The position numbers and the translations under genes were made by a program. The notes under the pieces were generated by a model. The model saw only the letters and a list, made by a program, of their open reading frames with translations. It did no database searches and had not been told where the DNA came from. DNA of 64,000 bases from an uncultured Chloroflexia bacterium (lineage in GTDB: Bacteria > Chloroflexota > Dehalococcoidia > DSTF01 > JALHUB01), in contig OY969814.1 in assembly GCA_963703345.1 (NCBI GenBank), positions 768,001 to 832,000 of the forward strand, written 5' to 3'. Shown here piece after piece: positions 1-64,000 of this stretch. Each line of letters begins with the position of its first letter. The first letter of the stretch is position 1.

Positions 1-323
1 TCGTCACGCGCGAGCTGGCGCTGATGAAGGTGAACGCCACCGATCAGAACCGCGGCTCCATAATCGAAATCGTCGACATCTTCCACGGCGAGATCATCGA
101 CGCCTCGCCCGAAACGGTGGTCGTCGAAATCACCGGCACGGAGGACAAGGTCGACGCCGCCTTCGAGATGCTCAAGCCGTACGGCGTCCGCGAGCTGGCG
201 CGCACCGGACGCGTCGCCGTGACCCGCGGCCGCGCCGCAATCACCGTCGAAGAGGAGGGCGCTGGGTTGCGTCGCTACCGACCCGCCGGGCAGGGAAAGC
301 CGCGCGTCGGCAGCCTTATGTGA
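1..323 (+). CDS. ilvN: acetolactate synthase small (regulatory) subunit, 5'-partial
   Basis: C-terminal ACT region (VTRELALMKV...EITGTEDKVDA...ELARTGRVAVTRG); lies directly upstream of ilvC. Confidence 0.93.
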   Translation, partial: VTRELALMKVNATDQNRGSIIEIVDIFHGEIIDASPETVVVEITGTEDKVDAAFEMLKPYGVRELARTGRVAVTRGRAAITVEEEGAGLRRYRPAGQGKPRVGSLM

Positions 324-347
324 GGCAGGAGCCGGATTGCTCTTCGC

Positions 348-371
348 GGGAGGACTAAAGTCCTCCCCTAC
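348..371 (-). repeat. GTAG-type REP-like hairpin
   Basis: Minus strand reads GTAG-GGGAGGAC-TTTA-GTCCTCCC; intergenic. Confidence 0.7.
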
Positions 372-423
372 ATCGTTTGCACTGAACGTAGTTTGGACAG
401 ACAAGTGAAGAAAGGAACCTTCA

Positions 424-1422
424 ATGGCCACAATCTATTACGACAAGGATGCGGACCTCGGCCTTCTCCAGGGCAAGACTGTCGGCATCGTCGGATACGG
501 CAGCCAGGGCCACGCCCATGCCCAGAACCTGCGCGATAGCGGCTGTCAGGTGATCGTCGCCGAGCTGCCGGGCAGCGAGATGTGGAAGCAGGCGGAAGCA
601 GCGGGCATGACCGTCAAAAGCGCCGCCGAGGTCGCCGCCGCGGCCGACATCATCATGATGCTCGTCCCCGATCAGCACCAGGCCCGCGTCTTCCGGGAAG
701 CGATCGAGCCGAGCATGAAGGCAGGCAAGACGCTCATGTTCGCCCACGGCTTCAACATCCACTTCGGCCAGATCGTCGCGCCGCCGGGCGTCGACGTGTC
801 GATGATCGCGCCCAAGGGGCCCGGCCACCTGGTGCGCCGCCTCTACACCGAAGGCAGCGCCACGCCCGCCCTCGTCGCGGTCCATCAGGACGCGAGCGGC
901 AAGGCCAAGGAGGTCGCGCTCGCCTACGCCAAGGGGATCGGCTGCACACGGGCCGGCGTTCTGGAGACGACGTTCGAGGAGGAGACGGAGACGGACCTCT
1001 TCGGCGAGCAGTGCGTCCTCTGCGGCGGCGTGACGGAGCTGGTCAAGGCCGGCTTCGACACCCTGGTCGAGGCGGGCTACCAGCCGGAAATCGCTTACTT
1101 CGAGTGCATGCACGAGCTCAAGCTCATCGTCGACCTGATGTACGAAGGCGGCATGGGCTACATGCGCTACTCGATCAGCGACACGGCGGAGTACGGCGAC
1201 TACACGCGCGGGCCCCGCGTCATCGACGACTGCGTGCGCGAGACGATGGGGGACATACTGACGGAGATACAGGACGGCAGCTTTGCCCGCGAATGGCTGC
1301 TGGAGAACCAGGTGGGCCGGCCGCACTACCGGGCGCTGAAGCGTCAGAACGCCGAGCACCTGATCGAGGAGGTCGGCGGCGAGCTTCGCGGCATGATGAG
1401 CTGGCTGCAGAAAAAGAAATAG
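424..1422 (+). CDS. ilvC: ketol-acid reductoisomerase
   Basis: [37 protein letters not shown] and [14 protein letters not shown] motifs. Confidence 0.97.
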
Positions 1423-1423
1423 G

Positions 1424-1542
1424 CTTCTTCCCCCCGTTTGCAGGGGAGTCCGGAGGGGGCTTAGCCCTCTCTGGCTGGGGGTCTGGGGGCTGTGCCCCCA
1501 GCATTCCAGAAAGCTCCGCTGGGCGGGCGGGTGGGAAAGAAG
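1424..1542. repeat. ~120-bp palindromic MITE-like/extragenic element
   Basis: Imperfect terminal inverted repeats (cttcttccccccg / cgggtgggaaagaag) enclose two GC hairpins (ccggagggggcttagccctctctgg; ctgggggctgtgcccccag). Confidence 0.5.
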
Positions 1543-1631
1543 AACGTTGGTTCAAGCCAGAATCGAGAGCGGCTCTTGGGGCGAGACGTCGGGAGCATCG
1601 AGTCGGCGACGAGCGCGCCATGAGGAATGAG

Positions 1632-1673
1632 ATGATCAAGACACGGAGTCTGCAACTGCTCAACCTGCGATAG
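1632..1673 (+). CDS. putative leucine leader peptide MIKTRSLQLLNLR
   Basis: GAGGA RBS 5 nt upstream; 4 Leu codons in the last 7; 75 nt upstream of leuA; Leu-codon tract is complementary to the leuA RBS. Confidence 0.65.
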   Translation: MIKTRSLQLLNLR

Positions 1674-1746
1674 CCCTCCCCGTCGATGCGGAGGAGGGCC
1701 GGTCGAGTTCACCCACATCGCAGGAAACACATCAGGAGGTTGAGCA
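1657..1746 (+). promoter_or_regulatory. putative translational attenuator of leuA
   Basis: tgctcaacct (1657-1666) is the exact reverse complement of aggttgagca (1737-1746), which overlaps the GGAGG SD; internal hairpin at about 1673-1699. Confidence 0.6.
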
Positions 1747-1748
1747 AA

Positions 1749-3284
1749 ATGGCAGAAAAGGTAATCATCTTCGACACGACGCTGCGCGACGGCGAGCAGT
1801 CGCCGGGCGTGGCGCTCAACATTGCCGACAAGCTGGAGATAGCCCGCCAGCTCGAACGGCTACGCGTCAACGTCATAGAGGCCGGCTTTCCCATCGCCTC
1901 TGCCGGCGATTTCGAGTGCGTGAGCACCATCGCCGGCGCGATCAAGCGCTGCGTCGTCGCCGGCCTGGCGCACGCGACGCCTATGGCCGTCGACGCCGCC
2001 TGGGACGCCGTGAAGGGCGCCGCGCAGCCTCGCATCCACGTCTTCCTCTCCAGCTCCGACATCCACATGGCGCATCAGCTTCGCAAGAACCGCGACGAGG
2101 TGCTGGAGATGGCGCGCACGCAGGTGGCCCGCGCCAAGGGGTACGTCTCGGACGTGGAGTTCAGCCCCATGGACGCCAGCCGCTCCGACCCTGAGTACGT
2201 CTATCAGATGCTCCAACAAGTGATCGAAGCCGGCGCCACAACTGTCAACATACCCGACACCGTCGGCTACAGCACTCCGGAGGAGTTCGCTGCCTTGATC
2301 CGCAGCATCTTTGAGAGGGTGCCCAATATCGACAAAGCCGTCGTCTCCGTCCACTGTCACGACGACCTCGGCATGGCGGTCGCCAACTCTCTGGCGGCCG
2401 TGCGTGCCGGAGCGCGACAGATCGAGTGCTGCGTCAACGGCATCGGCGAAAGGGCCGGCAACGCCTCGCTGGAAGAGATCGTCATGGCCCTGAAGACGCG
2501 GCGCGACACCTACGGCGTTACGACGGGAATCAACAGCAAGGAGCTGTACCGCACGAGCCGCCTCGTCTCCGACCTGACCGGTATGGTAATTCAGCCGAAC
2601 AAGGCGATCGTCGGCGGCAACGCTTTCCGCCATCAATCGGGCATCCACCAGGACGGCATCCTGAAGATGCGCGAGACATACGAGATAATGGACGCGCGGG
2701 AGATAGGCTTGCCCTCCGGCGGCGCCGAGCTCGTTCTCGGCAAGCTTTCCGGCCGGCATGCCTTCCGCGAGCGTCTGCGCGCCCTCGGCTACGAAATCAG
2801 CGGCGAGGAGCTTTCCCGGGCCTTCGCCGATTTCAAGGAGCTCGCCGACAAGAAGGCCGAGATCGACGACCGCGACATAGAGGCGCTGATGGGCGACGAG
2901 CTGCGCACGGTGGAGGAGACGTATCATCTGGATTTGCTGCAGGTCTCCTGCGGCAACCACCTCGTCGCTACGGCGACGGTGCGAATCAAAGCGCCGGGCG
3001 GCCGCGAGATCGTGGGGACGTCCACCGGCACCGGCCCAGTCGATGCCGCCTTCAAAGCGATCGACGGCGTCGTCGGCGTGCCCAACAAGCTGCTCGAGTT
3101 CTCGGTGAAGAGCATCACCGCCGGCATTGACGCCCTGGGCGAGGTGCTGGTGCGCGTCCAGGCCGACGGCAACACCTACGTGGGCCGCGGCGCTGACACG
3201 GACATCGTAGTCGCGGCCGCGAAGGCGCTGATGAACGCCCTCAACCGCATGCCGCAGGTGCAGAGCCAGGCGATATCTACTTGA
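1749..3284 (+). CDS. leuA: 2-isopropylmalate synthase
   Basis: [28 protein letters not shown] and HQSGIHQDG motifs; start reassigned to ATG 1749 after GGAGG. Confidence 0.96.
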
Positions 3285-3318
3285 CAGACCAGACCAAGTA
3301 AAGTATGATTGGCTTGGT
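3281..3318 (+). promoter_or_regulatory. sigma70 promoter/operator of the TA cassette, overlapping the leuA stop
   Basis: TTGACA (3281) - 17 nt - TATGAT (3304); ACCAAG...CTTGGT inverted repeat flanks the -10. Confidence 0.7.
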
Positions 3319-3334
3319 AAAGGAGAGTCCTGCG

Positions 3335-3676
3335 ATGCCCAAGCCAAGTCACCAAAGTAAAGTGGGAGAAGCCGTTCTGGAGTATCTGGCGGCGGTCGCC
3401 GAACGGCTGCCGGAAGCCAGGGTCACGCTATCGAGCAAGAACCAGATTACTCTGCCGGTGGCAGTAGTGCGCCGTCTTGACCTGCATCCAGGACGCAGGC
3501 TCACTGTGCGGCTGGAAGACGACCGCATCGTTCTGCGTCCGGAACCGGAGGATTGGGTTGAGTATTTTCGAGGCAGCATGAAGGGCGTCTACGGGAAGAC
3601 GTTCCAAGAGATGGACGATTACGTACGGCAGGAGCGAGCAAGTTGGCGACGCCGGACGGACAGCATCGATTCTTAG
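3335..3676 (+). CDS. AbrB/MazE/SpoVT-family antitoxin
   Basis: VTLSSKNQITLPVAVVRRLDLHPGRRL AbrB signature; AAGGAG RBS; overlaps the PIN gene. Confidence 0.85.
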   Translation: MPKPSHQSKVGEAVLEYLAAVAERLPEARVTLSSKNQITLPVAVVRRLDLHPGRRLTVRLEDDRIVLRPEPEDWVEYFRGSMKGVYGKTFQEMDDYVRQERASWRRRTDSIDS

Positions 3677-4188
3677 ATGAGTTGTCACGATGTCGATGCG
3701 TGAACCTCGATACCAGCGTCCTCATATACTATTTGGAGGACGAGCCTACCCGGTCTGAGTTAGTGGCAGGCCTTTTCCGCCTCGTTCTGGGAGGGTCGTT
3801 GCAGGCGCGGATCTCTGCAATTGTGCAGATGGAGTTGTTGGTCAAGGCGATCAGGACGAATGATTTAAGCCGCGCAGAGCGAGTGATAGAGTTGACGGAG
3901 CTAAAGCCTCAAATCGAAATCGTTGACGTGTCTCGGCCCGTCGTTATGGAAGCTGCCTTTGCCAGAGCGGAGGGCCTTGAAGTCGCCGATTCTATCGTGC
4001 TGGCCACGGGAGTAGTTGCCGAATGCGATGCAACGATCACAAACGACAAGCGCTGGCATCGGCCTTTGACGCGGCTCGCCAGACGGTCCCCTTTGGCGCA
4101 CGGCAGCAAGCATTTAGTCCTTCCACGCATGCTGTACCTAGACGAATTCGTGGACGGTAATAGTAGCGAGAAGAAGCAATGGGGATGA
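3643..4188 (+). CDS. PIN-domain (VapC-like) toxin
   Basis: LDTSVLIY...E...ADSIVLAT...ITND PIN acidic residues; start uncertain. Confidence 0.85.
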   Translation: MATPDGQHRFLDELSRCRCVNLDTSVLIYYLEDEPTRSELVAGLFRLVLGGSLQARISAIVQMELLVKAIRTNDLSRAERVIELTELKPQIEIVDVSRPVVMEAAFARAEGLEVADSIVLATGVVAECDATITNDKRWHRPLTRLARRSPLAHGSKHLVLPRMLYLDEFVDGNSSEKKQWG

Positions 4189-5441
4189 CGCTCAGTGAGA
4201 AGATAATCGCCGCCCACTGCGGCCGTGACTCGGTTTCGCCCGGCGAGCTAGTGAACGTTCGCGTCGACTTCGTGATGGCGAACGACGTCACCGCGCCGCT
4301 GGCGATCCAGGAGTTCCACAAGCTCGGCGTCGAACGCGTCTTCGACCCGCAGCGCGTGGCCTTCATACCGTCGCACTTCATACCGAACAAGGACATCCAG
4401 AGCGCGGAGAACGCAAAGGTCATGCGACGCTTCGCTCTCGACCAGGGTGCGGTCTACTACGAGCAAGGGCGCGCGGGCGTCGACCACGTGCTCCTGCCAG
4501 ATCACGGCTGGGTGCTCCCCGGCGACGTCGTCGTGGCCGCCGACTCGCATACCTGCACTTACGGCGCTCTCGGTTGCTTTGCGACGGGCATGGGAAGCAC
4601 CGATATCGCCTGCGCGATGGCGACGGGCGACATCTGGATGCGCGTTCCGCCGACGATCAAGTTCGTCTACAACGGCAAGCTTAGCCGCTGGGTCGGCGGC
4701 AAGGACGTGATTCTCTACACCATCGGCGACATCGGCGTCGACGGCGCGCTCTACTGCGCGATGGAGTTCCACGGCGAGGCGCTGGCGGAGATGGGCATGG
4801 AGGGCCGTTTCACCATCTCGAACATGGCGATTGAAGCGGGCGGCAAGGCCGGCCTGATGACGCCCGACGATGTGACCCTCGACTACGTCCGCAGCCGCGC
4901 CAAACGCGAGTGGAAGCTGTACCAGCCCGATGCCGACGCCGTCTACCAGGCCGTCCACGACTACGACGTGTCGACGCTGGAGCCGATGGTGTCGCTGCCG
5001 TCCTCGCCGGCGAACGCCGTGCCGCTGAGCAAGGCACCGCGGGTCGAGATCGACCAGGTGTTCATCGGCAGTTGCACCAACGGCCGCCTCGCCGACCTGC
5101 GGCTCGCTGCGTCGGTGATGCGCGGTCGCAAGGTGCACGAGAACGTGCGCTGCATCGTCGTTCCGGCGTCCACTGACGTCTATCTCGACGCGCTGCGGGA
5201 AGGGCTGCTCGAAGTCTTCGCGGAGGCCGGCTGCGCCGTCAGCACTACGACCTGCGGCCCCTGCTTGGGCGGCTACATGGGCGTCTTGGCCGAGGGTGAG
5301 CGCTGCGTCAGCACCAGCAATCGCAACTTCCCCGGCCGCATGGGCCACGTTCGCTCCGAGGTCTACCTGGCGAACCCGGCTGTTGCCGCCGCCAGCGCCG
5401 TCGCCGGCCGACTTGCCGGCCCGGAGGAGGTACTGAAATGA
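4179..5441 (+). CDS. leuC: 3-isopropylmalate dehydratase large subunit (short type)
   Basis: [23 protein letters not shown] and [12 protein letters not shown] motifs. Confidence 0.95.
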
Positions 5442-5941
5442 CTCTACGTGGACGCGTCCACAAGTACGGCGCCAACGTCGATACCGACGCCATCATCCCG
5501 GCGCGCTACCTCAGCCTGACCGACCCGCTGGAGCTGGCGGAGCACTGCATGGAGGACATCGATCCCGACTTCGTGCGCCGCGTCCGGCCCGGCGACGTGA
5601 TCGTCGCCACGACGAACTTCGGCTGCGGCTCCTCGCGAGAACACGCGCCCCTCTGCATCAAGGCGGCGGGCGTGAGCTGCGTCATCGCCAAGAGTTTCGC
5701 GCGGATCTTTTATCGCAACGCCATCAACATCGGCCTGCCGATCCTCGAGTGCGACGAGGCGGTCGACGGCACGGACGCCGGCGACGAGCTGGAAGTCGAC
5801 CTCGAATCGGGCGCCATCCGCAACCTGACCAAGGGCGCGACGTTTCAGGCGAAGCCTTACCCGCCGTTCATGCTGGAGCTGATGCGCGCCGGCGGCCTTG
5901 TGCAGTACACAAAGGTGCGTCTCGCCGGCAAAGCGAGGTAA
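5438..5941 (+). CDS. leuD: 3-isopropylmalate dehydratase small subunit
   Basis: [25 protein letters not shown] and [12 protein letters not shown] motifs. Confidence 0.95.
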
Positions 5942-5948
5942 CGGGCCG

Positions 5949-6116
5949 GTGGACGAAAGACAGCGAAATCGGCCCAGCTTGAGTGCCTTCTTCACAAACT
6001 GGCGGGAGTCCGACCTGCCGATCCATCTCAAGCTGGCGCTGACCTTCCGCAACAACTGGATCAAGCTGCGGACGCGCAAGGATTGCTGCGGTCACCTGGG
6101 CGAGCCCGGCTGCTGA
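5949..6116 (+). CDS. small Cys-rich protein ending CCGHLGEPGC (55 aa)
   Basis: GTG start 8 nt after the leuD stop with an upstream GAGGT; protein-like composition; operon position. Confidence 0.7.
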   Translation: MDERQRNRPSLSAFFTNWRESDLPIHLKLALTFRNNWIKLRTRKDCCGHLGEPGC

Positions 6117-6164
6117 CAGGTCGCGCCACCCTCCGGTTCGGAGGGACCACACGAATGAGGCAAG

Positions 6165-6563
6165 GTGATGCGATTCTGGAACGTCGTGCGGTTGATTCTC
6201 GCGACGGCGTTGCTCTTGCCCGCCGTCGGGTTGGCGATTATGGCCTTCGTAGTAATGTCGTACTCATGGCAGGGCGAGCGCGACTCGGGTCCGCTGGTGT
6301 ATGTCATAGTCGGCTTGATCTATTTGGCTGTTGCTCTCTTGCTTGCCGGGGGAGCATTTGTTGCGGTTCTCGGTCTGAGGCTCTGGCAGGCGCTGATGGT
6401 CCTAGCCGTCGTCGCCTCCGCGCTCACCTTTGTTCCGTATGAATCGCTAATCGGATTGGGCGTCGCGGCAAATGCGGCGGCGGCGTTGTTCGCCGTCGCC
6501 TTCTGGACGGCGCTCCTGTATTCTAGTCGACGAGAGCAGAGAATCAGCCCCCACTCCGAATGA
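6165..6563 (+). CDS. hypothetical 4-TM membrane protein
   Basis: Four hydrophobic segments; codon usage looks atypical; lies between leuD region and leuB. Confidence 0.7.
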   Translation: MMRFWNVVRLILATALLLPAVGLAIMAFVVMSYSWQGERDSGPLVYVIVGLIYLAVALLLAGGAFVAVLGLRLWQALMVLAVVASALTFVPYESLIGLGVAANAAAALFAVAFWTALLYSSRREQRISPHSE

Positions 6564-6577
6564 AGGGAGATGACTGA

Positions 6578-7633
6578 TTGTATCGAATAGCCGTGATACC
6601 GGGCGACGGAACAGGCCCTGAAGTCGTGCGCGAAGGGCTGAAGGTGCTGGAGGCGGCCGCCCGCGCGACCGGCTTCAAGTACGAGACGACGACCTTCGAC
6701 TTCGGCGGCGAGCGCTACATGCGCACCGGCGAGACGCTCCCCGACGGCGCTATCGACGAGCTGCGCCGCTTCGATGCCATCTTCCTGGGCGCCATCGGCC
6801 ATCCCGACGTCGCGCCCGGCATTCTGGAAAAGGGCGTTCTCCTCCGCCTCCGATTCGAGCTCGATCAGTATGTCAACCTGCGTCCCATCAAGCTCTACCC
6901 TAACGTCGATTGCCCGCTCAAGGACAAAGGACCGCAGGACATCGATTTCATCGTCGTTCGCGAGAACACGGAAGGACTGTACGGCGGCATGGGCGGCTTC
7001 CAGTACAAGGGCACGCCGCAGGAGGTGTCGACGCAGGTGCACCTGACGACGCGCTTCGGCGCAGAACGCGCGATCCGCTACGCCTTCGAGCTGACCCGAA
7101 AGCGCAACAAGATGAAGCAGCTCCACCTCGTCGGGAAGAGGAATGTTCTTACCTTCGTCCACGACACCTGGTGGCGCGTCTTCAACGAGGTCGGCGAGGC
7201 CGACTACCCGGACATCCGCCGCGAGTATGCCCACGTCGACGCCACCTGCATGTGGTTCGTCAAGAACCCAGAGTGGTTCGATGTGATCGTCGTCGAGAAC
7301 ATGTTCGGCGACATCATCACCGACCTCGGCGCGATGATCCAGGGCGGAATGGGCATCGCCGCCGGCGGCAACATCAACCCGCACGGCGTCTCCATGTTCG
7401 AGCCCATCGGCGGCAGCGCGCCGAAGTATACCGGCCAGGACGTCATCTGCCCTCTCGCTGCCATCGGGGCCGTCCAGATGCTCGTCGCTGAGCTAGGCGA
7501 AGAGCAGGCGGCGGACCGCATCGAGCAGGCGATAGTGAAGGCGCTGGCCAGCGGGAAGATCAAGTCGTTGAGCGCCGGCCGCATGGGGATGAGCACATCG
7601 GAGATGGGCGATTTCGTCGCCTCTCTGGTCTAG
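6578..7633 (+). CDS. leuB: 3-isopropylmalate dehydrogenase
   Basis: IAVIPGDGTGPEV, VRENTEGLY, NMFGDIITD and FEPIGGSAP motifs; leu operon context. Confidence 0.92.
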   Translation: MYRIAVIPGDGTGPEVVREGLKVLEAAARATGFKYETTTFDFGGERYMRTGETLPDGAIDELRRFDAIFLGAIGHPDVAPGILEKGVLLRLRFELDQYVNLRPIKLYPNVDCPLKDKGPQDIDFIVVRENTEGLYGGMGGFQYKGTPQEVSTQVHLTTRFGAERAIRYAFELTRKRNKMKQLHLVGKRNVLTFVHDTWWRVFNEVGEADYPDIRREYAHVDATCMWFVKNPEWFDVIVVENMFGDIITDLGAMIQGGMGIAAGGNINPHGVSMFEPIGGSAPKYTGQDVICPLAAIGAVQMLVAELGEEQAADRIEQAIVKALASGKIKSLSAGRMGMSTSEMGDFVASLV

Positions 7634-7708
7634 AGAGGCATCGCCGGGGCCGCTGCTTGCGACCCCGCTGCCGACTCCGTTAAGAACTCGACGTTCGGTC
7701 TGCGCCGA

Positions 7709-7903
7709 CTATTCCTGCTTCGACTCGTCGGAGAGCGGCTCCTCAGCCGGCATTTCTTCCGTGGCTTTCGGCGTGCGCTTCTCCAGTCGCGCGTCGAGTC
7801 GCTGCCGCTTCTCCTCCAGACGGTCGATGCGTCGGTCGATGCGGCCGCGCAGTCGCATGAGGCGCGTTCGCGCCAGGCCTCTTACTCTATCTCCTAATCC
7901 CAT
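7709..7903 (-). CDS. small basic coiled-coil hypothetical protein
   Basis: AAGGGGTGG RBS; follows the clp gene on the same strand. Confidence 0.55.
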   Translation of the reverse strand: MGLGDRVRGLARTRLMRLRGRIDRRIDRLEEKRQRLDARLEKRTPKATEEMPAEEPLSDESKQE

Positions 7904-7930
7904 CGTTCCACCCCTTTCTCATGGGCCAAC

Positions 7931-10378
<2,448 letters not shown>

Positions 10379-10444
10379 GATGTATTCCCTCTTATAGCCA
10401 TTATGCCTGAATGACAACCCTTATTCTCGGCGACCGGGCTTTCT

Positions 10445-11047
10445 CTACTTTTCTGGATCTAAGCGAACTGGCTGACCGGGCTCAATGCCCTTGGCCTGGA
10501 GAAATCGCTTGGCTCCAGAATCAAGACTCGCCACCAGTTCGCTAAACGCGGCCGGGTCTTCTGGGCCCAGTCGTTTCAGCCCGAGTAGCCTCCACCCAAG
10601 GCCGGACTTCGCTTGAGACTCGGCCGTTCGGATCAATTCGCGGATCTTCTCAGATTTGAAGATAAAGGACCAGAAGGATCTCACAATCGCGTCCCCTTGT
10701 TCCTTTGGCACCCCAGTCGGCGCAGCGAGAGCGGCGTAGCATTCTCGTATAGAGTCGAAATCCCCGTAATGCAGATGGACTAACTTCAGCACGTTGGTCG
10801 GCAGCCAGTTCGCAAGGTCTGGATGGAAGGTGCGCCAGGCGTCACAAGTCAAGTCACGTCGCAGTTGCCTTCCATCCACTATCGCCGTCTCCAATGTCGC
10901 CTCGAGCATTACCATCTCCAGCAGCAAGGTGTTGATTTCAGCTCTTCGCCGCAGAGCCTCTCGGCGGAGTTCCAGCCATGCGGCTCCCGAGAATCCGAGA
11001 ACAGCTCCGAGCAACCCGCCGCCGAGACCAATTAGGATCTCAACCAC
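10445..11047 (-). CDS. hypothetical protein with N-terminal TM helix (inserted gene)
   Basis: 200-aa ORF overlapping the hspR stop; appears lower in GC than flanking genes. Confidence 0.7.
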   Translation of the reverse strand: MVEILIGLGGGLLGAVLGFSGAAWLELRREALRRRAEINTLLLEMVMLEATLETAIVDGRQLRRDLTCDAWRTFHPDLANWLPTNVLKLVHLHYGDFDSIRECYAALAAPTGVPKEQGDAIVRSFWSFIFKSEKIRELIRTAESQAKSGLGWRLLGLKRLGPEDPAAFSELVASLDSGAKRFLQAKGIEPGQPVRLDPEK

Positions 11048-11420
11048 GATTATCCTCCCGCTCCTTCGGTTGTAGCGGCGCGAGGAGGCGGCGGTCGCGC
11101 AGGCCTTGCAGCTCGCGTCGCAGCTCTTCGAGCTCTTCGTTCATCTCCTGAATGCGCTGGTTCATGCGCAGTATCACCTCCGCGCCGGCCAGGTTGACAC
11201 CCAGCTCGTCGATGAGCCGGTGTACCTGGCGCAGCCGGTTGATGTCGGCCGTGGAGTACAGGCGAATCCGCCCCTGCGAGCGCGACGGTTTCAGGACGCC
11301 CATGCGCTCGTAGTAGCGCAGCGTCTGGGCGTGCATCCCGACCATCCGGGCGGCGACGCTTATCACATAGCAGGGCTCTTCGTCGTTCGTGTCTTCAAAA
11401 TCGTCTGCCACTTCAGTCAC
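11040..11420 (-). CDS. hspR: MerR-family heat-shock repressor HspR
   Basis: YVISVAARMVGMHAQTLRYYERMG...RLYS...LGVNLAG; downstream of dnaJ. Confidence 0.88.
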   Translation of the reverse strand: MTEVADDFEDTNDEEPCYVISVAARMVGMHAQTLRYYERMGVLKPSRSQGRIRLYSTADINRLRQVHRLIDELGVNLAGAEVILRMNQRIQEMNEELEELRRELQGLRDRRLLAPLQPKEREDNRG

Positions 11421-12364
11421 CCTTCTTGCAGAATGGCCGTCGTGCGGCGCAGCTTGCCCTCGCGCAGGAAAGCGAGTCGCAGGTGCGCGGCGGACGACTG
11501 GTTTGCCGCGTTCGCCAGCGCTTCGCCGGAGGTCACCGGTCGCCCCTCGACTTCGACTATGACGTCGGAGACGCGCAGGCTAGCGCGGGCCGCCGGGCTG
11601 TTCGGCACTACCTCCAGCACGAGCACCCCGTGCTGCTGCGTCAGGCCAGTCCGTCGCAGGACGTCCGCGTCGATCGCGGTCGGAATGCCGCCGACGCCCA
11701 GTTGACGCTGCTGATGCCGGCGGATCTCCTCCAACCGCGTCAGCACGTCGAGCGCCTTGCTGATGGGAACAGCGAAGCCGACGCCGCGGGCAAAGGGCAG
11801 GACGGCGGTGGCGATGCCGACGACGCGTCCGCCGGCATCGACAAGCGGTCCGCCGGAGTTGCCCGGGTTGACCGGCGTGTCCATCTGAATCAAATCGGTG
11901 AGACTGAGGCCAGGGCCGGCTTCCAGCGTGCGTCCGAGCGCGCTCACGACGCCGGCGGTAACCGTCCAGCTCAGGCCGAACGGGTTGCCGATAGCGATGA
12001 CAAGCTGTCCGACGCGCAGGGGTCCGGCGTTCAACTCCGCGACGGGCAGGCCAAGGGCGCCGATGCGCAGGACGGCGAGGTCGTTCGATGGATCCGCGTA
12101 CTCCACGCCCGCCTGGAAACTACGGCCGTCCGGCAGGGTCACGCGCGCCAGGCTGGTGTTTCGGACGACGTGCTCGTTCGTCAGGACGCGGCCGTCGGAG
12201 GCGAAGATGACGCCGGAGCCGAGGCCTTCGCCGCGCTGGTTGCGCCCGCGCCTCGGGCCGACGACCGCTATCTTCACGACGGCGGGCCCGACGGTCTCTG
12301 CGGCTCCGCTCACCGCCTCGGAATAGGCGTCAAGCGCTCGTCTTTCACTCGCATTCGCTGCCAT
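11417..12364 (-). CDS. trypsin-like (HtrA/DegP family) serine protease with PDZ, no signal peptide
   Basis: LTNEHVV, DLAVLRI, GNSGGPL catalytic triad; C-terminal PDZ. Confidence 0.9.
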   Translation of the reverse strand: MAANASERRALDAYSEAVSGAAETVGPAVVKIAVVGPRRGRNQRGEGLGSGVIFASDGRVLTNEHVVRNTSLARVTLPDGRSFQAGVEYADPSNDLAVLRIGALGLPVAELNAGPLRVGQLVIAIGNPFGLSWTVTAGVVSALGRTLEAGPGLSLTDLIQMDTPVNPGNSGGPLVDAGGRVVGIATAVLPFARGVGFAVPISKALDVLTRLEEIRRHQQRQLGVGGIPTAIDADVLRRTGLTQQHGVLVLEVVPNSPAARASLRVSDVIVEVEGRPVTSGEALANAANQSSAAHLRLAFLREGKLRRTTAILQEG

Positions 12365-12368
12365 ATCG

Positions 12369-13361
12369 TCACGCGCCGAGGGCCTTTAGCTCCTCGAACA
12401 GCTTCTCCTCTTTCGGGGATAGTTTCTGCGGGAGGACGACCTTGACCTTGACGAAAAGATTGCCCCTCTTCGTGTTGCCGTTTTGGTGCGGCATGCCGAG
12501 CCCCTTCAGGCGGAACGTCTTGCCGTTCTGCGTGAGACGGGGGATGGTCAGCGCCACCTCTCCCTTGAGTGTCTTGACGCGTGCCTCGCCGCCGAGAACG
12601 GCGACGCTGAGAGGCACCTCGACCTCCGTGTGCAGGTCGTCGCCGCGCCTCTCGAAGCGCTCGTGCGGGCGCACCTTCACCTTCAAATAGACGTCGCCAA
12701 TGGCGTCGCCGCGAATCCGGACGCGCCCGCCGTCGGCGATGCCGGGCGGTATCTTGGCTTCGATGCGGTGCGGCTTCATGACGGTGCCCTGGCCCTGGCA
12801 ATTGTGACAGACGGCGCCCGCGACCTCGCCGCTGCCGCCGCAGGTCGGGCAGCGCTCCTGGCTGTTGATCTCGAAGAGGCGGGTCGCGCCCGTGCACGCC
12901 TCTTCCAGCGTAATCTCCACCGGCGCCTCGGTTGCCCTCGGCTGCTGGCGACTGCGACGGCCGCCGCCTCCGCCGCGGAAGAGGTCGAACAGGTTGTCTA
13001 TGCCCGGGATGTCGGAGAACTCAAACGTGCCGCCCTGACCGCCGCGTCCCGGTGCGCCGGAGAAATCGAACGTGTAGCCGGAGGCGCCGGCTCGCCCGCG
13101 CGAACGCGCCTGGCGCTGCGCCTCCTCTATCTGGTCGGCCATCTCCCAGCGATCGCCGTGGCGGTCGTACTTCTTGCGCTTTTCGGGGTCGGAGAGGACT
13201 TCGTAGGCCGCGTTGACCTCCTTGAAGCGCGCCTCAGCGGCCTTATCGCCGGGATTAACGTCAGGGTGCAGCTTGCGCGCCAGCCTTCGATACGCCTGGC
13301 GCATCTCCTTCTGGTTGGCGCTTCTGCCCACGCCGAGGGTTTCGTAGTAATCGCGCGCCAT
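12369..13361 (-). CDS. dnaJ: DnaJ-family co-chaperone (J domain, partial zinc finger)
   Basis: HPD motif, G/F-rich region, two CxxCxGxG repeats, DnaJ C-terminal domain. Confidence 0.9.
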
Positions 13362-13378
13362 TTGCCGTCCTCTCTGTT

Positions 13379-13441
13379 ATTATGGGCCATGAACATAATG
13401 ATGTCAAGAGACTTGACAATGGTGTGTCATACTAATAGTCT
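13379..13441. promoter_or_regulatory. back-to-back sigma70 promoters for the dnaJ operon and hsp20
   Basis: Minus: TTGACA-17-CATAAT; plus: TTGACA (13413)-17-TAGTCT; the two -35 boxes form the palindrome TGTCAAGagaCTTGACA. Confidence 0.7.
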
Positions 13442-13556
13442 ATGATTGGAACGCGAAAGTTGCCGAGCAGGCAATGATTGTGAAGGCCGCCCCTGCGACG
13501 ATGAGAGGTGACAAAGTCGGAAGGGTGAGCAATGAGAAAGGTGGAGGTGAACATCA

Positions 13557-14024
13557 ATGGCTGACATAGTTCGATGGGACCCCTATCGCGAGATGGCCAG
13601 GATGACGCGGATGATGGACCGCATGTTTGACGAGATGCCTCACATCTGGCGCAGCGAGTTCGACGGCGGCGAGGGGACGTTCCCGCTCGATCTCTACGAG
13701 ACCGACAACGAGATCGTCCTCAGGGCGACGCTGCCCGGCGTGAAGCCGGAAGACGTTGACATCACTATCAGCGGCGATCTGTTGACCATCAAGGGCGAGA
13801 CGAAGCGGGAGGAAGAGAAGAAGCGCCGGAACTACTACCGACAGGAGTCGTGGTACGGCAGCTTTGTCCGGTCGATAACCCTGCCGACGCAGGTGAACGC
13901 GGACAAGGCGGAGGCGGTGTTCGAGGACGGCGTTCTGAAGCTGACGATCCCCAAGGCGGAGTCGGCGCGGCCGAAGACGATCACCGTGAAGCCGCAGAAG
14001 ATGATGGAGGCGCCGAAGAAGTAG
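13557..14024 (+). CDS. Hsp20/alpha-crystallin small heat-shock protein
   Basis: LDLYET...LPGVKPEDVDI...YGSFVRSITLP...DGVLKLTIPK. Confidence 0.94.
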   Translation: MADIVRWDPYREMARMTRMMDRMFDEMPHIWRSEFDGGEGTFPLDLYETDNEIVLRATLPGVKPEDVDITISGDLLTIKGETKREEEKKRRNYYRQESWYGSFVRSITLPTQVNADKAEAVFEDGVLKLTIPKAESARPKTITVKPQKMMEAPKK

Positions 14025-14049
14025 CCGTCGTCCAGCGCTATCGATAGCG

Positions 14050-14088
14050 AGGCTGGGTCCGCCCGTGGGCGAACCGGGCCTCTTTCTA
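14050..14088 (+). terminator. possible intrinsic terminator after hsp20
   Basis: Imperfect GC hairpin followed by ctctttct. Confidence 0.4.
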
Positions 14089-14164
14089 TCTCCCCTCGTT
14101 TGACCCTCGAATTGGGCAATGGCAAACTGGAATCGGGCCAAAGCAGCGCCCAAGAGGAAAACGC

Positions 14165-15355
14165 ATGTCCGATCTCCCGCCGGCGCCTGCCGACAGGCAT
14201 GGCAGGCGACACGCCGCGCTCCGTCGGTCCTGGCCGCTTGTCCCCGCCCTCCTGATGCTCGTCGTCTTCGGCGTCGGACTCTCCTGCACAACCGACGGAC
14301 GCGCCGCCGTAACCAGCGCCTTCTTCCTCCCCGACATGATGGCGCCTCTGCCCATCCGTCCCGTCACCTGGACGACCAGCACGCCCGTCAAGGAGTCGAT
14401 CACCATCCACTACGGCTCGAAGGAGATGCCCGCGGACGTCTATCGCCCGGGCGACGGCGGACAGCACGGTGCTATGATCCTCTCGCCGGGAGCGCCGCCG
14501 CTGGCGCCCGACGACTCGCGGCTGCTGCGCCTCGCCGGCGACGTGGCGCGGGCGGGCTTCGTAATGCTGGTCCCGTTCTCGCCCGACCTGGAGGACGAGA
14601 TGATCTACCCCAGCGAGGTGGACGCGCTGGTGAGCGACTTCCAATACCTGGAGGCGCAGCCGTACGTGAAGCCGGACAAGATCGGCTTCATCGGCGTTAG
14701 CGTCGGCGCGCCGCTGGCGCTGCTCGCCGCCTCCGACTCGCGCATCAACGACCAGGTGTCCTACGTCGTCTCCTTCGGCGGCTACTACGATGCCAACGAC
14801 GTCCTCAAGGCAACCACTACCCAGACCATCTCCTACGACGGCGTCAATGAGACCTGGCAGCCGAGCGGCCACACCGTCGCGGTCATGTACGAGCAGATCA
14901 TCAACCGGCTGGACGACGCCTACGACCGCGACGTCCTCAAGAGCGTGCTGATCGACGGCGATCCGAAGGCCGCGGACGGACTGCACATGATGACGCCGGA
15001 AGGATGGGCCGCCTACAACCTCCTGACAAACACCGATCCGGCCCGCGAAGAGGCGCTTTTGCAGCAGTTGCCGGCGGCGCCGCGGCAGGCGCTCAGCGAC
15101 TTATCACTGGACGGCAAGGTATCGGGGCTGCGCGCGGAGACGTTCATCCTCCACGACAAGACGGACCACTACGTGCCGTACACGGAGTCGCGGCGGCTGC
15201 GCGACGCCCTTCAGGGGCAGGTGAAGCTGCACTTCACCGAGGTCGATATCTTCGAGCACGTGGAGCCGACGATCAACCGCTCAGCGCACACGCTCATCAC
15301 CGACAGCGCGAAGCTATACTTCTATCTCTTCCAGATCCTGACCCGTTTCCGCTGA
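14165..15355 (+). CDS. membrane-anchored alpha/beta hydrolase-fold protein
   Basis: N-terminal TM; GFIGVSVG nucleophile elbow; HDKTD...VP; C-terminal His. Confidence 0.7.
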   Translation: MSDLPPAPADRHGRRHAALRRSWPLVPALLMLVVFGVGLSCTTDGRAAVTSAFFLPDMMAPLPIRPVTWTTSTPVKESITIHYGSKEMPADVYRPGDGGQHGAMILSPGAPPLAPDDSRLLRLAGDVARAGFVMLVPFSPDLEDEMIYPSEVDALVSDFQYLEAQPYVKPDKIGFIGVSVGAPLALLAASDSRINDQVSYVVSFGGYYDANDVLKATTTQTISYDGVNETWQPSGHTVAVMYEQIINRLDDAYDRDVLKSVLIDGDPKAADGLHMMTPEGWAAYNLLTNTDPAREEALLQQLPAAPRQALSDLSLDGKVSGLRAETFILHDKTDHYVPYTESRRLRDALQGQVKLHFTEVDIFEHVEPTINRSAHTLITDSAKLYFYLFQILTRFR

Positions 15356-15483
15356 CGGGCCCTGCCGGGCGGAAGTCCTTGACATTCTGCTGAACGTGGG
15401 TGAATACTGCCTTTGAGGTTACCCGTATTTCCGGAATTCGTGGTCTACTACGGCGGCGAATCTAAGGATTCGGACAAGGTTCA

Positions 15484-15771
15484 ATGGCGAAGTGGAGTCT
15501 TCTCACCAATCATGCGCTGGTGTTGATTGAAGTTGGGCGGCACCCGCACTCCACGCTGCGTGAGATAGCGATGTCGGCGGGAATAACGGAGCGAGCCGCT
15601 CTGTCGATCCTGCGCGCTTTGGAGGAGGATGGGCTCATCAGCCGCGAACGCCTGGGACGGCGCAATCGCTACTGGCTGCACTACGGCGCGATCCTGCGGG
15701 AGCATCGGGAGGGTGGCCTGACGATATTGCAGCTAGCGGAGCTCCTGGGGGACATCGCAAGCCGCGCCTAG
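15484..15771 (+). CDS. winged-helix transcriptional regulator
   Basis: WSLLTNHALVL...TLREIA...GITERA...GLISRERLGRRNRY. Confidence 0.85.
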   Translation: MAKWSLLTNHALVLIEVGRHPHSTLREIAMSAGITERAALSILRALEEDGLISRERLGRRNRYWLHYGAILREHREGGLTILQLAELLGDIASRA

Positions 15772-15800
15772 CCGCGGGCGGGCGGGCGTTTGCGTTAGAT

Positions 15801-15825
15801 GCCGAGGCTGGAAAGCCTCGGCTAC
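15801..15825 (-). repeat. GTAG-type REP-like hairpin
   Basis: Minus strand GTAG-CCGAGGC-TTTCCA-GCCTCGGC; near-identical to 34201-34225. Confidence 0.75.
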
Positions 15826-15849
15826 GTGTTCTTCCTGGCTATCGCTCTC

Positions 15850-17103
15850 CTAGTAATCCCCGCGTTCCCAGGCCGCGGCGTAGCCCATGCCGCTGCCCTG
15901 GCAGAGCGTCGTCAGGGCCCAGCGGCCGCCATGCTGACGTAGCTGGAAGCCGGCGGTCGTCACCAGGCGAGCGCCGGAAGCGCCCAGCGGGTGGCCCAGG
16001 GCGATTGCGCCGCCCCAGCGATTGATCCTCTCGACGACCTCATCCGACGCCTTGAGCTCCCTGATCCAGTAGTTGATGACGCAGGAAAAGGCCTCGTTCA
16101 GCTCGATGACGTCGAAGTCCTCCAGCTTCATGCCGGTGCGCTTGAGCAGCTTGGCCGTGGCCCAGCGCGGCCCGACGCCCATGACGTAGGGGTCGACGCC
16201 GATGGTCGCGGAGTGGCGGTAGGTCAGGAGAGGCTTCCAGCCGCGCTCTTTAGCGATCTCTTTCGTCGTGATGAGCGTGAGCGACGCGCCGTCGTTGCGA
16301 GGGCAGGAGTTGCCGGCGGTGACGAAGCCGTCCTCCTTCATGATCGGCCGGAGCTGGCTGAGCGCGTCCAGGTTGGTCCCCCGGCGCGGGCCCTGATCCT
16401 GGCTGATCGTCTCGCTGGAGCCATCCTTGTAGTTGATGGTTATGGGCATAATCTCGCTGTCGAAGTTCCCGGCGTCCTGGGCGGCCACGGCGAGGGAATG
16501 GCTGCGCAGCGCCCACTCGTCCGCCTCTTTGCGTGTGATGCTGAACTGGGCGTGGAGGTTCTCGGCGGTCCAGAGCATGTTCATGAGGCGCTGGTCTTTG
16601 AGCTCGAACCACCAGGGAAGCAGTTCAGCATCCTTCCAGTCGTCGGGATAGGGCGTGTCGGTTACCGGCGGGACGGGACCGGGGAAGACGCGAGGCGGCG
16701 CTGGCTTTCCGGCCGCCTCCTCCGGCGGGACGACGCCCTGGCGGTCCATCGTCTCGATGCCGCCGGCGAGAATGATGTCCGCGCCGCCGCAAGCGACGCA
16801 CTGGCAGGCCTCGACGGTGGTCTGAAGGGAGCTGGCGCACTGCGTGTTAACGTCCGTGCCCCAGATGCTGTCGGGGAGGCCGGCCTCGATCATGTAGGTG
16901 CGGGCCTTCGTGCTTCGGGACGCCAGGTGGACGGAGCCCATGTGGACTTCGTCGACGTCGCGGGCGTCGAGGTTATTTCGACGGACTATCTCCTTGAGCA
17001 GCGGGACCATCAGGTCGACGTGGGATATGGCGCGGAAGACTCCGCGACGGCCGGCGCGGCCGAAGGGGGTACGAAGGCCATCTACGACAACTGCTTCTCG
17101 CAT
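15850..17103 (-). CDS. thiolase (acetyl-CoA C-acyltransferase)
   Basis: NTQCASS, NEAF, GHPLGASG and TLCQGSGMG motifs. Confidence 0.92.
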   Translation of the reverse strand: MREAVVVDGLRTPFGRAGRRGVFRAISHVDLMVPLLKEIVRRNNLDARDVDEVHMGSVHLASRSTKARTYMIEAGLPDSIWGTDVNTQCASSLQTTVEACQCVACGGADIILAGGIETMDRQGVVPPEEAAGKPAPPRVFPGPVPPVTDTPYPDDWKDAELLPWWFELKDQRLMNMLWTAENLHAQFSITRKEADEWALRSHSLAVAAQDAGNFDSEIMPITINYKDGSSETISQDQGPRRGTNLDALSQLRPIMKEDGFVTAGNSCPRNDGASLTLITTKEIAKERGWKPLLTYRHSATIGVDPYVMGVGPRWATAKLLKRTGMKLEDFDVIELNEAFSCVINYWIRELKASDEVVERINRWGGAIALGHPLGASGARLVTTAGFQLRQHGGRWALTTLCQGSGMGYAAAWERGDY

Positions 17104-17197
17104 GATCGCAATCTCCTTCTCAAGATCGCTGTTTCAAAGGCAAGGCAAGCATATTAGGGGTGTCTTCACAGGTCAAACGCGCACCCCGGCAAAACGA

Positions 17198-17240
17198 GAG
17201 GGCCGGACGACAAGTCCGGCCCTCAGCGTTGTTCTCTTTT
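17198..17240. terminator. hairpin between the tandem thiolases
   Basis: gagggccggac-gacaa-gtccggccctc with T-rich flanks. Confidence 0.5.
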
Positions 17241-17260
17241 GCCCTCGCGGGTGGTCAGGC

Positions 17261-18511
17261 CTAGTAGTCTTCGCGCTCCCAGGCGGCGGCGTAGCCCATG
17301 CCCAGGCCCTGGCAGAGCGTGGTGAGCGCCCAGCGCCCGCCGTTGGCCTTGAGCTGGTGCGCCGACGTGGTGATGAGGCGCGGGCCGGTTCCGCCGAGCG
17401 GGTGCCCGATGGCAATGGCGCCGCCCCAGGGGTTGATGCGCTCGATCATCTTGTCGGACATGTTGAACTCGTGGATGAAGTAGTTGACGACGCAGGCGAA
17501 GGCCTCGTTGCACTCGATCACGTCGAAGTCTTCCAGCTTCATGTTGTTGCGTTCGAGCAGCTTCTTCGTCGCCCAGCGCGGGCCGATGCCCATGACGTCG
17601 GGGTCAACGCCGACGGCGGCGGAGGCGCGATAGGTCAGCATCGGCTTCCAGCCATGCTGCTTGGCGATCTCCTTGGTGGTCACCAGGCAGAGGGTAGCGC
17701 CGTCGTTCTGCGGGCAGGAGTTGCCGGCGGTAACGTAGCCGTCCTCTTTGAAGACGGGTCGCAGTCCGGCAAGCGCCTCCATGTTGGTCTCGCGACGCGG
17801 GCCCTGGTCCTTGCTAATCGTCTCGCTGCTGCCGTCCTTGTAGTTGATGGTGACGGGCATGATCTCGTCGTCGAAGCGGCCGGCGTCCTGGGCGTTGCAG
17901 GCGAGTTGCTGACTGCGCAGCGACCATTCGTCCGCCTCCTGGCGGGTGACGCCGTAGCGCGAGTGGAGGTTCTCAGCGGTGTATAGCATGTTGAAGATCT
18001 GCGGGTTCTTGACCGCGTACCACGGAGGCAAGAGCTCGGCATCTTTCCACTCGGGCGGATACGCCAGGTCGGACTTGGGCGGCATGAGCAGAGCGGCCAT
18101 TCCCCCGCCCTTCTGTCCGGCCATCTCCTCCGGAGTGGTCATGCCCTGGCGGCCCATAGTCTCGACGCCGGCGGCGAGGATTATGTCGGCCGAGCCGGCC
18201 ATGATCCTTTCGCATGCCTCGGCGGTCGTGTGAAGGCCGCTGGCGCACTGCGTGTTGACGTCGGAGCCCCAGATGTTGTCGCCGAAACCGGCTTCGAAGA
18301 GGTACTGGCGGCACTTGCTCATCGGCGTGACCAGGCCGGCGGAGCCGACGTGGAACTCGTCGATGTCCTTGGGGTCGAGGTTGTTGCGCTTGAGCATGTG
18401 CTTGATGAGGGGCACCATTAGCTCTGAGTGGGTGATGGAGCGGAACATTCCCCTTCTGCCCGCGCGCCCGAACGGCGTCCTCACGCCGTCAACTACTACT
18501 GCTTCTCTCAT
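17261..18511 (-). CDS. thiolase (paralog of 15850-17103)
   Basis: NTQCASG, NEAF, GHPLGGTG and TLCQGLGMG motifs. Confidence 0.92.
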   Translation of the reverse strand: MREAVVVDGVRTPFGRAGRRGMFRSITHSELMVPLIKHMLKRNNLDPKDIDEFHVGSAGLVTPMSKCRQYLFEAGFGDNIWGSDVNTQCASGLHTTAEACERIMAGSADIILAAGVETMGRQGMTTPEEMAGQKGGGMAALLMPPKSDLAYPPEWKDAELLPPWYAVKNPQIFNMLYTAENLHSRYGVTRQEADEWSLRSQQLACNAQDAGRFDDEIMPVTINYKDGSSETISKDQGPRRETNMEALAGLRPVFKEDGYVTAGNSCPQNDGATLCLVTTKEIAKQHGWKPMLTYRASAAVGVDPDVMGIGPRWATKKLLERNNMKLEDFDVIECNEAFACVVNYFIHEFNMSDKMIERINPWGGAIAIGHPLGGTGPRLITTSAHQLKANGGRWALTTLCQGLGMGYAAAWEREDY

Positions 18512-18607
18512 TGCAGAAACTCCTCCCTTTCAAGAGTGGCATTACTGTGGCCTACGAGATCAGGATAGGAGAGGAGGCCGTTATTGGTCAACATATTGTG
18601 CGCTGTT

Positions 18608-20092
18608 TCACGTGCTCAGTTCTTCGAAGAGGGGAGCGAAGTCGAGGCCCGAGTAGCCGATGTGCCGCGCCAGGTCTTGCACGGGGAGCCGCTGTCCCAT
18701 CGACCATAGTTCTTTGAGGCGCTCTCCCGCTTGCGCGCTGAGGAACCACTGCTCGCCCGCGTCGCCTTGCAGCCGACGGCGTAGCTGCGCCTCGAAGGCC
18801 CAGGCGCGAAGGTAGCGGGCGCAGTAGAAGCCGTCGTCGACGTCGAACAGGTAGTCGGCGGGGCTGTAGCGGACTCCGAGGCGGGCCGTAAGGAGGTCGG
18901 CGTAGCGCTTGGCCTTGGAGCGGACATCGCTGCTCCGGTGCAGCTCGAGCTCGTAGAGCAGCTTCGTGGCGTAGCGCCGCAACATGTACAGCTTGACGAA
19001 GCGCTTGAAGGCGACGAACCCGGCTGGGTCGCGCCAGCCGAGGCGCTGCTCCAGCCAGGCGGCGTCGTATGTCAGGTGCTCGACGAGGAAGGCGAAGGCC
19101 TCGGTGACGGAGTTGTCGCCCAGGCCGCGCGCGGCGAACGGCAGGACGCGGTCGGCGTGGGCGAAGTGTTCGGTGTGGCCCGCTTCGTGGAAGAGCGCCG
19201 CGTAGTCGTCCTGGCCGCCGTGCGGGTTGATAACGAGCATGACCTCGTCGGGGATGACGATCGGAGCGCAGAAGGCGCGCGGCGACTTCTGGGGTCGCGG
19301 CTCGACGTCGAGGCGGACGTTTTTCTGGCGCTGGAGGTTGACTCCCAGCGGGAGCAGCGTCTCAGTGAGCGCGGGGATGAGGCGCTCTGATGTGAAGTAG
19401 GCATCGAACTGAGGCGAGCGGAAGAGGTAGGCGAGATCGCTTCGTCCGGCGTCCGGCGGCGCGACGCCTATCTCCTGCAGGCGGCGCCCCAGCTCCAGGC
19501 GATACGCTTTCTCGCTATCCCAGAGGAACGCTTCGAGCGGCGCCGCCAGGGCGTCGAGCTCCAGCCCGCCGAGGTCCTCGCAGAGAGCGGCGTAGTCCGC
19601 ATAGCCCAGGCCGCGCGCCTCCGCCTGAAGAACGCCCCAGCGCTGCTCCCGAAGAGGGTTCTGGGCGGCCGTGAGCTCCAGCCGCAGGCCTTCGATCCGG
19701 CGGCGACGCTCCGCGTCGGGCTCGTTTGCCGTGAGGACCGGCAGGGCGCGGTAAGGGACCTCGTTGCCGTCCCACGTGGTCGTGTCGCCGGTCTCGCGGG
19801 CGGCGATCGCCTCGCTGAGCGACTTTGCGGCGTTCTCCAGGTAGCCTTCGACGGCGAAGGCGCGCAGCGGCTGCCGGCGAGGGTCGTCAAGCCGCGCTTC
19901 GGCAAGCGCGTCGAGCGTCTCTTTCGAGAACAGCGCGGCGTGGCGCTCGAAGATGGGGACGATGGACAGCTCTTCCTTGAGGCCGGCGCCGTTCAGGTAG
20001 TACTCGCGGGTGAGGTCGCGGTTGAACGTCTCCGCTTCGGCGTCCAGGCGATCGAGCAGCGAATCGGTAGCTGGGCCGCGTTTGGCCGGCAA
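18608..20092 (-). CDS. zincin metallopeptidase (M3/oligoendopeptidase-like)
   Basis: KSPRAFC, LFHEAGHTEH (HExxH), downstream VTEAFAFL glutamate. Confidence 0.7.
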   Translation of the reverse strand: MPAKRGPATDSLLDRLDAEAETFNRDLTREYYLNGAGLKEELSIVPIFERHAALFSKETLDALAEARLDDPRRQPLRAFAVEGYLENAAKSLSEAIAARETGDTTTWDGNEVPYRALPVLTANEPDAERRRRIEGLRLELTAAQNPLREQRWGVLQAEARGLGYADYAALCEDLGGLELDALAAPLEAFLWDSEKAYRLELGRRLQEIGVAPPDAGRSDLAYLFRSPQFDAYFTSERLIPALTETLLPLGVNLQRQKNVRLDVEPRPQKSPRAFCAPIVIPDEVMLVINPHGGQDDYAALFHEAGHTEHFAHADRVLPFAARGLGDNSVTEAFAFLVEHLTYDAAWLEQRLGWRDPAGFVAFKRFVKLYMLRRYATKLLYELELHRSSDVRSKAKRYADLLTARLGVRYSPADYLFDVDDGFYCARYLRAWAFEAQLRRRLQGDAGEQWFLSAQAGERLKELWSMGQRLPVQDLARHIGYSGLDFAPLFEELST

Positions 20093-20105
20093 AGGCTCCC
20101 TCCTC

Positions 20106-20600
20106 CTACGGCCTGTCGAGGTTCACGATCTCCGCGCTTGCTCGCCCATCGTCGATGCGGAGCAGCGCCACCGAGCGCCCGGCGAAGGTGAGCGTCTTGC
20201 CCGCCGCGCCGGGGTTGACGTACAGGATACCGCCTTTCTCGTTGACGAGCGAGCGGTGGGTGTGGCCCTGGACGACGACGCGGACGTTGGGGCCGGGCCG
20301 GGCGTCCTGCGGTCGGTGCACGAGGTAGACGGTCAGGCCGCCGATTCGAAGCGTCGCATCCGCCGGGAAGCGGGCGGCGATGAGCGGGTTGTCCATGTTG
20401 CCGTGGACGGCGACGACGGGCGCTATCTCCTCCAGACGGGCGATGACTGCGAGGTCGCCGATATCGCCGGCGTGGAGGATACGTTCGACGCCGCGGAAGA
20501 CGTCGGGAAGGCGTGGGTCGAAGTGGCCGTGGGTGTCGGAGACAAGACCTACAAGCATCGCAGGCGTGGCGTCAGGTCGAGAGGCGTCCGTGAGCCGCAT
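20106..20600 (-). CDS. YfcE-family metallophosphoesterase
   Basis: SDTHG, HAGD, GNMD, GHTH and NPG motifs; start may be further downstream. Confidence 0.88.
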   Translation of the reverse strand: MRLTDASRPDATPAMLVGLVSDTHGHFDPRLPDVFRGVERILHAGDIGDLAVIARLEEIAPVVAVHGNMDNPLIAARFPADATLRIGGLTVYLVHRPQDARPGPNVRVVVQGHTHRSLVNEKGGILYVNPGAAGKTLTFAGRSVALLRIDDGRASAEIVNLDRP

Positions 20601-21552
20601 CGAGGGAGATGGCGGCGGCGCCCATGGCGGCCGATCGGTCGCCCAGCGCGCCGAGAACGATGCGCACGTCCCGCCAGGCCTGCTCGAAGCACTCGCGCTG
20701 CGCCGTCTCCCGCGCCGGTCCTAGATACGGCTCGCCGATCTTCGTCAGGCTGCCGCCGAGGACGATGACCTCCGGATTGAAGACGTTGATGAGGCTTCCG
20801 AGGCCGACGCCGAGGTCGCGGCCGGCGGCGGCGATGAGCTCCCGCGCGCCATCGTCGCCCTGCTCGGCGGCCTGCTGGATGAGCTTCGCGGTCAGGGGCT
20901 GCTCGCGGGCCATGCGGGCAAGGAGCGAGTCGGGGCGTCGCGCGACAAGACGGCGACCGCGTCTCGCGATGGCAAGTCCGGAGGCGTACATCTCCAGGCA
21001 GCCGCGTCGACCGCAGTGGCAACGGGCGCCGCGGGTGTTTATCGTCATGTGGCCCACCTCGCCGGCCGCGCCCGAAGCGCCGCGGTAGAGGGCGCCGTCG
21101 ATGACGATGCCGCCGCCGATGCCGCTACTCAGGGTGAGGAAGAGCATATGGCCGGAGCCGCGACCGGCGCCCCAGCGGTGCTCGGCGAGAGCGGAGGCGT
21201 TAGCGTCGTTCTCCAGGACGCAGGGTACGCCGAACTCCTTGCCGAGGAGCGCGGCCAGCGGGACGTCGTGCCAGCCGGGCAGGTTCGGCGGTTCAGTGAT
21301 GACGCCCCGGTCGTAATCGACGGGCCCCGGCGCGTCGACGCCGACGGCGACAAGCTCGTCGATGCTTCCGTTCGCCATCGCCTGCCGCAGGGAAGCGATC
21401 ATGTGAGCGATGACGGCGGCGGGCCCCTCGCTGCCGTTCGTCGGGCGTATGTCCTCGGCCAGTACGTCGCCGCTGTGGGAGACGACGACGGAAAGTATCT
21501 TCGTGGCGCCGAGGTCGATGCCGCCGATGGGGAGTTGGTTCCTTCCGCTCAC
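20572..21552 (-). CDS. ROK-family sugar kinase (glucokinase-like)
   Basis: IDLGATK, ENDANA, GEVGH...CHCGRRGCLE. Confidence 0.9.
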   Translation of the reverse strand: MSGRNQLPIGGIDLGATKILSVVVSHSGDVLAEDIRPTNGSEGPAAVIAHMIASLRQAMANGSIDELVAVGVDAPGPVDYDRGVITEPPNLPGWHDVPLAALLGKEFGVPCVLENDANASALAEHRWGAGRGSGHMLFLTLSSGIGGGIVIDGALYRGASGAAGEVGHMTINTRGARCHCGRRGCLEMYASGLAIARRGRRLVARRPDSLLARMAREQPLTAKLIQQAAEQGDDGARELIAAAGRDLGVGLGSLINVFNPEVIVLGGSLTKIGEPYLGPARETAQRECFEQAWRDVRIVLGALGDRSAAMGAAAISLDAAHGRLST

Positions 21553-21618
21553 GGTCAGACTGTAACCGCGGGCAAAGGATGAGACAAGAGGCGAAGCGTC
21601 GAATCCCGCACCCGGGCT

Positions 21619-23613
21619 TTACTGCGGACTGACTGACGCCGCTTCGCCTCTGCCCGCCGCTCGCAGGATCAGCGGCGCCAGCCAGCGCGCCACCGGGACG
21701 GATCCGGCGGCGGTGAAATGGCCGCCGTCCAATCGCAGCTTGACGCCGTCGATTTCGATATCGGAATACTTGCCTTCCGGGCAGACGAAGTGGTTCATGT
21801 CCGCCAGGACAACCTGGTCGGGGTGCTCATCGGCGAACTGGCGGTAGACGTCGTTCACGTTGTGTATGCGCTGCCAGGCGTCGTGCTCCAGCTCGTCGGC
21901 GTTGGAGAGCTGCGACCAGGCGGGCGGCCGGTAGTACGGATAGGTCAGCACCACGAACCTCGTCGCTCCCTGCGAGGTGAACAGCGCGAAGTTCTTCTCC
22001 AACCCGCTCATAAACACGTCGTGCCATCCCGGCGATCCGGCCTCGAACAACTGCCCGTTGAGCTCCAGGGTATAGCCGTCCCAGGGACCAAAAGCCCAGA
22101 CGACGATGTCGGGGTGAAAAGCGCTCACCTCATCGGGCCAGGTTGCGTGCCAGCCGCGGCATATATTCGCGACTTCCTGCGAGCGATAAGTCTGCGGGTC
22201 CTGGCTGCTGGGGTCCGGCGCCCTGTCAAGATCGAGCGAGCCGCAGCCGGTGCCAACGACGTCCTTGATAGTCATGTTCTGTTGCGCCGCCAGCAGTCTC
22301 AGGCCGGGCAGCATCGAGTATCCTTCCGAGTCGCCCACCAGCATGACCCGCAGCGGCGGCAGGTTCGCCACCTCGGTCGGCAGCGGCTGCGGCGTTATGG
22401 CGAAGCTGGCAACCGAGGATACCGGGACGCGGGTAACAAGAACGATGACCACGCCCAGCGCCAGTGCTCCGCTCGGCGCGAACGTCCAGGCGACTTTCCG
22501 GTGGCGGAAGGCGCCGCGACGGATCGGCATCTCCAGGAAGTGATAGGAGGCGGTCGCGATCGCCAGCGTCGCCAGCACGCGGACGGCGAACACCTGATAG
22601 CCGTCCCAGCCGGTCAGCCCGGTCCGGCCCGGCGTGAGCACGAGATAGACGGGCCAGTGCCACAGATAGACGCCGTAGGAGATGAGGCCGAGGAGTCGCA
22701 GCGGCGGTAGGGAAAGTGCTCTGCCGGCGATTCCGGGCTCCGGCTGGACGGCGGCGGTGATGACGACGGCGACGCCCAGGGCGAGCAGCAAGAAGCCGCC
22801 GCGATATAGGAAGGTGTCGCTGCCGGAGGCGTGAACCCAGACCCAGCCAATGCCGACGGCGCACACGACGGCGGCGATCTGAAGCATCCATCTCGTGAAG
22901 CCATCGCGCAGTGGCCCAAGCTGTCCCAGCATCATCGCTAGAGAGGCGCCGATCAGCAGCGACTGCGCGCGCGTGTCGGTTCCGTAGTAGACGCGGGAAG
23001 GGTCGTGACCGGGGTGGAAGAGCAGCGCCATGAGAAGGGCGGACGCCGCGGCCATGACCAGGGTTACGCCGAGCAGCCGGCGAGGCGAGAGCCGGCTAAA
23101 GTGGAGGAGGCCCAGGAGCAGAAGGGGCCAGACGAGATAGTACTGCTCTTCGATGGCGAGCGACCAGGTGTGACGCAGGGGCGAGGGCAGCGTGAACTGG
23201 TCGAAGTAGGACTGACCCGCGAAAACCTGCCGCCAGTTGGCGACGTAGGCGATAGTGGCGACGGCGTCGGCGCGGATCTTCTCCATCTCGAGCTGGCCGG
23301 CAAGGGCGACGGCGTAGAAGGCGACGCCGATGAGCATGAGGAAGAGCGCCGGCAGAAGGCGCCTGGCCCGTCGCGTCCAGAAGGCGAGAAGGCCGATGCG
23401 ACCGCGGGCGTTCCACTCGGCGAGGAGGATGCTGGTGATGAGGTAGCCGCTCAGGACGAAGAAGGCGTCGACGCCGAGGAACCCGCCCTTCGCCCAGGGC
23501 AACCCCGCGTGGTAGGCGAGCACGGCGGCGACGGCCAGGGCGCGGATGCCGTCGAGGGCGGGCTTGTATGCGAGGGAGCGGTGGTCGCCGTCCGAAGGGT
23601 CGCTAGCTGGCAC
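21619..23613 (-). CDS. OatA-like acyltransferase (AT3 + SGNH domain)
   Basis: LDGIRALAV, GVDAFFVLSGYLIT, HTWSLAIEEQYY, GDS...DGGH. Confidence 0.9.
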   Translation of the reverse strand: MPASDPSDGDHRSLAYKPALDGIRALAVAAVLAYHAGLPWAKGGFLGVDAFFVLSGYLITSILLAEWNARGRIGLLAFWTRRARRLLPALFLMLIGVAFYAVALAGQLEMEKIRADAVATIAYVANWRQVFAGQSYFDQFTLPSPLRHTWSLAIEEQYYLVWPLLLLGLLHFSRLSPRRLLGVTLVMAAASALLMALLFHPGHDPSRVYYGTDTRAQSLLIGASLAMMLGQLGPLRDGFTRWMLQIAAVVCAVGIGWVWVHASGSDTFLYRGGFLLLALGVAVVITAAVQPEPGIAGRALSLPPLRLLGLISYGVYLWHWPVYLVLTPGRTGLTGWDGYQVFAVRVLATLAIATASYHFLEMPIRRGAFRHRKVAWTFAPSGALALGVVIVLVTRVPVSSVASFAITPQPLPTEVANLPPLRVMLVGDSEGYSMLPGLRLLAAQQNMTIKDVVGTGCGSLDLDRAPDPSSQDPQTYRSQEVANICRGWHATWPDEVSAFHPDIVVWAFGPWDGYTLELNGQLFEAGSPGWHDVFMSGLEKNFALFTSQGATRFVVLTYPYYRPPAWSQLSNADELEHDAWQRIHNVNDVYRQFADEHPDQVVLADMNHFVCPEGKYSDIEIDGVKLRLDGGHFTAAGSVPVARWLAPLILRAAGRGEAASVSPQ

Positions 23614-23731
23614 CTGTCATCATCCGTGACGGAGGTTGCGGCGGAGAACGAGACGCGAATTCGATGCGTTAGGCGTGATTCTACCACAGATATCGACGGT
23701 ATGCAGAGAGTGTTGGCGTCCTAGACGGGAG

Positions 23732-23754
23732 GTAGGGCGGATCGCGATCCGCCC
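23732..23754 (+). repeat. GTAG-type REP-like hairpin
   Basis: GTAG followed by the perfect palindrome GGGCGGATCGCGATCCGCCC. Confidence 0.65.
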
Positions 23755-23819
23755 CTGCAGGCCGGTGCGCCGGCTTGACAAGAGTTGAGTGGAGACGTAC
23801 TGTTCGGGCGAGCAACGAA

Positions 23820-24384
23820 ATGGTGTGTCGCGTGCGTAAGAAATTGGCGGGCAGGATGTTTGTCGCAGCCATCGCGGCGCTGGCGCTGTCGGCGACGGCG
23901 GTTGGCTGCGGAGGCGGCTCGTTCGACGAAAACCGATTCGCCTGATTCTTACGCCGACGTGGTCTGCAACATCATCCTCAAGCATACGGAGGAGGCTGCG
24001 GGTGACATACCTACCATGCCTCCCCATACTTCACTTGAGGACTACGCTGCCTCCAACGCAGATGCACTGAGGAGGACGCTTGCTGTGGGCGTCCCAATGT
24101 TTCGTGCTACCGCCCAAGATCTGGAAAACGTTCAGCCGCCAGCAGAGGTGGCGGGCGCGCACAATGATTTGATCGCCGTTTATGAGCGCTTGGCCGACGG
24201 AATGGATGGGATGGTCACCGCTCTGGACCAGCCGCCGGATGAGGCTGTTGCGACGATTGAGGCCGTCCAGACAGGTCTGGAGGATCCGGGAACCGTATTT
24301 CAGCGATTTCCCGAGAGCTATCGGCAGGCGTTCAGGGAGAACGGCGACTGCATAAACGTTGGGTACATAGCTACGATGCCGTAA
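23820..24384 (+). pseudogene. frameshifted lipoprotein
   Basis: ATG 23820 encodes a signal peptide with lipobox (ALSATAVG-C) and stops at 23945; removing one T at about 23922 joins it to the downstream ORF; TTGACA-17-TACTGT promoter upstream. Confidence 0.65.
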
Positions 24385-24414
24385 ATGAACGGCCGCTTCA
24401 TGAGCAGGCCGTTG

Positions 24415-24449
24415 GACAAAGGGGAGGCCGAGCGTAAGCTCGGCCCTCC
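24415..24449 (-). terminator. groEL intrinsic terminator
   Basis: Minus strand ggagggccgagc-ttac-gctcggcctcc followed by cctttgt. Confidence 0.6.
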
Positions 24450-24473
24450 GAACGTGTGCAAGTTATGGACGGC

Positions 24474-26159
<1,686 letters not shown>

Positions 26160-26186
26160 TTAGCACTCCCTGGGAAAGAGTGCTAA
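26160..26186. promoter_or_regulatory. CIRCE element (HrcA operator)
   Basis: Perfect TTAGCACTC-N9-GAGTGCTAA, 70 nt upstream of groEL. Confidence 0.95.
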
Positions 26187-26301
26187 CACTATATATTTAG
26201 CGAAGTCGGCGTCGAAATGCAAGTGGGCGTTGACGCATTGTTGGAGGCGATCCGCTCTGCTAGAATTGCGGCAGAAGGCATGACGCCGAGGAGGTAGCAC
26301 C

Positions 26302-26943
26302 ATGATCATCGTCTTGATCGTCATAGTGGCGATTGTCGTGCTGGCAGGCCTGATCCTGCTGGGCATCTACAACGGGCTCATCAGGTCGCGGGTGCGCACG
26401 CAGGAAGCGTGGTCCGGTATCGACGTGCAGCTCAAGAAACGCGCCGACCTCGTCCCGAACCTGGTCGAGACGGTGCGCGGCTACGCGGAGCACGAGCGCG
26501 GAACGTTCGAGGCGGTCACCAACGCCCGCGCGGCGTTGCAGAACGCTACGGGCCCCGCGGAAGCGGCGGCGGCGAACAACATGCTCACCCAGACGCTGCG
26601 GTCGCTGTTCGCCGTGGCGGAGAACTACCCGCAACTGCGCGCCAGCGAGAACTTCCTGGCCCTCCAGAACGAGCTGACGGACGTCGAGGAGAAGATCGCT
26701 TACGCGCGCCAGTTCTACAATCGCAACGTCAGCGACTTCAACGCCCGCATTCAGGTGATGCCGAACGTCTTCATCGCCAACATGATGGGGCTGAAGCCGT
26801 TCGAGTTCTTCGAGGCGGAGGAAGAGGCGCGCGAGGCGCCGCACGTCGCCTTTGGCCCGCCGACGCAGTCGCCGGGCTCGACGTCGGGGCCGCCAACGCA
26901 GTCGCCTGAGTCTCCGACGCCACCGACGCAGCCACCGGCATAG
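26302..26943 (+). CDS. lemA: LemA family protein
   Basis: N-terminal TM; EAWSGIDVQLKKRADLVPNLVETV; AENYPQLRASENF; Pro-rich repeat tail. Confidence 0.93.
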   Translation: MIIVLIVIVAIVVLAGLILLGIYNGLIRSRVRTQEAWSGIDVQLKKRADLVPNLVETVRGYAEHERGTFEAVTNARAALQNATGPAEAAAANNMLTQTLRSLFAVAENYPQLRASENFLALQNELTDVEEKIAYARQFYNRNVSDFNARIQVMPNVFIANMMGLKPFEFFEAEEEAREAPHVAFGPPTQSPGSTSGPPTQSPESPTPPTQPPA

Positions 26944-26949
26944 CGACGC

Positions 26950-27870
26950 ATGGCCGAACAACAGAAGGTCCTCGTCTACGACCGCATCGGCGAAAACCGG
27001 CGCAACACGTTCTTCCTGCTGCTGGTGTTCATCATCGTCGTCGGCGCGGCGCTGGTGGCAGTCGGCATCGCGCTGGGGCTGCCGTTCGCGTTCGCGCCGT
27101 TCCTCATCGTCCCGGTCATCATCTACGCGCTCTTCAGCTACTACAGCTCGACGAATGTGACGCTGGCGATCTCGCAGGCGCACCCGGTGACGAAGGAAGA
27201 GGAGCCGGAGTACTACCGGACGGTCGAGAACCTGTGCATCGCCGCCGGCCTGCCGATGCCGAAGCTGTACGTCATCGAGGACCGGGCACCCAACGCCTTC
27301 GCGACCGGTCGCGACCCCAACCACGCCGTCGTCTGCGTCACGCGGGGCCTCCTGCAGAAGATGGACCACCTGGAGCTGGAGGGCGTGATCGCGCACGAGC
27401 TGTCGCACGTCGGCAACTACGACATCCGGCTGATGACGGTGGTCGTGGTGCTGATTGGCGTCGTGGCGTTGCTGTCGGATTTCATGTTCCGCTTCACGAT
27501 CTGGGGCGCCGGCGGCCGGGCAGGCAACCGCGGTCGCAACGGCGGCTCAGCGGTGATCATCATCTACGCCGTCGCGCTGCTGGCGGCGATCCTGGCGCCG
27601 ATAGCGGCGCAGCTCGTCCGGCTGGCGCTGTCACGGCAGCGGGAGTACCTGGCTGACGCGTCGGGGGCGCTGCTGACGCGCTATCCGGAGGGGCTGGCGA
27701 GCGCGCTGGAGAAGATCGAAAAAGACAACGAGCCGCTGGCGGAGGCGAACAAGGCGACGGCGCATCTGTACATCACCAACCCGCTGAACGAGCACTCGAG
27801 CTGGCTGAACAACCTCTTTTCGACGCACCCGCCGATTGAGAAGCGCATCGCCCTCCTCCGGGCAATGTAG
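26950..27870 (+). CDS. htpX: M48 zinc protease HtpX
   Basis: PNAFATG, AHELSH, SRQREYLAD and LFSTHPP motifs. Confidence 0.92.
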   Translation: MAEQQKVLVYDRIGENRRNTFFLLLVFIIVVGAALVAVGIALGLPFAFAPFLIVPVIIYALFSYYSSTNVTLAISQAHPVTKEEEPEYYRTVENLCIAAGLPMPKLYVIEDRAPNAFATGRDPNHAVVCVTRGLLQKMDHLELEGVIAHELSHVGNYDIRLMTVVVVLIGVVALLSDFMFRFTIWGAGGRAGNRGRNGGSAVIIIYAVALLAAILAPIAAQLVRLALSRQREYLADASGALLTRYPEGLASALEKIEKDNEPLAEANKATAHLYITNPLNEHSSWLNNLFSTHPPIEKRIALLRAM

Positions 27871-27898
27871 GGGGCGGGTCGCCGGCGGATTCGACGGT

Positions 27899-28162
27899 CT
27901 GGGGGATGAATCCCTCAGCTACGAGATCGTCCAGTGTCGTCGGATCCTGCTAAGCTGAGGGTTTTCAACCCTCAGTGTTGTCTGACCTGTTCTCCACGCA
28001 CCTGCCCATCGAGAAGCGGATCGAGCGGCTGCGCGCGATGTAGGCAGGCGGACGCCTGCGAATCTCTACTGTTCTGAGGGATAAATCCCTCAGATTCCAC
28101 TCATCCCCGCCCTTCGAAAGGGCGTCGGGGGCTCCGTGGCCGAGACTTTCCAACGTTTCGGC
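27899..28162. repeat. cluster of four REP-like hairpins plus an orphan htpX 3' end
   Basis: CTG(A/G)GGG-loop-CCCTCAG hairpins at 27899-27922, 27952-27977 and 28074-28093; GTGGCCGAGACTTTCC variant at 28136-28162. Confidence 0.8.
27984..28043 (+). pseudogene. diverged duplicate of the last 20 codons of htpX
   Basis: DLFSTHLPIEKRIERLRAM* vs NLFSTHPPIEKRIALLRAM*; 45/60 nt identical. Confidence 0.85.
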
Positions 28163-28173
28163 ACGATGTCCTG

Positions 28174-28857
28174 CTATCGTAGTTCGTTTTTGACACGTTG
28201 ATCCACAATGGACACTAGATTCCAATTATCTTGTGGATTCATGTCGGCTGCACCCTGAGTGCTCACGGTTATGACGACTCGTCCTCTACGCCAATACGTG
28301 ACGAACTGACTTTCGTGCGCCATAGGCGGAACCTCTTGGGCATCTGCAGCCACCGTCGCAGAGAAAGTCGTGCTTTCGTCCCCGAACCCAGGCGATGACA
28401 CAATTTGCCGGTCCGAGTTCGGGTCGGGATTTGTCAGACGTTCGTACCTGCTGTGGGCTTCGGCCGTTGTGGAGTAAACGAGAACCTGGTTATACACTTC
28501 GAATACTCCGTGATGAGAGGTGACGAACGGGCCTTCTATCGGAACGTCTGGGTCAGGACCGAAGAACGGATGGCCGAATTGCGCATCCGACGCGTCCAAC
28601 TGCGCTCGGGCCTCATCCGTGTATGCTTCGTTGGTGAGAAATGCGCTGAGAAAGCACTCCTTCTCAGTCTCGACGATGATTGGCGTGAAGTTCGGATTGC
28701 AGTCAGATGATGATTGGGCGGAGAGGAATTGAGTGAACTGTGGCAAGTTTTCGCCCTTCAAGGCCACTTTCTGCGCGATTCCCGCCTTCTGCGAGCTGCA
28801 CGAAAGCAGTACGAACATCGCAGAACAAACCACACAAATCATCTGACGCGTCAACAC
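28174..28857 (-). CDS. hypothetical lipoprotein
   Basis: Signal peptide with LLSC lipobox; appears lower in GC. Confidence 0.7.
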   Translation of the reverse strand: MLTRQMICVVCSAMFVLLSCSSQKAGIAQKVALKGENLPQFTQFLSAQSSSDCNPNFTPIIVETEKECFLSAFLTNEAYTDEARAQLDASDAQFGHPFFGPDPDVPIEGPFVTSHHGVFEVYNQVLVYSTTAEAHSRYERLTNPDPNSDRQIVSSPGFGDESTTFSATVAADAQEVPPMAHESQFVTYWRRGRVVITVSTQGAADMNPQDNWNLVSIVDQRVKNELR

Positions 28858-28906
28858 GGCTACTCCGTACCGCCGTTCCTGAACGGGGTGCTCGGCACTC
28901 TCGTTG

Positions 28907-30412
28907 TTAGTGGGGCGCGCGCCAGATCTCCGTCCACTTGAAGCGACGCGCTACGCCGCGTCCAATCAGCAGCGCCGGTATGGTCGCTGCCAGGCACACG
29001 CCCGACGCCCAGAGGAAGGTGCCGCTGAAGGTGCCCACTTCCAGGCCCGTCAACTGCGATTTGTAGTTCGGGTCGTCCAGCGCCACGGAGCCGGCAAGCT
29101 GGTAGAAATGCCCCAGTCCGCGCGACGTTAGCAGCGCCACGCCGATCAGCATCCCGACGAGTCGCATCACCGTCAGCAGCGCGGAGGCGGTCGCGCGCTC
29201 GTGCTCGGCGACGGAGTTGACGACGGCGGCGCTTATCGGCGCAATCACCAGCCCGAAGCCGAGGCCGGTGAGCATGAGGTTCAGCGTGAATAGGGGGTCG
29301 GCGATATTCGCGCTCCAGAGGTGCATGAGGAAGAAGCCCAGCGAGCTTAGCGCCATGCCGATCGCCGTGGTCCGCTGGTAACCCAGCCAGCCGCCCAGAT
29401 AGCCGCCGGCGATGGCGCCGACCGGCAGCATGACCGTCAGGCGCATGAGGTTGAGACCGCCGTGGAAGTAGGAGCCGCCCAGCACGGCAATCGTGAACAC
29501 CGGCACCGATACCATGGCGACGATCAGGCCGCCGCCCATCAGCATGTGCGTGAAGTTGCCAGCGGCGAAGGCGACGGAGCGGAACAGGGAGAGCGCCAGC
29601 ATCGGCGTTTGGGTGATGCGCTCGCGCCAAACGAAGGCGGCGAAGAAGAGGACGGCCGACAGATAGAGCGACACGGTCAGCCAGACCGGCCGCGCGGCGA
29701 CGGGGTCGTCGGTCAGGGCAACGGCAAGGGTCGTCAGCGCGCCGGCGAGGAGCAGGCCACCCAGGTAATCGACGGACACCCGGCGACGGTCGTGGTCGGG
29801 TGAGGACTTTAGCATGACGATGGCGACGGGGATGACCAGCAGGACGTTGATCCAGAAGTGCCCCCGCCAGCCGAGGAGCTGCACCAGGCTGCCGCCCCAT
29901 AGCGGGCCGAGCAGGCCGCCGCCTTCCGCCGCGGCTCCGAGCAGCCCGAAGCTGAGCACGCGGCGCTCCGGCGGGACGTGCTCGGCGACGATGGCCATCG
30001 AGACGGGGACGAGCGTTCCGGCGCCGAGAGCCTGCAGGGCGCGAGCAATGATGAGCATGTTAAGGGTCTGGCAGGCGGATACCCAGAGGGAGCCGACGAC
30101 GAAGATGCCCAGCGCAACCAGGAACATGCGCCGGTGGCCGTAGACGTCGGCGACGCGGCCCATCAGCGGCATCGCGACCACGTAGCCGAGGATGTAGCCG
30201 TTGACGATCCAGGCTGTGCGGTAGAACTGGTCGACGGGGACGTTGACGCCGTCCATGATCGGCTTCAGGAGCGTGACGACGACCGTCTGGTCCATGGCGC
30301 CGAGGAAGACGGCGAAGCCGACGGCGATGAGCAGCCAGTTGGTCGGGATCGCCAGCGGCCGCGCGATAGCGGGAAGCTCTATGGCCGGGGTTTCGCTTTC
30401 AGAGTACATCAC
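28907..30412 (-). CDS. 14-TM MFS transporter (DHA2; P55/Rv1410c-like)
   Basis: FLGAMDQTVVV, WIVNGYILGYVVAMPLMGRVADVYG; coupled to the lipoprotein gene. Confidence 0.85.
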   Translation of the reverse strand: MMYSESETPAIELPAIARPLAIPTNWLLIAVGFAVFLGAMDQTVVVTLLKPIMDGVNVPVDQFYRTAWIVNGYILGYVVAMPLMGRVADVYGHRRMFLVALGIFVVGSLWVSACQTLNMLIIARALQALGAGTLVPVSMAIVAEHVPPERRVLSFGLLGAAAEGGGLLGPLWGGSLVQLLGWRGHFWINVLLVIPVAIVMLKSSPDHDRRRVSVDYLGGLLLAGALTTLAVALTDDPVAARPVWLTVSLYLSAVLFFAAFVWRERITQTPMLALSLFRSVAFAAGNFTHMLMGGGLIVAMVSVPVFTIAVLGGSYFHGGLNLMRLTVMLPVGAIAGGYLGGWLGYQRTTAIGMALSSLGFFLMHLWSANIADPLFTLNLMLTGLGFGLVIAPISAAVVNSVAEHERATASALLTVMRLVGMLIGVALLTSRGLGHFYQLAGSVALDDPNYKSQLTGLEVGTFSGTFLWASGVCLAATIPALLIGRGVARRFKWTEIWRAPH

Positions 30413-31125
30413 TCAGGTGCGTCTATGGTTATGTCTTCGTTGAACTTCGAGAGCATGAGCCGGCGAACGATGTTGCTCGGCTCGTCGGGAGCGATGGGGC
30501 CTACCAGGTAGACCTGGCGGATCAGCGAGTCGTCCTTGCCGATCCAGACCTTGATGCCGACGGTAAGGCCGGGCTTGGCGATAGGCGCCGCGGCCTGAAG
30601 GACGTCCGACGCGACGCTTCCTTCGACGCGATAGCAGGGCATGCCGTCCACGTTCTCCTCGGCGGTGACCTTCGCATCCTGCAGCGAGCCGACGATGGCC
30701 TTGACGCCCTGCGCCGGGTCGAAGATGTCCTTGATCGACGTGCCGGAGGGCAGGGGCTGCCACTGGCGGCTGAAGGGGTTGGTTATCCAGCCCTGGTCGC
30801 CGATGCCGATCACTTGAACGTTGACCGTCTGCTGGCCGGCCTTGGCGTCGAGCTTGGCGGACATGCGGTCGGGTACGATCACGTCGCCGTCGGCGGTGAT
30901 GAGCGTGAGGCCGGGCGGAATGGGAGAGCCGCCGTTGTCGTGCTCCAGGCGGAAGTGGAACGTCTTCATCGCCTGGAACGAGTTGACGGCCTTCGACAGC
31001 ACCGCGTCCGGCTGCGGCAGCGGTCCCGTCGTAGCCGGCTTATTGGAGTCACCGCCGCCACAGGCAGCGAGGAAGGCGGCGACTACGGCGAGCAGGGCGG
31101 CGACTGCGATAGCGTTTCGTTTCAT
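30409..31125 (-). CDS. LppX/LprAFG-like lipoprotein
   Basis: LAAC lipobox; KTFHFRL...ADGDV...IFDPAQG...EENVDG...YRVEG...KFNEDITIDAP pattern. Confidence 0.75.
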   Translation of the reverse strand: MKRNAIAVAALLAVVAAFLAACGGGDSNKPATTGPLPQPDAVLSKAVNSFQAMKTFHFRLEHDNGGSPIPPGLTLITADGDVIVPDRMSAKLDAKAGQQTVNVQVIGIGDQGWITNPFSRQWQPLPSGTSIKDIFDPAQGVKAIVGSLQDAKVTAEENVDGMPCYRVEGSVASDVLQAAAPIAKPGLTVGIKVWIGKDDSLIRQVYLVGPIAPDEPSNIVRRLMLSKFNEDITIDAPE

Positions 31126-32171
31126 GGCACCACCTTCACTCCAGATCCGCTGACCACCTTCCCGATTCGCCAGCAGTCGAGCCCGTCGGCGGCCATCCGC
31201 TGCTCCAGCGTCGGGCCGCGCTCCGCCGGGATGGCGAGGAGCAGTCCGCCCGAGGTCTGCGGATCGAACAGGACCTGGACCATCGCCTCTTCGATACTAT
31301 CGTCCATAACGACCGTACCGTCGAGAGCTTCGCGGTTGCGGGCGCCGCCGCCGGTGCCTATGCCGGCGCGGGCGTAGTCGAGAGCGCCTGGCAGGAGCGG
31401 GAGACGCCCCGCTTGGATCTCAAGGGCGACATCGCCGGCCTTCGCCATCTCCGAGCCGTGGCCGAGGAGGCCAAAGCCGGTAACGTCGCACATGGCGTCG
31501 ACGCCGGACGAACAAGCGACGTGGGAGGCGTGGCGATTGAGGGTGAGCATGCTGTCGACGGCGGCGCGCACGTGAGCGGGGTCCGCCTGGTCGCGCTCGT
31601 TGGCGGTGAGAATGATCGCCGTGCCGAGCGGCTTCGTCAGGTAGAGGAGGTCGCCAGCTCTTGCGCCGGCGCGGGTGATGATGCGATTAGGGTGGACAGC
31701 GCCCATGACGCAGAGGCCGTACTTCGGCTCGGCGTCGTAAATCGTATGGCCACCGGCGATGACGCCGCCCCCTTCGGCGACCTTGGCCGCGCCGCCGCGC
31801 AGTATCTCCGCCAGGATCGACGGCGGCAGGTCCTCCGGGAAGCCGACGACGTTGAGGGCGAGGAGGACTTCGGCGCCCATGGCGTAGACGTCGCTCATGG
31901 CGTTGGCGGCGGCGATGGCGCCGTAGGTGTAGGGATCGTCGACGACGGGCGCGAAGAAGTCGACCGTCAGCACGACAGCGAGCTCTTCGCTGACGCGATA
32001 GACGGCAGCGTCGTCGAGGCCGTCCAAGCCGAGGAGCAGATCGGGGTGCTCTTCGGGCCGGAAAGCTTCGGTCAGGGGGCGCAGGACCTGCGCCAGGAGG
32101 GCGATGCCCGCCTTACCCGCTCAGCCGGCGCAGGAAGCGAGGCTGGTGAGGCGGACCTCTTCTCGCGACAT
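31122..32171 (-). CDS. selD: selenide, water dikinase SelD, selenocysteine at codon 17
   Basis: MSREEVRLTSLASCAG-UGA-AGK is in frame with DDAAVY...TVDFFAPVVDDP...DPQTSGGLL; in-frame TGA at 32123-32121. Confidence 0.93.
32078..32094 (-). promoter_or_regulatory. putative SECIS hairpin of selD
   Basis: GGCGCAG-GUC-CUGCGCC starting 26 nt 3' of the UGA; G first in the apical loop. Confidence 0.6.
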
Positions 32172-32277
32172 CGTCGTTCCTTTGGCGCCGTCGGAATCGA
32201 AGCTGCATACCCCGGCGCGATGAAGGAATTATACAACGCGGAATATCGGAGCGACAGAACAACATAGTCGCCGCGCC

Positions 32278-32991
32278 GTGCTAGAATCGGCGGCGGAGGC
32301 CAAGTTGGACGCGCTTACGCCGAGAGAGGTCATCGAGCTGTTGAGCGCGCGGTACGGCGACGTGCCGCAGCGACCGCGTCGCGACCCCATCGATGAACTT
32401 GTCCTTGGCGTCCTATCGCAGAACACATCCGATACGAACTCGGGGTGGGCTTTCGCGCAACTGAAGCGCGCCTTTCCGCGATGGCAGGACATCATCGAAG
32501 CGCCCGCGGCCGAGGTGGAAGAGGCGATTCGCCCCGGTGGCCTGGCGCCAACGAAGTCGCTTCGAATCAAGGCGATGCTGGCGGAGATCCTGAAGCGGCG
32601 CGGCTCGTTCGACCTGTCGTTTCTGCGCGAGATGCCGCTGGACGAGGCGGAGGCGTGGCTGCGGTCGCTGCCGGGCGTGGGCCCGAAGACGGCGGCGGTC
32701 GTGCTGCTGTTCTCGCTGGGGCGGCCGGCGTTCCCGGTCGATACGCACGTCCACCGCGTGCTGCGACGGCTAGGGCTCGTGCCGGCGGGGGCGTCGGCGA
32801 CGCAGGCGCAGGCTCTATGGCAGGCACGGTTGGCGCCGGAGGAGGTTTTGCCGTTCCACATGTATCTCATCGCGCACGGTCGTCGTACCTGCGTCGCGCG
32901 GCGGCCGCGCTGCCCGGAGTGCAGCCTGAGGCATCGCTGTCCGTCGGCGGCGGAGTTCTATCCATCGCTCAGCGCGGCCGCCGCGCCCTGA
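32278..32991 (+). CDS. endonuclease III-family (HhH-GPD, 4Fe-4S) DNA glycosylase
   Basis: LSQNTSD, LPGVGPKTA, PVDTHVHR and C-x6-C-x2-C-x5-C. Confidence 0.9.
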   Translation: MLESAAEAKLDALTPREVIELLSARYGDVPQRPRRDPIDELVLGVLSQNTSDTNSGWAFAQLKRAFPRWQDIIEAPAAEVEEAIRPGGLAPTKSLRIKAMLAEILKRRGSFDLSFLREMPLDEAEAWLRSLPGVGPKTAAVVLLFSLGRPAFPVDTHVHRVLRRLGLVPAGASATQAQALWQARLAPEEVLPFHMYLIAHGRRTCVARRPRCPECSLRHRCPSAAEFYPSLSAAAAP

Positions 32992-33041
32992 GGCGCCGCC
33001 TCGGGGCCGACGCCCGCCAAGCGTCGTACAGCGATCATTCC

Positions 33042-33070
33042 TTGCCAGCGAGCGCTCCCGTCGCTATACT
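33042..33070 (+). promoter_or_regulatory. sigma70 promoter of the arg operon
   Basis: TTGCCA-17-TATACT. Confidence 0.55.
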
Positions 33071-33143
33071 GAACCTTCAATCGAAATCGGATCGCGATTC
33101 GTCGTTCCCGTTTCGAGGCGAAATCGGCCTCTGGGAGAGGACA

Positions 33144-34166
33144 TTGACCACCGTAGGAATCCTCGGCGCGACGGGATACGCGGGTGGGGAGCTCGCTCGC
33201 CTGCTCTATCGGCACCCGCACGTTCGACTGGAGTCGGTAGCCAGCGCTGAGTGCGTCGGGCAACGGCTGGGCGACTTCTTTCCGCATCTTGCCCCGCTCG
33301 ATTTGACGATCTGCGACGAGCTCAGCGATGTCGATGTCGTGCTGGCGGCGCTGCCGCACGCGGTCGCGGCGAAGCTGCTGCTGCCGTGGATCGACCGCGG
33401 CAAGTTCGTCATCGATCTGAGCGCCGATTTTCGCCTCAAGGACGTGGCGGAGTACGAGCGCTGGTACCGGGTTGAGCATCCGCGACCGCACCTGCTGCAA
33501 CAGGCGGTCTACGGGCTGCCGGAGCTACATCGACGCGAGATAGCCGGCGCGCGGTTGGTCGCCAGCCCGGGCTGCTATCCGACGGGAGCGATACTGGCGC
33601 TGGCGCCGGCGGTCAAGAAAGGGCTTGTCGAGAAGAGCGTAATTGTCGACAGCAAGTCGGGCGCTTCCGGCGCAGGGCGCTCGCCGACGCTGACCACGAT
33701 GCTCGCGGAAGCCGGCGAGGGGATCTCGGCGTACGCGCTGTCGGGGCATCGGCACATGCCTGAGATCGCGCAGGAGCTGTCGCTGCTGGCGGGCGAGCCG
33801 TGTCGCGTCACCTTCGTGCCGCACCTGCTGCCGATGGCGCGCGGCATCCTGACGACCGCCTACGCGTGTCTGTCGGAGAAGGGGCGAAGCCTTGGCCAGC
33901 AGGGCGTGCAGGAAGCGTACCAGGAGTTTTATCGCGACGAGCCGTTCGTGCGGGTCGTCGCGGCGGCGCCGCAGACGAAGCACGTGCGCGGGAGCAACTA
34001 CTGCGCCGTCTGTCCGACGGTCGACGAGCGGACGGACAGGCTGGTGGTGGTGAGCTGCATCGACAACCTGGTGAAGGGCGCCTCCGGCCAGGCGATTCAG
34101 AGCATGAACGTGATGCTCGGTCTACCGGAGACGGCAGGACTGGAAGGGCTTGGCCTCTATCCTTAG
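33144..34166 (+). CDS. argC: N-acetyl-gamma-glutamyl-phosphate reductase
   Basis: GATGYAGGEL, DLSADFRL, SPGCYPT and IDNLVKGASGQA; TTG start after GAGAGG. Confidence 0.95.
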   Translation: MTTVGILGATGYAGGELARLLYRHPHVRLESVASAECVGQRLGDFFPHLAPLDLTICDELSDVDVVLAALPHAVAAKLLLPWIDRGKFVIDLSADFRLKDVAEYERWYRVEHPRPHLLQQAVYGLPELHRREIAGARLVASPGCYPTGAILALAPAVKKGLVEKSVIVDSKSGASGAGRSPTLTTMLAEAGEGISAYALSGHRHMPEIAQELSLLAGEPCRVTFVPHLLPMARGILTTAYACLSEKGRSLGQQGVQEAYQEFYRDEPFVRVVAAAPQTKHVRGSNYCAVCPTVDERTDRLVVVSCIDNLVKGASGQAIQSMNVMLGLPETAGLEGLGLYP

Positions 34167-34200
34167 GCGCTGGCGACGTCGCTTTCAACCAATTATGAGC

Positions 34201-34225
34201 GCCGAGACCGGAAAGTCTCGGCTAC
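34201..34225 (-). repeat. GTAG-type REP-like hairpin
   Basis: Minus strand GTAG-CCGAGAC-TTTCCG-GTCTCGGC. Confidence 0.75.
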
Positions 34226-34268
34226 GATGTTAATCTATGCCGTCGATTGAAGGCGGACTTCCCAAGAG

Positions 34269-35522
34269 ATGGTCAAACAGGTTAATGGCGACTCCAAGGT
34301 TGGCGTGACGGCTCCGCGCGGCTTTCTGGCGGGAGCGGTCCCGGCCGGGTTGCGAGAGCGCGGCAGAGGCGACGATCTGGCGCTGCTCTTCTCGGAGTCG
34401 CCGTGCGTGGCGGCAGGGCTTTTCACGAACGCCGCCTTCAGGGCGGCGCCGGTGGTCCTGTCGCAGAGGAACCTTATCGACGGGAAGGCGCAGGCGGTGA
34501 TAGCCAACGCCGGCTGCGCGAACGCTTACACCGGCGCCGAAGGTTACCGCGATTCTGAGGAGATGGCGCGCCTGGCCGCAAGCCACCTCCGCCTCGCTGG
34601 TAGCAGCGATCGGACTGCAAGCAAGCTGGCCCTCGTCGAGTCCGACGTCCTGGTCGCCAGCACCGGCGTCACCGGGCATCGACTGGCGATGGACAAGATT
34701 CGCGCCGCGTTGCCGTCGATAACCCTCGCTGCCGACGGCGGCGAGCGCTTCGCCCGCGCTATCATGACCACCGACACCGTCCCCAAGCAGGCGGCGGCGA
34801 CTTTCGAGACGGGCGACCGCAGGTACAGTGTCGGCGGCTGTGCCAAGGGCTCCGGCATGATCCATCCCAACCTGGCGACCATGCTCGCCTTCCTGACCAC
34901 CGACGCGCCGGTCGAGAGGGCGTTTCTGGAGGCGAGTCTGCGAGACGCGGCCGCGGCGTCCTTCGAGATGATGACCGTTGACGGCGACAGCAGTCCCAAC
35001 GACTCGCTGATCATCCTGGCGAACGGCCTTGGCGGCGGCCCGGCGCTGCGCGAGGGCGTCGAAGGCGCGACGCAGTTCAGCGAGGCCGTCGAGCAGGTGT
35101 GCGTTGAGCTGGCGAAGGGCATGGCGCGCGATGCTGAAGGCGCGACCAAGCTGATCGAAGTCGAAGTTGTCGGCGCGAGGAGCGTCGCTGATGCGCGGAT
35201 TGCCGCCCGCACCGTCGCCGGGTCGCCGCTCGTGAAGTCGGCCGTTTACGGCAATGACCCCAACTGGGGGCGGGTGCTGGCTGCTATTGCGCGAAGCGGG
35301 GCGGACGCCGAGGAAGGCCGGACCAGTCTCTTCTGGCAGGGCGTCTGCCTGTTTCAGGAAGGGCGCCTTGTGCCGTACGATGAGAAGGCCGTCGGCGCGG
35401 CGACGAACGCCTCCGAAGTGCGCATCCGCGTCGACCTGGGGCTTGGCGCCGCCGCTGCGACCGCCTGGGGCTGTGACCTGACGGAAGAGTACGTGCGCAT
35501 CAACAGCGAATACACGACGTAG
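34269..35522 (+). CDS. argJ: ornithine acetyltransferase
   Basis: IMTTDT, KGSGMIHPNLATML, ARDAEGATK and DPNWGR motifs. Confidence 0.95.
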   Translation: MVKQVNGDSKVGVTAPRGFLAGAVPAGLRERGRGDDLALLFSESPCVAAGLFTNAAFRAAPVVLSQRNLIDGKAQAVIANAGCANAYTGAEGYRDSEEMARLAASHLRLAGSSDRTASKLALVESDVLVASTGVTGHRLAMDKIRAALPSITLAADGGERFARAIMTTDTVPKQAAATFETGDRRYSVGGCAKGSGMIHPNLATMLAFLTTDAPVERAFLEASLRDAAAASFEMMTVDGDSSPNDSLIILANGLGGGPALREGVEGATQFSEAVEQVCVELAKGMARDAEGATKLIEVEVVGARSVADARIAARTVAGSPLVKSAVYGNDPNWGRVLAAIARSGADAEEGRTSLFWQGVCLFQEGRLVPYDEKAVGAATNASEVRIRVDLGLGAAAATAWGCDLTEEYVRINSEYTT

Positions 35523-35537
35523 GAAGGTAAATACCGG

Positions 35538-36332
35538 TTGTTGGGGGAATCAACTCTCTTAGGTGAACTCTTGTCGAAGACCATCGTCGTCAAAGTGGGT
35601 GGGAGCACCTGGGACAGCCGCGACGCGGCGCTCGACGACATCGTCGCCTTGCAGCGCGAAGGGCAGCGCGTCGTCGTCGTTCACGGCGGCGGCGACATGC
35701 TGAGCCGCTGGCTGGACGTCCACGGCGTCGAGTCGCGCTTCGTCGACGGCCTGCGAGTGACGGACGAGGACGCCCTGCCGGTCGCGGTGGCCGTCCTGGC
35801 CGGCCTGGTCAACAAACAGCTCGTCGCCGGCATCAACGCGCTCGGCGGGAAGGCGGTGGGGCTGAGCGGAGCGGACGGCGCTTGTCTTGTCGCGCTAAGG
35901 CGGCCGGAGCTTGGCTACGTCGGCGAGGTCGAGCGCGTCGAAGCGGCGTTGCTGGACTCGCTTCTGGACCGTGGCTACCTGCCGGTCCTGGCACCCATCG
36001 GAGTCGAGTCCGGCCGGGCGCAACTGCTTAACATAAACGCCGACACCGTCGCCGGCGAGGTCGCGATCGCCCTCGATGCGGACGTGCTGGCATTCTTGAC
36101 CGACGTCCCCGGCGTGCTCGACAGTGACGGCCGGACGCTGGAACGGCTTTCGGCGGCGGAGGTCGAGTCGCTGGTCGCCGACGGCACGGTATCACGGGGC
36201 ATGCTGCCGAAGGTCGAAGCGTGCGTGAAAGCGTCGGCGGCAGGTTGTGCGGCGCTTATCATCGACGGTCGGCAAGAAGGGGCGATTCGCTCCGCGCTTC
36301 GGGGACAGGTCGGCGGGACGCGGGTCGGCTGA
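35538..36332 (+). CDS. argB: acetylglutamate kinase
   Basis: VVKVGGS, VHGGG, GLRVTD, NINADTVA and GMLPKV motifs. Confidence 0.94.
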   Translation: MLGESTLLGELLSKTIVVKVGGSTWDSRDAALDDIVALQREGQRVVVVHGGGDMLSRWLDVHGVESRFVDGLRVTDEDALPVAVAVLAGLVNKQLVAGINALGGKAVGLSGADGACLVALRRPELGYVGEVERVEAALLDSLLDRGYLPVLAPIGVESGRAQLLNINADTVAGEVAIALDADVLAFLTDVPGVLDSDGRTLERLSAAEVESLVADGTVSRGMLPKVEACVKASAAGCAALIIDGRQEGAIRSALRGQVGGTRVG

Positions 36333-36413
36333 GGTTGGCGGTGTTGCACCGGAATCTCCTAGCGCCTCGGGGTCTTGTGTCTCGGCTCGTCGGTCACGTT
36401 CTGAGTACGCAGC

Positions 36414-37262
36414 ATGCCTGACTCGTGGTGGCTCAAGGTCAAACGTGCACAGAAGCACATGGTAGACATCGAGCGTGAGGCCCAGAGATACGCCGGCCTC
36501 CGGCCGTATCGGTTTGAACCGTTCCCCCAACCTAAGGGTCATCGTGATCTGAGGTGGACCTTGCGGATCACGAGTCAGCCCGATCCAATGCTCGCCCTGA
36601 TGGTTGGCGATTTTGTACACAACCTCAGAAGTGCGCTCGATCACGTTGTGGTCGCCTCCATCCCCAAGAAGGCGCGTAGTAGTTTCACTGCCTTTCCATG
36701 GACGTCTGTGGACATCTTCGCCAAGCGTGCCAAGGGTGAGTTCGTGATCAAGAGCGACGATGCCAGGCAAGACTTCGAACGGGCCATCCGTGGTATCCAT
36801 CCGGATGCGAGGACAACCATCATAGGGCTGCAACCCTACCACGCTGGATCCGAGGCTCACCGTATGGTGCTCGGACTCATCAGCCGCCTCGACAATGCGG
36901 ATAAGCATCGCGAACTTACGACGTTCGGTGCGGGTCTCCTCAACCCGTGGGTAGAAGCAACGTATAGAGGGACTACTAGGAAGATTAGGCCAGCCAACGT
37001 CGCGGATCGGCAGTTTGTGAATGATGGCGCAGTAGTCCGATGGTACGATCCGGCTGACCCTGCGGTGCGACCTGAAGATGTTATCAAGCCCGAAGTGCAC
37101 ATGGAGTTCGGCGGAACCGCAAGCATATTCATCCGCGTGACCCGAATGGACGGGAAGAAGGCCCCGATGTCCAACCTCCACCTCTCGCTTACTATGATGC
37201 AGGCGATCCGCACGGTTCGGTGGGTGTTGCGGATGTTGGAACCCTTCGCTCTCTACAGGTAG
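36414..37262 (+). CDS. hypothetical protein, possible HEPN-like domain (inserted gene)
   Basis: GDFVHNLRSALD and RLDNADKHR motifs; atypical codon usage; interrupts argB-argD. Confidence 0.7.
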   Translation: MPDSWWLKVKRAQKHMVDIEREAQRYAGLRPYRFEPFPQPKGHRDLRWTLRITSQPDPMLALMVGDFVHNLRSALDHVVVASIPKKARSSFTAFPWTSVDIFAKRAKGEFVIKSDDARQDFERAIRGIHPDARTTIIGLQPYHAGSEAHRMVLGLISRLDNADKHRELTTFGAGLLNPWVEATYRGTTRKIRPANVADRQFVNDGAVVRWYDPADPAVRPEDVIKPEVHMEFGGTASIFIRVTRMDGKKAPMSNLHLSLTMMQAIRTVRWVLRMLEPFALYR

Positions 37263-37426
37263 TGCTGCCGAAGGGTGGGCCTAGCGTTCGCATCGCCTCT
37301 CACCCTAGGCATGCGACGCCCTACGGTGATGGTACAGTTGCTGTTTCAACCCTCGGAATTGCTTGCGGCGACGGCTGGAGTGTCGGGCAAGCCCCGAAAG
37401 CGCGCTTGGGTTAGAATGAGGCAGAG

Positions 37427-38707
37427 ATGACAGACTGGCAAGAGATCGCTGACAAGTACATGATGACGACCTACAAGCGGCTGCCCGTCACGCTGGTCCG
37501 CGGCGAGGGGAGTCGCCTCTGGGATGACCGCGGCAAGGAGTACCTCGACTTCTTCGGCGGGCACGTCGTCGTCAGCCTCGGCCACTGCCACCCGGTCGTC
37601 GTTCAGGCCGTGCGGGAGCAGGCGGCGACGCTGATGCATTACTCCAACATCGTCTACACGACGCCGCAGCTCGAGCTGGCCCGCCTGCTGATCGACAACT
37701 CCTGCTTCGACCGCGCCTTCTTCTGCAACAGCGGCGCGGAGGCGGTCGAGGCCGCGCTCAAGCTGGCGCGGAAGTGGGGGAAGGAGCGTCGCGGCCCAGA
37801 CGGGCGCCCGTCGGGGCGCGCCTTCGAGGTGATCTGCGCCGAGAACGCCTTCCACGGTCGCACGCTGGCCACCGTCACGGCCGGCGGCACGGAGCGCTAC
37901 AAGGCGCCCTTCACGCCGCTGCCGGAGGGCTTCCGCCACGTCCCCTTCAACGACGCGAAAGCCATCGAGGACGCGACGTCGGAGAAGACGTGCGCGGTGC
38001 TGCTGGAGCCAATCCAGGGCGAGGGCGGGATCATCGTGCCCGACGAGGGCTACTTGCGCCGCGTCCGCGATTGGTGCAACCGGCAGAACCTGCTGCTCAT
38101 CCTCGACGAAGTGCAGACGGGAATGGGACGCACCGGCGCGCTCTTTGCCTACCAGCACTTCGGCGTCGAGCCCGACGTGATCACGCTGGCGAAGGGCCTC
38201 GGCGGCGGCTTCCCGATAGGAGCGGTGCTCGCCAAGGAGCATTGCGCCGTCTTCGTCCCCGGCGACCACGGCACGACTTTCGGCGGCAACCCCCTGGCGA
38301 CGAGCGTCGGCCACGCCGTCCTCGAGTACATGTTGGAGCACGACGTTCCGGCGCAGGCGGCGCGCAAGGGCGAGATCCTGGGCCGCAAGCTGTTCGAGCT
38401 GGAAGACCGCCTGGACCTTATCGCGGCGGTGCGCGGCATGGGCATGCTCTGGGGCGTCGAGTTCAAGCAGGAGATCGCGGAAGAGGTCGTGCTGGCCTGC
38501 CTGGAAGGCGGACTAATCGTCAACAACGTGCGCCCTAACGTGCTGCGCCTGTCGCCGCCGCTGACCATCAGCGACGAGGAGCTGGAGCAGGGACTGGCGA
38601 TACTCGAGCGCGTGCTGACGGCGGGAAACGAGCTTGAAAAGGCGTCGGAGCCGGCCTTCGAGCGCGATTGGGTGAGCAAAGAAGACGGCGCCTCCGAGGA
38701 CATGTAA
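37427..38707 (+). CDS. argD: acetylornithine aminotransferase with antitoxin-like C-terminal tail
   Basis: FCNSGAEA, FHGRT, EPIQGEGG, DEVQTG, LAKGLGGG and HGTTFGGNP motifs. Confidence 0.94.
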   Translation: MTDWQEIADKYMMTTYKRLPVTLVRGEGSRLWDDRGKEYLDFFGGHVVVSLGHCHPVVVQAVREQAATLMHYSNIVYTTPQLELARLLIDNSCFDRAFFCNSGAEAVEAALKLARKWGKERRGPDGRPSGRAFEVICAENAFHGRTLATVTAGGTERYKAPFTPLPEGFRHVPFNDAKAIEDATSEKTCAVLLEPIQGEGGIIVPDEGYLRRVRDWCNRQNLLLILDEVQTGMGRTGALFAYQHFGVEPDVITLAKGLGGGFPIGAVLAKEHCAVFVPGDHGTTFGGNPLATSVGHAVLEYMLEHDVPAQAARKGEILGRKLFELEDRLDLIAAVRGMGMLWGVEFKQEIAEEVVLACLEGGLIVNNVRPNVLRLSPPLTISDEELEQGLAILERVLTAGNELEKASEPAFERDWVSKEDGASEDM

Positions 38708-38763
38708 TCATCCGCGTAGGCCGGCGTCTCGCCCGACGGTTCCTGCGTCAGCCGGTCCTTGAT

Positions 38764-38803
38764 TTGACAACCAATCGGTGAGCTGGTATCCTATAGGATA
38801 CCA
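38764..38803 (+). promoter_or_regulatory. TA promoter with palindromic operator
   Basis: TTGACA-17-TATCCT; perfect 20-bp palindrome TGGTATCCTATAGGATACCA (38784-38803) over the -10. Confidence 0.8.
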
Positions 38804-38824
38804 ATACCACCGAGGAGAGAAGCC

Positions 38825-39271
38825 ATGGCGAAAAACGCTTCCGAAGAGATCGACCGAAGGGCCCTACTGAAGGACCTGAAAACCATGAGGCAGATCGTCG
38901 ACAGACTGGAAGGCGCGGTTCTGGCATCCGAGGATCGAGGGATTGATCCTTACCGCCGAAGACGTCGACTCTTGAGAGACATATATCTCTCCGGCAACAG
39001 CACGAGTCGAGACGAGTTGGAGCCGGTCCTTCGCTCTCAGCTCACTGACTATCACTGGATCGCGCAGCAGGTTAAGAGAGGGTACCTTGCTGTTCATGCG
39101 CTTCCCGGCGGACATAAACGATTCGCGGTAACTCCCAAAGCCGTCCGCGAGCTTCGTTTGGGAGAGGAAGATGAGGAGGAGCAGGGAATCGACGCGATGA
39201 TGAAGCTGTCTGAAGAAGCCTTCGCAGAGGACTGGGATAGCGACGAAGACGGGATTTATGACAACCTATAG
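38825..39271 (+). CDS. putative antitoxin (wHTH-like N-terminal part, acidic SE..F..DW...ED tail)
   Basis: Overlaps the PemK/MazF gene; GAGGAG RBS; candidate autoregulatory palindrome upstream. Confidence 0.75.
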   Translation: MAKNASEEIDRRALLKDLKTMRQIVDRLEGAVLASEDRGIDPYRRRRRLLRDIYLSGNSTSRDELEPVLRSQLTDYHWIAQQVKRGYLAVHALPGGHKRFAVTPKAVRELRLGEEDEEEQGIDAMMKLSEEAFAEDWDSDEDGIYDNL

Positions 39272-39617
39272 TCGCGGCGACGTTGTGCTGGTGCCTTTCC
39301 CTTTTGCGGAGCTCACTGGCACCAAGCGGCGCCCGGCACTTGTAGTCAGCAGCGACGAGCACAACCGCCAAAACCGCGCGGTCGTGATTGCCCAGATAAC
39401 GAGCAAAACGGAAGGACGGCCGCGCGTAGGAGACCAGCGGATCGACGAGTGGGAGAACGCTGGGCTGCTGGCGCCCTCGCTTCTGCGTTGCCATCTTGCG
39501 ACCATCAGAGATACGCTCATCTTTCGCAAGCTGGGGAAGCTTCCGGCGGCGGACATGGCGGCCGTCGAGACGAAACTCGCCGCTGTCTTTGGTCTACCCG
39601 TGGTCTCGCGAGATTGA
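39258..39617 (+). CDS. PemK/MazF-family toxin
   Basis: RGDVVLVPFPF...KRRPALVVS...VVIAQITS. Confidence 0.92.
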   Translation: MTTYSRGDVVLVPFPFAELTGTKRRPALVVSSDEHNRQNRAVVIAQITSKTEGRPRVGDQRIDEWENAGLLAPSLLRCHLATIRDTLIFRKLGKLPAADMAAVETKLAAVFGLPVVSRD

Positions 39618-39638
39618 TGTTCGGAAAGAGAGAGTCAA

Positions 39639-40877
<1,239 letters not shown>

Positions 40878-40959
40878 CCATTCACGCCCCGCCGCCGCGT
40901 GTCAGCGCCGCCGCGGTCGTGTTACGATAAAAGAAAGAGGCCGATTGGAGCGAGGCGCG

Positions 40960-41316
40960 ATGGCGTGGGAGATCTCCGGCTGGGTAGTCCGCTATTACGG
41001 TTGTAGGGAAAAGGACCGCGACTGCCACGTCGGCAAGTTCGAGGTGTTCCGCGCCGAAGGCCCGACCCAGGAGGTCGAGGTGCTCACCACGATGCAGATC
41101 GAGCACATCCTGGCGGGCGAGATGGGGAAGCAGGACCTCTCTGATGAGGAACGCGGGATCATTCTCTCCGTCGCTGGGAAGCACCTAATTGAGCAGTGCA
41201 TCGAGCGGGACGGGCACGTGCCGCCGGTGCTCTACCTGTCCGGCCAGATATTTCGCTCCGAAGGCGCAGAGCGGCGCCTCCTCGAGGAGTGCGGTTTGAT
41301 GCCCGACTCCGGCTAG
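40960..41316 (+). CDS. hypothetical protein
   Basis: ATG after GGAG/GAGG; host-like codon usage; 118 aa. Confidence 0.7.
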   Translation: MAWEISGWVVRYYGCREKDRDCHVGKFEVFRAEGPTQEVEVLTTMQIEHILAGEMGKQDLSDEERGIILSVAGKHLIEQCIERDGHVPPVLYLSGQIFRSEGAERRLLEECGLMPDSG

Positions 41317-41356
41317 ATGGCGCTCGTCGAATCCAACTTAGGCATACGGAAACCAC

Positions 41357-41449
41357 ATGTCTATCATCAGGATTGGATTGTCGCTCAATAAGTCCACTCT
41401 TTTCAGGTCGGTCGAGCATTGCCGTGGTTGCTCCGGAACTGAGTCCGGT
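41357..41449 (-). pseudogene. MarR-family regulator fragment
   Basis: TGLSSGATTAMLDRPEKSGLIERQSNPDDRH matches the MarR helix-wing pattern; no intact N- or C-terminus. Confidence 0.65.
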
Positions 41450-41456
41450 ACATATC

Positions 41457-41831
41457 ATGAAACCGAACGAACATATTGATAAGCTAATTGCAGAACTGAC
41501 CGACTGGCGCGGCAAGATATTCGCCGACATTCGGAGGATCATCCTCGAGGCGGATCCGGAGATAGTCGAGGAATGGAAATGGATGGGCACTCCGGTCTGG
41601 TCTCACGGCGGAATAGTCTGTATTGCCAATGCTTTTAAAGATAAGGTGAAGCTGACGTTTTACGAAGGCGCGAGTATCGCGGACCCGGACAAGCTCTACA
41701 ACAGCGGGCTTGAGGGCAAGAAGTGGCGGACCATCGACTATTTCAAAGACGACAAGATCAAGGAGCGCGAGCTGAAGGACCTGGTTCGCTCTGCCGTGGC
41801 CCACAACCTTGCTAGGAAATCAACAAAATGA
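41457..41831 (+). CDS. DUF1801 (YdhG-like) protein
   Basis: DWRG...IRRIILEADPEIVEEWKWMGTPVWSH...KVKLTF. Confidence 0.85.
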   Translation: MKPNEHIDKLIAELTDWRGKIFADIRRIILEADPEIVEEWKWMGTPVWSHGGIVCIANAFKDKVKLTFYEGASIADPDKLYNSGLEGKKWRTIDYFKDDKIKERELKDLVRSAVAHNLARKSTK

Positions 41832-42664
41832 CCCTAAAGGAGAGGCAAGAAGCAAGAATTCACCCACCTACTTTTCTATCAAATCTCCAGGCAGTCCTGT
41901 TTGATCTGGGCGACACCCTGTGGCATTTTCCCCAGATGCCGCCCATCGAGGTGATCCGGGGCGAAACGGTGCACCGGATCTGCGACCTCCTGCGCTCCTG
42001 GGGCATCCAGCCCGGCGGTGACCTCTTCTTCCTAGGTCGTGATATCCGCGCCGCCGTCGAAAAAGAAACGGACGCTGCCTACTGGGGCGATCTGGTCAGC
42101 CCTGACTATCCGGCGCTGGCGCAACGCGTCGCGGCGGAGAAGGGGCTCGCCATCAGCGATCAGCAGGCGCAGGAGCTCTGGCAGACCTGGAACCTGGGCG
42201 GCGTTTTCCTCGGACGGCGGCTCTACCCGGGCGTACGCGAGACGCTGGAATGGCTGCGGGAACGGGGCTATCGCGTCGGCTCCGTGACCAACCGCGGACT
42301 CGGCGGCGAGCTGTTCCGCGAAGAGCTGCGGCATCACGGCGTCCATGATCTCTTCGAAGTGCTGTCCATCTCCTGCGAAGTCGGCTATCTGAAGCCGCAC
42401 CGGCGGATTTTCGTCCACGCTCTCGAAACGCTGGGAGTGCCGGCAGCGGAGGCGGTGATGGTCGGCGACTCCCTACGGGCCGACGTGGCCGGGGCGAAAG
42501 CGCTCGGCATGACGACCGTCTGGAAGCGGGACAACCGGACGCGGGAAAGCAACGTCGAGCGGGACATGACGGCTTCGGAGGACGGCGCGGAGCCCGCCGC
42601 GGAGCCGGACTTCATCGTCGACGACCTGCGCGAGCTGATGTCGCTGCCACTGTTTCGCGACTAG
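41828..42664 (+). CDS. HAD-superfamily hydrolase
   Basis: FDLGDTL, VTN, KPH and MVGDSLRADVAGA motifs. Confidence 0.9.
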   Translation: MTLKERQEARIHPPTFLSNLQAVLFDLGDTLWHFPQMPPIEVIRGETVHRICDLLRSWGIQPGGDLFFLGRDIRAAVEKETDAAYWGDLVSPDYPALAQRVAAEKGLAISDQQAQELWQTWNLGGVFLGRRLYPGVRETLEWLRERGYRVGSVTNRGLGGELFREELRHHGVHDLFEVLSISCEVGYLKPHRRIFVHALETLGVPAAEAVMVGDSLRADVAGAKALGMTTVWKRDNRTRESNVERDMTASEDGAEPAAEPDFIVDDLRELMSLPLFRD

Positions 42665-42737
42665 ACCTTGGCAGAAGCGCCGTCATCGGCGAGAATGACG
42701 GCAGCACGCCAGTCTGATCTGCCGAAGGAGCGGTGGA

Positions 42738-44174
42738 ATGCCTGACTCGGAAGGGCGCCCCAGTCGTCGCAGGGAGCGCGTAAAGCCCTGGAGCGGACGC
42801 TTCGCCGCAAAGACGCATCCCCTCGTTGACGCCTACACCGGCTCCCTCGATGTCGACGCCGCGCTCTACGCTCAGGACATCCGCGCCTCGATCGCCCATG
42901 CCCGGATGCTGGCGCGACAACGCATCATCCCCCGCGCCGACGCCAACGCCATCGTGCGCGGCCTGCGCGAGATCGAACGCGAGATTGAGCGCGGCGAGTT
43001 CGTCTTCAACGCCGCGTTGGAGGACATCCACACGAACATCGAGGCGCGATTGGAGGAGAAGATAGGCGCGGCGGCGGGCCGGCTGCACACCGCCCGCTCC
43101 CGCAACGACCAGGTCGCAACGGACCTCCGTCTCTTCGCCAAGGAAGCGATAGCGCATTTACTCGGGGCGCTTCAAGGTCTGCAAACCGCGCTCCTGGACG
43201 CCGCTGAGCGGAACAAGGACGTGGTGATCCCCGGCTACACGCATCTCCAGCGGGCGCAGCCCGTCCTCCTGGCGCATCATCTGCTGGCCTACTTCGAGAT
43301 GCTGGAGCGCGATTTCGAGCGCTTCTCCGGCTGCTATGTTCGCACCGACGTCCTGCCGCTCGGAAGCGGGGCTCTCGCAGGCGTGCCGTATCCGGTGGAT
43401 AGAGCGGCGGTCGCGCGGGAGCTCGATTTCGCCGCCATAAGCCGCAACAGCATCGACGCCGTGTCCGACCGCGACTTCGTGGCGGAGTTCCTCGCCTGCG
43501 CAGCCATCTGCGCCATGCACCTCTCGCGACTGGCGGAGGAGATCGTTTTGTGGTCGTCGGCGGAGTTCGCCTTTATTGAGATCGACGACGCCTTTGCCAC
43601 CGGCTCCAGCATCATGCCGCAGAAGAAAAACCCGGACGTCGCGGAGCTGGCGCGGGGACGCACGGGACGCATCTACGGGCGGCTCGTGGGGTTCCTGACG
43701 ACGCTCAAGGGGCTGCCGCTGTCCTACAATCGCGACCTCCAGGAGGACAAAGCGCCGTTCCTGGACACGCACGAGAGCCTTCTGTTGACGCTGGTCGTGT
43801 TCGCGGAGATGCTGCCGGCCATCCGCTTCAACGCGGAGCGAACGCGGGCGGCGGCGGCGACGGGCTACACGCTGGCAACCGACCTGGCCGACTACCTGGC
43901 GCGAAAGGGAACGCCTTTCCGCGAGGCGCACCAGGCGGTCGGAAAGCTGGTCCGCTACGCTTCGGGCGGGGGCAAGGAGCTGTCGGAGCTGACGCTGAGA
44001 GAGTACCGGCGCTTCTCGCCTTTGTTCGACGAAGACGTGCTGGGACTTGACGTCGAGACGTCGTTGCGGGCGCGAGACGTTCCTGGCGGCACGGCGCCGA
44101 ATCGCGTGGCGGAGGCGCTGGCGGAGGCGCGGCAGCGGCTTGCCCGGCGCGAAATCGGGGAGAATGATGGCTGA
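42738..44174 (+). CDS. argH: argininosuccinate lyase
   Basis: WSGRF, HTARSRNDQ and GSSIMPQKKNPD motifs. Confidence 0.96.
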   Translation: MPDSEGRPSRRRERVKPWSGRFAAKTHPLVDAYTGSLDVDAALYAQDIRASIAHARMLARQRIIPRADANAIVRGLREIEREIERGEFVFNAALEDIHTNIEARLEEKIGAAAGRLHTARSRNDQVATDLRLFAKEAIAHLLGALQGLQTALLDAAERNKDVVIPGYTHLQRAQPVLLAHHLLAYFEMLERDFERFSGCYVRTDVLPLGSGALAGVPYPVDRAAVARELDFAAISRNSIDAVSDRDFVAEFLACAAICAMHLSRLAEEIVLWSSAEFAFIEIDDAFATGSSIMPQKKNPDVAELARGRTGRIYGRLVGFLTTLKGLPLSYNRDLQEDKAPFLDTHESLLLTLVVFAEMLPAIRFNAERTRAAAATGYTLATDLADYLARKGTPFREAHQAVGKLVRYASGGGKELSELTLREYRRFSPLFDEDVLGLDVETSLRARDVPGGTAPNRVAEALAEARQRLARREIGENDG

Positions 44175-44850
44175 CGGTATCAAGATCGCGCCTTCGATTC
44201 TCTCCGCCGACTACCTGCGTCTGGGCGAGCAGGTCCGGGAGGCCGAGGCCGCCGGCGCCGACTACATCCACGTCGACGTCATGGACGGGCATTTCGTGCC
44301 CAACATTACCATCGGACCGGTCGTCGTCGAGGCGATCAGGCGGGCGACGCGGCTGCCGCTGGACGTTCACCTGATGATCGAGGAGCCGGAACGGCACGTG
44401 GAGGCGTTCGCGAAGGCGGGCGCCTCATTCCTGACCGTGCACCCGGAGGCGACGCAGCAGCTTCATCGCACCGTCGCCTCGATACGGCGTCTGAATGTGC
44501 GGCCGGGCGTCGCGCTGAACCCGGGAACCTCTGTCTCGCTGGTCGAGGACGTGCTGGCGGACGTCGACCTTGTGCTGGTCATGAGCGTCGACCCGGGCTT
44601 CGGCGGGCAGGAGTTCATCGAAGGCGTCCTGCCGAAGGCGCGTCGACTGCGGAAACTGCTGGATGACGGCGGGTTAGCGGCGGAACTGGAGATCGATGGC
44701 GGCATCACCGTCGAGACGGCGCCGCGCTGCGTCCAGGCGGGCGTGCACGTGCTGGTGGCGGGCACGGCGGTGTTCAACGAAAAGCGAAGCGTAGCCGAGA
44801 GCATTGCCGCGCTGCGACAGAGCGTCGCGGGCGTGGTCGTCGCGGGATGA
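44164..44850 (+). CDS. rpe: ribulose-phosphate 3-epimerase
   Basis: IAPSILSAD, HVDVMDGHFVPNIT, DVHLMI and PGFGGQ motifs. Confidence 0.96.
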   Translation: MMADGIKIAPSILSADYLRLGEQVREAEAAGADYIHVDVMDGHFVPNITIGPVVVEAIRRATRLPLDVHLMIEEPERHVEAFAKAGASFLTVHPEATQQLHRTVASIRRLNVRPGVALNPGTSVSLVEDVLADVDLVLVMSVDPGFGGQEFIEGVLPKARRLRKLLDDGGLAAELEIDGGITVETAPRCVQAGVHVLVAGTAVFNEKRSVAESIAALRQSVAGVVVAG

Positions 44851-44861
44851 GGACGAGGATG

Positions 44862-44901
44862 CGGTCAGACGGTCGCTTTCGACCGGGTGCGCAGGCAGCG
44901 G
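44862..44901 (-). pseudogene. duplicate of the rpmB 3' end (RCLRTRSKATV*)
   Basis: 37/40 nt identical to 44976-45015; all three differences are synonymous third positions. Confidence 0.85.
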
Positions 44902-44914
44902 AGAGGGGGGACCG

Positions 44915-44939
44915 CACTGAGGGATAAATCCCTCAGCTT
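44915..44939 (-). repeat. REP-like hairpin AAGCTGAGGG-ATTTAT-CCCTCAGTG
   Basis: Same arms as 27952-27977; identical 20-nt core to 28074-28093. Confidence 0.8.
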
Positions 44940-44978
44940 CTTGGAAGGAACGTTGTTGGCGGGAAGTCGATGAGACGG

Positions 44979-45191
44979 TCAGACAGTCGCTTTCGACCGA
45001 GTGCGCAGGCACCGGGTGCAGATGTTCACTCTGGCGGCGCGTCCGTCGACGTAGATGGTCTGCTTGTGGACGTTGGGGCGAAACATGCGGTTCGTGCGGG
45101 GCGCTTTTCGCTCCCACCTACCGGCGTGACGGTGACGGATGTTTCGTCCGAAGGCGGTCGTCTTGCCGCAGAGTTCGCATTTGCCGGCCAT
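44979..45191 (-). CDS. rpmB: 50S ribosomal protein L28
   Basis: MAGKCELCGK...G.N...TNRMFRPNV...ICTRCLR. Confidence 0.93.
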   Translation of the reverse strand: MAGKCELCGKTTAFGRNIRHRHAGRWERKAPRTNRMFRPNVHKQTIYVDGRAARVNICTRCLRTRSKATV

Positions 45192-45277
45192 AGGGCAATC
45201 CTTTACGGGGTAGGTCCGTTCTTGGTAGAATTCGAAGGCGATCCTAACACGCCGCGGCGCACGGAGGCAAGTTCCCA

Positions 45278-46957
45278 TTGACCAGCATCGAATCGGATAG
45301 GCGTGCGGCCGACCGCGGCGGGAACGGCGCCGGCACGGCCACTTATTCCGGCGGAGAGCTGCGCGAGATGTTCGCCGCCGCGACGAGCTGGCTTGAGTGC
45401 AACGCCCAGGCCATCAACTCTATCAACGTCTTCCCTGTCCCTGACGGCGACACCGGCACCAACATGTACCTCACGATGCTGGCGACGATGGACGAGGCGT
45501 ATCAGAGCGGCAGCGAGGCCGCCAACGTCGTCGCCGGGGCGATGGCCCACGGCGCGCTCATGGGGGCGCGCGGCAACTCCGGCGTAATCCTCTCGCAGAT
45601 CCTTCGCGGCTTTGCCGACGGTCTTTCCGACAAGGAACGTTTCGATAGCCAGGACTTCGTCGCCGCGCTGGATGAAGCCACGCTGCGGGCGGACCGCGCC
45701 GTTTCGCATCCCGTCGAAGGGACGATCTTGACGGTCATGCGCGCCGTCGCCGCCGCCGCCCGCGACCGGTCGAAAGAGCTCGGCGGCAACCTGAAGAGCG
45801 TTCTCGCCGCCGCCGTCGACGCAGCCAAGGACGCCGTCGCGAAGACGCCCAGCCTGCTGCCGGCGCTGCGGGAGGCGGGCGTCGTGGATGCCGGCGGCCA
45901 GGGCCTGTACGTGATGCTGGAGGGGGCGCTGCGCTACCTCCGCGGCGACCTTGCGTCGCTGGCGCCGCTAGCCGTGCAGGACCCGGAGCGCTCCTGGGCG
46001 CGCGCGACGACGGCGTTGCACGGCGGCGAGGAAGGCAGCTTCGGCTTCTGCACGGAGTTCCTGGTGAGCGGCGAGAAGCTTAACGCCGGGTCGGTGCTGG
46101 AACGAATGCTGGAGATGGGCGATTCCGTGCTCGTTGTCGGAGATGAGAAACTGCTGCGCGTTCACCTGCACACCTCTGAGCCGGATGCCGCGATAGGCTT
46201 CGGCCGGTCGCTGGGCGAGCTGTCGCAGGTGAAGGTTGACAACATAGAGGAGCAGGCGGAGCGGTTCATCGCCCACGCGCGCGGCTACGAGGGTGACCTG
46301 GGAGCAGTGGGCATCGTCGCCGTCGTGTCGGGAGCGGGCCTGGAGGACGTGTTCCGCAGCCTGGGCGCAACGGCAACCGTCCAGGGCGGCGCGACGATGA
46401 ACCCCAGCACGCGCCAGATACTGGCGGCAATCGAGTCCTGCTCGCAGGAAGACGTCATCGTACTGCCGAACAACAAGAACGTCGTCCTTGCCGGCCAGCA
46501 GGCCGCGAAGCACAGTCACAAGCGCGTGCGGGTGGTCGGGACGACGTCGGTGCCGCAGGGGATGGCGGCGCTGGTGGCCCTCAGCCCGGAACAAGACCTG
46601 GACGACAACGCCCAGCTCATGGAAGCGGCGCGTCAGGACGTCCGGACGATCGAGGTGACGAAAGCGATCCGCACGACCTCAATCGACGGCCTCCGAGTGC
46701 GCGTCGGGCAGGCGATTGCGCTCGTCGACGGCAAACTCACGGTCGCCGACGAGTCGGCACATGCGGCTGTACTCGAGGCGCTGCGGCAGACCATCTCGCC
46801 GGAGATGAGCCTCGTCACAATCTACTTCGGCGCGGAATCGACGCGAGAGGACGCGGAAGGGCTGGCGGCTGAGATCCGCGCCATGTATCCTTCTCTGGAG
46901 ACAGAGGTTGTTTCCGGGGGCCAGCCCCACTACGCCTACATCGTCTCCCTGGAGTGA
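45278..46957 (+). CDS. DAK2-domain fatty acid kinase subunit (FakA/YloV)
   Basis: INVFPVPDGDTGTNM, GARGNSGVILSQ, EGTILTV and GGQPHY motifs. Confidence 0.92.
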   Translation: MTSIESDRRAADRGGNGAGTATYSGGELREMFAAATSWLECNAQAINSINVFPVPDGDTGTNMYLTMLATMDEAYQSGSEAANVVAGAMAHGALMGARGNSGVILSQILRGFADGLSDKERFDSQDFVAALDEATLRADRAVSHPVEGTILTVMRAVAAAARDRSKELGGNLKSVLAAAVDAAKDAVAKTPSLLPALREAGVVDAGGQGLYVMLEGALRYLRGDLASLAPLAVQDPERSWARATTALHGGEEGSFGFCTEFLVSGEKLNAGSVLERMLEMGDSVLVVGDEKLLRVHLHTSEPDAAIGFGRSLGELSQVKVDNIEEQAERFIAHARGYEGDLGAVGIVAVVSGAGLEDVFRSLGATATVQGGATMNPSTRQILAAIESCSQEDVIVLPNNKNVVLAGQQAAKHSHKRVRVVGTTSVPQGMAALVALSPEQDLDDNAQLMEAARQDVRTIEVTKAIRTTSIDGLRVRVGQAIALVDGKLTVADESAHAAVLEALRQTISPEMSLVTIYFGAESTREDAEGLAAEIRAMYPSLETEVVSGGQPHYAYIVSLE

Positions 46958-46984
46958 CCCACCTATCACGGGAGTCTCTGGCCG

Positions 46985-47833
46985 ATGACCGTCCGCGTGG
47001 TGACGGACAGCACGTCCGATCTTCCTCCTGACGTCCTGGAAGAGCTATCCATCGCATGCGTGCCGCTGGTGGTCCTCTTTGGCGACCAAGCATACCGCGA
47101 CGGCATCGATTTGACGACGGACCGGTTCTTCCAGAAGCTGGTAGAGAGCCCCATCGCTCCCAGCACGTCGCAGCCGTCCGTCGGCGAGTTCCAGCAGGTG
47201 TATGAGAGGCTGGTCGGCGAGGCGGATGGAATCGTCTCCGTCCACATCGGCGCGAAGCTCTCCGGCACGGTGGCGACGGCGATGCTGGCGCGCGACTCCA
47301 TGAGCAGCCGCTGTCCCATCGAAATCATCGATTCCGAGACGGCTTCCCTGGGCATCGGCTTCGCGGCCATTGCGGCGGCGCGGGCGGCAAAGGCGGGGGC
47401 GCCGTTGGAGGACGTTGCGGCGGCCGCGAGGTCGGTCGTGCGACGGCAGCACACGATATGCTTCCTCGACACGCTGGAATACGCGCGTCGCGGAGGAAGG
47501 ATCAGCCGCGTTGAGGCGATTCTGGGCGGCCTCCTCCATCTGAAGCCAATCTTCATTATCCAGGGCGTGTCGCTACCGCTGAGCCGCGCTCGCACGCGGC
47601 CTGCCGGCCTCAAGCGCCTGTTCGAGACGGCGATGGCTTACCCCAACATCGTCGACGTCGGCATAATGCACGCTACGACGCCGGAAGACGCGGAGCTTAT
47701 CGCCGGATGGACGCGCGAGCGGCTGCCGGGCGTCCCCATTCGCATCGTCCGGCTCGGCCCGGCGCTGGGTGCACACGGCGGCCCCGGCGTCACGGCGATG
47801 ACCGTCGTCGAAGGAGAGAAGAGCGGGACTTGA
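46985..47833 (+). CDS. DegV/FakB fatty-acid-binding protein
   Basis: VTDSTSDL, STSQPS, LSGT, GGRIS and HGGPG motifs. Confidence 0.93.
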   Translation: MTVRVVTDSTSDLPPDVLEELSIACVPLVVLFGDQAYRDGIDLTTDRFFQKLVESPIAPSTSQPSVGEFQQVYERLVGEADGIVSVHIGAKLSGTVATAMLARDSMSSRCPIEIIDSETASLGIGFAAIAAARAAKAGAPLEDVAAAARSVVRRQHTICFLDTLEYARRGGRISRVEAILGGLLHLKPIFIIQGVSLPLSRARTRPAGLKRLFETAMAYPNIVDVGIMHATTPEDAELIAGWTRERLPGVPIRIVRLGPALGAHGGPGVTAMTVVEGEKSGT

Positions 47834-50274
47834 ACCAGCCAGAGGCCCAACTGCGTAAGATCCTGGAGCTGGAGCAGCGCAAGGGCCACGCCGATACCGC
47901 GGTCATGGGAGGGCTTGACCGCTACCTCAAGAACCTCATCGAGCGCGACAACCTCGGCCCGCGGTCTCCGATCACCGAATCGATAATGGCGCTGCCGTCG
48001 CGTGGCTACGCCTCGCTCCCGCCCGAGGAGCGACGGCGCTGGCTGGCGCGGACGATCCAGCTCCTGAACGGCGCCGTCGAAAGGCCCACGCCGCCGCCGC
48101 CGGCCACTAAAACGCCTTCGAGGCCGAAGCGGGAGGTTCCGAAGCCCGTCGTCGTCGCCGGCGATTCGTCGTCCGCGCTGGAACTGCCGGTAACGGCGAT
48201 CCGCGGCGTGCGGGCGGCGCTGGCGGCAAAGCTGGCGCGATTGGGCGTGGCGACCGTGCAGGATATGCTCTTCTTCTTCCCCCGTCGCTACAACGACTTC
48301 GCGAGCATCCGTCCCATCGCCGAGCTTGTCGTCGGCGAGGAGCAGACGGTCATCGGCAGCGTCTGGAGCGCAACCGACACGCTGATCGGACGGCGAATGC
48401 GCGGCACCGAGGCGCTGGTCGGCGATGAGACCGGCGTGATGCGTGTGGTCTGGTTCAACCAGCCCTATCTGGCGCAGCAGCTTCGCACGAACGAGCGGAT
48501 TGTGCTGGCCGGCAAGGTGACGCTCTACAAGGGGCAGAAGACGCTGGAGAACCCGGAGTACGAGCCGCTGGAATCGGAAGAGCTGGTGCATACGGGAAGG
48601 CTGGTGCCGGTCTACCATTCGACGGCCGGGATGGCGGGACGCACCCTCCGGCGGTTGGCAAAGGAAACCCTCGATGCCTACCTTGCCGCCCTGCCGGAGC
48701 TCCTGCCGCCCTCGATGCTAGCGCGAAACCGCATGCCGTCGAGACCGGATGCCGTGCGACAAATGCACTTCCCCGACAATTGGGACGCGCTCAGGGCGGC
48801 GCGGCGTCGCCTGGCGTTCGAAGAGCTATTGCTCATCCAGGTCGGCGTTCTGCAACGCAAGCGCGAGTGGCAGGAGCGCGGGCTGGCGCGGCCACTGCAT
48901 CTGTCGGAGGAGATGCGCCGCGACTACGTGGCGTCGCTGCCCTTCGAGCTGACAGGCGCCCAGCAGAGGGCGATGGCGCAGACTCTGGCGGACCTGGCGC
49001 GGGAACGGCCGATGAGCCGCCTGCTCCAGGGCGACGTTGGCAGCGGCAAGACCGTCGTTGCGGCGGCGGCGCTTCTGGCGGCTGTCGCGTCCGGCGCGCA
49101 GGGAGCGATGATGGCGCCGACGGAGATCCTGGCGGAGCAGCACTTCCACACGCTCTGTCGCATCTTCTCTTGCAGCGAGCGGACGGCGGTCGTGGCGGTC
49201 GTAAGGCCGCCCTATCTTCCGAAGCCGCTGACGATAGCGCTGCTGACGGGAAGCCTGCCGGCGTCGGTGAAGCGGGAGCTGCGCGAGCAGATCGCCGCCG
49301 GCGAGATCGACATCGTGGTCGGGACGCATGCCGTCATCCAGCAGGACGTCGCTTTCCATCGCCTCGGGCTTGCGGTCGTCGACGAGCAACACCGGTTCGG
49401 CGTCATGCAGCGGGCGGCGCTGCGGGAGAAGGGGCGCAACCCGCACGTGCTGGTCATGACGGCGACGCCGATACCGCGCACGCTCACTCTAACCGTCTAC
49501 GGCGACCTCGACGTCTCGGTCATCGACGAGATGCCGCCGGGCCGGAAGCCGGTCCAGACGCGCTGGGTCGCGCCGGACGGGCGTGACGAAGCGTACGAGT
49601 TCGTTCGCGGCCAGGTGCGGCAGGGATATCAGGCGTTCGTCATCTGCCCGCTGATCGAAGAGTCGGAGACCGTCGCCGTGCGGGCGGCGACGCAGGAGTT
49701 CGAACGGCTGAGCAGCGAGGTCTTCCCGGAGGCGCGGCTGGGACTGCTGCACGGCCGGCTGGGCGCGCAAAAGAAGGAGCGCGTCATGCGCGAGTTCCGC
49801 GACCACGCGCTCGATATGCTGGTCTCCACCGCTGTCGTCGAAGTCGGCGTCGATATCCCGCACGCGACGGTGATGATGGTTGAGGCTGCGGAACGCTTCG
49901 GTCTGGCGCAGCTTCACCAGTTGCGCGGCCGCGTCGGGCGGAGCGACGTGCAAAGCTATTGCCTGTTGCTCTCGGACAGCCCGGCGCCGGACGCGCGAGA
50001 GCGGCTTCAGATCGTCGAACGGACGCAGGACGGCTTCGCGCTGGCGGAGGCGGACCTGCGACTGCGCGGCCCGGGGGAGTTCTTCGGGACGCGACAGAGC
50101 GGGCTGCCCGACCTGAGGGTGGCGCAGCTATCTGATGTTCCGCTGATCGAGCTGGCGCGGAGCGAGGCGACGCGCCTGTTGGAGGAAGACGCGGAGCTTG
50201 CGCGGCCGGAGCACGGCCCTCTTCGAGAGGAAGTGGCGCGGCTGTGGGAGCGCGTGGCGGCGGAGGCGCACTAG
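47830..50274 (+). CDS. recG: ATP-dependent DNA helicase RecG
   Basis: LLQGDVGSGKT, DEQHRFGV, MTATPIPRT and QLRGRVGR motifs. Confidence 0.96.
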   Translation: MNQPEAQLRKILELEQRKGHADTAVMGGLDRYLKNLIERDNLGPRSPITESIMALPSRGYASLPPEERRRWLARTIQLLNGAVERPTPPPPATKTPSRPKREVPKPVVVAGDSSSALELPVTAIRGVRAALAAKLARLGVATVQDMLFFFPRRYNDFASIRPIAELVVGEEQTVIGSVWSATDTLIGRRMRGTEALVGDETGVMRVVWFNQPYLAQQLRTNERIVLAGKVTLYKGQKTLENPEYEPLESEELVHTGRLVPVYHSTAGMAGRTLRRLAKETLDAYLAALPELLPPSMLARNRMPSRPDAVRQMHFPDNWDALRAARRRLAFEELLLIQVGVLQRKREWQERGLARPLHLSEEMRRDYVASLPFELTGAQQRAMAQTLADLARERPMSRLLQGDVGSGKTVVAAAALLAAVASGAQGAMMAPTEILAEQHFHTLCRIFSCSERTAVVAVVRPPYLPKPLTIALLTGSLPASVKRELREQIAAGEIDIVVGTHAVIQQDVAFHRLGLAVVDEQHRFGVMQRAALREKGRNPHVLVMTATPIPRTLTLTVYGDLDVSVIDEMPPGRKPVQTRWVAPDGRDEAYEFVRGQVRQGYQAFVICPLIEESETVAVRAATQEFERLSSEVFPEARLGLLHGRLGAQKKERVMREFRDHALDMLVSTAVVEVGVDIPHATVMMVEAAERFGLAQLHQLRGRVGRSDVQSYCLLLSDSPAPDARERLQIVERTQDGFALAEADLRLRGPGEFFGTRQSGLPDLRVAQLSDVPLIELARSEATRLLEEDAELARPEHGPLREEVARLWERVAAEAH

Positions 50275-50341
50275 CGCGCCGGCGAGCCGGCAAACGGTGC
50301 TACAATGACGAAAACGCCTGCTGGATTCGGAGATACCGGTT

Positions 50342-51094
50342 GTGGGTAACGCCGACCTTCATGTTCACAGCGCCTGCGGTGACGGAATGGCCACCATCGA
50401 AGAGATCCTGGCGTACGCGGACCAGAAGACGGACCTGTCGGTCGTCGCCGTCACCGACCACGACGAGCTGAAGGGCGGCGCCCTGGCCCGCGAGGTCTGT
50501 GCGCGCGGAAACTACCGCGTCCAGGTGATAGCCGGCGAGGAAGTGACTACGCTGCAGGGCCATCTCCTCGCGCTCTTCATAGAGGAGCCGGTGGTCCCAC
50601 TGAAGCCGCTGGCGGAAACGCTGGAAGCGATCCATAGGCAGGGCGGGCTGTGCGTCATCCCGCATCCGCTAAACTGGCTTACGCGCAGCATCGGCCACAA
50701 GTCGATCTTGAGCGTCATGACGCGACGCGGCACGGGCGTCTACTTCGACGCTATCCAGACGGCGAATGTGGCGCCGGGGTCGCGGGTCAAGCTCAACACG
50801 GCGCGTCGACTCAACAGAGAGCGCTATCACCTGCCGGAGGTCGGCGGCAGCGACGCCCATTTCCTGCAGGCCGTCGGCAGTGCTTACACGGTCTTCGAAG
50901 GCGAAAGCGCCGAAGACCTGCGCCGAAGCATCCTGTTGGGCACGACCAGCGCCGGCGAGGGGCGCTATCCTTCGCTGGCGGAAATAGGGTTCGGCCGGTT
51001 CCTGCGACAGCAGTACCGCGGTATAGTAGTGACGCCGAAAGCCGCCGGCTGGCTGCCGACGATCTTGAGCTTCGTCAAACGGCTGAAGCCATGA
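50342..51094 (+). CDS. PHP-domain metal-dependent phosphoesterase
   Basis: DLHVHS, VTDHD, PHP and GGSDAH motifs. Confidence 0.88.
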   Translation: MGNADLHVHSACGDGMATIEEILAYADQKTDLSVVAVTDHDELKGGALAREVCARGNYRVQVIAGEEVTTLQGHLLALFIEEPVVPLKPLAETLEAIHRQGGLCVIPHPLNWLTRSIGHKSILSVMTRRGTGVYFDAIQTANVAPGSRVKLNTARRLNRERYHLPEVGGSDAHFLQAVGSAYTVFEGESAEDLRRSILLGTTSAGEGRYPSLAEIGFGRFLRQQYRGIVVTPKAAGWLPTILSFVKRLKP

Positions 51095-52236
51095 AGATTG
51101 CCCTGGTCTCGCCCTACGACTTCGCGGTGCCGGGCGGCGTCAACAACCACATCGAGCATCTGCGGGACAACTTCCTGCGCCTGGGGCAGGAGGTGCGGAT
51201 TATCGCGCCGTCGTCGCGTCCATCGTCGCACCGGCCGGAGCAGATGGTGACGCCGATGGGCAGGGCTGTCGGCGTGCCGGCGTCGGGCTCTGTGGCGCGC
51301 GTCACTTTTTCGCTCCGCATAGCGCCGAAGATCAAGCGGCTGCTGCAGGAGGAACGCTTCGACGTCATTCACGTCCACGAGCCCTTCGCGCCCTTCCTGC
51401 CGATGCAGGTGCTGCGACTCTCCGACGCCATCAACGTCGCGACGTTCCACGCCGCCAAGGAGGGCGGAAGGAACCGCTGGTACCTCTACGGTCGCCACGC
51501 CCTGAAGCGCTGGTTCCGGCGCCTCGACGGGAAGATAGCCGTCTCGGTGCCGGCGATGCGGCTGGTCAGCCGCTACTTTCCCGGTTATTACAACATCATC
51601 CCCAACGGCGTCGACGTGGAGCACTTCGAGATGGAGCGCGAGCCTCTCCCGCAATACCACGACGGCCGCCCGAACATCCTCTTCGTCGGCAGGCTGGAAA
51701 AGCGGAAGGGCGTCAAGTACTTGTTGCAAGCCTTCGCCGAGGTGAAGAAGGAGATGCCGGGACCGCGGCTGCTCATCGTCGGGCCGCCGACGCGGGCCGC
51801 GCGCGGCTACCGTCGCTGGGTCGCCGAGACGGGACTGAAGGACGTCGAGTTCGTCGGCTACGTGTCTTACGATGACCTGGCGCGCTATCATCACACGGCG
51901 GACATCGTCGTCGCGCCGGCGACCGGGAACGAGAGCCAGGGCATCGTGCTGCTGGAGGCGATGGCGGCCGGCCGTGCGCTGGTGGCGAGCAACATCGAAG
52001 GGTACGCCAGCGTCGTGACGCACGGCGTCGAAGGGCTGCTGGTGCTCCCGAAGGATGCCCACGCGCTTGCCGGCGCCCTACTGGACCTGCTGGCCGATCC
52101 GGAGAAGCGCCGGGAGATAGGCGAGAACGGCCGGCTGCGGGCGGAGCAGTTCCGCTGGGAGAGAGTGTCGCAGCGAGTGCTGACCTACTACGAGCAGTTG
52201 CAGTACGAGAGCAGGTCCGAGGCGGAGACCGAGTAG
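51091..52236 (+). CDS. GT4 glycosyltransferase, PimA-like
   Basis: MKIALVSPYDFAVPGGV, HVHEP, GRLEKRKG and ESQGIVLLEAMA motifs. Confidence 0.85.
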   Translation: MKIALVSPYDFAVPGGVNNHIEHLRDNFLRLGQEVRIIAPSSRPSSHRPEQMVTPMGRAVGVPASGSVARVTFSLRIAPKIKRLLQEERFDVIHVHEPFAPFLPMQVLRLSDAINVATFHAAKEGGRNRWYLYGRHALKRWFRRLDGKIAVSVPAMRLVSRYFPGYYNIIPNGVDVEHFEMEREPLPQYHDGRPNILFVGRLEKRKGVKYLLQAFAEVKKEMPGPRLLIVGPPTRAARGYRRWVAETGLKDVEFVGYVSYDDLARYHHTADIVVAPATGNESQGIVLLEAMAAGRALVASNIEGYASVVTHGVEGLLVLPKDAHALAGALLDLLADPEKRREIGENGRLRAEQFRWERVSQRVLTYYEQLQYESRSEAETE

Positions 52237-52239
52237 CTC

Positions 52240-52292
52240 CCGGACGGGCAAGCCTCGACAGGCTGGCCCAGACGGGCAGGCCCAGACGGGCA
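52240..52292 (+). repeat. short tandem repeat (ggcccagacgggca x2 plus a degenerate copy)
   Basis: Read directly from the intergenic sequence. Confidence 0.6.
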
Positions 52293-52303
52293 AGGAGAAC
52301 TGG

Positions 52304-52915
52304 TTGTTCACACTGGTGCCGCACACGCTGCCGCCGCGGCTGGCGGAGCCGCTCGGGCGGTCGATTGCCCGCACCGGCGTCACACCTAATATGATAACGG
52401 CGGCAGGGCTGGCGGGAGCGCTCGTGGCGGCCGTGCTGGTCGCGCGCGGGCAATTCCTCGCCGGCGGCGTTGTGATGCTGGCCGCGGCGGCGCTCGACCT
52501 GTTCGACGGTATGGTGGCGCGGGCAAGTGGTCGCGTGACGGCCTTCGGCGGCATTCTCGATTCGACCTGCGACCGCCTGTCGGAAGCAGCGGTGCTCGGC
52601 GGGCTGGTGTTCCGCCTCAGCAGCGAGGGCAAACGCGAGGAGGTGGTGCTGGCGTTCGCGGCGGTGGTCGGCTCGCTCATGGTCAGCTATCTGCGGGCGC
52701 GCGCGGAGGCGGCAGGGATGCAGCTTCGCGAGGGGCTGTTCACGCGGGCGGAACGGGTGCTGGTGCTCGGCGTCGGGCTGATTTTCGGCTGGGTACGCCT
52801 GGCTCTCTGGATTCTCGCGGTGCTGGCGAATCTGACGGCGGCACAGCGATTGTGGCTGGTGCGGCGAAGGGCCGTCGCGCTCGAAGAGCGCGACGGCGGG
52901 CGAACCGCGCAGTAA
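52304..52915 (+). CDS. CDP-alcohol phosphatidyltransferase (PIP-synthase-like)
   Basis: TPNMIT, DLFDGMVAR...FGGILDSTCDR, SYLRARAE and RAER motifs. Confidence 0.88.
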   Translation: MFTLVPHTLPPRLAEPLGRSIARTGVTPNMITAAGLAGALVAAVLVARGQFLAGGVVMLAAAALDLFDGMVARASGRVTAFGGILDSTCDRLSEAAVLGGLVFRLSSEGKREEVVLAFAAVVGSLMVSYLRARAEAAGMQLREGLFTRAERVLVLGVGLIFGWVRLALWILAVLANLTAAQRLWLVRRRAVALEERDGGRTAQ

Positions 52916-52934
52916 GGAGCATCGAGGTCGTTTC

Positions 52935-53705
52935 GTGATACCGCTGAGGGACCAGGAATACCTTCGGGCGCGGTTCGCCCGCGAGCTGACCGGCGCCGTT
53001 CGCATCGACTACTTCACGCAACGTCGATTGCCTGTCTTCATCCCGGGTCGCGAGGAGTGCGCTTACTGCGAGGAGACGCAGACGCTGCTGAAAGAGATCG
53101 CGGCGCTGTCGGAGAAGATTACGCTGAACGTGCACGAGTTCGCGGATTCGACGAAAGAGGCGGCGCGCCTCGGCGTCGACAAAGTGCCCGGGGTCGTCGC
53201 GCGCGGCGCGTTGAATAGGCCGCTGCGCTTCTTCGGCTTCCCCGTCGGCAACGAGCTTGTGCCGCTCATCGAGGGAATCGTCGACGCGTCGCGCGGCAAG
53301 GTAGAGCTCACGCCGGAAACCGTTCGCCACCTGCGGCGGCTCCAACAAACGGTGCGCCTGGAGCTTTTCGTGACACCGGCCTGCCCGCATTGCCCGGAGA
53401 TGACTCGACTGGCCTACAAGCTGGCGCTGGGAAGCGCGCGGGTGAGAGTCGACGTGGTCGAAATCAGCGAATTCCCGCGCCTGGCCCAGCGCTACGGCAT
53501 CCGCGCCGTGCCGACGATCGTTCTCGACGAGCGCGCGGCGCTGGTAGGCGCTATGGACGAGGTGGCGCTTGTCTCGCACATCACGCAGGCGGCGCAGGGG
53601 AAAGCGCTGCGCCCGGCCGGCGGTCCGCCCGGGCCATCGACGTCGCTGGAACAACCGCGACAGGAGGGGACGGCTCATACGGGCAGCGGGCTCATACTAC
53701 CGTGA
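52935..53705 (+). CDS. two-thioredoxin-fold protein disulfide oxidoreductase (AhpF-N/PDO-like)
   Basis: CAYC and CPHC motifs; cis-Pro AVP. Confidence 0.85.
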   Translation: MIPLRDQEYLRARFARELTGAVRIDYFTQRRLPVFIPGREECAYCEETQTLLKEIAALSEKITLNVHEFADSTKEAARLGVDKVPGVVARGALNRPLRFFGFPVGNELVPLIEGIVDASRGKVELTPETVRHLRRLQQTVRLELFVTPACPHCPEMTRLAYKLALGSARVRVDVVEISEFPRLAQRYGIRAVPTIVLDERAALVGAMDEVALVSHITQAAQGKALRPAGGPPGPSTSLEQPRQEGTAHTGSGLILP

Positions 53706-53722
53706 AAGCTGACAGGTGAGTC

Positions 53723-55237
53723 ATGGAAGCGGAGACGACGGGGGCAAAGGTAGGCTGGCGCGCCGACTGGCTCGAACGTGCGCTGGAGTTCGACTTCACG
53801 CGGCCGCTGGCGTTTGCCGCCCTCGCGGTCGTCTACGTCGCCGCTCGCATCCCCTGGATAGGCATTGGCTACGGCGCCGACCCGGATGCCTGGCGCGTCG
53901 CTCTCTCCGCCGACCACCTGCTGTCAAACGCCGAGTACCTGCCGTCGCGGCTGCCCGGCTTCCCGCTGGAGGAGTTCGTCACCGTGCCGCTGGTGCGCGC
54001 CGGCTGGGTCTGGACGAATCTCTCCACCGTCTTCATTTCACTGGCCGGCGTATACCTCTTCGCCCGGCTGCTCGTAGAGCTCAAGCTGCCGGCGCGCGGG
54101 ATACTCACGCCTGCCTTCGCCTTCACGCCGTTGCTCTGGATCAACAGCGTCCTGACCATGGACTACATGTGGTCGCTGGCGTTCATTCTTGCCTGCTACC
54201 TGGCGCTGATCCGTCGCCGGCCGCTGCTCGCCGGGGTTTGCATTGGGCTGGCCATCGGCTTTCGTCTGACGGCGTTCTGGGCCGCGTTCGCCTTCCTGTT
54301 CTGGATCTGGCGCGAACGACGCCCACGCTCGGCAATACCGTTCGTCGGCGCGATGGGAGTTGTGTCGCTCATCGCCTATTCGCCCGTCCTGGCGACCTAC
54401 GGCATCGGGATGTTCAACTTCTACGACGCCAAAGTGTCCCTCCTCGGCGTCCTGAACCTACTGGGCAAAGATGCCCTCGGCCTCCTGGGCGCGATTGCGG
54501 TCATCGGCGGCACGCTGCTGTCCCTGCCGCGGCTGAGGCGCCTACCCGGCGACTTCCTCGCCGACAATCACGTGGCGCTCTGGGTCGTCCTCTCGGTTCT
54601 GGTGTTCGCCTCCTTCACGCGGCTTCCCCACGAAGTCGCCTATCTCATTCCGCTGTACCCCTTCGGCTTCTTCCTCATGGCGCGTTACTTCCGGCTGCCT
54701 GTCCTGTCTGTCGTGCTGGCGCTGGTGGTGCTGGCCGGCTTCGTCGACATAACATCGCCGGGAAACGACGAGATCAACGGGCAGAAGTTCACCAACGCCC
54801 AGATAGGCGCCGGCATGGTGCTCTCCGACCTGGAAACTATGAAGAGCCAGCGCGCCTTCGCCACCGACCTCGCCGCCGTCGACATCCCGCCCCATTCCGT
54901 CGTCTTCATCGGCACCATCTTCCCGCAGTTCGCCATGCGCAACAGAGACCGCCTGGAGCTGGGCATCCTGGAGCGCGACCACAGCGCGATAAGCATGCTG
55001 ACGGACCGCGGCGAGGCCGTCGACACGGCGAAAGATGTCCGCTACGTCTGGCTGCTGAAGTACGACACGTTTGAAGCGTTCCGCCAGCAGGGGTACCAGT
55101 TCTTCTACGTGCACGACGCCGAAGGGGGAAACGCCGTCGTCTTCCACTTCAGGCCGGCCTACTTCGGCGCGACTGAGGTCCTGAAGGGCAGGACGCCGGT
55201 GGGCGAGGCCAAAGGCACGGCTTCGACGAACCGCTGA
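53723..55237 (+). CDS. polytopic membrane protein, possible GT-C glycosyltransferase
   Basis: About 10 TM helices; acidic DPD in the first loop; soluble C-terminal domain. Confidence 0.6.
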   Translation: MEAETTGAKVGWRADWLERALEFDFTRPLAFAALAVVYVAARIPWIGIGYGADPDAWRVALSADHLLSNAEYLPSRLPGFPLEEFVTVPLVRAGWVWTNLSTVFISLAGVYLFARLLVELKLPARGILTPAFAFTPLLWINSVLTMDYMWSLAFILACYLALIRRRPLLAGVCIGLAIGFRLTAFWAAFAFLFWIWRERRPRSAIPFVGAMGVVSLIAYSPVLATYGIGMFNFYDAKVSLLGVLNLLGKDALGLLGAIAVIGGTLLSLPRLRRLPGDFLADNHVALWVVLSVLVFASFTRLPHEVAYLIPLYPFGFFLMARYFRLPVLSVVLALVVLAGFVDITSPGNDEINGQKFTNAQIGAGMVLSDLETMKSQRAFATDLAAVDIPPHSVVFIGTIFPQFAMRNRDRLELGILERDHSAISMLTDRGEAVDTAKDVRYVWLLKYDTFEAFRQQGYQFFYVHDAEGGNAVVFHFRPAYFGATEVLKGRTPVGEAKGTASTNR

Positions 55238-55243
55238 GGCCGC

Positions 55244-56527
55244 CTATCGCCGCCGTCGCCTTCCTCTCATGACGACGCCGGCGCAAACGATTAGCGCTGC
55301 CAGCGCCACCAGTCCGGCCGTCGCTGCCGGCGGGAGGCTGCTGCTGCTGCTCGACTGTCCGCCGTTGCTGTTCGACTGCGGCTGTCCGGTCGGCTGAGCC
55401 TGCTGCTCTCCCGACTGCTTCGGCGGCAGGCCGACGCTCTCCCGCCAGGCGCTCTCGAATCCCGCCTGGTCGAACCCATAGATCTTCTGGAGGGCCGCGT
55501 CAACGGTGCTGCCCGCCTTGAACGTGGCGAGCAACTGGCCGAACTTGTCCGCGCCAAAGTGGTCGATCAGGTATGAGACCAGGCTCCAGGATTCGCCGTA
55601 GAAAACGCTCACCTTCGAGCTGCTGAGCGCCGTGCTAAATGAGCTGATGCTTCCCAGCGAAAGGACGTCGTTGGCAGCGATGGCGTCCTGGAGGGCGCGG
55701 CTCTCATCCGCGTCCGGCTTCGATTGCGCGTAGACGGCAGTGCCCTCGTTTAGCCAGGCGGGCAGGTCGCCGAAAGGCCCCTTCACGGCCTGGCCTACGA
55801 CGATGTGGGCCAACTCGTGGCGAAGGACGTCCTCCGGCTCCTGGTCCAGCGCGACGACGGCCGTGTCGGAGGAAGAGACCTCGCCCAGCGTTATTAGCCC
55901 CTCTCCCGGCGCGTTACGATTCGAGAAGGCGGCCGGGCCCATCTCCTGCGCGGTGTCGTAAAGGTAGACCTTGACCGGGAAGCTCACGGTCGTCGCGGTG
56001 AGCTGCTCCATGCGCTGCAGCCCTTGCGTGCCGACTTGCAGCAGGGAGCGTACGTCGGACTCGCCGGCGCCGTAGTACCAGAGCGTGAGGTTGCCGTCGG
56101 TCATACTTTTCCACTGGTAGCGGGTGTCGTCGTAGACGAAGGTGGCCTGCGGAGTATCGATCTTGCTGCCGGAGCCATCGTCGATCTCCCAGTAGTAGGC
56201 GACATCGGTGCCGGGCGCGAGAAACAGCTTCGAGCCACTCTTCAGGTCGAAGGTGCAGGTGATAGCAGAGGTTCCGGAGCATGTGGGCTCCTCGTAGACG
56301 GGGGCGCCCTCAGGGGCGATCGTGTAGTGGAACGTGATCTTGGCGTTGGCCGCCGCCGGTCCGTGGAATGACAGGGAAAAGGTGGCGCCATCCGGGAAGT
56401 TGTTCTTCGCCTCGTTGGAATCGACGACGACGCCGCTAAAGGCGGAGACGGTTAGGGGAGACACGGCGGCCCAGACGGCTGGCAGGACCAGCGCGATCGC
56501 CAGAAAGACGACGACAATTCGCTTCAA
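55244..56527 (-). CDS. secreted, C-terminally anchored clan MA metallopeptidase
   Basis: Signal peptide; HELAH...WLNEG; C-terminal TM followed by poly-Arg. Confidence 0.85.
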   Translation of the reverse strand: MKRIVVVFLAIALVLPAVWAAVSPLTVSAFSGVVVDSNEAKNNFPDGATFSLSFHGPAAANAKITFHYTIAPEGAPVYEEPTCSGTSAITCTFDLKSGSKLFLAPGTDVAYYWEIDDGSGSKIDTPQATFVYDDTRYQWKSMTDGNLTLWYYGAGESDVRSLLQVGTQGLQRMEQLTATTVSFPVKVYLYDTAQEMGPAAFSNRNAPGEGLITLGEVSSSDTAVVALDQEPEDVLRHELAHIVVGQAVKGPFGDLPAWLNEGTAVYAQSKPDADESRALQDAIAANDVLSLGSISSFSTALSSSKVSVFYGESWSLVSYLIDHFGADKFGQLLATFKAGSTVDAALQKIYGFDQAGFESAWRESVGLPPKQSGEQQAQPTGQPQSNSNGGQSSSSSSLPPAATAGLVALAALIVCAGVVMRGRRRRR

Positions 56528-57625
56528 TGCCCGTCTCCTCCCATCGTCATCTTCAGGTAGGCCTCCATGAACGAGTCCAGCTCGCCGTCGAGCACGGCGT
56601 CGGGGTCGCTCGACTCAAAGCTCGTGCGATGGTCTTTCACCATCTTGTAGGGATGCAGGACGTAGCTTCGGATCTGGTTGCCCCAGCCGGCGCTCACGTG
56701 CTGTCCTTTGATGCGAGACTGTTCCTCCGCCTGGCGGTCGAGCTCCCTCTCCAGCAGCCGCGCCTCCAGCACGCGCATGGCGGACTCGCGGTTGCGATGC
56801 TGCGAGCGCTCGTTCTGGCAGCTTGCGACGATGCCGGTCGGCAGGTGGGTGATGCGAACGGCGGTCGCGTTCTTCTGAACGTTCTGGCCGCCGTGACCGC
56901 TGGAGCGAAAGACGTCGATCCGAAGGTCCTCCGGATTGACGGCGATGTCAGCGGCGCTTTCCGCCTCCGGCATCACTTCGACGAGGGCGAAGGAGGTGTG
57001 ACGGGCGTGGTCGGCATCGAACGGCGACAGACGAACGAGGCGGTGAACGCCGCGCTCGCTGCGCAGGCGACCGAAGGCGTAGCGGCCGTTGATCTCCAGG
57101 GTCGCGCTCTTGATGCCGGCTTCGTCGCCCGGCATGACATCGAGGAGGTCGGTCTGGTAGCCGCGGCGCTCCGCCCAGCGCAGGTACATGCGCAGCAGCA
57201 TCTCCGCCCAGTCCTGCGATTCAGTTCCGCCCGCGCCGGCGTGAATAGCGACGATGGCATTGCGACGGTCGTAGGGGCCGGAAAAAGAGAGCTCAAACTC
57301 CAGCCCGTCGAGGCGCCGGCTCAGGGCCTGCGCTTCGCTCTCCACCTCCGCCGCCATCGCTTCGTCGTCCCGCGCCAGCCCGGCCAGCTCACGCAGATCG
57401 CGGGCGGCGCGCTCTATTTGGCGCCACGTCGATACCGTCTCGTTTGCCTGGGACAGCCGCCGCATCGATTCCTGCGCCGCCGTCGGATCGTCCCAGAAGC
57501 CGGGCCGCGCCGATTCCTCTTCGAGCCGCCGTATCTCCTTCTCGAGCGTGGCTACGTCAAAGACGCACCATTACATGGCTGATGCGTCTATCGATGTCGC
57601 CGAACCTCTCGTCGGTTTCCTGCAT
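56524..57625 (-). CDS. prfB: peptide chain release factor 2 with programmed +1 frameshift
   Basis: MQETDERFGDIDRRISHVMVRL then CTT-TGA-C at 57562-57556; the +1 frame continues DVATLEKE...FWDD...SPF...GGQ. Confidence 0.95.
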
Positions 57626-57808
57626 CCTCGTGACCCCAATCCGGAGCGTCGCTACTCCTCAGGACCTCGCGAGCCCGCAGATACGTTATCGGACGCCGGC
57701 CCCGCGCGGCCTACGTCCAATTATAGTGGCTGCTTTCGCGGGGCGGCAAACGAGGCGTTGGCAGGCTTTGCTGTGCTATCATGACGGTGGGCAATCAGCG
57801 TGTTTTCC

Positions 57809-58216
57809 ATGAAGCGGTCTCTTCTCCTCGTCTCGTTCGGCGCCTTTCTGGCCCTGGCGGCTATCGGCTGCGGCATCGGCAGCGACCCCAAGCACCAGGA
57901 GCCGCTGGCCGCGATGCATGTCATCGGGACGCCGGCGGCGGGCCAGGTGCTACAGGTTGAGCTGGACTACCGGCAGACTTACTCGGTGGACGTGGACGTG
58001 GAGTGCGACCTGAAGCAGAACGGCGAGGTGGTGCAAAAGATAGGATCGGGCACGGTGCCGGCGCTGCCCGGGGCCCGGCCGGACGGCACGCCGATGCCGG
58101 GCAAGCTCGTGTTTCCCTTCACGGTGGTGAAGGCCGGCGACTACCAGGTTGCCTGTTTCACGACGGCCGACGTGGAAAACAAGCTGAAAGCCTCCCTTAC
58201 GGTCAACGGCCGGTAG
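57809..58216 (+). CDS. hypothetical lipoprotein
   Basis: MKR + hydrophobic stretch + AIGC lipobox. Confidence 0.7.
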   Translation: MKRSLLLVSFGAFLALAAIGCGIGSDPKHQEPLAAMHVIGTPAAGQVLQVELDYRQTYSVDVDVECDLKQNGEVVQKIGSGTVPALPGARPDGTPMPGKLVFPFTVVKAGDYQVACFTTADVENKLKASLTVNGR

Positions 58217-58223
58217 GTCGCGC

Positions 58224-58532
58224 TCAGGCCGCCCGCCGGCGTCTGCCCGCCTGGTCACGGCGGACGAACTTGAAGAACCGACTCTCACTGCCGGCGCGGG
58301 TCTGCTCCTGGTAGACGAATGCCAGGTTCTTCTCGTCGAACTTGCGGAAGAACTCGTCCCAGGAGATCTCCTGCAGCGATCCCTCTGCGCCGTAGCTCGG
58401 GAAGTTAATCCGGAGAAGGCCGGCGTCGTTCCTGCCGGCGGTCCGCGCCACCGAGGCCGGCCGTCCGCCGCGCTCTTCGGCCCATTTCCTGATGACCTGA
58501 TGATCGGTTGTCGTCTTGGTCTCGCCTGCCAT
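58224..58532 (-). CDS. conserved small hypothetical protein
   Basis: AAAGGAGG RBS; TTTDH..IR.WAEERGG.PA...LRI.F...ISWDEFF.KF pattern. Confidence 0.8.
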   Translation of the reverse strand: MAGETKTTTDHQVIRKWAEERGGRPASVARTAGRNDAGLLRINFPSYGAEGSLQEISWDEFFRKFDEKNLAFVYQEQTRAGSESRFFKFVRRDQAGRRRRAA

Positions 58533-58647
58533 CAGCTCGCCTCCTTTCGACCACTAAGTTGATCCTTCAACACGAGTGTCGGGAAGTCATTGACCGCGGG
58601 TCAAGGGTTGGCCGACCGGGCTGTTGGGAGGGAGGTGGGCGACAGTC

Positions 58648-58893
58648 CTATCGCCGGTCGTGGGGACGTTTCGGATTGACTATCGGATCGAGGATTGCGG
58701 TGGCTTTGTCGAAGTCCTTCTCCTGCACCATCACCCAACAATCGTTGGGCACGCCCGGCCCGAAGACTATGCCGACGTAGTTGCCCGCGCCGCCCAGCTT
58801 CGGGACGGCAGGCACGCCTTCATTCTGGAGGAGCTCACACCACATGGCCGCCTCGGTCTCGTCCGGGGCCATGACAACGCCTACCCAGCTCAC
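58648..58893 (-). CDS. DUF2007-like small protein
   Basis: APDETEAAMWCELLQNEGVP...VMVQEKDFDKA. Confidence 0.7.
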   Translation of the reverse strand: MSWVGVVMAPDETEAAMWCELLQNEGVPAVPKLGGAGNYVGIVFGPGVPNDCWVMVQEKDFDKATAILDPIVNPKRPHDRR

Positions 58894-58989
58894 GTTCGCC
58901 TCAAATACTCCTGACGACGAATCTTATAGGAAAGGGAAGTGGGCAGCAAGAGCGCTGCCCACTTCGCGGTTCTCGACTGTTTCGGGCTC

Positions 58990-59910
58990 TTATTCCTTCG
59001 GAGGCTGCGCGGGCCACTCGTTCATGAGGCCCTTCGTCACCTTCTCGGGGATTATCTTGGAGATGCTGTCGACCGTCCAGTTCTCGGTGTTCTCGACGGA
59101 GGCGATGATCTCCGGCTCCGAGTAGAGGCCGATGAAGCCGTAGCGCACCAGGAAGTTGCGGCCGTTGACGTTCGCCGCTTCGTCGGTGCACAGCCAGGCG
59201 ACCATCGGGCCAACCTGCTCCGGCACCTGCTTCTCCATCTCGGCCAGCGCCTTCATGCCCGCCTCACCGGCCCGCTCGAAGCGAGCGCGCATGTCCGGGC
59301 TCATGGTCATTCGGGTGGCTGCCTGCGGTCGGATGGCGTTGCAGCGGACGCCGTAGCGTCCCATCTCGCGGGCCAGTGTGCGGGTGAAGCCGACGATGCC
59401 TTCTTTGGCGGCAGCGTAGTTGGCCTGGCCCGGGTTGCCCAGGCCGGAGGTGGAGGCGGTGTTGATGATGACGCCGCCCTTGCGCTCCTGTCGGAAGTAG
59501 GCGCAGGCAGGCTTAGCGACGTTGTAGTGGCCGCGCAGGTGGACGGCGATGACGGCGTCCCAGTCCTCGGGCGCCATGTTGAAGATCATGCGGTCGCGGA
59601 GGATGCCGGCGTTGTTGATGACGATGTCCAGCCGGCCCCAGTTGTCGAGCGCCAGCTTGACGAGCTTCTCGCCGGTCTCCGTCTCGACGATGTTGTCGTG
59701 GTTCGCGACGGCCTGACAGCCCATCGCCTTGATCTCCTGGACGACCTGCTCGGCGGGAGTCGCGTTGCTGCCGCTACCGTCAACCGACGCTCCTACGTCA
59801 TTGATGACGACGTTCGCGCCTTCAGATGCCAGGGCCAGCGCCTCGCCGCGGCCGATTCCACCGCCGGCACCCGTGACGATCGCTACCCTACCCTTTAGTC
59901 TGTCAGCCAT
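58990..59910 (-). CDS. short-chain dehydrogenase/reductase (3-hydroxyacyl-CoA dehydrogenase-like)
   Basis: TGAGGGIG, NNAGILRD and YAAAK motifs; GAGGAG RBS. Confidence 0.92.
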   Translation of the reverse strand: MADRLKGRVAIVTGAGGGIGRGEALALASEGANVVINDVGASVDGSGSNATPAEQVVQEIKAMGCQAVANHDNIVETETGEKLVKLALDNWGRLDIVINNAGILRDRMIFNMAPEDWDAVIAVHLRGHYNVAKPACAYFRQERKGGVIINTASTSGLGNPGQANYAAAKEGIVGFTRTLAREMGRYGVRCNAIRPQAATRMTMSPDMRARFERAGEAGMKALAEMEKQVPEQVGPMVAWLCTDEAANVNGRNFLVRYGFIGLYSEPEIIASVENTENWTVDSISKIIPEKVTKGLMNEWPAQPPKE

Positions 59911-60007
59911 GTAATTCCTCCTCTGAATTAGAGTTTTGTTCCTTCCTTCACGCAAGCAGCTTTATAACCGATACCCCGTTTCGACGCAAGTGCGACTCGG
60001 GGTAGAG

Positions 60008-63000
60008 TTACCTTTCGTATCCGCCGGGCGAAGCTTCGACGGTGGCGAGCGTTTCCGCGGCGGCGCTGAGCCGGACTTCGCCGCAATCGCCGAAGAGAAC
60101 GGCAAGCCGACCGCACAGCTCCTCACAGGCTCGGGCGCGCGGCAGCGCCAGCTCTACCTGCTGGTCGTCGCGAGTGTACACGATGAGACGCACCTCGTCG
60201 CCGCCGGGGAAGTCGCCGAGAGCGGTTATCAAGCCGGACAGCCGCTGCCGGTCCTCCTCCTCATCCTGAGTCTCCTTCAGAGCGATGAGCACTCGACGAG
60301 GAGGGCGTTCCGCCCCCTCGACGGCGTTTCTTCGCCCCGACGGCGCCGTCCTGGCGCTGGCCGCCGGCCGGTCGCGCCGAATCCATTCGGGGATGGCGAA
60401 CGGCTCCGCGGTCGGGCCGCCGGTCTGGTAGATCGCGACGTGCTGGGTGCTGACCTGCAGCCGGTCGCCGCGCTCACGGATGCGCGCCAGGAGGATGAGG
60501 ATGTTGCCTTCTGCCCAAAGGTCGCGGGTCTGGTCATAGAGGTCGGGCCAGACGGTAACTTCGACGCTTCCCGAGAGGTCTTCGATGGTCGCGGCACAGA
60601 AGGTCTTGCCGTCTTTGGTGAGGAGGTTGCGCGTCGAGGCGACCATGCCCGCCAGCACGACGTCGCGACCCGCGAGCTCGAGCGTCACCTCGTTGCAGAC
60701 GGCGGTGATGTGCTGCGAGAGCGTCGCGGCGGCCCCGGCGAAGGGGTGCTCCGAGACGTAGACGCCGAGCATCTCTTTCTCCCAGGCGAGCATCTCGGCG
60801 CGCGGCGCCTCCGCCGGCTCCAGCTCCAGGCCGGGCAGGGGTGCGCTGACGCTCTGGCCGAAGAGGTCGAACATCGTCGTCTGACCGGAGTCGCGCATCC
60901 GCTGCTCGCGCTGGGCCAGCGAGAGGATGCGGTCGAGGTTTGCAAGCAGCGTGCCGCGGTCGCCCAGGCTGTCAAGCGCTCCCGCCTTTGTCATGCTTTC
61001 CAGCGCCCGCTTGTTGAGGTTGCGCAGGCCGGCGCGACGGCTCAGGTCTTCGACGGATGCGAAGGGCCCGCCCTCCTCGCGGGCGGCGATAAGCCCTTCG
61101 ACGGCGCCGGTCCCTACGTTCTTGATGACCGCTAGCCCGAAGCGGATGGCGGGGCGCCCGTCGTCGAGGCGCTCGATCTGGAAGTTGACGCCGCTGTGGT
61201 TGATGTCCGGCGGCAGGACGGCGATCCCCAGCTTGGCGCACTCCGCCACGGCGGCGGCGATGCGCTCCTGGGCGCCGGCGGGATGGCTCGAGGCGAGCCG
61301 GAGGACGGCTGTCAGGTACTCGGCCGGGTAATTCGCCTTCAGATAGGCGGTCTGGTAGGCGATGGTGGCATAGGAGACGGCATGCGCTTTGTTGAAGGCG
61401 TAGCCCGCAAAGGGCTCGATGAGGTCGAACACCTGCTGCGCGTCCGCTTCGCCGTAGCCGCGCTCGACGGCGCCGGCGATGAAGCGCTCCTTCTCCGCGC
61501 GCATGACGGTGGCGATCTTCTTTCCCATCGCCTTGCGCATGATGTCCGCCTCGCCGAGTGTGTAGCCGGCGAACTTCTGGGCGATGAGCAGCACCTGGTC
61601 CTGGTAGACGATCACGCCGTACGTCTCGTCGAGAATGTCCGCCAGGTCGGGATGCGGGTGCTGGATGCGGGCGCGACCGCGCTTGGCGGCGCAGAAGGTG
61701 GGGATGTGCTGCATAGGGCCGGGACGGTATAGGGCGACCATGGCGGCCAGGTCGGCGATTGAAGCGGGGCGCAGCTCCTGGATGTAGCGGCGCATTCCCG
61801 GGCTCTCAAGCTGGAAGACGCCGAACGTCTCGCCCTGCGAAAGCATCTCATACGTCTTCGCGTCGTCGTCCGGCAGGGCCTTGATGTCGAGGTCGACGCC
61901 GCGGGAGTCGCGGACGATCTCGACGGCCTGGTCGAGGATCGTCAGGTTGACCAGGCCGAGGAAGTCCATCTTCAGGAGGCCGATCTCCGCGACCTGCTCC
62001 ATCGCGAACTGGGTCATCGGGATGGCGCTCTCTTCGCCGTTGGCCGCTTCGCCGGCGCGGGTGCCGCGACTGGGCCGCTGCAGCGGTAGGTGCTCGACCA
62101 GCGGCTGGCCGGAGATGACGACGCCGGCGGCATGGGTGCTGGCGTGCCGGGCGATCCCCTCCAGCTTCTGCGCCGTGTCGACGAGGCGCCGCACCTGGTC
62201 ATCGAGGTCGTACACGCTGCGCAACTCGATGCTTTCCGATAGGGCGCGCTCGATGGTCATGTGCAGGGCGTTGGGGATGAGGCGGGCGACGCGGTCGACT
62301 TCGGCGTAGGTCATGCCGAGCGCCCGCCCGACGTCGCGGATCGCCGCCTTCGCGCCCATCGTGCCGAAGGTGATGATCTGCGCCACGTGGTCGTAGCCGT
62401 ACTTCTCGGCGACGTAGCGGATCACCTCGTCGCGGCGGTCGTCGGCGAAATCCATGTCGATATCGGGCATCTCGCGCCGCTCGACGTTGAGGAAGCGCTC
62501 GAAGACGAGACGATATGCGAGCGGGTCGATGTCGGTGATGCCGAGGCAGTAGAGGATGATGCTGGCGGCGGCGCTGCCGCGGACGCCCATGGCGATGCCC
62601 TGGCCGCGGGCGAAGAGGGCGAAGTCGCGCACAACGAGCATGTAGTTGGCGAAGCCGGTCTCGCGGACCACCGACAGCTCGTAGTCCAGGCGGCGGCGCG
62701 GCTCCTCGGCGTCGGGCGGGTAGCGCCGTACGAGGCCCTCGCGGCAGAGCTCCGCCAGGTAATCGTCCGCCGACAGGCCGGGCGGGACCTCCGCCTGTGG
62801 CAGGTGCAGGTCTCCGAAACGGAGGTCGAGGTCGCACATCTCGGCGATGCGGGCGCTGTTGTCGATGGCGTCCGGCGTTTCCGGGAAGAGGTCGCGCATC
62901 TCCTGCTCCGACTTCAGGTAATAGGAGTCATCGGGCATGCGGATGCGCTTCTCGTCGAGCAGCGAGGAGTTGGTGCCGATGCAGAGGAGGATGTCCTGCG

Positions 63001-63634
63001 TCGCGGCGTCGGTCTGGTTCACGTAGTGGACATCGTTCGTCGCGACCAGCGGGATGCCGGTCTCGCGGGACATCTTCACTAGCTGCCGGTTGACCTCGGT
63101 GAGCTCCGGCATGCTGTGCTCCTGCAGCTCGAGGTAGTAGTGATCGAACGTCTCCTGGTGCCAGCGCGCCGCCTGCACAGCTTCGTCGTAACGGCCGCTT
63201 AGGAGCAGGTCGCTGAGGAGGCCGGCGCGGCAGCCCGACAGGGCGATCAGCCCTTCGGAGTGCTCGCGCAGGAGCTCGCGGTCCATGCGCGGCTTGTAGT
63301 AGTAGCCCTCCAGGTTCGCGCGGGTGACGAGCGTCAGGAGGTTGCGATAGCCTGCCATGTTGCGGCAGAGCAGCGTCAGGTGGCGCGATTGCTTGTCCTT
63401 CGGCTCGCGGCTAAGGCGCGAATCCGGCGCCACGTACGCTTCGACACCGATGATTGGCTTGACGCCTTGAGATAGGGCCTCCTTATAGAAGTCGATGGCG
63501 GCGTAGAGGTTGCCGTGGTCGGTGAGGGCGATGGCGTCCTGACCGAGCTCGCGGGCGCGTCGCGTCAGGTCGGTCACGCGGGCGAGGCCGTCGAGCAGGC
63601 TGAACTCCGTGTGGACGTGCAGGTGGGAGAACAT
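60008..63634 (-). CDS. dnaE: DNA polymerase III alpha subunit
   Basis: HLHVHTEFSLLDG, RGSAA, PDIDMDF, KMDFLGL and YAFNKAHA; alternative start at 63649. Confidence 0.96.
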   Translation of the reverse strand: MFSHLHVHTEFSLLDGLARVTDLTRRARELGQDAIALTDHGNLYAAIDFYKEALSQGVKPIIGVEAYVAPDSRLSREPKDKQSRHLTLLCRNMAGYRNLLTLVTRANLEGYYYKPRMDRELLREHSEGLIALSGCRAGLLSDLLLSGRYDEAVQAARWHQETFDHYYLELQEHSMPELTEVNRQLVKMSRETGIPLVATNDVHYVNQTDAATQDILLCIGTNSSLLDEKRIRMPDDSYYLKSEQEMRDLFPETPDAIDNSARIAEMCDLDLRFGDLHLPQAEVPPGLSADDYLAELCREGLVRRYPPDAEEPRRRLDYELSVVRETGFANYMLVVRDFALFARGQGIAMGVRGSAAASIILYCLGITDIDPLAYRLVFERFLNVERREMPDIDMDFADDRRDEVIRYVAEKYGYDHVAQIITFGTMGAKAAIRDVGRALGMTYAEVDRVARLIPNALHMTIERALSESIELRSVYDLDDQVRRLVDTAQKLEGIARHASTHAAGVVISGQPLVEHLPLQRPSRGTRAGEAANGEESAIPMTQFAMEQVAEIGLLKMDFLGLVNLTILDQAVEIVRDSRGVDLDIKALPDDDAKTYEMLSQGETFGVFQLESPGMRRYIQELRPASIADLAAMVALYRPGPMQHIPTFCAAKRGRARIQHPHPDLADILDETYGVIVYQDQVLLIAQKFAGYTLGEADIMRKAMGKKIATVMRAEKERFIAGAVERGYGEADAQQVFDLIEPFAGYAFNKAHAVSYATIAYQTAYLKANYPAEYLTAVLRLASSHPAGAQERIAAAVAECAKLGIAVLPPDINHSGVNFQIERLDDGRPAIRFGLAVIKNVGTGAVEGLIAAREEGGPFASVEDLSRRAGLRNLNKRALESMTKAGALDSLGDRGTLLANLDRILSLAQREQRMRDSGQTTMFDLFGQSVSAPLPGLELEPAEAPRAEMLAWEKEMLGVYVSEHPFAGAAATLSQHITAVCNEVTLELAGRDVVLAGMVASTRNLLTKDGKTFCAATIEDLSGSVEVTVWPDLYDQTRDLWAEGNILILLARIRERGDRLQVSTQHVAIYQTGGPTAEPFAIPEWIRRDRPAASARTAPSGRRNAVEGAERPPRRVLIALKETQDEEEDRQRLSGLITALGDFPGGDEVRLIVYTRDDQQVELALPRARACEELCGRLAVLFGDCGEVRLSAAAETLATVEASPGGYER

Positions 63635-63780
63635 GGCTGGATAAGTCATTATAGCGCCGCTGCCGCGTCGGAGGGCGCGAATTATGTTCAGCCTGCGACT
63701 TCCTGCGAAAAAATACTACGCCGCCGCGTTTGACGGGTTGTCCAAGCCCGTGCTACGCTGAATTGGAAAGAGGGCTTTCG

Positions 63781-64000
63781 ATGCTAGAAAACGCAACGAC
63801 CGACGAACTGCGCGAGAGGGTCGAGGAGATACTGGACGCGATCCGCCCGTCGCTGCAGGCGCACGGCGGCGACGTCGACCTGCTCGAGGTGACGCCGGAG
63901 AAGATCGCTCGCCTGGAGCTGACGGGCGCCTGCGGCGGCTGCCCCATGGCCAGCATTACGCTGAAGCTCGGCATCGAGCGCGTTCTCGCCGAGGAGGTGC
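63781..64000 (+). CDS. NifU/NfuA-like Fe-S protein, 3'-partial
   Basis: IRPSLQAHGGDV...GACGGCPMASITLKLGIER. Confidence 0.92.
   Translation, partial: MLENATTDELRERVEEILDAIRPSLQAHGGDVDLLEVTPEKIARLELTGACGGCPMASITLKLGIERVLAEEV

Follow-up and report, generated by a model that had tools for sequence, protein, structure and literature searches.

REP-like hairpins between two alleles of one gene end in Dehalococcoidia: recurrent scars and a possible one-sided integration involving a Y1 transposase

The rpmB site and its counterparts in relatives

The window, as we call the whole 64,000-nt stretch of DNA that was analysed, belongs to a 2.28-Mb single-contig genome (G000; relatives are labelled G001 to G008 and so on, and L-numbers denote loci). 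At the site studied, an intact rpmB and its convergent neighbour rpe, both identified with NCBIfam models, are separated by a second, orphaned copy of the rpmB 3′ end (Table 1). The two end copies align without gaps at a period of 114 nt, are identical at 37 of 40 positions, and both translate on the minus strand to RCLRTRSKATV*. The mismatches (cgg/cgc, act/acc, and act/acc) are all third-position and synonymous, with the C-ending codon always in the orphan, exactly as an earlier note on this DNA had described, three synonymous changes out of three being weak evidence on their own (p about 0.03). Between the copies lies an insert of 74 nt (∼75 bp in that note) with a single REP-like hairpin, situated 42 nt past the stop codon of the gene and 15 nt ahead of the orphan (13 nt if the longer arm drawn in the note is counted).

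Table 1. Features of the rpmB and htpX sites, in positions of the window
Feature	Position	Strand	Remark
rpmB (ribosomal protein L28), intact	44979..45191	-	TIGR00009, 58.3 bits against a cut-off of 48.3
Working rpmB 3′ end, 12 codons including stop, plus 3 nt	44976..45015	-	likely incoming allele
Spacer, 39 nt	44937..44975	-	44937-44961 shares homology with inner doublet spacers at other places in this genome
REP-like hairpin, CTGAGGG-loop-CCCTCAG	44917..44936	+	conserved foot side toward the orphan
Linker, 15 nt, between the foot of the hairpin and the non-homologous joint within the former rpmB end	44902..44916	-	
Orphan rpmB 3′ end, resident-type allele	44862..44901	-	stop at 44865-44867
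rpmB-rpe spacer, 14 nt	44851..44864		length and start as in empty-site relatives (L003, L004: gap 14)
rpe, convergent neighbour	44164..44850	+	TIGR01163, over cut-off
htpX-like gene	26950..27870	+	NF003425, 351 bits against a cut-off of 355
Hairpin doublet after htpX	27899..27975 (27899-27918, 27955-27975)		
Orphan htpX 3′ end, diverged allele	27978..28043	+	11/14 differences at third codon positions
Third hairpin, past the orphan htpX end	28074..28093	+	

Because the part of the spacer next to the hairpin is homologous to the inner spacer of doublets, the rpmB insert is half a doublet; together, spacer and hairpin match the glyA-side doublet in 38 of 45 columns of a local alignment. The 86-nt hairpin region folds as a single-stranded DNA stem-loop (z −2.8), and the hairpin pattern occurs three times in the window as against 0.00 in 100 shuffles. 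The rpmB end copy scores 31/33, and the fraction of permuted gene-end/downstream pairs reaching 24/33 was 0.0 (three permutations, 1858 genes). An Rfam scan of 44700-45300 gave no matches at E up to 1, the rpmB-end repeat was absent from the top families of a whole-window repeat search, and no integrase was recognised among the ORFs at 42-48 kb of the window.

The rpmB-rpe site was compared in eight same-genus genomes. In G002 and G003 the gap between the genes is 14 nt, i.e., the site is empty, and the DNA after the orphan in G000 equals this empty site; both genomes contain few matches to the hairpin pattern (6 and 5, versus 2 and 4 in controls). The gap measures 16-59 nt in G004, G005, and G006, and larger inserts are present in G001 (533 nt), G010 (961 nt), and G008 (1424 nt), so that empty sites and larger inserts, both of which the earlier note had suggested looking for, do exist. 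A homologous insert with an orphan is found in G007, 86% identical to G000 over the region. That note had also named duplication without the REP as evidence against its reading, and this was found in part: G001 has a shorter rpmB end copy adjoining a hairpin of a different family, and in G000 the ruvC, NUDIX, dnaE2-like, and radC-like gene ends have copies without the studied hairpin. At the G001 locus (L006), the rpmB end copy lies ∼15 nt after the different-family hairpin, and a doublet of the studied family is located further on.

When compared to G002 and G003 (36 bases), the orphan is identical at 35 positions and the working copy at 32, so the orphan is the resident-type end and the working copy likely the incoming allele. 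Between the orphans of G000 and G007 there are four differences, every one synonymous, which argues that each was under coding constraint after the two split, whether through separate orphaning or later refreshing; neutral decay from one shared event does not readily fit the differences.

Recurrence of the scar, position of the joint, and divergence of the copies

G000 carries 30 hairpins in 19 clusters. A genome-wide count of co-occurrence, such as the earlier note had proposed, showed downstream copies at 4 (rpmB, htpX, glyA, and dprA) of the 23 gene ends that have a hairpin no more than 250 nt away, compared to 7 of the 947 that do not (odds ratio 28, p = 7e-5), as based on our own gene calls and a threshold of 24/33 identity. 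Because at least two of the seven hairpin-free matches are not gene-end scars (a tRNA att repeat and a low-complexity repeat), this enrichment is conservative. Two likely hairpin-side cases fall below the threshold (22 and 23 of 33), at the protein level a polyprenyl synthase gene clearly adds a fifth case (score 95), and a sixth gene and a worn 5′-end remnant are likely further ones. A foot-side repeat scan of the same genome gave seven matches, two of which are repeats of another element and not gene ends.

The hairpin pattern is also abundant in the congeners G001, G007, and G008, with 48, 42, and 68 matches (control 0, 0, and 1). Hairpin clusters with a foot-side repeat number 5/26, 12/27, and 12/35, respectively, or 29 of 88 together, a few being non-coding; these counts take in most, not all, hairpin sites, nine G001 clusters had short flanks, and events in kin genomes are not independent. 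Among the congener scars, the glyA, htpX, dprA, and NUDIX ends recur, and others, going by their motifs, are presumably nadD-, hspR-, lepA-, and sucB-like 3′ ends and sucD- and dnaK-like 5′ ends. More than 20 unrelated genes are scarred, at 5′ as well as 3′ ends. The claim that unrelated conserved genes carry one and the same scar, tied to the hairpin, thus extends to many core genes, and the worry that rpmB and htpX might be the only two cases falls away, as there are at least four in G000 besides those of the congeners. At the lepA-like gene, G000 has gene, doublet, and native DNA in succession, a clean donor-like allele, and G008 has a homologous insert with a linker that matches about the first 10 nt of the G000 native flank, followed by the orphan. 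Congener scars often form tandem arrays of 2-8 units, and in G008 three of these (L138, L142, and L151) mix different alleles, linkers, and loop types at one gene. In the wider collection, all 69 matches to the hairpin pattern come from records titled Dehalococcoidia, Chloroflexia, or Chloroflexota. Of 22 further hairpins there, only 2 are flanked by a copy, in one case a gene end (linker 4-7 nt) and in the other non-coding DNA, which counts against generality.

Several arrangements in these genomes were recorded alongside. The array at L138 spans ∼1.1 kb after glyA, with two glyA end alleles alternating with different spacers; at L055 and L130, also in G008, hairpin-plus-spacer tandem arrays directly follow tnpA, and a 196-bp array starts at a hairpin. 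A second repeat family, made of 58-bp head-to-tail units, has 28 copies at ∼12 places in G000 (e.g., 699370-699560 and 1849625-1850047). It sits between gene end and orphan at ruvC and the NUDIX gene (L024 and L025), where the joint falls in a short match between repeat and gene, 10 nt long at ruvC. The radC-like 3′ end (L027, G000:C1:858932-860560) is repeated 821 nt on, around a lipoprotein-like gene, with no family hairpin, and the scar is nested, as a second radC-like end directly precedes a remnant of the lipoprotein-like gene's own 3′ end. Downstream of the dnaE2-like 3′ end (L026, G000:C1:310480-310900), a copy follows after 390 nt; the family hairpin is absent there, and the insert contains a small ORF. 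The C-terminus of an argD-like gene (ending at 38707) resembles the end of a small ORF ∼560 nt downstream (window 39158-39271; protein score 61), which adjoins a likely toxin-antitoxin-type pair (site given as window 41400-41830). One and the same hairpin doublet has opposite orientations to the same gene at G000:C1:37922-37989 and at L101 in G007.

The joint keeps a narrow distance from the hairpin. In 26 of 29 cases, the automatic value from joint to stem was 7-18 nt; of the outliers (35, 35, and 38 nt), the two at 35 nt proved by eye to be mis-registered arrays, and the third becomes 18 nt if its orphan has a 1-nt indel. A curated set of 28 joints, from which htpX of G000 was omitted as too diverged to place, in which shared events were partly merged and five linker lengths re-placed by eye, and to which three cases were added, lies 6-18 nt from the hairpin foot (median 12). 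The foot-side scan reached 45 nt from the hairpin, and an uncapped self-BLAST contributed two more repeats, a non-coding one at about 46 nt and a tRNA att repeat. The flanking repeats are 35-135 nt long, and the glyA joints differ among three genomes. No target or cleavage motif (dinucleotide or tetranucleotide consensus) was found at the 28 joints; 16 of these have C as the first base of the orphan, and the linker tails are pyrimidine-rich. Guide-target pairing at the joint, hinted at by the fold of the rpmB site, was not significant over the 28 joints (permutation p 0.17 and 0.32).

Polarity is equally regular. The foot points toward the orphan in every one of the 16 coding cases with a single hairpin, and the linker there is shorter than the inner gap, whereas unscarred single hairpins point away from the neighbouring gene 3′ end in 16 cases and toward it in 18; some single hairpins are decayed doublets, however, whose outer side is a foot by construction. 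The cluster scan found no gene-end copy on the inner hairpin side alone. At htpX, the second case in the window, the copies are 73% identical and the orphan has a Pro to Leu change in the conserved HPP motif. The earlier note had htpX matching rpmB in hairpin arms, orientation, and position; the polarity and hairpin subtype do agree, but the exact layout does not, with a doublet and a third hairpin in place of one hairpin and a linker (about 2-9 nt) shorter than at rpmB.

The two copies of a gene end differ as alleles do. Over 19 coding pairs, there are 13, 16, and 64 differences at codon positions 1, 2, and 3, or 59 synonymous changes on 233 sites versus 34 non-synonymous on 682 (pN/pS 0.20, as compared to 0.24 on 26 pairs before cleaning). 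The starting set was 29 pairs, three of which had no assigned frame (the G001 htpX array, G007 NUDIX, and G008 sucD-like), and seven more were set aside because they were non-coding or mis-registered or because another genome shares them. Because a simple duplicate left to decay would change at all positions, both copies must have diverged under coding constraint. Several G007 and G008 pairs are 97-100% identical, and same-cell duplication explains these equally well; some orphans carry indels or are worn to about 20 nt. The copy closer to relatives is the orphan at dprA (against G003 and G005) but the working one at htpX (53-59 versus 46-50 of 66) and at the polyprenyl synthase gene (67-68 versus 62-66 of 79, three closest relatives), and at glyA the relatives give no clear resident copy. 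The idea that the orphan is the host's original end therefore holds at rpmB and is not general; the htpX pattern may stem from a mirror reaction or from the gene body having been replaced later.

The hairpin family and its transposase

In relatives, the studied hairpins bracket a Y1 transposase gene in inverted orientation. A Y1 ORF with the hairpin beside it was found at 7 of 25 loci (L043, L044, L047, L049, L051, L052, and L055), and at two more the hairpins are present with no ORF picked by the script. The PF01797 profile matched 28 of 41 genomes but not G000 (95.85% complete), where neither family nor protein search found a Y1 transposase gene. The protein is ∼129 aa long, with H52 and H54 (HUH) and Y117 and Q121 (YxxxQ) invariant in all seven aligned. 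The two proteins scored against NCBIfam models passed NF033573 for IS200/IS605 (76-78 bits, cut-off 55) and failed NF047646 for RAYT (38-41 bits, cut-off 80), and the closest solved structures by sequence are PDB 2xm3, 2xma, and 2xo6 (E 1e-14), which we take to be ISDra2 TnpA. The hairpin foot is of a variable A/G-C-A/G-G-T-T type, with no GTAG or GTGG tetranucleotide in the flanks listed, and the stem 5′ base is CTGA in the commonest copies and CTGC in others. At L043 (G023), an entire hairpin-tnpA-hairpin unit has an allele of a methyltransferase-like gene 5′ end on either side, the two alleles being different, with the joint 18 nt from the foot. The gene comEC was found in 5 of 5 genomes tested, with matches also in 10 of 14 control genomes, and dprA is present in G000. 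In G008, where scars are many, comEC appears as two adjacent pieces (G008:C1:2078626-2079460), possibly through a frameshift or sequencing error.

The arrangement shares with REPtrons, i.e., TnpA-REP (RAYT) with REP and REPIN/BIME elements (PMC3333891, PMC8266576, PMC3116915, PMC3337134), its dispersed intergenic hairpins, inverted doublets, inverted hairpins around one Y1 gene, and tandem units that include flanking DNA. It differs in that the transposase scores as IS200/IS605 TnpA and not as RAYT and the foot lacks GTAG; set against the accessible parts of those papers, the flanking repeat as a two-allele gene end and the narrow joint distance are found only here. Gene-fragment capture next to BIMEs is mentioned in PMC3333891, and tandem REPIN units including flanking DNA are given in the accessible parts of PMC3116915 and PMC3337134 without a mechanism. 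Class 3 TnpA-Y1 proteins (Quentin et al. 2018, PMC6006769) resemble ours, by their published description, in the YxxxQ motif and in a layout like that of REPtrons, with atypical hairpins present in many copies and a CnGA tetranucleotide at the stem 5′ base, as in the CTGA of our commonest copies. That class is reported mainly from Planctomycetes, Acidobacteria, and Proteobacteria, and the accessible part of the paper mentions no gene-end scars. IS200/IS605 elements (ISDra2 and IS608 TnpA; PDB 2xm3, 2xo6, and 2vhg) likewise combine HUH and YxxxQ with a strand-specific cut away from a subterminal hairpin, but they have no flanking repeats and a fixed, guide-set target tetranucleotide, in contrast to the long allelic repeats, inverted identical hairpins, and absence of a target consensus here. 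A literature search, mostly of open-access papers, found no allelic gene-end duplicates at REP feet; supplements (e.g., Fig. S7, PMC3116915, PMC3333891) may bear on novelty. By its sequence features, this is a REP/REPtron-type system in Dehalococcoidia, with allelic gene-end scars as a variant feature.

A possible one-sided integration and its alternatives

With moderate confidence, we read the scar as a REP-like hairpin between two alleles of one gene end, formed by a one-sided integration involving the Y1 transposase. An IS200-type Y1 TnpA would bind the hairpin of a single-stranded DNA donated by a related strain or another lineage and arriving, for example, through transformation; it would cut this DNA ∼6-18 nt beyond the foot and hold the 5′ end. 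RecA would pair the donor gene end with the resident gene, anchoring the other end, and the 3′-OH of the displaced resident strand, inside the paired gene end, would attack the phosphotyrosine. Because the receiving 3′-OH would lie on the RecA-displaced strand, the joint would fall 35-135 nt inside the homologous gene end, hence the duplication. The product would have the order gene, donor end, spacer, hairpin, linker, resident end, and native flank, as seen at rpmB; the tandem arrays could then be built by unequal exchange at a later time or by further events of this kind, and the orphan, being without function, would decay. Indeed, a TnpA-REP (RAYT-type) enzyme cuts single-stranded DNA mainly near the hairpin, and an added oligonucleotide 3′-OH resolves the 5′-phosphotyrosine (PMC8266576).

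What is observed is the anatomy and its repeated occurrence, the tight spacing of the joint, the common polarity, a divergence like that of alleles, and, in relatives, a transposase gene within the same hairpins; from these we infer every catalytic step, including TnpA as the cutter. We count in favor of one-sided integration the enrichment at hairpins, the joint distance, the polarity, the allelic divergence, the lepA-like donor allele, the L043 unit, and the presence of comEC and dprA, and against it the lack of a joint motif, the lack of a Y1 gene in G000, the low yield among wider hairpins (2/22), the working copy being the resident one at some genes, and the hairpin-free copies. Y1 enzymes normally choose their sites via a guide sequence.

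A somewhat unlikely alternative would confine the process to one lineage and two steps: TnpA nicks beside a resident hairpin, synthesis from the 3′-OH copies the hairpin and enters the gene before the end is rejoined, and a later exchange replaces one copy and removes the second hairpin. This equals the amplification model of Fig. 7B in PMC3333891, and it would suit the near-identical arrays of G001, G007, and G008, which have the cognate tnpA, as against none among the 19 clusters of G000, which does not, as well as the array at L110, which ends in a full unit and has one linker throughout. In most arrays, however, the last element is a gene-end copy with native DNA behind it, not another hairpin unit, the DNA past the rpmB orphan equals the empty site, and arrays mix alleles and linkers; a second event is needed in most diverged cases. 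One-sided integration and this two-step TnpA route may both operate.

Passive homology-facilitated illegitimate recombination (HFIR), in which the hairpin, bare or protein-bound, would only stop the tail trimming of incoming DNA and joining would be by chance micro-homology, we consider unlikely. HFIR also yields one homologous end and one non-homologous joint (PMC3240628). The absence of a joint motif, the similar scars from other hairpin families and hairpin-free inserts, the ruvC joint in a 10-nt match with the 58-bp repeat, and the frequent first C (16/28) after pyrimidine-rich linker tails all speak for it, but a mere block should ignore orientation, and yet scarred hairpins lie 16/16 one way against a 16:18 background (some, again, being decayed doublets). 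Moreover, as described in PMC3240628, HFIR usually deletes about as much as it inserts and uses 3-10 nt of micro-homology, in contrast to the duplication, apparently little micro-homology, and foot-tied joint seen here.

The earlier note likened the scars to att-like restoration of a 3′ end, as would be left by an integrative element that brought a replacement gene end and later lost its cargo. It is established that integrative elements can replace gene ends (e14 and phage 21 at icd), and such elements leave a working replacement and a displaced orphan with synonymous differences, as here; the larger rpmB-rpe inserts in G001, G010, and G008 would also fit. However, those elements have one fixed site and an integrase, whereas here no integrase was seen among the ORFs at 42-48 kb of the window, more than 20 unrelated genes are hit at both 5′ and 3′ ends, the joints vary (glyA differing among three genomes), and the tie to the hairpin foot is constant. 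An integrase att scar is thus very unlikely, the hairpin being instead the end structure of a Y1 (HUH) transposase unit. Selection of the orphans as spare or alternative C-terminal cassettes is more improbable still: the pN/pS of 0.20 and the synonymous-only differences between the two rpmB orphans would agree with it, but both rpmB copies specify one and the same peptide, orphans lack a start, in the htpX orphan the proline of the HPP motif is changed to leucine, and others carry indels or are worn to about 20 nt. Least credible is an assembly artefact or chance repeat, for although the genomes come from uncultured organisms, with no spanning read set among eight sequencing runs (best share 0.14) and contigs of four of the eight, none spanning, the homologous insert and orphan recur in the independent genome G007 (86%) and the null fraction at threshold was 0.0.

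Returning to one-sided integration, we tentatively suggest, from the comparison of these genomes, that REP-type hairpins may spread between strains and species by a hybrid reaction in which one-ended integration by a Y1 enzyme is combined with RecA homology in a core gene, swapping the gene end and orphaning the old one. The movement of REP/REPIN elements has been called unresolved (PMC8266576, PMC3337134). If true, this reaction would let cargo enter without an integrase or a second homology arm, would amount to homology-targeted one-arm insertion, and would answer how REPs reach new sites. The scars offer a measurable footprint (a joint 6-18 nt from the foot, one polarity, and two alleles) and a candidate 129-aa enzyme, so the question is testable in vitro. 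REPINs are viewed as vertically inherited (bioRxiv 2021.07.10.451892); if the donor DNA is foreign, REP spread would, contrary to that view, be partly horizontal, and core-gene ends would have been repeatedly replaced in these organisms.
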